A DNA stretch of 41,293 bases from Holophagales bacterium. Lineage in GTDB: Bacteria > Acidobacteriota > Thermoanaerobaculia > Multivoradales > Multivoraceae. Below, piece after piece: positions 1-41,293 of the stretch (position 1 is its first letter; every line of letters starts with the position of its first letter). The position numbers and the translations under genes are program-made. The DNA is taken from NCBI GenBank assembly GCA_009837085.1, contig VXUF01000077.1, positions 16,186 through 57,478 of the forward strand, given 5' to 3'. The notes below the pieces were generated by a model. The model worked only from the letters and a program-made list of their open reading frames with translations. It made no database searches and was not told the origin of the DNA.

Positions 1-456
1 TTCCGGACCCTGTCCAAGGCCTGGTCACTGGGCGGTATCCGCCTTGGCTACCTGCTCGCCGCGCCGGAACTCGTCGCCCAGTTGATCAAGGTCAAGCTGG
101 CCTACAACGTCGGCCACGCGGCGGCTGTCATCGGCGAGGTGGCGCTGGAACACGCCGACCGTTTCCCGCGCCGGGTCGCGGTCGTGCGGGCGCGGCGGGA
201 GCAGTGGACGGCGATGCTCCGGGAGTTCGGCTTCGAGGTCTTCGACTCGGAGGCGAACTTTCTGCTCGCTCGCCACCCCCGTTGCACCGAGATCCGCGAC
301 GGTCTGGCGGCGGGCGGAGTGCTGGTCCGGGACGTGAGCCGCTACCCGGGACTCGCCAACTGCATGCGGATCGGAATCGGCGCCGGGCCGGCCCTGCGTG
401 CGACCCGGCGTGCCCTGGACGGGATGTTGCCGCCAACTTCAGGAGGCAGGGCATGA
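1..456 (+). CDS. hisC: Histidinol-phosphate aminotransferase, 5'-truncated by the window edge
   Basis: Frame 1 from base 1 reads FRTLSKAWSLGGIRLGY (PLP-lysine motif), then SEANFLL and C-terminal MRIGIG. Its stop overlaps the hisB start (ATGA). Confidence 0.93.
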   Translation, partial: FRTLSKAWSLGGIRLGYLLAAPELVAQLIKVKLAYNVGHAAAVIGEVALEHADRFPRRVAVVRARREQWTAMLREFGFEVFDSEANFLLARHPRCTEIRDGLAAGGVLVRDVSRYPGLANCMRIGIGAGPALRATRRALDGMLPPTSGGRA

Positions 457-1052
457 GAACAGCGTCGCTTGACCGGAAGACGTCCGAAACCAGGATCCGC
501 GCCGACCTGTCGCTCGACGGAGGCGATCGCCGGATCGACACCCCGAACGGGTTCTTCAGTCACATGCTGGACGCGCTGACGCGCCACGGTGGCCTCGGAC
601 TCGACCTCGTGGCCCGCGGCGATGTCGAGATTGACCTCCACCACACGGTGGAGGACACCGGCATCGTACTCGGTGACGCGCTCCGGGAGGCGCTGGGCGA
701 CCGCGCCGGGGTGCGCCGCTTCGCGCACGCCTTCGCGCCGCTCGACGAGGCTTTGGCGCGCGCCGTGGTCGACCTTTCCGGCCGGGGCTCCTTCCACTTC
801 CGGTTGCCGCCGGATCTCGAGCAGGCCTGGGTCACGACCGAGTTCCCGCTCACCCTGGTCGGCGACTTCTTCGGCGCCCTGGCCGACCGCGGCCGGCTGA
901 CCCTGCACCTCGACGTGCTCTGCGGACGCAACCCCCACCACGTGGCCGAGGCCGCCTTCAAGGCGGTGGCTCTCGCCTTGCGTGACGCGGTGTCGCTCCG
1001 GACCGGAGCGGCTGCCGATGTGCCGAGCACCAAGGGGAGCCTTACCGCATGA
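453..1052 (+). CDS. hisB: Imidazoleglycerol-phosphate dehydratase
   Basis: RKTSETRI, GFFSHML, DLHHTVEDTGIVLG, LDEAL, NPHHVAEAAFKA and PSTKGSL motifs. ATG at 453 follows an AGGAGG RBS. Confidence 0.97.
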   Translation: MRTASLDRKTSETRIRADLSLDGGDRRIDTPNGFFSHMLDALTRHGGLGLDLVARGDVEIDLHHTVEDTGIVLGDALREALGDRAGVRRFAHAFAPLDEALARAVVDLSGRGSFHFRLPPDLEQAWVTTEFPLTLVGDFFGALADRGRLTLHLDVLCGRNPHHVAEAAFKAVALALRDAVSLRTGAAADVPSTKGSLTA

Positions 1053-1735
1053 CCGCCACGGAAGCGACTGTGATCGACGCCGGGGTCGGCAACATCGGCA
1101 ACCTGGTGCGGGCGCTCCGGCATCTGGGCGCCGAAGTCGAGATCACCTGCGACCCGGCGACGATTCGTGCCTCCCGCTGCCTGGTGCTGCCGGGGGTGGG
1201 TGCCTTCCGGCCGCCGCGGGAGATCCTGCGTGGCGCACCCGAGGAGGCCATCCGCGCCGCCCTGGACGATGGCGCGACAATGCTCGGCATCTGCATCGGC
1301 TACCAGCTCCTGTTCGACAGTAGCGAGGAATTCGGGACCACGGATGGCCTTGCCCTGCTCGCCGGCGGGGTCACCGAGCTGCCCGGGGGCGTACCGCTGC
1401 CCCACATCGGCTGGAACCGTGTCTTCGCGGTCAAGGACCATCCCTTGCTCGCCGGATCGACGAACGACGACCATTACTACTTCGTCCACTCCTTCGCACC
1501 CGAGAAGGTGCCGGAGGAGTGGGTCCTCGGCCGCTGCCGGCACGGTCGCAGCTTCCCGGCGATCACCGGTCGCGGCCGGATCGCCGGCACCCAGTTTCAT
1601 CCGGAGAAGAGCGGCGCCGCGGGCCTGCGTCTGCTGCGCAACTACCTGGCCTGGGCCGGCGATCTGGCCGGCGGCGTTGCTGGAGGAGCCCCGGAGGGCC
1701 ATGGAGGAACACATGCAACTGCTGCCGGCCATTGA
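1049..1735 (+). CDS. hisH: Imidazole glycerol phosphate synthase glutaminase subunit
   Basis: LPGVGAF, GICIGYQ, PHIGWN, YFVHSF and QFHPEKSG motifs. Confidence 0.96.
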   Translation: MTATEATVIDAGVGNIGNLVRALRHLGAEVEITCDPATIRASRCLVLPGVGAFRPPREILRGAPEEAIRAALDDGATMLGICIGYQLLFDSSEEFGTTDGLALLAGGVTELPGGVPLPHIGWNRVFAVKDHPLLAGSTNDDHYYFVHSFAPEKVPEEWVLGRCRHGRSFPAITGRGRIAGTQFHPEKSGAAGLRLLRNYLAWAGDLAGGVAGGAPEGHGGTHATAAGH

Positions 1736-2453
1736 TCTGCGGCGCGGCCAGGTCGTGCGTCTCATGCGCGGCGACGACCGGCGACGCACCGTCTACGATG
1801 CCGATCCGGGCAACGCGCTCCGCCGCTACCGCGAAGCGGGAGTTGGCCGCATCCACGTTGTTGACCTGGACGCGGCTTTCGGAGGCCCGCCGCAGCGCGA
1901 TGTCGTGCAGGACCTGGCGCGACGGGCAGAGGACTCCTTCAACGGCCGCGGCGGCATCCAGCTCGGTGGCGGCCTGCGCGACCGCGAGGCGGTCGAGTGG
2001 GCCTTCGGGGCAGGTTGCGAGCGCGCCGTGGTGACCTCGCTCATCGTGCGCGACTTCGACGTGTTCGCCGATCTCTGCCGCGAGTACCCGGCCCGTATGG
2101 TGGCGGCGCTCGACATCGACGGCGGGGAAGTCCGGCTCGCCGGCTGGACCGAGTCGGCCGACTGTTCACCGGCCGCGCTCTGCGCCCAGCTCGCCGATCT
2201 GCCCGTGGCCGCGGTCCTCGTCACCGACATCTCCCGCGACGGGATGATGCAGGGGCCGAACATCGATCTGGCGTGCCGGATCGGCGACCTGGCCTGCGCG
2301 CCGGCGATCCTCTCGGGCGGCGTGCGTTCGGCGGCCGATCTGGAAGCCGCGGCGCGGCGGCCCGAGATCCAGGCCGCGATCGTCGGTCGGGCGCTCTATG
2401 ACGGTTCACTCAGCCTGGACGACGCGATTGCCGCTTGCGGGAGCGCGCCATGA
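1713..2453 (+). CDS. hisA: ProFAR isomerase
   Basis: [40 protein letters not shown] and GRALY motifs. GGAGG RBS before the ATG at 1713. Confidence 0.95.
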
Positions 2454-3259
2454 GAGCGACGATCGAACCGACCGGCCTGACGCGCCGGATCATCCCCTGT
2501 CTGGATGTTGCGGCCGGCCGGGTGGTCAAGGGAGTCCAGTTCAGGAACCTGACCGATCAGGGCGACCCGACCGAGGCCGCGGCCCGCTACGCGGCGGAGG
2601 GCGCTGACGAGATCGTCTTCCTCGATATCACCGCGGCGCCCGAACGCCGCGATACGGACCTCGACTGGGTGCGACGGACCGCCGAGCAGGTGTTCATTCC
2701 GCTGAGCGTCGGCGGCGGCGTGCGCAGCGTCGACGATGGCCGCAAGTTGCTCCTCGCCGGCGCGGACAAGTTGGGGATCAACACCGCCGCGGTGGCCGAG
2801 CCGGAGCTGCTCACCCGCCTTGCCGAGCGCTTCGGCAGCCAGTGCGTCGTCCTGTCGGTCGACGCGAAGCGGCGGGAGGCGGCCGGCGCGGAGGACCAGA
2901 GCTGGGAGGTCGTCACCCACGGCGGCCGCACCCCGACCGGACTCGACGCCTTGGAGTGGATCGAGGAAGGGATCGAACGCGGCGCCGGGGAGATCCTGCT
3001 GACCAGCATCGACAGCGACGGTACGCAGGCGGGCTACGACCTGGAGTTGCTGCGGCGAGCGTCGGCGTTGTCGCCCGTGCCGGTGATCGCCTCGGGCGGC
3101 GCCGGCACCCTGGAGCATCTCGCCGACGCCCTGGATACAGGCGCCGCGGCGGTTCTCGCCGCGTCCATCTTCCACCAGGAGACCTACTCGGTGGGCACGG
3201 TCAAGGAGTACCTCGGCCGGCGCTACCCGATCCGCATTCAGACAGGAGCAAGCAGGTGA
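2450..3259 (+). CDS. hisF: Imidazole glycerol phosphate synthase cyclase subunit
   Basis: [49 protein letters not shown] and LAASIFH motifs. Confidence 0.98.
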
Positions 3260-3909
3260 CGAAGACAACGATCGACCCCGCCGCGCTCACCTACGACGAC
3301 CGGGGCCTGCTGCCCGTCGTCGTCCAGGACGTGCTCTCGGGCGCGGTGCTCATGCTCGCTTTCGCGGACCGCGAGGCGGTCGAGAAGACGCTCGAGACCG
3401 GTCAGGCCCACTTCTACAGCCGCTCCCGCCAGGAGCTCTGGCGCAAGGGCGCCACCTCCGGCAACACCCTGGCGGTGGTCGAGGTTCTTCAGGACTGTGA
3501 CCGGGACGCTCTGCTGGTGCGGGCGCTGCCGGCCGGGCCCGCCTGCCACCTCTACACGCGGAGCTGCTTCGAACCGAACGTGGCCGAGTTCGAGCTCGGC
3601 TGGCTGCGGCGGGTGCTCGCCGAGCGGGCCTCCGCCTCGTCCGGGGAGAGCTACACCGCCCGCCTGCTCGAACAGGGCGTGGACCGGATCGCCCGCAAGG
3701 TGGCGGAGGAGGCGGGAGAGACCGTGATCGCCGGGGTCCGCGCGGACGCCGAACCGGAGTCCGCCGAGCGCCGCGGCGACCTCGCCGCCGAAGTCGCCGA
3801 CCTCGCTTACCACCTGCTGGTTCTGCTGCAGGCGACCGGCGTGGAGCTCGCGGACGTGGCCGCCGAACTCGGTCGCCGCCACCAGGAAGCCGAGAGAGGT
3901 CCGTCATGA
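3256..3909 (+). CDS. hisIE: Bifunctional phosphoribosyl-AMP cyclohydrolase / phosphoribosyl-ATP pyrophosphatase
   Basis: [30 protein letters not shown], then [14 protein letters not shown] and [11 protein letters not shown] start overlaps the hisF stop. Confidence 0.95.
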
Positions 3910-5395
3910 GCCGGCCCGCGGCGGCCATTGCCCACACCCGGGAGTTCCTGGCCGACACCTCGACTCCGCTCGGCGTCTACCGCAAACTGGCGGCGCATGA
4001 GGACGGCGACGCCTCCGCCCGGCGATTCCTGCTAGAGAGCATCACCGGTGGCGAGCACGTCTCGCGCTACAGCTTCCTCGGCGCCAGTCCGTCCCAGGTC
4101 TGCCGGGTGTACCTGGACCGGCTCGAGACCGAGGATCTCCGGAACGGCGGCGGCGTCCAGGTCCGGACGGGGGACCCGTTGCCCCGGCTCAGGAGACTGC
4201 TCGACGGCGTGAACGCCGATCCCGCGCCGCCGCTGCCGTTCGCCGGCGGCTGGATCGGCGCCTTCGGGTTCGACGCGATCCGGCTGGCGGAGCCGTGCCT
4301 CGTCGACCACGCGGCCGGCCGTCCGCCCGATCCCTTCGGCCTGCCCGTCGCCATCCTCGCCCGCTACGACGACATCCTCGTGTTCGACCACGCCCGCCAG
4401 CGGATCGTCGCGGTGGCCAACGAGATCGAGGGCGAGAACACGGCCGCCGACGCGAGAACCCGGCTCGACGGGCTGCAGGCGGTGCTCGAGAGCCGGGGCG
4501 AGGCGATCGCGGCGCGGGTCGAAGACAGGGGAGTCAAGGCGGAGACCGCTGACCCCACCCTGAGCGACGAGGAGCACGGCCGAGCGGTCAACGCGGCCAA
4601 GGAGTACATCGCCGCCGGCGACATCTTTCAGGTCGTGCTCGCCCGGCGCTGGGCGATCGACCTCGACGTGCCTCCGACGACCGTCTACCGGGCCCTGCGG
4701 CTGGTCAATCCCTCGCCGTACATGGTGCTGTTCGAATCGCCCGAAGTGTCCCTCATCGGCGCCTCGCCCGAGATGCTGGTCAGGCGGACGGGTCGGCGGC
4801 TGGAGGTGAGGCCGATCGCCGGCACCCGGCCGCGCGGTCGAACCCCGGCCGAAGACCGGGCTCTGGCCGAAGAGTTGATGGCGGACCCGAAGGAGCGCGC
4901 GGAGCACGTGATGCTGGTCGACCTGGGGCGCAATGACCTCGGCCGCGTTGCGAAGCCGGGCGGCGTCTCGGTCGAGGAGTTCATGGTGATCGAGCACTAC
5001 AGCGACGTGATGCACATCGTCAGTTCGGTCGAGGCGGAGCAGTCGGACGGGGCGGGCAGCGGCGCCGGCTCGGCGCTGGACGCCCTGCTCGCGTGCTTTC
5101 CGGCCGGCACGCTGTCCGGGGCACCGAAGATCCGCGCGGTCGAGATCATCGACGAGCTGGAGCCGGAGGCGCGAGGTATGTACGGCGGCTCGGTGGGCTA
5201 CTTCTCGTTCGGCGGCGACATGGACGCCTGCATCACGATCCGTACCCTGGCGGTCGTCAACGGAGAAGCGTCGATCACGGCCGGGGGCGGCATCGTCGCC
5301 GACTCGGATCCGGTACGCGAGGCGCAGGAGACGCGCGACAAGGCGGCTGCGTTGCTGCGGGCGGTGGCTCTGGCGCGCGAACTGGAGGGTCGGGC

Positions 5396-5399
<4 letters not shown>
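3906..5399 (+). CDS. trpE: Anthranilate synthase component I
   Basis: FLLES, AGDIFQVVL, NPSPYM, GASPE, PIAGTRPRG, KERAEHVMLVDLGRND, FPAGTLSGAPKIRA, CITIRT and GGGIVADS motifs. Confidence 0.96.
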
Positions 5400-7008
<1,609 letters not shown>

Positions 7009-7012
7009 GGCT

Positions 7013-7849
7013 GTGTCTGAGGTCCCGGACATCCTGCGCCGCATCTGCGAGCAGCGGCGCCGGCGCGTGGCCGCCGGGGACGCGGGCGTGTCGCCGGCAC
7101 GGCGCCTGCCCGTCGGGGCGGCGGGCCGCCGCTTTCTCGACGCGATCTCCGCCAGGCGCGGCTCGGCCGTGATCGCCGAGATCAAGATGGGTTCACCGAA
7201 GCTTGGCGATCTGCGCGGCCGTTTCGATCCGGTCGCCCGGGCCGTGACCTACGCGGATGCCGGAGCGGCCTGCCTGTCCGTCGTCGTTGAGCCGGATCAC
7301 TTTCATGGTGGCTACGACCTGCTGGCCGAGTGCGCGGCCGCTTCCGGTCTACCCGCGGTTGCGAAGGATTTCGTCGTCTCCGACGTCCAGCTTGCGTGGG
7401 CGCGTGACGCCGGCGCCTGTGCGGTGCTACTGATCGCGGCTCTCTACGACGCGGCGGAGCTGCGCCGTCTGGCCGGTGTCGCCCGCGGTCTCGGGCTCGT
7501 GCCGCTGGTCGAGACCCACGAGGACGCGGACTTCGGGAAGCTCCGTCCGCTGGCGCACGACGATGGTCAGGGGAAGAACGCCGACTGGGAGCTGGTCGGG
7601 ATCAACAATCGCGACCTGCGCAACTTCACCGTCGACCTGGAACGCAGCGTCGACCGTGTCTGCCGCCTGCCGACCTCCGGCCTCAAGGTCGCCGAGTCGG
7701 GCATCCGCAGTGGCGCCGACGTGGAGAAGTTGCGCCGGGCCGGTTTCGACGCGTTCCTCATCGGCGAGCGGCTCGTGCTTGCCGGCGACCCGGCCGTGGC
7801 GCTGACGGAGCTACTGGGTGCACCAGCGCCGCAGAAGGTGACCCAATGA
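7013..7849 (+). CDS. trpC: Indole-3-glycerol phosphate synthase
   Basis: IAEIKMGSP, CLSVV, KDFV, GINNRDL, VAESGI and FLIGE motifs. GTG start inferred at 7013. Confidence 0.93.
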   Translation: MSEVPDILRRICEQRRRRVAAGDAGVSPARRLPVGAAGRRFLDAISARRGSAVIAEIKMGSPKLGDLRGRFDPVARAVTYADAGAACLSVVVEPDHFHGGYDLLAECAAASGLPAVAKDFVVSDVQLAWARDAGACAVLLIAALYDAAELRRLAGVARGLGLVPLVETHEDADFGKLRPLAHDDGQGKNADWELVGINNRDLRNFTVDLERSVDRVCRLPTSGLKVAESGIRSGADVEKLRRAGFDAFLIGERLVLAGDPAVALTELLGAPAPQKVTQ

Positions 7850-8487
7850 AGGTCAAGATCTGCGGCGTCACGACGCCGGCCGACGCCCGTCTCGCCGTTG
7901 ACCTGGGCGCCGATTTCATCGGCCTCAACTTCTACCGTCCGAGTCCGCGCTGGATCGACGTCGACGAGGCGGCCCACATCCGGCGCCGCGTCGGGGACCG
8001 GGCCCGGACCGTCGGCATCTTCGTCGACCCCACGCGCGAAGAACTCGAGACGATCGACCGCAAGGTCGGTCTCGACTACATCCAGTTCAGCGGCGACGAG
8101 AACCCGGGACTGGTCGCCGCGTTCAGCGACCGCGCCATCCGTGTACGCCGCCTCGGCGGTAGCGCGGCCCCGGCCGCGATCCCCGAGGAGGACTGCTGGG
8201 CCATCCTGATCGACCGCGCCCACGAGCGCCTCTACGGCGGCTCCGGCGAGAGCTGGGACTACGCTGCCGCGGCCGACCTCGTCCGGACGCCGGCGGGCGA
8301 CGGCGAGCCGCGCCGCCTGTTCATCGCCGGTGGCGTGCGCCCCGGCAACGTCGCCGAAGTGGCGGCGGCGGTGCCGGGCGCCTATGCCGTCGACACCTGT
8401 TCGGGGGTCGAGTCGGCGCCCGGCCGGAAGGACCGCGGCAAGCTGGAGCGACTATTCGCCAACCTCAGAGCGGGAGCAGCACGATGA
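7846..8487 (+). CDS. trpF: Phosphoribosylanthranilate isomerase
   Basis: VKICGVT, GLNFY.PSPR, YGGSG, IAGGV and [14 protein letters not shown] motifs. Confidence 0.95.
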
Positions 8488-9728
8488 AGGTAAGGGAACC
8501 CCTCTCCGCCGCGGCCATGGAGCCGGACGAGGGCGGACGCTACGGCATCTATGGCGGGCGCTACGCCCCGGAGACGCTGATGGCCCCGCTCGAGGAGTTG
8601 AGCCGCGCCTACGACAGGCTGCGGCGGAAGCGCACCTTCCAGCGCCGGCTGAACCACCTGCTGGAGCACTACGTCGGACGCCCGACGCCGCTCTACTTCG
8701 CGGAGCGGCTGACGGAGCAGTTGGGTGGGGCGCGCATCTACCTGAAGCGCGAGGACCTGCTTCACACCGGCGCGCACAAGATCAACAACGCGCTGGGCCA
8801 GGTCCTGCTGGCGAAGGAGATGGGCAAGACGCGGATCATCGCCGAGACCGGCGCCGGTCAGCACGGAGTCGCCACCGCCACGGCTGCGGCGCTCCTCGGC
8901 CTCGATTGCGTCGTCTACATGGGCGAGGAGGACATGCGGCGCCAGCGCCTGAACGTGTACCGGATGCAGCTCCTGGGCGCCGAGGTCGCGCCGGTCGACG
9001 CCGGCAGTCAGACCCTCAAGGACGCGATCAACGAGGCGTTCCGCGACTGGGTGGCGAGCTTCGCCGACACCCACTACGTGCTCGGCACGGTGACCGGGCC
9101 GGAGCCGTATCCGCGCATGGTCCGCCAGTTCCACAACGTGATCGGAGCCGAGGCGCGTCGGCAGTTGCGGCGCCTCGCCGGTACGCCGGACCCCGCCGTG
9201 GCGGTTGCCTGCGGCGGCGGCGGCAGGAACGCGTTGGGCCTGTTCTCGGCTTTCCTCGACCGTCCGGACGTGCTGCTCGGCGGCGTCGAAGCCGGGGGCC
9301 GGGGCCCCGGGCTGGGCGATCACGCGGCCCGGTTCTCGGGGGGCACGCTCGGCGTGCTTCACGGCGCGCGGACGCTGGTGCTTCAGGACGAGGAGGGCCA
9401 GGTCGTCGGCACCCATTCCGTGTCGGCGGGCCTCGACTACCCGGCGGTCGGCCCCGAGCACGTGTTCCTGCATGAGCAGGGACAGATCGAGTTCACGTCC
9501 GCGACCGACCAGGAGGCGATCGAGGGGTTCCACCTCCTGTCGGCGACGGAAGGCATTCTGCCGGCGCTCGAGTCGGCCCACGCGATCGCCGAGGTGACGC
9601 GCCGGGCGCCCGAAATGAAGCCTGACCAGGTCATCCTCGTCAACCTCTCCGGTCGCGGTGACAAGGACGTGGAGTCGGTACTCGAGTACGACGCGGCCTC
9701 TGGAACGCGAAGCGGAGGCGCCGAATGA
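8484..9728 (+). CDS. trpB: Tryptophan synthase beta chain
   Basis: [40 protein letters not shown] and NLSGRGDKD motifs. The GGGSN motif is aberrant (see findings). Confidence 0.97.
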
Positions 9729-10552
9729 GCTCCCGACGCAAGCGCCGCTCCCGTAGCGCCATCGCCGCCGCGTTCTCGCGCTGCTCCAAACGGAAACGCT
9801 CCGCCTTCGTCCCGTTTCTCGTCGCCGGCGATCCGTCGCTCGAGGCCACGCCCGATCTGCTGCGCGCCCTGGTCGCGGGTGGCGCCGATGTGATCGAACT
9901 CGGCGTCGCCTTCAGCGACCCGATCGCCGACGGCCCAACGATCCAGCGCGGCTCGCACCGCGCGCTTGCCGCGGGCTCCTTGCTCAGCGCCGTGCTCGGC
10001 ATCGTCGAGCGGCACCGCGAGGAGCTTGGTGTCCCGATCGTCCTCTTCACGTACTACAACCCGGTTCACGCCCGCGGCGTGGAGACCTTCGCCGCGCAGG
10101 CCGCCGGCAGCGGCGTCGACGGCGTCCTCTGCGTCGACCTGCCACCCGACGAGGGCCTGCGCGAACTGCAGCCGGCGCTCGAGGAACGGGGCGTCGACTC
10201 GATCTACCTGATCGCCGCCACCAGCACCCGGGAGCGGATCGACCGCGCCGCTGCCGCCTCGAACGGCTTCGTCTACTACACCGCCCGCTCGGACGTGACC
10301 GGCGAGCGGGAGGACCTGATCCCTACTCTGGCCCGCGAAGTCAAGCGGGTTCGCAGGCGGGTTCGCCTGCCGGTCGCCGTCGGCTTCGGTATCTCGACTC
10401 CGCGGCAGGTCGAGGAAGTGGCCAAGGTCGCCCACGGCGTCGTCGTCGGCAGCGCCCTCATCCGCCTGGTCGAGGAGAACGCCGGCGAGCCGGACCTGGC
10501 GGCGCGCCTTGAACGCCGCGTCGGCGAGCTGACCGCACCGCTTCGCGGCTGA
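9725..10552 (+). CDS. trpA: Tryptophan synthase alpha chain
   Basis: [35 protein letters not shown] and VVVGSA motifs. Confidence 0.97.
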
Positions 10553-10585
10553 CGTCCCGCTACCGGCAAGTGGCCCGGCAGTACC

Positions 10586-10617
10586 CGGATCTGGCCGGTT
10601 TCGCGCGGATCTGGCCG
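10586..10617 (+). repeat. Tandem 12-bp direct repeat CGGATCTGGCCG (period 20), candidate regulator binding site
   Basis: Exact copies at 10586-10597 and 10606-10617, plus a partial TGGCC copy at 10571-10575. Intergenic, after trpA. Confidence 0.6.
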
Positions 10618-10688
10618 AATCCTGCTAAGTGATGGCCGGTCCTTCCGCGGTTTCCTCTCTAGAGTGGTTAGTGGAGAGGAGGTGCGGA

Positions 10689-10859
10689 ATGTACCGTTAC
10701 TCACGATCCCTGGATGCCGCGCAGATGCGGCGTGACCTGCGCCGGGCCGATCGTTTCGGCTTCCTCGTGCGCTTCTGGTCGCGGTGGGGCGATCCGCTGC
10801 TCGCCGGCGCGCTGCTGGCCTTGATGGCGTGGGCGATCGTGCACGGCTACACACGCTGA
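10689..10859 (+). CDS. Small (56 aa) single-pass membrane protein
   Basis: AGGAGGT Shine-Dalgarno at 10677-10683 before the ATG at 10689. C-terminal hydrophobic helix LLAGALLALMAWAIV. Confidence 0.6.
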   Translation: MYRYSRSLDAAQMRRDLRRADRFGFLVRFWSRWGDPLLAGALLALMAWAIVHGYTR

Positions 10860-10898
10860 GCCGAAGTCGAAGGATGCGGGCTAACATGCCGCGCATTC

Positions 10899-11948
10899 GT
10901 GGTCGGGCAATCGTTTCCCTGGAACGCCAGGCCCACCTGGCTGTGCTGGTCGGGCGGAAAGGACTCGGCTTGGGCTCTCCGGGAGCTTCGAGCCGATCCG
11001 GCCTTCGAGGTCCGGGGGCTGATCAGCCTCGTGAACGAGAAGAACGGCCGGGTGATTCTCCACGGCGTGCGCCATAGCCTGCTCCAGCGGCAGGCGGAGG
11101 CGGTCGGGTTGCCGCTACGGTTCATTCCTCTCGACTGGACGTCGTCTAGAGGCGAACGAAATGCCGCTTTGGCTCGGGGATTCGGAGAAGTGCGGGCGGA
11201 CGGGGCGGCTTGTGTCGCCTTTGGCGATCTGTTCTCGGTGGAGGGCCGTGACCGGCGTCTTCTCGTGACCGCCGACACGGGTCTCGAGGTCGTCTTTCCG
11301 CTCTGGAACCGGGATACCCGCACGCACTCGGCCGAGATGCAGGATGCTGGTCTTTCGGCCTGGGTGTGCTCCGTCGATACCGGGTTCCTGCCGGCGAATC
11401 TCGCGGGGCGCCGGTTCGATTCGGACTTCGTGGCCGGATTACCCGAAGGCGTCGACCCTTGCGGCGGGAACGACGAGTTCCACACGTTCGTGGAGTGGGC
11501 GCCCGGCTGGGAGAGCCGTGTGTGGGTCGAGCCGACTCGCACGCTCGAGGTCTACGACTTCGCGTTTGCGGAGATCGAAGTAGCGGATGGCTCGGCGCCG
11601 CCAGGGATCGATCCGTTCAGTCACTTCGCGAGATTGGACCGCGTGCGGCGCCACGTCGACCGCCACATTGCCGAGGATCTGAACGTCGACGCGGTCGCCA
11701 GAGTCGCCGCGATGTCGCGTACGGGATTCTCCCGCTACTTCCGGGAGCATGTCGGGATGACGTTCGCGGTTTGGCTGGCGCACCGCCGGATCGAACGCGC
11801 GTGCCGGCTCCTGCGCGAGAGCAACGATGCGGTGAGCCGGGTCGCCGAAACGGTCGGTTTCCACAGCGAGAGGACGTTTCGGCGGGCCTTCCACGAACAG
11901 ATGGCCTGCAGCCCTTCCGAGTACAGGAGGAAAGCGCTTGAGGAGTAG
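10899..11948 (+). CDS. Fusion of a diphthamide-synthase-like (Dph6/MJ0570, PP-loop) domain and a C-terminal AraC-type HTH
   Basis: N-terminal WSGGKDS PP-loop, FGDLF, FPLW, GRRFD and DPCG..EFHTFV. C-terminal ~100 aa AraC signature (VARVAAMSRTGFSRYFREHVG...VAETVGFHSERTFRRAF...SPSEYR). Confidence 0.85.
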   Translation: MVGQSFPWNARPTWLCWSGGKDSAWALRELRADPAFEVRGLISLVNEKNGRVILHGVRHSLLQRQAEAVGLPLRFIPLDWTSSRGERNAALARGFGEVRADGAACVAFGDLFSVEGRDRRLLVTADTGLEVVFPLWNRDTRTHSAEMQDAGLSAWVCSVDTGFLPANLAGRRFDSDFVAGLPEGVDPCGGNDEFHTFVEWAPGWESRVWVEPTRTLEVYDFAFAEIEVADGSAPPGIDPFSHFARLDRVRRHVDRHIAEDLNVDAVARVAAMSRTGFSRYFREHVGMTFAVWLAHRRIERACRLLRESNDAVSRVAETVGFHSERTFRRAFHEQMACSPSEYRRKALEE

Positions 11949-11951
11949 GCT

Positions 11952-13433
11952 CTAGCCGGCCACCATCCGCAGTACCTTCTCCGCGACGGTGTACACCGCG
12001 AACGCGATGTACATCACCGAAGCGATGCTCACGAAGAAGATGTTGATCCAGCCGGGTCGCGCCGATTTCGGCAGCTTCGTCAGGTTCATGTACAGAAGCA
12101 GCGGCACGTAGACCGCCATGGCGAATCCGCCGATGAGCGCGGAGTAGAACAGGAAGTCGAGTCCCGCCGTCCCCCTTCTCTCGAAGAAGGCGACGCTGGC
12201 CGTTCCGACGACGATCGTCGCGCCCACCAGGACGAGATACCACTTCTCCAGGGAGAGCCGGCGCCCGAACTTGAAGCTGGTGTGGAGCATGTCCGCGAAG
12301 ATCCGGCTTCCGCCGTCCACGCCTCCCAGTTGCGAGCTGAACAGCGCGGCCATGCCGACGAAGAGGAACAGGTAGTGCCCGGAGGTCCCCATGCTCTCTT
12401 CCAGAATTCCGGCCAGATCCCACACGAGACTTCCGCGACTGGGAACGAGACCCTCGGGATGCAGTACCGCGAGCGAGCCGAAGATGAACAGGAACATCGT
12501 GAAGCTGCCCAGGATCCAGAAGCAGAAGACCTGATCGACCCACACGTACTTCATCCAGTCCCGGAAGCTCCGGCGGTTCTCTTCCGACTCGGGATAGACG
12601 TAGCCGGCGTCCATCTCCTTCACTTCGTGCTTGTGCGTCGGGCTCATGAGCGGCGGCATCCGCTGTCCCATGCCGATCTTCTTCTCGCGCAGGTAGTAGG
12701 CGTAGTAGAGATTGCCGAGGCCGCCCAATCCCGCGAAGACGACGGCGCCGAAGAACTGGCTGAAGGCGAATGGCGGGCGTGCTTCGCCGTCTACCGGAGG
12801 GATCTCGACGGGAAAGTCCGGGAAGCGCCCCACATTCAGTAGCCCGCGCCACATGTCACCGAAGAGATCCGCTGATCCGATCTCCCACACGACGTAGATC
12901 AGACCGACCACGATGATGGCGACCAGCCCCATGATGCAGCGTTCGACCGCGGTGTAGATGACCTTGGGTCCGAAGAGAATGGCCGCGATCACGGCGAAGA
13001 CGATGGCGGTCCACACCCACTCGGCCCAGAGCCACTCGGGGAGCCTCGTGTTCTCGACGCCGAAGATCAGGCTCCGGAGGGAGACGCCGGTCTCGCGAGC
13101 CCAACCCGGTAGGAACTTCCCGACGACGACGAGAAAGACCCAGAGATAGACGATGAGCTTGACGACGCGGACCATTCCAATCAGGGGGCTTTCGCCGGTG
13201 ACCACGGTCCAGCGTCCGACTTCGACGTTGATCCAGAGTTGGAGGAAGATCCCGATCGCGGCCGCCCAGATGAGTTCCGCTCCAACGATCGACGTGATCC
13301 ACGGCCACATGATCAGCTCGCCGGAGCCGATCGCGATGCCGGCCATGACGATGCCCGGGCCCATCATTCTCAGCAGCGCCGTCTTGCGCTTCGGCAGTTC
13401 AGACTGTTTCAGAGGCGGGACGGGTACGGGCAT
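11952..13433 (-). CDS. NRAMP/APC-superfamily-like transporter
   Basis: N-terminal GPGIVMAGIAIGSGELIMWP, EVGRWTVVTGES and about 11 hydrophobic helices. Confidence 0.75.
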   Translation of the reverse strand: MPVPVPPLKQSELPKRKTALLRMMGPGIVMAGIAIGSGELIMWPWITSIVGAELIWAAAIGIFLQLWINVEVGRWTVVTGESPLIGMVRVVKLIVYLWVFLVVVGKFLPGWARETGVSLRSLIFGVENTRLPEWLWAEWVWTAIVFAVIAAILFGPKVIYTAVERCIMGLVAIIVVGLIYVVWEIGSADLFGDMWRGLLNVGRFPDFPVEIPPVDGEARPPFAFSQFFGAVVFAGLGGLGNLYYAYYLREKKIGMGQRMPPLMSPTHKHEVKEMDAGYVYPESEENRRSFRDWMKYVWVDQVFCFWILGSFTMFLFIFGSLAVLHPEGLVPSRGSLVWDLAGILEESMGTSGHYLFLFVGMAALFSSQLGGVDGGSRIFADMLHTSFKFGRRLSLEKWYLVLVGATIVVGTASVAFFERRGTAGLDFLFYSALIGGFAMAVYVPLLLYMNLTKLPKSARPGWINIFFVSIASVMYIAFAVYTVAEKVLRMVAG

Positions 13434-13504
13434 GGGCGGGTCCTTCGAGTTCGGATGAGGGAGAGTCGTTGGGGTGGCGTGAGACCAGTGGCCGCGGGCC
13501 AGTC

Positions 13505-15271
13505 TCAGTTCACGGCATGTCGATTCGGCACGGTCACGGGCTGGCGGATGAGGGAGGTCACTCCGGTCGTCTCGTCGCGGATGCCGACGGCGACCTGGAA
13601 TCCGCCCTCCGGCAGGTTCATCGCGACTTCGACGCGGTAGCTGCCGTCGACGGCCGGCACGCCGGTCTCGCCGCCGACCGGGATCGTCTTCTGTCGAACG
13701 GTGGTTCGCGCCCCCTTCTCGTCCTCGACTGCGACCAGCCAGAGGCGGAGCTGGGCGCTGGTGTTCGTTGACACGCCATCCTTCCCGGGCAGGGTCACGA
13801 CGGACTCCGCCGGCACTCTGACGCCGACGGTCAGCTCGTGGGTCTTCTTCTCCAGCAGCTTGGTGTCGCCGAACTCGACGACCGCCTCGAGCGGATTCTC
13901 CGGGTTGCCGAGATACGCGACCGAGAGGAGGCGCTCGGCGAGCCGCTCGTCCAGCGACTTGTCGCGGTAGGTGCGCCGGTACTCGATCTTTCGGCCCTTG
14001 TCGGTACCGGGTGCGAGCAGCACGGAGATCTGCCGCACCTCGCCCAGCTTCCGCTCTTCGGGAACGAAACCCAGCGAGTATGAGGCCGCGAGTTCTTCGG
14101 TCATGTCGTCGAGGAGGATGGACAGGTCGTTCGCGTTGATCAGGGCCTTGCCGCCGGTTTCGTTGGCCAGCAGGTGGAGCCCGCTTTGCGCGTTCATCGC
14201 CTGCAGGCTGACGTTCTGGAACGAGGGCGCCAACCGGGGGTTGTCGAGCGCGATGTCGGGACCGGAACTGCGTACTCCGGCCGCGTCGATGCCGTAGAAC
14301 GTGACGCGGTTGGTATTGGCATGCGCGGTCACGCGGTTGAACCGGCTGCTTTCGTCATACTGCACCATCTCGGCCATCATCTCCGAGGGCGCCGACTGTC
14401 GCAGGTCCGCGCAGAGCTGGTTGCCGAGATAGTCGAGTACGGAGATACCCGGTCGTTGCGGGAGGCCGTCCGTCAGGTGGACGACGGCCTTCCTGCCGGC
14501 GATGCCGCCGAGGGTCGTAACCAGATCGGCGAGGCCGTCGACCGCGATCGCGGTGTTCGTGGCCTGGTTGTCCGCGTACTGTCGCGCCAGCACCAGTAGT
14601 TCTCCCCAGTTGTCTTCGCACGGCCGGCAAAGTGGTGCCATCACACAGGCCTCGTGCGAGTCGATCAGGCTCTTGATGGCGAAACGGCGAGCGCCGCTGC
14701 CGTGCTGAATCGCGCGCGGCGATCCCTTGGGGACACTCGCGGCCCCTTCGAGGATCGCGTCCAGGTCGCGGGTTTGTGGTACGAGCACTTCGAGACGGTC
14801 CTCGAACCGTGCGAGCATGAAGCTCGCACTCATGGACCGCCACGGTTCGACCGCGGCCTCCAACCGTTGCAGCAGGCGGGTGCGGTGTGACGGGAAGATG
14901 TTCGGGTCGTCCAGGTAGAAGACGACGGTGAGCGCACTTTCGTCGGTGCTGCCGAGGGTGCCTTCGCTGCGGACGATCGGGCGCTCCCTGTTTCGACGCC
15001 CGGCCCGTTCCTCGATGTAGATCGCCGACTCGTAGAAGTTCGCGATCTCGACCGACCGGCCGTCCACGTAGAGCTCGAAGTCCTCACGCGTCAGACCCTT
15101 GACCGGGCGGCCCTTCCTGTCGGTGACGACAACGTCGACCTCGACGACCTGGACGTCGACCGAGTCGACGAACGGCTGACCAGGCTGAGCTTTGAGGCCT
15201 TCCAGGCTGGCGAGACAGAGCGCCAGCACCAGAAACGGGATTCGTCCTCTCCTGCGGTCAGTCGATGTCAC
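13505..15271 (-). CDS. Secreted VWA-domain protein (acidobacterial VWFA-related type); start uncertain
   Basis: Signal-like N-terminus, then VEVDVVVTDRKGRPVKGLTREDFELY, GRKAVVHLTDG, LANETGG and YSLGF. The ORF is open to 15331. Confidence 0.8.
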   Translation of the reverse strand: MTSTDRRRGRIPFLVLALCLASLEGLKAQPGQPFVDSVDVQVVEVDVVVTDRKGRPVKGLTREDFELYVDGRSVEIANFYESAIYIEERAGRRNRERPIVRSEGTLGSTDESALTVVFYLDDPNIFPSHRTRLLQRLEAAVEPWRSMSASFMLARFEDRLEVLVPQTRDLDAILEGAASVPKGSPRAIQHGSGARRFAIKSLIDSHEACVMAPLCRPCEDNWGELLVLARQYADNQATNTAIAVDGLADLVTTLGGIAGRKAVVHLTDGLPQRPGISVLDYLGNQLCADLRQSAPSEMMAEMVQYDESSRFNRVTAHANTNRVTFYGIDAAGVRSSGPDIALDNPRLAPSFQNVSLQAMNAQSGLHLLANETGGKALINANDLSILLDDMTEELAASYSLGFVPEERKLGEVRQISVLLAPGTDKGRKIEYRRTYRDKSLDERLAERLLSVAYLGNPENPLEAVVEFGDTKLLEKKTHELTVGVRVPAESVVTLPGKDGVSTNTSAQLRLWLVAVEDEKGARTTVRQKTIPVGGETGVPAVDGSYRVEVAMNLPEGGFQVAVGIRDETTGVTSLIRQPVTVPNRHAVN

Positions 15272-15376
15272 GATCGCGCGTTTTTCGACCCTTTTCTGCC
15301 AGTTCGCCACATTGCCGGTGAAGAACAGCAAGCTTCGTGCCCGCTACCATAACGACTTGTTGCTGAGTAGGTCCCG

Positions 15377-16321
15377 ATGACGTCGCGCTCGTCCGCGGCG
15401 CTCCAGGCGGTCGTCGCCGGCATCCTCTTCTCGACCGGCGGCGCGGCGGTCAAGGCGACCGAACTCGACGCCTGGCAGGTGGCCGGGACACGCTCCCTGA
15501 TCGCGGCCGCCGTGCTGTTGATCGCGATTCCCGCGGCGCGGAGTTGGGCCGGCGGGACGGGCCTGTCGAGTTCCGCCGGTGCGGCGCCCTGGTGGCGCGA
15601 GCCGGCGCGGCGCCAGGCCCTTCTTCTCACCGTGGGCACCGGCTGCTGCTACTGCCTGACCCTCGTGCTGTTCGTCCACGCGGCCAAACGAACGACGGCC
15701 GCCGAGACGATCTTCCTGCAGTCGACGGCGCCGCTGTTCGTCCTGCTGCTCTCGCCTCTCCTGCTGCGGGAGCGACCGACCGCGCGCCAGCTTCTGTTCG
15801 TGCCGCTGTTCGGCGCGGGTCTGGTGATGGCTCTCTATGGCGGCGCCGACGCGGCTGCGTCCGCGCCCGATCCCCGCACCGGCAACGTTCTGGCCGTGTT
15901 CTGCGGACTGGCGTACGGCCTGACCCTGATGGGGCTGCGCGCCGCCGGCCGGCCGCGGCCCGAGGGGAGAAGTGCCTCTGCACCCGGGATAGCGGCTGCG
16001 GCGTGCGGCAACGTGATCGTTTGCCTCGCGTGCTTGCCGGCGATGTTCCCGTTCGGCTCCATCGAAGCGGCTGATCTCGTTGTCGTGGTGTATCTCGGGC
16101 TGTTCCAGGTCGCTCTTGCTTACGTGTTCGTGACGCGTGCCGCTCGCGCTTTGCAGGCTCCCGTCCTGGCCCTGCTGCTGCTGCTCGAGCCCGCGCTGAC
16201 TCCGTTCTGGGCGATGTGGTTTCACGGGGAGCAACCGCACCTGCTCACCTGGCTGGGGGGTGCGGTCATCGCGGCGGCGACGGTGCTGCTCGCGACGGTG
16301 GTGGGGGAGCCTGAGCGTTAG
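15377..16321 (+). CDS. EamA/DMT family transporter
   Basis: About 10 TM helices, LQSTAPLFVLLLSPLLLRERP and LLEPALTPFWAMWFHGEQP motifs. Confidence 0.88.
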   Translation: MTSRSSAALQAVVAGILFSTGGAAVKATELDAWQVAGTRSLIAAAVLLIAIPAARSWAGGTGLSSSAGAAPWWREPARRQALLLTVGTGCCYCLTLVLFVHAAKRTTAAETIFLQSTAPLFVLLLSPLLLRERPTARQLLFVPLFGAGLVMALYGGADAAASAPDPRTGNVLAVFCGLAYGLTLMGLRAAGRPRPEGRSASAPGIAAAACGNVIVCLACLPAMFPFGSIEAADLVVVVYLGLFQVALAYVFVTRAARALQAPVLALLLLLEPALTPFWAMWFHGEQPHLLTWLGGAVIAAATVLLATVVGEPER

Positions 16322-16340
16322 CGAGGGAGGGCCGGTCTGC

Positions 16341-16364
16341 TAAACAATCGTCCTTTGCGGCGTC
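16341..16364 (+). promoter_or_regulatory. Candidate ECF-type (autoregulatory) promoter TAAAC-N15-CGTC
   Basis: AAC and CGT elements directly upstream of the ECF sigma gene. The spacer is slightly short of typical. Confidence 0.35.
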
Positions 16365-16429
16365 TTCACCACTGAACCCATCCGGGCGCCGGCGTCGAGC
16401 CGGCGCAGCCGGAGCCAAGGAGACGCCGT

Positions 16430-17092
16430 TTGACGATTGCAAGCGTTTCGATGACCGAAGGGCCGCCCGCAGTGCCTCCCGCCACGCCGGACGCCGTCGT
16501 GGACGGGCTGCAGGGCCTCTTCGAGGAGCACCACCGGCTGATCTTCCACACGGCCTACCGCGTCACGGGCAACGCGTCCGACGCGGAGGACGTGCTGCAG
16601 ACGATCTTCCTGCGGCTGCTCAACCGGCCGCCGGAGTCGCTCGACACCGCGAAGGCCGGCGGCTACCTGCGGCGGGCGGCGATCAACGCCTCGCTCGACC
16701 TGCTCCGTTCACGCAAGCGCTCGCGCCTCGTGGCGCTGGACCAGCAGGTCCTCGAGGAAGTGGGACCGTCCTCCGCGGTGGAGAGCGATCCGGTGCGGCG
16801 CTTCGCCTCGCTGGAGCTGCGCGATCGGTTGCGGCGCGAGCTGGCCAACGTGAACCCGCGCGCGGCCGAGATGTTCGTGCTCCGCTACTTCGAGGGTTAC
16901 CGCAACTCGGAGATCGGGCCGATGCTGGGAACGTCGCGCATGACCGTGGCGGTGACGTTGCACCGGCTGCGCAAGCGCCTGGCGGCGGCGCTCGCTGAAG
17001 AGGACGCGGCGGGCGCCGCGGCCGGAGGGTTGGAACAGGAAGGCCGGAAAGACCCGGAAGACCAGGTAGAAACGCGGAGGGTGCCGCAATGA
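16430..17092 (+). CDS. ECF-family RNA polymerase sigma factor
   Basis: Region 2 (DAEDVLQTIFL, YLRRAAINASLDLLR) and region 4 (FVLRYFEGYRNSEIG...LHRLRKRL). AAGGAG lies 7 nt before the TTG at 16430. Confidence 0.93.
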   Translation: MTIASVSMTEGPPAVPPATPDAVVDGLQGLFEEHHRLIFHTAYRVTGNASDAEDVLQTIFLRLLNRPPESLDTAKAGGYLRRAAINASLDLLRSRKRSRLVALDQQVLEEVGPSSAVESDPVRRFASLELRDRLRRELANVNPRAAEMFVLRYFEGYRNSEIGPMLGTSRMTVAVTLHRLRKRLAAALAEEDAAGAAAGGLEQEGRKDPEDQVETRRVPQ

Positions 17093-19998
17093 GCGACCGC
17101 AACCAGATGAACCAGACTCTGATCGAGACCGCCCAGGCGATCGCCGCGGAGCGGCCGGCCGCCGATGTCGAGGCCGCCGCGGCCGAGCGCGTGCGACAGG
17201 CCCTGGCCGCCGCGGCCGTCGGGACCGAGACGCTCGAAGCCAGTATCGACGCGAACTCGACGCTGACCTCCTGCGCCGACTACCAGGCGCGGATGCCGGC
17301 CCTGGTCGCGGGCACGCTGCCGGAGGCGCAGCGCCTTCTGGTGGAGGACCACGCGCGCGAGTGCATCCCCTGTCGCAAGCATCTGCAGGCGGTGCGGGCC
17401 GGCCGCGCGGTGTCCGATGCTGCCGGGCCCGCAGCGCCGGCGCGGGTCGGCCGCTACTACGCGGCCGCAGCGGCGATGGTCGGCGTCGCCGTGGCGGGCG
17501 TCTGGCTCAGCCAGCGCGTGCTGCTGCCGCCTCAGGACGGCATCGTGCAGGTCCGGAGCGTCGATGGCCGGATGTTCGTGGCCGGTGACGCTCGCGGAGC
17601 GGATCCCGTCCCCCTCGGCCCCGGCGACGCGGTCGACGGCGGCGATCGCATTCGCACCGGCGCAGGCAGCCGCGCGGTGCTCGAGCTCGCGGACGGTTCC
17701 CGGGTCGAGGCCGCGGGACTCACGACGTTCCGCGTCGATGCCCGGCGCAGCGGCCATCGCGTGCGCGTCGACCGCGGCAGCGTGATCGTCCAGGCCGCTC
17801 AGCAGGAGGACGGTTCGCTGATCGTGTCGACCGAGGAGATGCTGGTGGCGGTCAAGGGCACGATCTTCGCCGTCACGCACGGCGTCAAGGGGTCGCGGGT
17901 GTCGGTGATCGAGGGCGAGGTCGAGGTCGAGAAGGGCCGCGAGCGCCACAGCCTGCTGGCCGGCGACCAGTTCCGCAGCCGTCCGACCCTGGTGGCGATG
18001 ACGCTGCAGGAGGAAGTCGGCTGGAGCCAGGACGCGGATCGCTACCTCGCCCTGCTCGAGGAGTTCAAGTCGCTGCGCAGCGAACTGAACCAGCTGATGG
18101 GGGCGGCGCCGGCGCGCCACTCGACCCGTCTGCTCGATTTGATGCCGGCCGACACGAAGATCTATGTGGCGATGCCGAACGCCCCGGCGACGCTGAGCGA
18201 TCTGTTCGCACTCGTGCGGTCGCGCGCCGAGGCGAGCGGCCTGTTCGCCGAGTGGTGGGCCGAGTTCGAGGCCTCCGGCGCCGTCGGAACGATCGACGAC
18301 GTGATCGGGTTGCTGGGCGAGCTCGGTGAGACGATGGGCGACGAGACGGTGGTCGCGCTCGCCGGCGGCATCGCCGACAACACGGCCCGTCCCCTGATGG
18401 TCACGGAAGTCTCGGACGCCGCGGCCCTGCGCGAGGCGCTTGAGGGACACCTGGAGGAGTTGGGCGATGCGATGGGCGACGAGGGCACGCCGGTCATCGT
18501 CGAGGATCTCGATGCGGCGGAAGAGTCGGACGGCGTGCTCCTGGTCTGGATCGCCGACGACCTCGCCGCGGCCTCCCCTTCCCTCGTCGCGCTTCGCACG
18601 GTGGCGGCACACCGGGACGGAGCCGCCAACCCGTTCGTCGGCTCGCGTCTGCACGGCCGGCTCGCGGAGCGCTACGCCGCCGGCGCGGAACTGCTGGCCG
18701 CGGTCGAACTGGCGACGGTCGTGACGGAACTGGCGGACAGCGAGGATGCGGACGACGCGGACGCCAACGGCTTCGCATTCAGCGGGCTCGATCACGTCGA
18801 GGACATGGTCGCTTCCCGGACTCAGGACGGTGACCGGGCGAACGTCACCGCGACCCTGAGCTTCGACGGCGAGCGGTCCGGGATGGTCTCCTGGCTGTCG
18901 GAGCCGGGAACCAACGGCGCCCTCGACTTCTTCTCTCCCGACGCGTCGTTCGTGACCGCCGGCGTGATCGAGGATCCGCTGACGATCTACGACGAGTTCC
19001 TGGAGTTCATCGCCGGGCTGGGCGGGGAGATGGACGGGCCGCCGGCCGAGATCGAGAGCGAACTGGGCATGTCGATTCGCACGGATTTCCTCGAGCACCT
19101 TGGCGGTGAGTATGCGGCCGGCATCGACGGCCCCGTATTGCCGACGCCGACGTGGAAGGCGGTGGCGTCCGTCTACAATGCGGAGGGTCTGCAGAGTTCC
19201 ATCGAGACTCTGATCGAGAAGGCGAACGACCGGCTGGCGGCCGAGGGCGTGGGCGCGGCGGCCACGCTCGAGGAGCAGCAGTCGGGTGGTCGCACGGTCT
19301 ACCGTCTGGCGGTCGCGATCGATGACGGCGATGAAGACGGCGAGGATTCGAGCGGCGAGGACGAGGACTCCCTGGAGGGAGTGCTCGAGAGCCTGGTGGA
19401 AACTCCCGAGATCTTCTACACGTACTTTGATGGGTACATGGTGAGTGCCTCCAGCGTGGCAACGATCGACACGGCGATCCGGTACCGCGGCAGCGGCGCC
19501 TCGCTGACCTCGAGCCAGCAGTTTCTCGATCTGCTGCCCGAGAACGGATACGCGGACTTTTCGGCGGTCGTCTACAACCGGCTCGCCGAGACGGCCGGCC
19601 AACTCTTCGACCTGCTGCCGACGGAGGTCGTGGGTGACGACCAGCAGGCCGTCGTTCAGGCGATCGAGGAGTCGATCAGCAGCCAGGGACCGTCTCTCTA
19701 CACGGTGTACGCGGGCCGTAGCGAGATCGTCGTGACCTCCAGCGGTCCGAGCCTGCTGGCCTTCAGCGGGCTTGGTCCGTTGCTCGGACTTCCCAATCTT
19801 CTCCAGGGCCTGGATTCGATCGACGGCGCCGCGGAGCCGGAACCGGAGGCGGAGACTGGTCCCGATGTCGATGTCGCCGGCCTGGCGGCCGGCGCCTTGT
19901 TCTCCGCGGGTCAGAAGACCCGCGGTCACATGCCTGCGGCGGCAGCCGGCGGGGACGCCGGCGCACCCAGTGAAAGAAACCTACGGCCCGCCGCCTGA
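17089..19998 (+). CDS. Large anti-sigma factor: zinc-binding (HxxxCxxC) domain, TM helix, FecR-like domain and a long acidic extracytoplasmic domain
   Basis: HARECIPC motif, [17 protein letters not shown] and FecR-like LELADGSRV / [10 protein letters not shown] / [10 protein letters not shown]. Overlaps the sigma stop (ATGA). Confidence 0.85.
19875..19972 (-). repeat. Cluster of REP-like hairpins inside the 3' end of the anti-sigma gene
   Basis: Hairpins CGCCGGCC/GGCCGGCG (19875-19894) and CCGCGGGTC/GACCCGCGG (19904-19925). Reverse copy of CACTGGGTGCGCCGGCGTCCCCGCCGGC at 19945-19972. Confidence 0.75.
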
Positions 19999-20948
19999 TG
20001 AGTGAGGCGGCGCCGGTCATCGACCTCGACGGTCTCGGGGTTCGATTCGGCCGGCACCAGGTGCTGGACGATCTGCGCGGCGCCTTCTCGGGCCGCGCGA
20101 TCGGCCTGCTCGGGCCCAATGGCGCCGGCAAGACGACGCTGCTGAACACGCTGCTCGGCTTCTACCGGCCGACCGCCGGCACGGCACGCCTGTTCGGCAT
20201 GGACATCACGGCCCAGGGCCGGGAACTACGGCGCCGCGTTGGCTACATGCCCGAGCGGGACGCCTTCATCGCCGGCATCTCCGGCGTCCGCTTCGTGCGG
20301 CTCATGGCGGAGGTTTCCGGGCTGCCACCCGAGGCCGCCCTCGAACGCGCGCACGAGGTGTTCTTCTACGTCGGCCTGGGCGAGGCGCGGTACCGCAACG
20401 TGGAGACCTACTCGCTGGGCATGAAGCAGTTGCTCAAGCTGGCCCAGGCGATCGCCCACGGTCCGAGTCTCCTCTTCCTCGACGAGCCGACGAACGGTCT
20501 CGACCCGCCGGCCCGCCTGCGCATGCTGCGGCTGATCCGGGAGATCCGGGACTCCGGCAAGGCGCGGATCGTCGTCTCGTCACACTTGCTCCGGGACGTC
20601 GAGGAGTGCTGCGAGGAGGTGCTGGTCCTGAACCGCGGCAGGATCGCGACCTACTGCAACCTGGCCGAAGAGCGGCGCGCCAACCGCCGGTTCCTCGAGC
20701 TCGACCTCGCTGCCGAGCGCGAGGGAGCGGGGAGCGGCTTCCGGGCGGCGATCGAGGGGCTCGGCTGCGAGGTGGCGGTGGTCAACCGTCGCCGGATCAA
20801 GGCCGTGCTGCCGCCGGGGGTCGAGGTGCGCCACATCTACGCCTCGGCGATCGAGCAGGACGTGACGATTCGCCGCCTGGACTACAAGCGCACTTCGCTG
20901 GAGGACATCTTCCTCCAGGCGATGGAGGGCGACGATGGCCGTCTATGA
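19998..20948 (+). CDS. ABC transporter ATP-binding protein
   Basis: Walker A GPNGAGKT, signature YSLGMKQ, Walker [12 protein letters not shown] and H-loop SSH. Confidence 0.95.
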
Positions 20949-21807
20949 CCACGGCTACAAGGGCTACGACGGTCCGCTGATGCCGGCCCGGAGCCGGTTC
21001 CTCGTCATCAGCCGCTACGGCCTGCGCGAGGTCTTCGCGTCGCGGCTGTTCCTGGCCTTCTTCGCCTTCTGCTTCGCCTGGCCGCTGGTGCTGCTCGGCG
21101 CCATGTACCTGCGCTACAACGCGGAGGCGATGACCCTGATCAACCTCGATTCGGCCGACCTGCTCGAGTTCGTCCAAGTCAACACCTGGTTCTTCCAGAA
21201 CCTCTTCCTGCGCGTCCAGTTGTACCTGGCGTTCATCGTCGTGCTCGTGGTCGGGCCTTCGTTGGTGTCGGCGGACCTGCGCAACCGGGCGATGCCGCTC
21301 TACCTCTCGCGGCCGCTGACGCGGACCGACTACGTTCTCGGCAAGCTCGTCGTGCTAGGGGTCCTCGTTTCGGCGATCACCTGGGCGCCGGGGCTGCTCC
21401 TGTTCGCGATCCAGGCGTCGCTCGGCGGACGCGAGTGGCTGCTGGAGAACTGGCGGGTCGCGCCGTCGATGGTGGTCGTGTCGGTCGTGTGGCTGCTCTG
21501 CATGTCGCTGCCGATGCTGGCGATCGCGGCCTGGGTGAAGTGGAAGCCCTGGGCGCGGATCGTGTTCATGGGCGCGATCCTGACGGGCACGGCCTTCGGC
21601 CAGTTCTACAAGGAGTTCTACGACTCCTGGCTGGGCAGCATGGTCGTGGCGTTCGACGTGACGGACGCGCTCTCCGCCTCCGTCTTCGGCACACAGGGAA
21701 CGGTGCAGATGCCGGAGGCGGCCGCCTGGCTCGCGGCGGCCGCCCTGGCCTCGCTGTCGGCGGCCCTGCTGTACCGGCGCGTGCGCGCCTTCGAGGTCGT
21801 CAAGTGA
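20935..21807 (+). CDS. ABC-2 type transporter permease
   Basis: Six TM helices and the [17 protein letters not shown] motif. Confidence 0.88.
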
Positions 21808-22760
21808 GTGACGATCGCAACATCGTGATCCGCGACGTCTCGAAGTTCTACGGTGACGTGCTCGGCGTCAACCGGGTCGACCTGGAGATCGAGCCCGGGA
21901 TCACCAGCCTGGTGGGCCCGAACGGGTCCGGGAAGAGCACGCTGATGAATCTGCTCGCCGGCCTGCTGCGACCGACGCGGGGCGAGATCAGCATTCTCGG
22001 CTTTCCGGTCACCAGGCCGCAGGATCTGTTCCGCCGCTTCGGCTACTGCACCCAGTACGACTCCTTCCCGCGCGGCGCCACCGGCTGGCAGTTCGTCTTC
22101 TCCTACCTCCTGCTGCACGGCCTCGATCGCGGAGAGGCGGAGCGCCTGACCGCCCGGGCGCTGGAACGGGTCGGCCTCGTCGACTCGGCGCACCGGAGGA
22201 TCGCGGGCTACAGCAAGGGCATGCGACAGAGGATCAAGCTGGCGCAGGCGATCGCGCACGGGCCCCAGGTCATGGTGCTCGACGAGCCGCTCAACGGTCT
22301 CGATCCGATGGTCCGAGCCGAGACGATCGAGCTCTTCCGCCAACTGGCCGGCGAGGGCCAGCACGTGCTCATCTCGAGCCACATCCTGCACGAGGTCGAC
22401 CTGCTCTCGGACCGCGTGATCCTGATCTCGAACGGCTACATCGTCGCGGAAGGCGAGGTGCCCGGGATGCGGGCGGAAGTCGAGGAGGTGCGCGAGCAGC
22501 CGCTGCAGGTGTTCGTACGCTGCGATCGCCCGCAGTGGCTCGCCGGCCGCGCTTTCGAGCTCGACCACGTCACCGAGGTCCAGCTTCACGACGACGGTGG
22601 CGGCCTTCACCTGCGCACCCGGGACGCGGACCGCTTCCTGCGCCTGGTCGCCGAACTCGTCGCCGAAGGCGGCGTGGAAGTCGAAGCGGTGGGCCCGGCG
22701 GACAGCGACCTCCAGGCCGTGTACCGCTACCTGGTTCACGAAGACGAGGAGCCGTCGTGA
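21804..22760 (+). CDS. ABC transporter ATP-binding protein
   Basis: [27 protein letters not shown] and SSH motifs. GTG start overlaps the upstream stop. Confidence 0.95.
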
Positions 22761-23611
22761 CGGTGGCCCAGGAGACGGCGGCGCGGACGCGCATCGACTG
22801 GGCGCTGCTGGCCCGGCAGGTCGGCGGACTCCTGCGGCTGGAGCTGCGCCGTCTGCTGCTGACCCGCAGGGCGGTGATCCTGGGGTTCGCGTCGGCGGTT
22901 CCGGTGGCGATCGTCCTGCTGGTCGGCTCGATACCGATCAGCGGCCAGACGGTGCTGGAGCGGTTCGGCAACCGGATCGTCTACGAGACGATCTTCGAGA
23001 CGGTCTTCCTGGGCGCGATCCTCTTCTTCGGTTGCCTGTACGTTTTCTTCAACCTGTTCCGCGGCGAGATCCTGGAGCGCAGCCTGCACTACCTCCTGCT
23101 GACGCCGCTTCGCCGCGAACTGGTCGTGGCGGCCAAGTACGCGGCCGCGGTAGCCGCCGTGGCGGTGCTGTTCATGGCCAGCATCGTGTTCAGCTACCTG
23201 CTGATCTACCTGCCCGTGGGCTTCTCGGGTGCGATCGAGGATCTGACCTCCGGCCCAGGCGGGCGGCACCTCGTGGCCTACCTGGGCGTGACCCTGCTCG
23301 CCTGCATCGGCTACGGCTCGCTGTTCACGCTGGTCGGCATGGTGTTCCGGAACCCGATCATCCCGGCCGGCGCCCTGTATGTGTGGGAGATGCTGCACTT
23401 CCTGTTGCCGCCGGCGCTCAAGAAGCTCAGCGTGATCCACTACCTGAAGGGCCTGCTGCCGGTGCCGCTCTCCGACGGCCCGTTCGCCGTGGTCGTCGAA
23501 CCGCCGCCGCCGGCCGTCTCCGTCCTCGGCCTGCTCGCCTTCGCCGCCGTCGTGCTTGCCGTGACCGCCCTGATCATTCGCCGCATGGAGATCCGGTACA
23601 CCGAGGACTGA
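22757..23611 (+). CDS. ABC-2 type transporter permease
   Basis: Six TM helices and the [19 protein letters not shown] motif. Confidence 0.88.
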
Positions 23612-23612
23612 C

Positions 23613-23735
23613 ACGGCCGCTACACACTGGGTGCGCCGGCGTGTCATCCGTGCGCCCGATGACTGGCGCACGGACTGTGACGCGTGTGGCGCGGACCGCG
23701 CCACACGGGTTCCCGCCGGCATCGGACGCGATGCC
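23613..23735 (+). repeat. Expanded REP-like element with two perfect hairpins inserted in its loop
   Basis: CACACTGGGTGCGCCGGCGT...CCCGCCGGCATC ends match the other copies. Internal stems at 23647-23656/23665-23674 and 23683-23693/23697-23707. Confidence 0.75.
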
Positions 23736-23780
23736 GCGTAGCGGCGAGCCCGAGTTGCCGCGTCTGAGAGCATAGGAACC

Positions 23781-24203
23781 ATGGCCACGATCGACATCGG
23801 CGGCCTCACAATCCCCGAACGGGCGCTGACGTTCAAGTTCGTCCGCGCCTCGGGCCCGGGCGGCCAGAACGTGAACAAGGTGGCGACGGCCGCCCAGTGC
23901 CGTCTGGACCTCGACGCGGCCGGCATCGAAGGCGACCTGCGGCGTCGCCTGGAGGCGTTGGCCGGGAAGCGGCTTACCGTTGGCGGCGAGATCGTGGTAA
24001 CCGCCGATACTCACCGCACCCAGGCGCGCAATCGGGCCGAGGCCCTCTCACGGGTCGGGGCGATGATCGAAGCGGCCCGCGCCGAGCCGCGGCCGCGCCG
24101 CCCGACGCGGCCCTCAGCCGGCGCCAGGGAGAAGAGGCTCGCGGACAAGCGGCGTCGCGGCGAAACCAAGAAGCGACGAGGCCGGATCGGCGCCGACGAG
24201 TAG
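23781..24203 (+). CDS. arfB: Alternative ribosome-rescue peptidyl-tRNA hydrolase ArfB (YaeJ)
   Basis: FVRASGPGGQNVNKVATA (GGQ motif), RTQARNR and the basic tail RRPTRPS...KRL..KRRRGETK. Confidence 0.95.
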   Translation: MATIDIGGLTIPERALTFKFVRASGPGGQNVNKVATAAQCRLDLDAAGIEGDLRRRLEALAGKRLTVGGEIVVTADTHRTQARNRAEALSRVGAMIEAARAEPRPRRPTRPSAGAREKRLADKRRRGETKKRRGRIGADE

Positions 24204-24206
24204 GCC

Positions 24207-24602
24207 TTACCTCAGCCCGCCCCGGCACGACACCGTCGTGAACCGGCCCCGGTCCGCCGTCTCCAGGTCGATCTCGATGTCCTGGCCGCGTGTCAGTTCC
24301 TCCCAGACCGGATGGTCGAGCGGCGGGCAGGCGATCTCCGCCGTCATGCGCTCTCTCTGACGCCCGGGCATGATCATCAGGTCACCGGCGAACTCCGGGA
24401 TCACGATGACGCGATGGATGAGCGTGTCCACGCGCTCTAGCTCCCTGCCGACCCAGACCCGGGTCCACCCCTGGCGCAGGCGCTGCGGCGACGGGAAGTC
24501 GAGGCTGTGCCGGTAGACGAGATCGGCGCTGACGTGGGGCGGAGAGCCGCATGAGACGGGCGCCAGTGCGGCGACGATCAGCGGTAGAAGCAGGCGGCGC
24601 AT
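24207..24602 (-). CDS. Putative lipoprotein of unknown function
   Basis: Lipoprotein-like signal MRRLLLPLIVAALAPVSC. Confidence 0.6.
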   Translation of the reverse strand: MRRLLLPLIVAALAPVSCGSPPHVSADLVYRHSLDFPSPQRLRQGWTRVWVGRELERVDTLIHRVIVIPEFAGDLMIMPGRQRERMTAEIACPPLDHPVWEELTRGQDIEIDLETADRGRFTTVSCRGGLR

Positions 24603-24663
24603 CGCGGCGGACAAACTACCGCACTCCGCGGGAACGCGACAGTGCGACGACATGGCGGTAGCT

Positions 24664-24708
24664 CACGGCGGCTCCACACCGGGTGCGCCGGCGTCCTCGC
24701 CGGCATCC
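24664..24708 (+). repeat. REP-like palindrome
   Basis: CACGGCGGCTCCACACCGGGTGCGCCGGCGTCCTCGCCGGCATCC, matching the copies at 23613, 26092 and 19945. Confidence 0.8.
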
Positions 24709-24757
24709 GGCGCGAAGCGCCGGCTTCCGGCCGCTCCCCAAGGCTATGCTTCGTTTC

Positions 24758-26086
24758 ATGAGAACGGCAGCGCTGATCGCTGCATCGGCGGTCGCCTTCG
24801 TGGCATATCCGGCCCACGCCGACGACTGGCCGCAGTGGCGGGGCGCCGAACGCCGCGGCGTCTGGCACGAGGCCGGCATCCTCGAGCGCTTTCCCGAAGA
24901 CGGCCTTCGGTTCGTCTGGCGGATGCCGATCGGCCCGGGCTACGGCGGCCCGGCAGTGGCCGCCAGCCGCGTGTTCGCGACCGACTTCGAACGCCTGCAG
25001 GGCAACCGGGGCCGGGAACGGTTGCTCGTGCTGGACGAGGCGACCGGCAAGCAGCTCTGGGAGCACGCCTGGGAGACCAACCTCGCCGGCCTCATGCCCG
25101 CCTACTCGAATGGCCCGCGGGCGACGCCGACCGTCGACGGTGACCGCGTCTACGTGCTCGGCTCGGCTGGCTACCTGGCGGCGCTGTCGGTCGACGACGG
25201 CCGCGTGCTCTGGCGGCACGACTTGGTGGCGGACTACGAAGCGCCGGTGCAGGCCTGGGGCTTCGTCGGCGCGCCGCTGGTGGATGGCCGGCAGATCATC
25301 ACGCTGGTCGGCGGCGAACCGGACGCCATGGTCGTGGCTTTCGACCGGGAAAGCGGCGACGAACTCTGGCGCTCGATGGAAGTAGGCAACGAGCCGGGCT
25401 ACAACCCGCCGGTCATCTACGAACTCGGCGGCCGGAGGCACCTCGTCGTCTGGCACCCGAAGGGCATCGCCGGGCTCGACCCGGACGGCGGCGAGGTCTT
25501 CTGGCAGTTTCCGTACGAGGTGGAGTACGGGCAGACGATCGCCACGCCGATCCAGGACGGAAACCAGCTCCTCGTGTCGTCCGCGTCGCACGGCTCGACG
25601 CTGATCGAGGTCGCCGGCTCGTCAGGCGGCAAGCCCGAGGCCAGGATCGTCTGGAAGGGCATGAGCAGCAGCAAGCAGGACCTCGACGGCCTGCACGCCT
25701 TCAACTCCACGCCCGCCTTCGACGGCGACATGATCTACGGCGTCGGCGGCCAGGGCGCGCTGCGAGCCATCGACCGCGCCACCGGCAGGGAGGTCTGGGC
25801 AACCTTCGAGCCCAGCGAGGACGCTCGTATCGCCACCGCGTTCCTGGTCCGGAACGGCGACCGCTACTTCATCAGCAACGACCGCGGCGAACTGATGATC
25901 GCCCGCCTGAGCCGCGACGGCTACCACGAGATCGACCGGACCCGTCTGCTCGAACCGACCACCCGCAGCGTCCGCATCCGCCGCGAGCTCGGCAAGCTCC
26001 TCTGGGTGCACCCCGCCTACGCGAACGGCCACATCGTGCACCGCAACGATCAGGAGATCGTCCGGGTCTCGTTGCTGGCCGAGTGA
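24758..26086 (+). CDS. Secreted PQQ-binding-like (BamB-type) beta-propeller protein
   Basis: Signal peptide, DWPQWRG, and repeated ATP..DG / LD..TG..LW propeller motifs. Confidence 0.88.
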   Translation: MRTAALIAASAVAFVAYPAHADDWPQWRGAERRGVWHEAGILERFPEDGLRFVWRMPIGPGYGGPAVAASRVFATDFERLQGNRGRERLLVLDEATGKQLWEHAWETNLAGLMPAYSNGPRATPTVDGDRVYVLGSAGYLAALSVDDGRVLWRHDLVADYEAPVQAWGFVGAPLVDGRQIITLVGGEPDAMVVAFDRESGDELWRSMEVGNEPGYNPPVIYELGGRRHLVVWHPKGIAGLDPDGGEVFWQFPYEVEYGQTIATPIQDGNQLLVSSASHGSTLIEVAGSSGGKPEARIVWKGMSSSKQDLDGLHAFNSTPAFDGDMIYGVGGQGALRAIDRATGREVWATFEPSEDARIATAFLVRNGDRYFISNDRGELMIARLSRDGYHEIDRTRLLEPTTRSVRIRRELGKLLWVHPAYANGHIVHRNDQEIVRVSLLAE

Positions 26087-26088
26087 GG

Positions 26089-26886
26089 TCACACACTGGG
26101 TGCGCCGGCGTCCCCGCCGGCATCCTCGGTGGTTGCGGTCACCGCTTCGGCGTTCACGACGACCGCCGCTTCCTTTCGCCTCTTCCGGCTCCGTGAGACC
26201 GCGGAACTCACCAGACCCGCTATCACGCCCACCACGGGGAAGAGAAGCCACACGATGGCCCAGGGCGAGCCCGGGTCCTCCTCGATCTTCTCCAGTCCGT
26301 CTCGGGCGACATGAAGCAAGGCGATCGAGCCAGCAGGCACACTGAACCAGGGATCACGAAGCGCGGCTCCGACGGCCGACTCTTCCTCGTCCGATTCGGC
26401 CGCTTCCGTCGCCGGGTTGGCCGGCTTGTCCTTCGGTCGCATCTTCGAGGCGGCGGGGCCGATCAGCCCTAAGGCAAACGCGAGCGTTGCGATGCCCAAA
26501 CCCGCCAGGAACCAGACCGCCTGGTCGGTCCTCGGCGGCTCGGTGACCAGGTTCAGGACGAACCTCGAGAACAGGATGAACACGCAGAAGATCGCGGGAA
26601 CCTGGTACCAGGGGTCGGTGAACAGCGTCGACTCGTGCCAGACCGGGCCGGTTCGCGGCGCTTCTGTTTCCAGTGAAGTGCCGTCCTGGGCACCGCGACG
26701 CAGGGCGACCAGCGTCGCGACCGCGGCCGTCGCCAGCGCGACCGCATAGACCATCGAGAGAGGCGAGGTGCGGAGCGCCTCGATGCTCAGGAGACCGGTG
26801 TCGCCGCCGGTGATGAGGAGCCCCATCAGCACGATGAGTCTGGGGCCCGGCTTGGACTCGTCGTACTTCTCCTTACTCTCAGTCAT
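26089..26886 (-). CDS. Multi-pass membrane protein, 'DPW' paralog 1
   Basis: About 6 TM helices with KYDESK, LFTDPWYQVPA and LRDPWFSVPA motifs shared with its neighbours. Confidence 0.8.
   Translation of the reverse strand: MTESKEKYDESKPGPRLIVLMGLLITGGDTGLLSIEALRTSPLSMVYAVALATAAVATLVALRRGAQDGTSLETEAPRTGPVWHESTLFTDPWYQVPAIFCVFILFSRFVLNLVTEPPRTDQAVWFLAGLGIATLAFALGLIGPAASKMRPKDKPANPATEAAESDEEESAVGAALRDPWFSVPAGSIALLHVARDGLEKIEEDPGSPWAIVWLLFPVVGVIAGLVSSAVSRSRKRRKEAAVVVNAEAVTATTEDAGGDAGAPSV
26092..26125 (+). repeat. REP-like palindrome overlapping the last codons of the convergent membrane-protein gene
   Basis: CACACTGGGTGCGCCGGCGTCCCCGCCGGCATCC. Confidence 0.8.
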
Positions 26887-26889
26887 TGG

Positions 26890-27810
26890 TCAGGAAGCCT
26901 CGGTGACGCACTGCTCCACGAACGGCATCATTGCCGCGACGCACTCCGCCGGCTGCTCAAGCTGGAGGAGGTGCGTCGTGTCCGGCACGAAGTCGTAGTC
27001 GATGGCCAGGATCTCCCTGAGGTCCACCGTGGGGAGAAACGAGAAGGGAACCACGGGGTCGGAGCCGACGATCTTCACGGGGCACGAGACGCGGCTCAGA
27101 TCCGCTGCTTTGGCCCATCGGGGGCCCTCCAGCGAGACCCTCGCTTCGTACTCTCGCGGGCAGCGCAGTTCGTATCCGTCGCCGCTCGATGCTTGCCGAA
27201 GCGTGGCGCGTGCGATGAGTTCGGGCGCTCCGGGGCAGAGAAGCTGGAAGCCGGGGGCGCGAAGGACGCGATCCATGAACTCCTCGAGGCTCGCGAAGCG
27301 TTCGCGACGCTTCAGTGCGGCCTGACCCAGGTGGCCGAGCACTTTGTCCACCTTCTCGACATCCTCGGGCCGGCAGCCGGGCGGGCAGACGACCGGGTCG
27401 AACAGAACGAGGGCCGAGTAGGCCGGCTCGCGACTGGCATGAATGAGCGCCGACTGGGCCGAGACGGAGTGGAACACACCGATCTTCGGCTTGTCGCCTA
27501 AGTGGCGGTCGATCGCCTGCGCGATCGTCGCGTGGTCTTCGACGAACGTGCCGACGTGGTGATCTTCTCCGCGGCCGACCGGGTTCCAGCCGTGGTTGCG
27601 GAGGTCGAACAGGACGACGTCGAACCTGTCCGTGAGCAGCGACCAGAAGGGGTAGTAGGCGTCGGCGGCGAACCCGTTGCAGTGGCTGATGACGAGCCTC
27701 GGACCACTGGAGTTGCCGTGCCGCCTGAGAACGATGCGGCTGCCATCGGCCATGCGGGCTTCGGCCGTCGCCAGGGGCTTCGGCACGTCCCAGCGTTCCG
27801 GTTGGCTCAT
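26890..27810 (-). CDS. Alpha/beta-fold hydrolase
   Basis: SHCNGF oxyanion-like motif, FDLRNHG, nucleophile FHSVSA, LVLFDP and C-terminal THLLQLEQP. Confidence 0.88.
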   Translation of the reverse strand: MSQPERWDVPKPLATAEARMADGSRIVLRRHGNSSGPRLVISHCNGFAADAYYPFWSLLTDRFDVVLFDLRNHGWNPVGRGEDHHVGTFVEDHATIAQAIDRHLGDKPKIGVFHSVSAQSALIHASREPAYSALVLFDPVVCPPGCRPEDVEKVDKVLGHLGQAALKRRERFASLEEFMDRVLRAPGFQLLCPGAPELIARATLRQASSGDGYELRCPREYEARVSLEGPRWAKAADLSRVSCPVKIVGSDPVVPFSFLPTVDLREILAIDYDFVPDTTHLLQLEQPAECVAAMMPFVEQCVTEAS

Positions 27811-28556
27811 TGGTCGGGCAGACCTGGCGGGAGTGCGTCGGTCTCCGCCGCTTCCTTTCGCCGCCGGCGATACTGATCCACCAGCGGCATGGCCGCGGCG
27901 AACGCCATGGTTAGGAGCGGCGCCAGGAGCCACCAGGTGGCTTCGCCTGAAGAGGGGTCTGCCTCGATCGACTCCAGTCCGAACCGGGCCATCTCGACGG
28001 CGCCGAGGACCGCGCCAGGAACCACGAACCACGGGTCGCGGAAGGCCGAAGCCGGTTTTGGCGCCGCGTCTCTCTCCTCCTCTGATGACGCCTGAAGGTG
28101 GGTCTTTTCGAGGCTCACACGCTTGCTGGCGCTTGCGGGGACGACCACGGACATTGCTGCTACGCAGACCAGGAACAACACCGCCTGAACGGATGCCGGG
28201 GGATTCCCTGCCAGGTCGATGACGAGCTGACAGAGAAGAACGAAGACGCAGTAGATCGCGGGGATCTGGTACCACGGGTCGGTGAAGAGCCTGGCCTCGT
28301 GCCACACCGGACCGGTCCGGGGCTCCGCTATCGGCGTCGGCTCGCTCAGATAGCTCCGCAGCTTCTGAAGCGCGAACACCAGCACTCCCAGCCCCATGAC
28401 GGCGAGGGCGGCGGCGTAGGACTGCGCCAGCGGCGACGTACGCAGGGCCTCCGGCGAGAGGAGGCCGTCGGCGAGCTGGAACGTGACCAGCCCCGTCAGG
28501 ATGGCCACTCGGGCCGAGAGCTTGGACTCGTCGTACTTCTTTGCGAGGGACCTCAT
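27807..28556 (-). CDS. Multi-pass membrane protein, 'DPW' paralog 2
   Basis: KYDESK, LFTDPWYQIPA and FRDPWFVVPG motifs. 4-bp overlaps on both sides. Confidence 0.8.
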   Translation of the reverse strand: MRSLAKKYDESKLSARVAILTGLVTFQLADGLLSPEALRTSPLAQSYAAALAVMGLGVLVFALQKLRSYLSEPTPIAEPRTGPVWHEARLFTDPWYQIPAIYCVFVLLCQLVIDLAGNPPASVQAVLFLVCVAAMSVVVPASASKRVSLEKTHLQASSEEERDAAPKPASAFRDPWFVVPGAVLGAVEMARFGLESIEADPSSGEATWWLLAPLLTMAFAAAMPLVDQYRRRRKEAAETDALPPGLPDQ

Positions 28557-29284
28557 CGGGTGGCTTCGGGTTTGCGCGTGAGACGTGAGATCAGGGCGAA
28601 GGCGACGAAGGCGGCGGCGCCAATGGCGGCAACCAGGCTGAACCAGGCAGCTACCGAGGACGGCTGGCTGTCGATGCGAGCGACTCCTTCGCTTGCAAGC
28701 ATGAGCACGCTGAAGGTGACGAGCGTTGCCAGAAAGACTGGGTCGGAAAGAGGGCCTGTTGGTGGCGGTTCGTCTCGGGGCTCTCTCCCGGTTCCTCGGC
28801 CACTCTGGTTTCGGCTGCTCCCGTTTCCGAACTGTCCGATGATTCCGACGAGGACGCTGAAGCCGAGGAGGGACACGAACCACCTCGACATGGTGGACTC
28901 GGGCGGCGCGGCGAGCAGACTGGAGGCGTAGTTGATACCGACGACGATCATGCAGAAGACTGCCGGGATCTCGTACCACGGTTCGCTGAACAGACCGTGG
29001 ACACGCCTTGGCGCCTCCGAAACTGGCGAGGGCTCTTCCGTGTCGGGTTCCTTCAGGGCCTTCCTCCAGAGGACGGCCACGAATCCGGCCATGCCCAGGA
29101 TGGCCCCGACGTATGCCACTGTGAGGAGCGTCGCCCCTAGGGTCCTGAAGGAGAGGAGATCGGCTTGCAGCGCCCGGCTGAAGAGGACCAGGATCAGCAG
29201 CAGCCGGACCATCGGGCCGAGGCTTCTAGACTCTGCTTTCTTCTCTTCGGTCACGGACGCCTGGTGCATGTGGTCCCGCGACAC
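28553..29284 (-). CDS. Multi-pass membrane protein, 'DPW' paralog 3 (start uncertain)
   Basis: LFSEPWYEIPA and LSDPVFLA motifs, with the same TM pattern as paralogs 1 and 2. Confidence 0.75.
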   Translation of the reverse strand: MSRDHMHQASVTEEKKAESRSLGPMVRLLLILVLFSRALQADLLSFRTLGATLLTVAYVGAILGMAGFVAVLWRKALKEPDTEEPSPVSEAPRRVHGLFSEPWYEIPAVFCMIVVGINYASSLLAAPPESTMSRWFVSLLGFSVLVGIIGQFGNGSSRNQSGRGTGREPRDEPPPTGPLSDPVFLATLVTFSVLMLASEGVARIDSQPSSVAAWFSLVAAIGAAAFVAFALISRLTRKPEATR

Positions 29285-29316
29285 TAGCTGAGAGCGGCTT
29301 TCGCCTGGCAGGAGTC

Positions 29317-29415
29317 TCAGAACCGGTACCGCAACCCAGCCGACACCCCCACATACCCGAGGCCGTCGAACCCCAGGTCGCTCGTGAACGGCGTCGTTCC
29401 GTCCGACTGAACGGG
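29317..29415 (-). pseudogene. Orphan 3' end (32 codons plus stop) of an outer-membrane beta-barrel gene
   Basis: 89 of 99 nt identical to 30095-30193. Encodes PVQSDGTTPFTSDLGFDGLGYVGVSAGLRYRF. Confidence 0.85.
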
Positions 29416-29424
29416 TGTTCTGTG

Positions 29425-29433
29425 TGCTAACTT
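29425..29433 (+). promoter_or_regulatory. Extended -10 (TGnTAACTT) 6 nt before the antitoxin ATG; probable leaderless promoter
   Basis: TGCTAACTT-CGGCCC-ATG, with no SD sequence. Confidence 0.55.
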
Positions 29434-29439
29434 CGGCCC

Positions 29440-29679
29440 ATGAGATTGCACATCGCGCTCGACGACGATCTCGTGGCCGAACTCGACCGGCGTGCCGGCC
29501 CGCGGCAGCGTAGCGCCTTCATCGCTGAACTGATCCAACGGGGACTCGACGACGAACGGCGCTGGGACGACATCGAAGCGGCGCTTGGCGGCATCCCCGA
29601 CACCGGCCACGACTGGGACGACGATCCGGCGGAGTGGGTGCGCCGCCAGCGGCGCGGCGACCGGCGGCGCTCAGGCTGA
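29440..29679 (+). CDS. vapB: Ribbon-helix-helix (CopG-like) antitoxin, VapB-type
   Basis: RHH pattern MRLHIALDDDLVAELDRRAGPRQRSAFIAELI and C-terminal AEWVRRQR. Lies directly upstream of a PIN toxin. Confidence 0.82.
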   Translation: MRLHIALDDDLVAELDRRAGPRQRSAFIAELIQRGLDDERRWDDIEAALGGIPDTGHDWDDDPAEWVRRQRRGDRRRSG

Positions 29680-29681
29680 TC

Positions 29682-30071
29682 TTGAGTCGCCTGCTGCTCG
29701 ACTCGACCGTACTCATTGACGCTCTCCGAGGCCGTCGGGCGGCCGCGCAGGTGGCGGCACTGCGACGCGAAGGCACCGAGCCGTGGGTGTGTGTTATCTC
29801 GGTGGACGAAGTGTGGCGAGGAATCCGACCCGGCGAAGAGCTGGCGGCGAGGCGGCTGTTCCGGGGCCTTCGTCTCGCTCCCCTGGGCAAGGCCCAAGGC
29901 ATGATGGCCGGCCGTTGGCGCCGGGAGTTCGCCGAGAGAGGCGTAACCCTGCACCAGGCGGACTGCCTGATCGCCGCGGCCGCCGTTGGGGTCGGAGCCG
30001 CGTTGGCCACGGCCAACGTGCGGGACTACCCGATGGCGGCGGTCGAGGTCAGGGAATGGCCGGCGGGCTAG
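29682..30071 (+). CDS. vapC: PIN-domain toxin, VapC-type
   Basis: LLDSTVLID, SVDEV, ADCLIAAAA and LATANVRDY acidic PIN motifs. TTG start. Confidence 0.88.
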   Translation: MSRLLLDSTVLIDALRGRRAAAQVAALRREGTEPWVCVISVDEVWRGIRPGEELAARRLFRGLRLAPLGKAQGMMAGRWRREFAERGVTLHQADCLIAAAAVGVGAALATANVRDYPMAAVEVREWPAG

Positions 30072-30094
30072 CTACGATCGATGTGTTCCTGGCC

Positions 30095-31039
30095 TCAGAA
30101 CCGGTACCGCAACCCCGCCGACACCCCCACGTACTCGATTCCATCGAACCCCAGGTCGCTCGTGAATGGCGTCGTGCCGTCCGCCTGGACGGGTTCGTGG
30201 CTCCGGACCACTTTCCACAGGTCGCTTCCGCTGAACTCGTGGAACGGGGCCCATCGCGCCTTGATCGTGAACGATGCGCTGTCGCCGAGGGCGTGCTCCA
30301 GACCGGCGAGGACCTGGTAGCCGGAAACGGTGTCGCTGAACTGGCTGTCGAACAGGCTGATCGTGCCGGCTGCCGCCGCTGGACGGTCGGCGAGGGTGAG
30401 CGGCGGATCGATGTCCTGGTAGCCCTGTGCGAGCGTCTTGCGCAGGAGGCGGGTGCTGTAGCGGAGGCTGACGCGGGCCTGGCCGAGCCCCAGGCCGACG
30501 AAGGGGGTCCAGGACGTGGAGTTTTCGAAGTCCCAGTAGGCGTTGACGAAGAGTTCGCGGGATTCGAAGTCCGAGACGGTCACGCTGGGAGGATCGGCGG
30601 GACTCCACTCGGACATCTTGTTGTCGAAGGTCGGGTCGCCGGTCGTCGACAGGAAGTGGATCGTGCTGCCGTCGTGCTGCCGGGCCGTGTACTCCAGCTC
30701 GATGCGCACCCGGCCCAGGTCGTAGCCGATGCCGAGGCTGCCGGTGAACCGGGAACCCAGGTCGAAGCGATTGGTGACGGTGGGCGACGAGCCCGGTCCG
30801 CCGCACGCGGGGTCGCCGGTCGGCGCCATGGCCGGATCGGGGTAGAGCAGGACGTCGCACCTCGTCGGATGGTCGGCGCCCGAGATGGCGGCTTCCAGGG
30901 TGGAGGCGTCCACCAGGCCGGCCTCGAAGGCGATGTAGAAGCCGCGGTCGTCGTCCCCGGCGTTGGCCGGTACGCCGCCGATGAGGAGTCCCAAGGCTAC
31001 GAGGAGAGATGCTGTTACAACGCCTGGGCGTTTGTTCAT
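30095..31039 (-). CDS. Outer-membrane beta-barrel protein (opacity/OmpW/Msp2-like)
   Basis: Signal peptide, GFYIAFEAG, IGYDLG.RIELEY, FVNAYWDF, PFVGLGLG, GYQVLAG and C-terminal GLRYRF beta-signal. Confidence 0.85.
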   Translation of the reverse strand: MNKRPGVVTASLLVALGLLIGGVPANAGDDDRGFYIAFEAGLVDASTLEAAISGADHPTRCDVLLYPDPAMAPTGDPACGGPGSSPTVTNRFDLGSRFTGSLGIGYDLGRVRIELEYTARQHDGSTIHFLSTTGDPTFDNKMSEWSPADPPSVTVSDFESRELFVNAYWDFENSTSWTPFVGLGLGQARVSLRYSTRLLRKTLAQGYQDIDPPLTLADRPAAAAGTISLFDSQFSDTVSGYQVLAGLEHALGDSASFTIKARWAPFHEFSGSDLWKVVRSHEPVQADGTTPFTSDLGFDGIEYVGVSAGLRYRF

Positions 31040-31055
31040 CTGCGTATCTTGACCC

Positions 31056-32003
31056 TCAGAAGTGGTAGCGAAGGCCAGCGGATACTCCCACATTCCCGAT
31101 CCCATCGAACTCCAGGTCGCTGCCGAACGGCGTCGTACCGTCCGCCTGGACTGGCGCGTGGCTGCGGATCACGGTCGCGATTCCCCTTCCGGTGAGTTCG
31201 GCGAACCGGGCCCACCGAACCTTGATCGTGAAGGAGGTCCGGTCTCCCAGGGCGTGGTCGAGGCCGGCGAGGATCTGGTAGCCGAAGACATCGCCGCGGA
31301 ACTCGTGGTCGAACAGGCTGAGACTGCCGGCCGCGGCGGCGGGGCGGTCCGCCAGGGTCAGCGGCGGCGCCACATCCTGGTAGCCCTGGGCGAGCGTCTT
31401 GCGGAGCAGGCGCACCTGGTAGCGGAGATTCGTGCGCGCCCAGCCGGCGCCGATGCCCAGGAACGGGGTCCACGACGAGTCGTTCTCGAAGTCCCAGTAC
31501 GCGTTGACGAGGAACTCCCGACTGCTGAAGTCGGAGACGCGTTCAGTGGGCGGATCGACGGGGCTCCACTCGTTGCCCTTTCCGGCTATGACCACGTTGC
31601 CGCTGGCGGTGCGAGCCGGCACGGTCTGTCCACCCTGGTGGCGGCTCAGATGCTCGAGTTCGAGACGAAGCTTGCCCAGGTCGTAGCCGATGCTGACGCC
31701 ACCCGCGAACCTCGACCCCAGATCGAAGCTGTTGTCGAAGACCGGCCTGCTCGTGTTGTCCCGGCAAGCGGCGTCGCTTGAGGGCGCCAGACCCGGATCG
31801 GGGTAGAGGAGCACGTCGCACCTCGTCGGGTGGTCGACGGCCGTCAGGAGGGACTCGAGCGTCCCGGCGTCTGCCAGCCCGGCTTCGAAGCGGACGTAGA
31901 AGCCGCGGTCATGGTCGTCGGCACCTGCCTGGGCCGAGGCGCCGAGGAGGCAGAGCTTGAGCGAAAGGACGACGAAGCGTGGTGCGGTTCGGGAACGGTG
32001 CAT
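31056..32003 (-). CDS. Outer-membrane beta-barrel protein, tandem paralog
   Basis: Same motifs as the 30095-31039 gene. Ends GLRYHF. Confidence 0.85.
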   Translation of the reverse strand: MHRSRTAPRFVVLSLKLCLLGASAQAGADDHDRGFYVRFEAGLADAGTLESLLTAVDHPTRCDVLLYPDPGLAPSSDAACRDNTSRPVFDNSFDLGSRFAGGVSIGYDLGKLRLELEHLSRHQGGQTVPARTASGNVVIAGKGNEWSPVDPPTERVSDFSSREFLVNAYWDFENDSSWTPFLGIGAGWARTNLRYQVRLLRKTLAQGYQDVAPPLTLADRPAAAAGSLSLFDHEFRGDVFGYQILAGLDHALGDRTSFTIKVRWARFAELTGRGIATVIRSHAPVQADGTTPFGSDLEFDGIGNVGVSAGLRYHF

Positions 32004-32156
32004 GGTCAAGATCCTCTGCCGGTGGCTCTGGAAGAGCTACAGGTGGTTGAAAGTCGGTCGGCGCCAGGGCCGGCCGAGCCGCTTTGGCCGCTTTTCGGCG
32101 GCAAGCTAACTGTCGAGAGTGACGAAGAAACGACCCATCGGGAGTCGATAGATGAC

Positions 32157-32179
32157 ATGAGAGCGACTGTCGCCCTCAT
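32157..32179. other. Near-perfect 23-bp palindrome (terminator hairpin or operator)
   Basis: ATGAGAGCGAC-T-GTCGCCCTCAT. The one mismatch is a G-U pair on the minus-strand RNA. Confidence 0.5.
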
Positions 32180-32233
32180 TCGAGTCCGCGGGGTGCTGCT
32201 GGAGGACTTGACGGCCGCAGACAGTCCGTCCTG

Positions 32234-32965
32234 CTACTTCCGCTTGCAGACGAACAGCTCGTACTCCCCCGGCTCGATCTCGGAGTGGTCGCACGGCACG
32301 GCTTCAGCCTCGAATCCGACGTCGGCCAGCAGGTCGAGCCAGTCGGCGCGTCGGAAGAGGCCCGTGACGTGCCGGTCGTGCATGACCTCGACGCTGCCGT
32401 CCTTTGAGCGCAGCACGAAGGCGTAGTCCGTCGTGATCATCGTGTCCCCGGGGTCCGGGTCCCATGTGTTCTCGAGGTAGTGGGCGCTCCGGTCCTCTCC
32501 GTCGCAACCGCCGCAGTCGGTACTGGGCTGGAAGTTCTCGCGCAGGTGGTCGGGCGCGAAGAGGGCGGCGCCGCCGGGCCGGCAGTGGACCCAGGCGGTC
32601 TCGATGGCGGCGCGCAGGTCCTCGAGCGTCGTCATGTAGTCGATCGCGTCGTGGACGAAGACGCAGTCGAAGGTCCGGTCGAGCCGAACCGTCCGCATGT
32701 CGCCCTCGACGTGCCGGCACTCGGGATTGAGCTGCCGGCTCATCGCCAGCATGCCGGGCGACAGGTCGACCAGGGTCATCTCGAAAAGCGCCTTGAGGTG
32801 GGAGGCGTTGTGGCCGCCGCCGCTGCCGAGTTCAAGGACGGTCCGGGGAGCGGCGTCGCACGCTTCGAGCAGGTGTCGGCAGTAGATGCCGGCTTCCTCT
32901 TCGTACTCCTCGGGCGGCGAGATCAGCGGCCACCAGGGCGCGATTTCGGCGTAGAGCTTGGGCAA
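32234..32965 (-). CDS. Class I SAM-dependent methyltransferase
   Basis: VLELGSGGG, LVDLSPGML, GDMRTVRL and FDCVFVHDAIDY motifs. TTG start inferred just after the GPP34 stop. Confidence 0.9.
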   Translation of the reverse strand: MPKLYAEIAPWWPLISPPEEYEEEAGIYCRHLLEACDAAPRTVLELGSGGGHNASHLKALFEMTLVDLSPGMLAMSRQLNPECRHVEGDMRTVRLDRTFDCVFVHDAIDYMTTLEDLRAAIETAWVHCRPGGAALFAPDHLRENFQPSTDCGGCDGEDRSAHYLENTWDPDPGDTMITTDYAFVLRSKDGSVEVMHDRHVTGLFRRADWLDLLADVGFEAEAVPCDHSEIEPGEYELFVCKRK

Positions 32966-32967
32966 GG

Positions 32968-33669
32968 TCAGCCGGAGTTCGAGGAGGTCGAGGAGGCGAT
33001 GATGGCGGGCATGACGGCGGCCGCGGCGACGGCGGCCTGCGCGGCTTCGACGGCGTTGGCGGTGGCGCGGCCGATGACGTCTCCCTTCACCAGGCTCTTG
33101 AGACGCTGCTTCCGGGGCCTCAGTTCCCCGCGGCCGAAGGTCGGGTTGAGCAGACCGACCGCGTGGGCGAGCGCGGCCAGGACGACCGTCCGCGGTTCGA
33201 CCTCCCGGTCGTCGCTGAAGATCGCGGTCCGCAGGCGTTCGATGATCTCCCGTTCGGGACCCGGGTCGATCTCCGGGAAGACGCGCCGCTTGAAGATGAG
33301 CAGGATCTCCTGCTCGTCCGCTCGCAGGATGCGCCGCGCGCAGAGTTGCTCGGCGACCCGGTGGTGGAGCTTCCTCATGGAGGAGAAGCGTGTGATCCAC
33401 GTCTGGATCGAGGCCCGCCGTTGGGCGGACCGGATTCTCTTCAGGCACTCGTTGAGGATGGAGTCGTCGGTGCGGCGGCTGTCGCGGACCTCGACCAGCT
33501 TGCGCCAGCGGCGCGACTCGTCGATGCGGATGCGTTCCTGCAGCAGCAACTCGGCGGCGATCGCGCCGCCGAGTCCGATGCTCGTGTGGGCGCCGCCCAG
33601 GGTGCCCTTCGTGTCGTGCAGGGCGAGGAGCAGGAGCTCTTCGTGGAGATGGAGTTGGTCGGGGTGCAT
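32968..33669 (-). CDS. GPP34 / GOLPH3-like protein
   Basis: LHLHEELLLLALHDTKG, GAIAAELLL, and LIFKRRVFP...ERLR..I pattern. Confidence 0.82.
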   Translation of the reverse strand: MHPDQLHLHEELLLLALHDTKGTLGGAHTSIGLGGAIAAELLLQERIRIDESRRWRKLVEVRDSRRTDDSILNECLKRIRSAQRRASIQTWITRFSSMRKLHHRVAEQLCARRILRADEQEILLIFKRRVFPEIDPGPEREIIERLRTAIFSDDREVEPRTVVLAALAHAVGLLNPTFGRGELRPRKQRLKSLVKGDVIGRATANAVEAAQAAVAAAAVMPAIIASSTSSNSG

Positions 33670-33678
33670 GGTGTGACT

Positions 33679-35481
33679 CTAGAACGCTTCGCTCCAGGGC
33701 CGGCTGAGCCGTAGTGCCGAGTTGATCAGGCCGACCATGGAGTAGGTCTGGGGGAAATTGCCCCAGAGTTCACCGGTCTCCGGATCGAGATCCTCGGAGA
33801 GGAGTCCCACCGGGTTGCGCCGTTCGAGCATCTGCTCGAAGAGTTCGTGAGCTTCCTCGCGGCGGCCGAGGGCGTTGATCGCGTCGATGTACCAGAAGCT
33901 GCAGACGGCGAAGGACGTGGCCGGGGCGCCGAAGTCGTCTTCCCTGTAGCGGAAGAAGTTGTGGCCTGAGCGAAGCGATTCGAGGGATTCGACGGTGGCC
34001 GCGAAGCGGGGGTCTTCGGCGTCGAGGAAGCCGAGGTCGTGGAGAAGGAGCAGGCTAGCGTCGATCCCTTCGCCGTCGAGGGTGGCGGCGAGACGGCCTC
34101 CGGTCTCCGCGTTCGTGAGGATGTGCCGGCGGATGGAAACGGCCCGGTTCGTCCAGTGCGTGTCGCGGTCGGTGAGGCCGAGGACCCTGGCGATGCGCGC
34201 CAGCCGGTCGCAGGCGGCCCAGCACATGACGCTTGAGAAGGTGTGTACCGCGCTCCGTTGCCGGAACTCCCAGAGGCCGGCGTCGGGCTGGTCGAACAGG
34301 CCGGCCGCCTGGTCGCCGAGCTGCTCCAGCCAGCCGAACACCCGCCGGTTGCCCGGCTTGACCAGCCGCCGGTCGAAGAAGCTCTGGGTGACAGAGAGGA
34401 TCGCGCTGCCGTAGCTGTCGTTCTGGAGCTGGCGCCAGGCGTCATTGCCGACTCGCACCGGCCCCATGCCGCGGTAGCCCGGCAGGCCGTCGACGGTGCG
34501 TTCGGTGAGTTCCCGCTCGAACTTGATCCCGTAGACCGGCTGCAGCACGCCGCCCTCGGCGGCCGCGGCGAGGTTCGTGATGTAGCCGAGGTAGCCCTCC
34601 ATCGTGCGTGTGGCGCCCAGGCGGTTGAGCGCCTGGACGACGAAGTGGGAGTCCCGCAGCCAGCAGAAGCGGTAGTCCCAGTTGCGCCCGCTGTCCGGCG
34701 CTTCGGGAATCGACGTCGTCATCGCCGCGAGTACGGCCCCGGTCTCCTCGAAGCTGCAGAGCTGAAGCGTGATCGCGGCCCTGATCACCGCCTCCTGCCA
34801 TTCGAAGGGCACGGCCAGGTGACGCACGAACTCGCGCCACCAGGTTTCCGTCCGGCTCCGGAACTCTCGCGCCACGGAGTCCACGGGCTCGGTCAGGCTC
34901 TCGTCCGGCCCGAGCAGCAGGGTGAGAGGCTGCTCCAGGACGAAGGAGATCTCGTCGGTGATCAGCGAGACCGGCGCGTCGGTGGTCAACCGGAGCGTCA
35001 GATCCGGCCCGACGTAGCGGATGTGGTTGCTGCCACGGGTGACTTCCGGGCGGCGTGACCCGTAGTCGAAGCGGGGTCGCAGCCGGATGCGGATCCGCGG
35101 TTCGCCGGAGAGCCGCTCGATCGTGCGGACGATCATCGTCGGCCGGAAGGAGCGCCCGAACTGCTCGAACCGCGGTGCGAAGTCCGTGATCCGGACCGCG
35201 GCGCCGTTGCCGTCGCGGAGCGTCGTCACCAGGATCGCCGTGTTGTCGAGGTACTGCTGCTCGCTCTCCCGGAATCCCTCGAGCAGGATGTCGAAGAAGC
35301 CGCCAGCCTCCGGATCGACATCGCTGTCGCCGTTGCCGCCCAGGAGTGAATGGAACACGGGGTCCCCGTCGAAGTGGGGCAGGCAGGCCCAGCAGATCCG
35401 GCCGCGCGGGTCGATCAGCGCTCCGAAGCCGCAGTTGCCGATCACGCCGCCGTCGAGCGGCCGGACGCCGTCCCTCGTCAT
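33679..35481 (-). CDS. Glycoside hydrolase family 15 (probable trehalase)
   Basis: IGNC..GAL, AAMTTSIPE, RNWDYRFCWLRD, DAGLWEFR, GLLSED and GNFPQTYS motifs. Confidence 0.93.
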   Translation of the reverse strand: MTRDGVRPLDGGVIGNCGFGALIDPRGRICWACLPHFDGDPVFHSLLGGNGDSDVDPEAGGFFDILLEGFRESEQQYLDNTAILVTTLRDGNGAAVRITDFAPRFEQFGRSFRPTMIVRTIERLSGEPRIRIRLRPRFDYGSRRPEVTRGSNHIRYVGPDLTLRLTTDAPVSLITDEISFVLEQPLTLLLGPDESLTEPVDSVAREFRSRTETWWREFVRHLAVPFEWQEAVIRAAITLQLCSFEETGAVLAAMTTSIPEAPDSGRNWDYRFCWLRDSHFVVQALNRLGATRTMEGYLGYITNLAAAAEGGVLQPVYGIKFERELTERTVDGLPGYRGMGPVRVGNDAWRQLQNDSYGSAILSVTQSFFDRRLVKPGNRRVFGWLEQLGDQAAGLFDQPDAGLWEFRQRSAVHTFSSVMCWAACDRLARIARVLGLTDRDTHWTNRAVSIRRHILTNAETGGRLAATLDGEGIDASLLLLHDLGFLDAEDPRFAATVESLESLRSGHNFFRYREDDFGAPATSFAVCSFWYIDAINALGRREEAHELFEQMLERRNPVGLLSEDLDPETGELWGNFPQTYSMVGLINSALRLSRPWSEAF

Positions 35482-36281
35482 CGGCTCTCGAGCCTCTCGC
35501 CGAGCGCCTCCAGCCAGCGGTGCAACTCGCGCACTCCGCTCAAGGCGTACTGCGCGTTGCTCGTGCGGCCGGTTTCGCGTTGAAGGCCCACCACGATCGC
35601 GGCGCCGCCGTAGCTCTGTGCCGCGGCGAATCCGTCTTCGTCCGTGATGTCGTCGCCGATGAAGACGGGCACACGGTCGCGGAACGGCGCTTCGTCCATG
35701 AAGTCCTCCACGACGGTGCGCTTGTTCGGGCGATGCGGCTTCAACTCCAGCACCATCTTGCCCTCCTGGACTCCGTAGGCGGGGCCCAGGGAGGTGCGGA
35801 TCCTCTCCATCACCTCGCGCGCCGCCGTCTCGGCGCCGGCCGCGCGCCGGTAGTGGAGCGCCAGCGTCGCTGACTTGTCTTCGAGCAGGGTGCCGGGGTG
35901 CGCGGCGGCGAATCGCTCCAGCTCGCGGCGGGCCGGGCCGAGCGCAAGGGCTCCGTCCGTCCGGTTCACATGGCCGGCGGCGGATCTGCGTTCCAGACCG
36001 TGCAACCCGGCCGCCGGCAGCTCCAGCGGCGCGAAGAAGCGGTCGAGAACGTCCAGGGGGCGTCCGCTGGCAAGCGCCAGCGCGCCGTTGAGACATCGGC
36101 TAAGGCGGGCCAGCAGGCCGCCGACATGCTCGTCGACGTGGACGGCGTCGGGCGCGTCCGCGATCTCGATCAGGGTGCCGTCGACATCCAGGAACAGGGC
36201 CCACGACGCCGGCGGCGGCATCTCGGAACCCGCGTCCAGGAGTGTCCATGCGGCTTGCGGAGGATGCGCTCTCTGGTTCAC
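35478..36281 (-). CDS. otsB: Trehalose-6-phosphate phosphatase
   Basis: HAD motif LFLDVDGTL, ASGR, AGLHGLE, EDK..LALHYR, GKMVLELKP and FIGDDITDEDGF. Confidence 0.95.
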   Translation of the reverse strand: MNQRAHPPQAAWTLLDAGSEMPPPASWALFLDVDGTLIEIADAPDAVHVDEHVGGLLARLSRCLNGALALASGRPLDVLDRFFAPLELPAAGLHGLERRSAAGHVNRTDGALALGPARRELERFAAAHPGTLLEDKSATLALHYRRAAGAETAAREVMERIRTSLGPAYGVQEGKMVLELKPHRPNKRTVVEDFMDEAPFRDRVPVFIGDDITDEDGFAAAQSYGGAAIVVGLQRETGRTSNAQYALSGVRELHRWLEALGERLESR

Positions 36282-36319
36282 ACGGCCCGCCTCCGAGATC
36301 CCTTACGATACTGGAACCG

Positions 36320-37717
36320 ATGGCCTCCCAGAATGTGCCGGCTGCTCAGCAGTCGGAGCTCGTGATCGTCGCCAACACCCTGCCCGTGCGCCGCGAGGAG
36401 GTGGATGGGGAACTGGGCTGGGCGCAAAGCCCCGGCGGCCTCGTCAGCGCCCTGTCGCCGATCGTCCGGGAGGCGGGCGGGTGCTGGGTCGGCTGGACCG
36501 GCGGCGCCGACGACGCGCCCGAGCCGTTCCGCCACGAGGACATCCTGAACGTGGCGGTGCCGGTGTCGGAGGCCGAAGTCGCCGGTTCGTACCAGGGGAT
36601 GTGCAACTCGACCCTTTGGCCGCTCTACCACGACGCGGTGCGGCCGCCCGAGTACCACCGCCACTGGTGGAACCCCTACGTCGCGGTCAACCGGCGCTTC
36701 GCCGAGGAGGCGGCGCGCCGGACGGCGCCCGGGGGCCGCGTGTGGATCCAGGACTACCACCTGCAGCTCGTGCCGCGCATGCTGCGTGAGCTGCGGCCGG
36801 ATGTCAGCTCCGGCTTCTTCCTCCACATTCCGTTCCCGCCGATCGAGCTGTTCCTGCGCCTGCCCTGGCGGCGGGCGGTGCTGGAGGGCCTGCTAGGCGC
36901 CGACGTGATCGGCTTCCAGACCCCTGCCGGCGCCTACAACTTCACGCGGCTCGCCGACCGGCTGATCGAGGCCGAGCCTCAGGGCGAGACGATTCGCTAC
37001 CAGGGGCGTGACATCCGGGTCGGCGCCTTCCCGATCTCCATCGACACGGACCGCTACGCGAACGCGGCGCTGTCGCCCGAGATCCGGGAGCGGGCCGAGC
37101 AGCTTCAGCAGCTTCGCCGCGGCCGCAAGATCATCCTCTCGGTCGACCGCCTCGACTACACGAAGGGCATCGACCTGCGGCTCAAGGCGTTCCTCGAGTG
37201 GTTGGGCCGCGAGGACCGGTCGATCCGCGACGCGGTCATGGTCCAGGTCGCCGTGCCGAGCCGAGAGCGCATCTCGGAGTACCAGATCCTGCGCCGCGAC
37301 GTTGAGGAACTCGTCGGCCAGATCAACGGGGAGTACGGCGAACTGGGCGTGGTGCCGGTGCAGTACTTCCGGCGCAACCTGCCGTTCGAGGAGCTGATCG
37401 CCTTCTACCTCGTCGCCGACGTCATGCTCGTGACGCCGCTCTGCGACGGCATGAACCTGGTGGCCAAGGAGTACGTCGCCACCCGGCTGGAGGACGACGG
37501 CGTCCTGGTGCTGAGCGAGTTCGCGGGCGCGGCCGCCGAGCTGCCGGACGCCCTGCTCGTGAACCCGCACGACGTGAACGCGATGGCCGCGACGATCGAG
37601 CAGGCGGTCACCCTCGACCCGGAGGACGGGTCGCGACGGATGAAGGCGATGCGCGAGGTCGTGCGCCGGCACTCCGTGCACGAGTGGGCGGCGCAGTTCA
37701 TCGAGGCCCTGGTCTGA
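36320..37717 (+). CDS. otsA: Trehalose-6-phosphate synthase
   Basis: PGGLVSAL, LWPLYH, WIQDYHL, FFLHIPFP, VDRLDYTKG, DGMNLVAKEY and LSEFAGAA motifs. Confidence 0.97.
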   Translation: MASQNVPAAQQSELVIVANTLPVRREEVDGELGWAQSPGGLVSALSPIVREAGGCWVGWTGGADDAPEPFRHEDILNVAVPVSEAEVAGSYQGMCNSTLWPLYHDAVRPPEYHRHWWNPYVAVNRRFAEEAARRTAPGGRVWIQDYHLQLVPRMLRELRPDVSSGFFLHIPFPPIELFLRLPWRRAVLEGLLGADVIGFQTPAGAYNFTRLADRLIEAEPQGETIRYQGRDIRVGAFPISIDTDRYANAALSPEIRERAEQLQQLRRGRKIILSVDRLDYTKGIDLRLKAFLEWLGREDRSIRDAVMVQVAVPSRERISEYQILRRDVEELVGQINGEYGELGVVPVQYFRRNLPFEELIAFYLVADVMLVTPLCDGMNLVAKEYVATRLEDDGVLVLSEFAGAAAELPDALLVNPHDVNAMAATIEQAVTLDPEDGSRRMKAMREVVRRHSVHEWAAQFIEALV

Positions 37718-37722
37718 CGCCC

Positions 37723-38907
37723 ATGGAACGCCCCGTCAGCGACGCGGAAGCGGGGTTCGAGGTAGGCGCGGGTTTCGAACGCTTCTCGCAGAAGGACGAC
37801 GTCTTCTGCCGCTCGTTCTGGGACCCCGAGGTGAGGACCTCCCGCTCGGACATGTTCTACGAGACGTACCGTACGCCGGAGCTGCGCTGGCGCCCGGTCG
37901 AAGGGTTCACGCGGCGCGACTACGCGCTTCGCAACGCTTCCTGGCACGTAACCGATCTGTTCGCGGAGTTCAGGGAAGGCGCCGACCGTCGCGAGGGGTT
38001 CCTCGACCCCTACACGGTGCTCCGGGACGGTCCGGGTCCGCCAGACGAGAGCGACGAGCCGGAAGAGGTCCTCGCCGCCCGGCTTGCCGTCGATCTCAAG
38101 ACCGCCGCCCGCGCGCTGGGCGCCGACCTGGTCGGGATCACCGGACATGACGAGCGCTGGGTGTACACGCACGCGTACTCGAGGGAAACCGAGACGGAGA
38201 AGCCCCAGGAGCTTTCGGGCGAACTCGGGAACGTCGTCGTCATCGCGCAGGCGATGGACCGGAAGCTGGTGCAGACCGTGCCGTCGGCCCTGAGCGGGAC
38301 GGCGACGGGCGTCGGCTACAGCAGCGACACGGTCGTGCTGCTCGCGATCGCCCAGTACATCCTGAACATGGGCTACGCCGCGGTGCCAACGATGAACGAC
38401 ACGGCTCTGGCGATTCCGCTGGCGATCAAGGCGGGGCTGGGCGAGTACGGCCGTCACGGTCTGCTGATCACCAGGGAGTTCGGCCCCAGGGTGCGGCTCG
38501 GGAAGATCTTCACGGACATGCCTCTGGCGCACGACCGTCCACGGCGCTTCGGCGTGCGCGAGACCTGCGAAGTGTGCCGCGCATGCTCGGATGCGTGCCC
38601 ACCGAAGGCCATCGCGATGGACGCGCCGTCGGACCGCGTCTACAACATCTCCAACATCCGCGGCGTCAGGAAGTGGACGACGGACGCCGAGAAGTGCTTC
38701 CGGTTCTGGTCGAACCAGAACACCGACTGCTCGATCTGCGTCCGGGTCTGCCCCTACAACCGGGACTACTCGAAACGTCTCAGCCGGCTCTGGCGGTGGA
38801 TGGCGGGGACCGGCCTGCGCCGGCTCGCCCTCTGGCTCGATCGCCTCAGCGGGCGTGGGCGGAGGGTTGCTCCGGACACGTGGTGGGGCGGCGGGGATTA
38901 TAACTAA
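37723..38907 (+). CDS. Reductive dehalogenase-like cobalamin / 2x[4Fe-4S] protein without a TAT signal
   Basis: LGADLVGI..DERWVY, AIPLAIKAGLGEYGRHGLLITREFGPRVRLGKIFTD, CEVCRACSDACP and KC..FW...DCSICVRVCP. Confidence 0.85.
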   Translation: MERPVSDAEAGFEVGAGFERFSQKDDVFCRSFWDPEVRTSRSDMFYETYRTPELRWRPVEGFTRRDYALRNASWHVTDLFAEFREGADRREGFLDPYTVLRDGPGPPDESDEPEEVLAARLAVDLKTAARALGADLVGITGHDERWVYTHAYSRETETEKPQELSGELGNVVVIAQAMDRKLVQTVPSALSGTATGVGYSSDTVVLLAIAQYILNMGYAAVPTMNDTALAIPLAIKAGLGEYGRHGLLITREFGPRVRLGKIFTDMPLAHDRPRRFGVRETCEVCRACSDACPPKAIAMDAPSDRVYNISNIRGVRKWTTDAEKCFRFWSNQNTDCSICVRVCPYNRDYSKRLSRLWRWMAGTGLRRLALWLDRLSGRGRRVAPDTWWGGGDYN

Positions 38908-38910
38908 ACG

Positions 38911-38939
38911 TTGACAAACAGCGGGATTCTCGGTAGGGT
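38911..38939 (+). promoter_or_regulatory. Sigma70 promoter of the transposase, TTGACA-N17-TAGGGT
   Basis: Perfect -35 box and 17-nt spacer. GGAGG RBS before the ATG at 38970. Confidence 0.7.
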
Positions 38940-38969
38940 GTTCACCACACCGGACGGAGGAACCCGACA

Positions 38970-39941
38970 ATGACCGAGATCACCCAGAAAGCTCCCGGCA
39001 AGCACTACCGCGAGGGCATCTCACTGTTCAAGCTGCATCGGCTGTTTCCCAACGAAGAAGCGGCCCGGAAGTGGTTCGAGTCGGCCCTCTGGGGTAACGA
39101 GCGCCACTGCCCGCGCTGCGGCGGCAATCGGACGCGGGAAGCCTCGCATCGCTTCATGCCGTACTGGTGCACGGACTGCCGGAAGTACTTCAGCGTCAAG
39201 GTCGGCACCGTCATGGAGGCGTCCAAGCTTCCGCTGTTGACCTGGCTGTATGCGATCTACCTCGAAGCGGCGAACCTCAAGGGAGTCTCCAGCATGGAGC
39301 TTCACCGCGCCCTCGACATTTCGCAGAAGTCCGCATGGTTCGTTCTCCACCGCATCCGGGCGGCGTTCAAGGACGGTTCGTTCTCAAAGCTCGAAGGCAT
39401 CGTTGAGGTGGACGAGATGTTCGTAGGCGGCAAGCAGAAGAATCGACACAAGAAGGACCGCGACCGCTTCCGGGACGGAGACGGCGGCGGCTCGTCGTCG
39501 TTCTTCGGCAAGAAGCCCGTCATCGGGGCGATCTCGCGCGACGGCAAAGCGGTTGCAGCTCCGATCGACTCCACGGACGGCAAGACCCTGACCCGGTTCG
39601 TCGAGGCCAGCGTGAAGCACGGCAGCCGCGTCTACACCGACGATCACGGCGGCTACGGCGACCTCATGGAGACGTACATGCACCGTACCGTCCGGCACTC
39701 CCTCGGCGAGTACGTCCGCTCCGTGGACGTGCACACGAACACGATCGAGTCCCTGTGGTCCATGTTCAAGCGCGGGTTCGTCGGGAAGTACCACCGGATG
39801 AGCTTCAAGCACCTGCACCGCTACGTCGATGAGTTCGTCTGGCGGCGCAACGTCCGCGACCTCGACACGATGGAGCAGATGGTCGAGATGGTGCGGGGCA
39901 TGGCGAACCGGAGACTCCGCTACGCCGATCTGGTCGCCTAG
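38970..39941 (+). CDS. IS1595-family transposase
   Basis: Zn ribbon CPRC...CTDCRKYFSV, HTH GVSSMELHRALDISQKSAW and catalytic VEVDE, VYTDD, HTNTIESLWS, Y.DEF.WR.N. Confidence 0.95.
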   Translation: MTEITQKAPGKHYREGISLFKLHRLFPNEEAARKWFESALWGNERHCPRCGGNRTREASHRFMPYWCTDCRKYFSVKVGTVMEASKLPLLTWLYAIYLEAANLKGVSSMELHRALDISQKSAWFVLHRIRAAFKDGSFSKLEGIVEVDEMFVGGKQKNRHKKDRDRFRDGDGGGSSSFFGKKPVIGAISRDGKAVAAPIDSTDGKTLTRFVEASVKHGSRVYTDDHGGYGDLMETYMHRTVRHSLGEYVRSVDVHTNTIESLWSMFKRGFVGKYHRMSFKHLHRYVDEFVWRRNVRDLDTMEQMVEMVRGMANRRLRYADLVA

Positions 39942-41293
39942 CCGGCCGCCATGTAGCCGCGCTTCTGATTCTCGCGGCGCAGCCCCGATAGCGTGTAGGT
40001 GTTGCTCTTCAGCCGGTTGCACGGCCCGCAAAGCAGGATGCGGTTCGAGACGTGGTTGATCCCGCCGTCCGAGCGCGGCGTGTTGTGGTCCAGTTCCAGG
40101 TAGCGGGGATCGTCGAACGCCCGGTCGCAACCCTGGCAGCGTGGGCCGTGCTGTTCGAGCAGGTATTCGTACATCTCCGCTCGCGTCCATCGTGGTCCGT
40201 CCGGTTCCTTCACCCGTACCTTGACTCGGAGGAACGGGGCGGAGGTTTCACCGTCGTCCGTCCGTTCCGGCGGGTCTGCTATGAGCGGAATATCGCCCAG
40301 CTTGAAGTCACCGAGCAGTGCGTCTTTCTCAAGTCGGTCGATAACGGTCTGGTGAGCATCATTCCAGATGTCGATTCCTACCCACTGACGGCCGAGCCGT
40401 TCGGCCGCTACCAGCGTGGTGGCACAGCCCGCAAAGGGGTCAAGCACCACGTCACCTTCATTGCTAGAAGCCTTGATGATCCGTTCGTAAAGCTCTAGTG
40501 ACTTCTGCGTCGGCCAGCCCGTTTTCTCCGGGTCGGTCGGACTGGCTATTCGCTTCACATCGGGCCACCAGTCGTTTACCGGAGTTCCCTTCGGATTCAA
40601 CCCTTGCTCGAAGTACTTGCCCTTGACGGCGGTTCTCCCGCGCTGTTGAGTGCCAGCCGAATAGGGTCGATAGACCGGGCTGTAGTGATAATCGGCGGTC
40701 TTGGTGTAGCGCAAGATGTAGTCATGCTTGCGAGGAAAGTCGCGTTTTGGGATGCCTCCACCCGCATAGCACCAGACAAGCTCGTTACGGAAGTTCCGCC
40801 ATCCGAAGATGGCGTCCATGACGGCCTTCAGGTAGTGACTGGCGGTGGGGTCGCAGTGCAGATAGATCGTGCCTGTTGGTTTGAGCACGCGACGCATGGC
40901 GAGTAGGCGTACAGCCATGAAGCAGAGGTATGCCGCCATGCCGTCTGAGTGCGTGTCCCGTGCCCCGTTGATTGCTCGCATCAAACCGGGATGGTCGTCC
41001 GTGATCTCGTCTACCCACTCCTCGTGGACATCCCGCTCCCAGGTCCATCGATCCTGGAACTTCGCCCCGGCCGCGAGGCTGCTCGGCGTCGCGTGGAAGT
41101 CCCGCCCCTTGTTGAACGGCGGATCGGTGGCAATGAGGTCCACGGACTCAGAGTTCATCGCTCGCAGGAAGGTGAGGTTGTCGCCGTGGAACAGCGTCCG
41201 ATTCTTCCAGTTCGGTTCGGCGGGTAGAATTCCGGCGCGTCCCGCGTCCCGCGTCCCGCGTCCCGCGTCCCGCGTCCCGCGTCCCGCGTCCCG
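39938..41293 (-). CDS. Beta-class amino-DNA methyltransferase fused to a C-terminal HNH endonuclease; 5' end beyond the window
   Basis: PNWKNRTLFHGDNL lies upstream of the annotated ATG (41158), followed by TDPPFN, WPTQK, DPFAGCATT, then CQGC..ELDHNTPRSDGG..N..LLCGPCNRLK. The frame is stop-free to the window end. Confidence 0.9.
   Translation of the reverse strand, partial: RDAGRGTRDAGRGTRDAGRAGILPAEPNWKNRTLFHGDNLTFLRAMNSESVDLIATDPPFNKGRDFHATPSSLAAGAKFQDRWTWERDVHEEWVDEITDDHPGLMRAINGARDTHSDGMAAYLCFMAVRLLAMRRVLKPTGTIYLHCDPTASHYLKAVMDAIFGWRNFRNELVWCYAGGGIPKRDFPRKHDYILRYTKTADYHYSPVYRPYSAGTQQRGRTAVKGKYFEQGLNPKGTPVNDWWPDVKRIASPTDPEKTGWPTQKSLELYERIIKASSNEGDVVLDPFAGCATTLVAAERLGRQWVGIDIWNDAHQTVIDRLEKDALLGDFKLGDIPLIADPPERTDDGETSAPFLRVKVRVKEPDGPRWTRAEMYEYLLEQHGPRCQGCDRAFDDPRYLELDHNTPRSDGGINHVSNRILLCGPCNRLKSNTYTLSGLRRENQKRGYMAAG
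41237..41293 (-). repeat. Heptanucleotide simple sequence repeat, (GCGTCCC) x8 or more; (GGGACGC)n on the coding strand
   Basis: Eight perfect units at 41237-41292 plus 1 nt, running off the window edge. Confidence 0.95.

Follow-up and report, generated by a model that had tools for sequence, protein, structure and literature searches.

Organization of the locus

The window, a stretch of 41,293 nucleotides of DNA from the Holophagales bacterium assembly GCA_009837085.1 (contig VXUF01000077.1, positions 16,186 to 57,478 of the forward strand), ends within a convergent pair of genes that together form a transposon of 2.5 kb. One of these genes encodes a transposase of the IS1595 family and the other a predicted DNA methyltransferase (MTase) fused to a C-terminal HNH nuclease domain, the latter being preceded, at its 5' end, by a tract of perfect 7-nt repeats. 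The features of the locus, in the coordinates of the window, are as follows:

38885-38892 (no strand): 8-bp target-site duplication GGGGCGGC; the second copy lies directly after the right inverted repeat, outside the window
38893-38917 (+): left terminal inverted repeat (GGGGATTATAAC...TTGACA); its partner lies beyond the window (positions 2972-2996 of L001, our label for the locus), 31 nt upstream of the MTase ATG
38970-39941 (+): IS1595-family transposase gene, convergent with the MTase-HNH gene; the 3' ends, including the stop codons, overlap by 4 nt
39938-41235 (-): MTase-HNH coding region downstream of the tract (432 codons including the stop)
40001-40138 (-): C-terminal HNH nuclease domain (CxxC ... 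DHN ... NH..N ... CxxCN)
40349-41143 (-): beta-class N6/N4 DNA methyltransferase domain, with DPPF near the N-terminus and PFAGCATT later
41148-41157 (-): stop codons of the two out-of-frame readings of the tract (5'-open reading frames 41148-41291 and 41155-41292)
41212-41235 (-): junction GCC GGA ATT CTA CCC GCC GAA CCG (AGILPAEP) between the tract and the NWKNRTLFHGDNL motif, containing an in-frame ATT
41236-41293 (-): heptamer tract (GGGACGC)n, the part inside the window; it continues across a 10-N scaffold gap for at least 8 more units (57489-57549 of the scaffold, C141)

The open frame 39938-41293 on the minus strand runs from the tract through AGILPAEPNWKNRTLFHGDNL into the methyltransferase. 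Profile searches against Pfam assigned the domains N6_N4_Mtase (PF01555; 1.9e-43, 149.4 bits against a cut-off of 26.7) and HNH (PF01844; 8.7e-9, 35.8 bits against a cut-off of 21.4), the latter at residues 386-431 of the 451-aa open frame, and hence the nuclease domain resides in the same chain as the MTase. A search for relatives returned 8000 homologues, of which the top 120 are 61-85% identical and all carry both PF01555 and PF01844. Within an alignment of 37 sequences, the Cys, His and Asn positions of the HNH domain, representing its metal- and zinc-binding positions, are invariant. The order of DPPF before the FxGxG motif is that of the beta class, and matches were found to the solved structures of the N6-adenine MTases M.BceJIV, M.RsrI, CcrM and M.MboIIA by sequence (E-values of 1e-21 to 4.5e-13) and by fold (5e-17 to 2e-15 over about 300 columns). 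Identity to these enzymes is only 21-25%, however, and none of them has a C-terminal HNH domain or a 5' repeat, and modification of N6-adenine is a prediction. An AlphaFold model (pLDDT of 74.7) used in a Foldseek search, in which the HNH part was not queried separately, recovered only the MTase fold, and PADLOC matched only its generic MTase_II and MTase_III models.

The heptamer tract

Tandem Repeats Finder reported positions 41236-41293 as a repeat of period 7 with 8.3 copies and 100% matches. The window ends here because the scaffold has a 10-N gap inside the tract (C141 57479-57488), and beyond this gap were found 8 more full units followed by ATGACTGAGGCAAAGAC, an ATG located 17 nt before the first unit. 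With this start, the gene is in frame only when the number of units, n, equals 1 mod 3 (17+7n = 0 mod 3); the gap conceals n itself. The tract is more than a chance occurrence: it is the top-scoring tandem repeat in the 4.32-Mb genome and, apart from homopolymer runs (two of them beside or near scaffold gaps), the only perfect repeat of at least 4 copies whose unit is not a multiple of 3; it is also the only (GGGACGC)≥3 locus of the genome.

No in-frame ATG, GTG or TTG lies between the tract and the N-terminal motif, where only ATT (6 nt after the tract) and CTG occur. In 113 of the 120 closest homologues the protein starts upstream of this motif, in most of them 2-5 residues before it, and a gene call from the ATG at 41158 is therefore truncated. 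A consensus promoter and terminator scan upstream of the ATG found no site; the -10 candidate TACGGT matches only 3 of 6 positions.

An earlier sequence-only reading had described the heptamer tract within the 5' coding region and predicted a start codon upstream of it; this observation is confirmed. Its interpretation, that a GC-rich heptamer switch toggles both the methylation and nuclease activities of a one-polypeptide restriction-modification (R-M) gene riding a transposon, is supported only in part: the upstream start codon, the MTase-HNH fusion and the transposon were each found, whereas length heterogeneity and ON/OFF switching at this locus, restriction by the HNH domain and toggling of methylation rest on inference. 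It had further suggested that length heterogeneity broke the assembly within the tract, but the gap fits a repeat longer than the assembler could bridge just as well.

An IS1595-family transposon

The transposase was recognized by its DDE_Tnp_IS1595 domain (PF12762; 1.8e-37), its N-terminal zinc ribbon, Zn_ribbon_IS1595 (PF12760; 1.4e-7), and the NCBIfam model NF033547 (184.9 bits against a cut-off of 75). The two terminal inverted repeats are 25 nt in length and 88% complementary, and the motif occurs only at these two places in the genome. An 8-bp target-site duplication was found in 11 of 12 elements, and in at least 9 relatives the two flanks of the present element abut and share one 8-nt copy, thus representing empty sites. 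None of 2489 matching records in a plasmid collection covers 80% or more of the protein.

Tracts in related elements

A comparison of homologous genes for tracts at the same position, which had been set beforehand as a test, was made within the genus (42 genomes, here denoted by G numbers, with 54 N-terminal matches). Of the 28 genes in the PNW.NRTL class, 15 carry perfect 7- or 8-nt tracts of 4 to 20.4 units, fourteen of which sit at the same 5' position while one is intergenic; equivalent tracts occur in 7 other genomes. The units differ, being GACGCGG (the same as here, in G010), GCGACCG, GACCGGC, CGGGGGC, GCCAGCGC and CGACCGGG, but no unit length is a multiple of 3. None of the 26 other MTase matches has a tract. 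In G010, the same junction follows the same unit, with 4 synonymous and 0 non-synonymous differences over ILPAEPNW, and a GGAATT(G/C)T junction follows the tracts of the relatives.

Outside the genus, 1 of 80 loci from a cross-phylum scan has a tract, and this one carries the same tract as G003 of the genus; none was found at the other 79, nor at 14 loci from the same class (a survey leaving out the locus of the unpublished genome G061). A metagenome scan gave 18 loci, the best of them 62% identical over its full length, which included no alleles of this element, and none of the 13 loci whose N-terminus could be examined had a tract. Of 11 sequencing runs listed as sharing sampled words with the locus, and kept as contigs only, three hold at least 0.67 of these words, all from one study labelled sponge metagenome, and one may be the source; rows with small shares were not used.

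Paralogous copies of the related elements were found to differ only, or almost only, in the tract. In G020, the copies L005 and L019 have 0 mismatches in 2651 bp and carry 12 and 11 units, respectively; in G046, L026 and L045 have 0 mismatches and carry 2 and 8 units, with one additional 1-nt gap; and in G023, 150 nt on each side of the tract are identical between copies of 7 and 4 units (a third copy also has 7). All 34 hits of a 3-unit octamer pattern fall in the six known MTase 5' tracts of G020 and G023, with none in the three other genomes searched and 0 for the control. Values of dN/dS were 0.10-0.28 in 10 of 11 gene pairs, indicative of purifying selection, the 11th pair being saturated at synonymous sites; one pair comprises two tract-bearing genes, with dS of 0.70 and dN/dS of 0.10. 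In co-directional relatives, the start (A/G/T)TG overlaps the transposase TGA stop in every element where a transposase gene with a TGA stop lies directly upstream of the tract or its remnant.

By this coupled start, only 3 of about 12 independent relatives are in frame, namely G010 (n = 9), one G020 copy (n = 12) and G052, and of these the G020 gene also has a frameshift after DPPF and the G052 gene an internal TAG. The other independent elements, about 9, are out of frame, including copies with only 1-2 units that cannot easily switch back (G053, G047). The excess of out-of-frame states (2-3 in frame out of about 12-13) is not significant against an expectation of one third, by a binomial estimate of about 0.14 made by hand.

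A proposed phase-variable methylase-nuclease

Translation of the passenger gene most likely starts at the ATG 31 nt inside the right inverted repeat, reads five codons and must then cross a hypermutable tract that is open in all three frames. In this view, the enzyme, a beta-class (probably N6-adenine) MTase fused to an HNH nuclease, would be made only when n = 1 mod 3, while in the other two phases translation would end 27-29 codons after the tract. Slipped-strand mispairing would change n and so switch methylase and nuclease on and off together and, because both activities are predicted to sit in one polypeptide, switching off would not leave an unopposed nuclease. The anatomy of the locus, the mobility of the whole unit, the high mutability of equivalent tracts in relatives, where they are the most mutable site of the element, and the purifying selection on tract-bearing genes were each shown; the start codon and promoter, variation of tract length at this particular locus, control of expression by frame, and the activities of the enzyme are inferred. 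Phase variation is thus well supported comparatively, and we assign this explanation a probability of about 0.6.

Alternative explanations are considered less likely. The tract may be a hypermutable hot spot without an adaptive switch that mostly knocks out a costly selfish passenger gene in one direction, the many out-of-frame and collapsed copies being silenced genes on their way to decay. Collapsed tracts of 1-2 units do occur in G053, G047, G052 and one G046 copy, and the lesions in G020 (C4) and G052 are consistent with this notion. On the other hand, downstream reading frames stay open for 417-498 codons in 13 of 16 genes read (that of G013 ends after 157; L020 of G022, with 404, is not of the IS1595 passenger kind; and the broken G052 and G020:C4 copies were not among the 16), the low dN/dS extends to two tract-bearing genes, and long perfect tracts are maintained with different units at the same site, which points to repeated gain rather than only loss. 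Slightly less likely still is that translation starts downstream of the tract, which would then lie in a leader or upstream short reading frame and at most modulate expression through translational coupling, without gating it. The conserved GGAATT(G/C)T places ATT (here and in G010, G046 and G003) or TTG (G023 and L052 of G047) in the MTase frame after tracts of unrelated units, even where a 1-nt indel changes how it is read, and close to where family members normally start. This atypical start, recognized by the sequence-only reading as a possible refutation, is not excluded, but ATT is a rare initiator, no Shine-Dalgarno-like sequence sits at the usual distance before it, unit lengths are never multiples of 3, and the (A/G/T)TG overlapping the transposase stop is kept in all co-directional elements although GCC would be the expected Ala codon in a 68% GC genome.

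It is very unlikely that the tract encodes a disordered N-terminal tail (GTRDAGR repeats) varied in steps of three units. All three frames are stop-free and give the same peptide repeat, and two of the three paralog differences (7 vs 4 and 8 vs 2 units) are multiples of three units and so do not change the frame; however, the copies differing by 3 or 6 units are all out of frame with the coupled start, a 1-unit difference occurs in G020, and units of 7 and 8 nt would be an awkward way to vary a peptide. An assembly or scaffolding artefact was rejected: despite the 10-N gap, of which the genome has many, the tract is present on both sides with unique flanks, the same unit lies at the same site in the one-contig relative G010, and equivalent tracts occur in 7 other genomes.

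Relationship to known systems

In the phase-variable Type III mod genes, or phasevarions, a simple sequence repeat with a unit that is not a multiple of 3 likewise sits inside a DNA methyltransferase gene, and expansion was found only for units that shift the frame (Atack et al., 2018, PMC5909438). The present enzyme, by contrast, is a Type II-like beta-class MTase fused to HNH rather than a Mod subunit with a separate Res, the units are GC-rich 7-8-mers placed 2-6 codons after the start, and the gene is a transposon passenger present in several copies per genome. The Type IIG enzyme Cj0031 of Campylobacter jejuni also combines modification and restriction in one polypeptide with expression switched by a repeat tract (Anjum et al., 2016, PMC4889913). 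The Cj0031 tract is a homopolymer and its nuclease is not known to be HNH, and that system is chromosomal in a host-adapted pathogen and not IS-borne. The present element shares with IS1595-family insertion sequences a DDE_Tnp_IS1595 transposase with a zinc ribbon, short terminal inverted repeats and an 8-bp target duplication, and R-M or solitary M genes associated with IS elements are on record (Furuta et al., 2010, PMC2853133, citing Siguier et al., 2009 on IS1595); no report of a repeat-gated passenger gene in an IS was found, in a search that did not extend to the passengers listed by Siguier et al. (2009).

A more far-reaching proposal, which we regard as tentative, is that of a transposable phase-variable switch, with IS1595 elements in one genus of sponge-associated Acidobacteriota (class Thermoanaerobaculia) spreading a self-contained, stochastically switching methylase-nuclease. 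In this view, the elements multiply within genomes, the family reaching 3 to 11 copies, with different recognition domains and a tract length particular to each copy, and a cell line could therefore sample combinatorial methylation and defense states; the repeat would have been renewed at the same site with at least six different units. In co-directional elements, the tract could act as a three-state switch: half of the independent elements place the transposase and enzyme frames in line, separated by a single stop (TGA in five, TAG in one; the TGA is followed by C), and stop-codon read-through could then give a transposase-methylase-nuclease fusion.

Implications

Repeat-driven switching of DNA methyltransferases has mostly been studied in small-genome, host-adapted pathogens, where the switches sit in fixed chromosomal genes. 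Here, the putative switch and the enzyme travel together inside an insertion sequence, in an uncultured animal symbiont with a genome of 4-5 Mb and 68% GC, and the same enzyme family occurs in symbiont genomes of many phyla. If the tract does gate expression, it would represent a mobile version of this switch, offering a route for a methylase-nuclease to enter a new genome silently and be turned on later, and it would also give a symbiont population a heritable, reversible source of epigenetic or defense diversity.

The Repeat Tract and Its Reading Frame

On the minus strand of window positions 39500-41293, (GGGACGC) units run to the last base of the window and are followed in frame by AGILPAEPNWKNRTLFHGDNLTFLRAM and the remainder of a 451-codon open frame. 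The features that define the locus are:

window 41236-41293, minus strand: the heptamer tract, identified by Tandem Repeats Finder with period 7, 8.3 copies and 100% matches
residues 51-315 of the open frame: Pfam N6_N4_Mtase domain (1.9e-43)
residues 386-431 of the open frame: Pfam HNH domain (8.7e-9)
C141 57479-57488 (C141 being the scaffold that carries the window): a 10-N gap inside the tract
C141 57489-57549, minus strand: the continuation of the tract beyond the gap
window 38970-39941, plus strand: an IS1595-family transposase gene
window 38893-38917 and positions 2972-2996 of L001 (the retrieved sequence that includes the right end of the element): a 25-nt inverted repeat pair

No ATG, GTG or TTG lies in frame between the tract and the motif; an ATT is found 6 nt after the tract and a CTG inside the motif. 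The description given by the sequence-only reading, of perfect heptamer units translated without stops into the methyltransferase and lacking an intervening canonical start, is correct.

The window corresponds to C141 16186-57478 of the source genome (G000) and is bounded on both sides by 10-N scaffold gaps, of which the assembly has many. On the far side of the gap inside the tract come a partial unit and eight more full units; the minus strand then reads TTGACA, 18 nt, TACGGT, 7 nt, and ATGACTGAGGCAAAGAC, followed by the first unit. An ATG therefore lies 17 nt before the tract, upstream of it as the sequence-only reading had expected, and the enzyme is in frame when 17+7n is a multiple of 3, that is, when n = 1 mod 3. 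The other two phases end at stops 27-29 codons after the tract (the 5'-open ORFs ending at 41148 and 41155). The assembly constrains n only to 17 or more if the two flanks do not overlap, and to at least 9 if they do. A consensus promoter scan found nothing upstream of the ATG; the -35 hexamer is perfect but the -10 candidate matches only 3 of 6 positions, and hence the promoter and a leaderless start are inferences.

Within the 4.32-Mb, 68% GC genome, this is the highest-scoring tandem repeat, and it is the only perfect repeat of at least four copies whose unit is not a multiple of 3, apart from homopolymer runs (two of them beside or near scaffold gaps). It is also the only place with three or more GGGACGC units. 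The repeats give runs of three G separated by four bases, which fits the usual G-quadruplex pattern on the coding strand and in the mRNA, judged from sequence alone; the units of some relatives (CGACCGGG, CGGGGGC) also fit this pattern whereas others (GCGACCG, GCCAGCGC) do not.

The Methyltransferase-HNH Family

The protein encoded after the tract has at least 8000 homologues, the best 120 of which are 61-85% identical, 404-494 aa long, and carry both Pfam domains. In 113 of these 120, the protein starts upstream of the NW.NRTL motif, in most of them 2-5 residues before it. The remaining seven, including the cluster identical to this gene, were called from MNSESVDLIATD, the same truncated call as the annotated ATG at 41158. 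The real start must therefore lie upstream of the motif, and here that means upstream of the tract or at a non-canonical codon. An alignment of 37 members showed the HNH cysteines, histidines and asparagines to be invariant, while sequence and fold searches placed the N-terminal two thirds with the beta-class N6-adenine methyltransferases M.BceJIV, RsrI, CcrM and MboIIA. PADLOC matched only generic Type II and Type III methyltransferase models, and no plasmid record was found to cover 80% of the fusion.

The Transposon

The neighboring transposase gene is convergent with the enzyme gene, and one member of the inverted repeat pair (88% complementary) lies just upstream of each of the two genes. 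The core motif of the repeat occurs nowhere else in the genome, and both ends are flanked by GGGGCGGC. Separate searches with the left and right flanks in the 42 genomes of the genus revealed that in at least nine relatives, including G018, G007, G042, G015, G009, G041, G002, G014 and G047 (G numbers denoting genomes of the genus unless stated otherwise), the two flanks abut and share a single 8-nt copy. The whole 2.5-kb unit, transposase plus repeat-bearing enzyme gene, has therefore inserted as one piece. The insertion lies between a gene with iron-sulfur cluster motifs (CxxCxxCxxxCP; window 37684-38907, plus strand) and a gene starting MWIKKYDP (C141 beyond 57700, plus strand) that appears to be MsrP-like.

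The ATG of the enzyme is 31 nt inside the right repeat, and the TTGACA of this repeat is the candidate -35. The element is single-copy in G000. A second IS1595-type transposase gene, 46% identical, is split into two frames on scaffold C54 (50614-51538), and a fragment lies on C12 (1236-1430); neither has the inverted-repeat motif of this element.

Related Elements in the Genus

A search of the 42 genomes with the N-terminal 212 residues found 54 matches in 24 genomes, and the 5' regions of all of them were examined. Of the 28 genes in the PNW.NRTL class, 15 (in eight genomes) have perfect tracts of 4 to 20.4 units with 7- or 8-nt units, eight more keep remnants of 1-2 units, and five have none. 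None of the 26 matches of other methyltransferase classes has a tract. Fourteen of the 15 tracts lie at the same place, between a start codon and a conserved junction beginning GGAATT(G/C)T. The exception, a (CTTCACGG)x9.8 tract in G005 (locus L033, on C6), lies about 67 nt upstream of the GTG start, in the intergenic leader and after a TTGACA, where it could affect transcription or the leader instead of the frame. G010 has the same unit as this locus (nine copies); its junction encodes GGILPAEPNW, and over ILPAEPNW it differs from that of G000 by four synonymous changes and no replacement.

In 23 of the 28 genes (all but those of G005, G013 and G018, L048 of G003, and the G000 gene itself), the enzyme gene follows an IS1595-type transposase gene on the same strand. 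In all but two of these (G016, whose ATG lies 1 nt after the TGA stop, and G020:C5, whose stop is TAG), its (A/G/T)TG start overlaps the transposase TGA stop. L048 (G003:C1, about 3686400), a tract-bearing gene with 5.4 units, is preceded by only a mid-fragment of the transposase, and looks like a degenerate, immobile element that keeps an intact enzyme ORF. Eleven of the 12 elements with both inverted repeats have perfect 8-bp duplications. All 14 IS1595-associated or close relatives read end in an HNH domain (a 15th, that of G013, breaks off after 157 codons), although their middle parts differ.

Other methyltransferase genes, of the YYGDCL class, in G023 (loci L055-L058 and L060-L063) and G022 (L053 and L054) are also flanked by GGGGATTATA-type inverted repeats with 8-bp duplications; they are present in four copies each in G023 and have no repeat tract. 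G023 carries at least 11 such methylase-bearing elements.

Instability of the Tracts and Selection on the Genes

Direct evidence for instability was obtained from paralogous copies. The two copies on G020:C4 have 0 mismatches over 2651 bp and differ only by one octamer (12 vs. 11 units). Two G046 copies likewise have 0 mismatches but differ by six octamers (8 vs. 2) plus a 1-nt gap, and a third copy is identical to the 8-unit one. With G023, two copies have identical sequence for 150 nt on each side of the tract and carry 7 and 4 units, a comparison that left out a third copy, also with 7. Every one of the 34 hits of a three-octamer pattern in five genomes falls inside the six known enzyme 5' tracts of G020 and G023, the other three genomes having none, and the control gave none. 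A second short-read assembly (G041) also breaks inside such a tract.

Pairwise dN/dS values, calculated by the NG86 method, were 0.10-0.28 in 10 of 11 pairs, the eleventh being saturated at synonymous sites. Two tract-bearing genes with different units (G046, 10 units; G003, 5.4 units) are 89% identical, with a dS of 0.70 and dN/dS of 0.10, which argues against simple decay.

Reading Frames That Complicate a Simple Switch

Other results cut the other way. Assuming that translation begins at the start coupled to the transposase stop, only G010 (n=9), one G020:C4 copy (n=12) and the two G052 copies are in frame, and of these the G020:C4 genes also have a frameshift just after DPPF while the G052 genes have an internal TAG. 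The remaining independent elements are out of frame. In six of them (L045/L050/L026 of G046; L030/L047 and L052, two kinds in G047; L024 of G003; L019, one G020:C4 copy; and L032 of G020:C5), all co-directional, the transposase frame runs straight into the enzyme frame across a single stop codon (TGA followed by C in five, TAG in one), such that a read-through transposase-enzyme fusion is conceivable. In three others (G023, a fourth G046 gene, and G053) neither frame fits. Copies with 1-2 units (G053, G047) could not easily switch back, and two of the three paralogue differences are multiples of three units. With about 12 independent elements, however, the shortage of in-frame states is not significant against an expectation of one third (estimated by hand at about 0.14). 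Furthermore, the conserved junction supplies ATT or TTG in the enzyme frame in every case, even where a 1-nt indel changes its reading, and initiation after the tract therefore cannot be dismissed.

Distribution

A scan of one genome per species found at least 598 relatives, the best 80 of which come from many phyla, with many record titles naming sponge-associated taxa. Only one of these 80 has a 5' tract; its record is titled Thermoanaerobaculia and it carries the 20.4-unit tract seen in G003. Related enzyme genes in a Paracoccaceae (L075), a Dehalococcoidia (L109), an Alphaproteobacteria (L129) and a Nitrospira (L136) genome are also bracketed by GGGGATTATA-like motifs in inverted orientation, and IS1595-type carriage of this enzyme thus seems to cross phyla. 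Among 301 genomes of the class, 15 outside the genus have distant matches, and of the 14 examined none has a tract or the inverted-repeat pair. A metagenome scan gave no close allele and no tract. Sequencing runs holding this stretch are labelled sponge metagenome. Within what was searched, the tract is an innovation of this genus laid on a widely transferred enzyme family.

Comparison with Known Systems and Proposed Mechanism

Repeat-bearing Type III mod genes are common, accounting for 17.4% of 3805, with units of 1-9 nt, and they include those of environmental species (PMC5909438). Type I systems (PMC7383803) and a Type IIG enzyme (PMC4889913) also switch. R-M and solitary M genes associated with insertion sequences and transposon-like units are on record (PMC2853133, which cites the 2009 paper on IS1595), and enrichment of R-M systems in sponge microbiomes is reported, without mention of repeats or IS1595 (PMC11410982). 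Within the literature searched, and leaving aside the supplementary tables of the surveys, which might list comparable genes, no paper was found to describe a repeat-gated passenger gene in an insertion sequence, or such switches in sponge symbionts. The locus is a transposon-borne, putatively repeat-gated methylase-nuclease.

The best-supported account is slipped-strand mispairing in a tract placed between the start codon and the catalytic domains, which would give stochastic ON/OFF expression of the fused enzyme. The anatomy of the locus, its mobility, the instability of the tracts in relatives and selection on the coding sequence are established by the analysis. By contrast, the start codon, variation in tract length at this locus, gating by frame, the modified base (N6-adenine is suggested by the DPPF motif and the structural relatives) and any restriction role for the HNH domain are inferred. 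The proposal of the sequence-only reading, that the heptamer tract toggles methylation and nuclease activity together in a single gene riding a transposon, is supported in part: the comparative evidence is strong, but switching at this locus itself rests on inference. It may also be inferred that a fused enzyme can be switched off without leaving a nuclease unopposed, and that a silent state would ease entry into an unmethylated genome.
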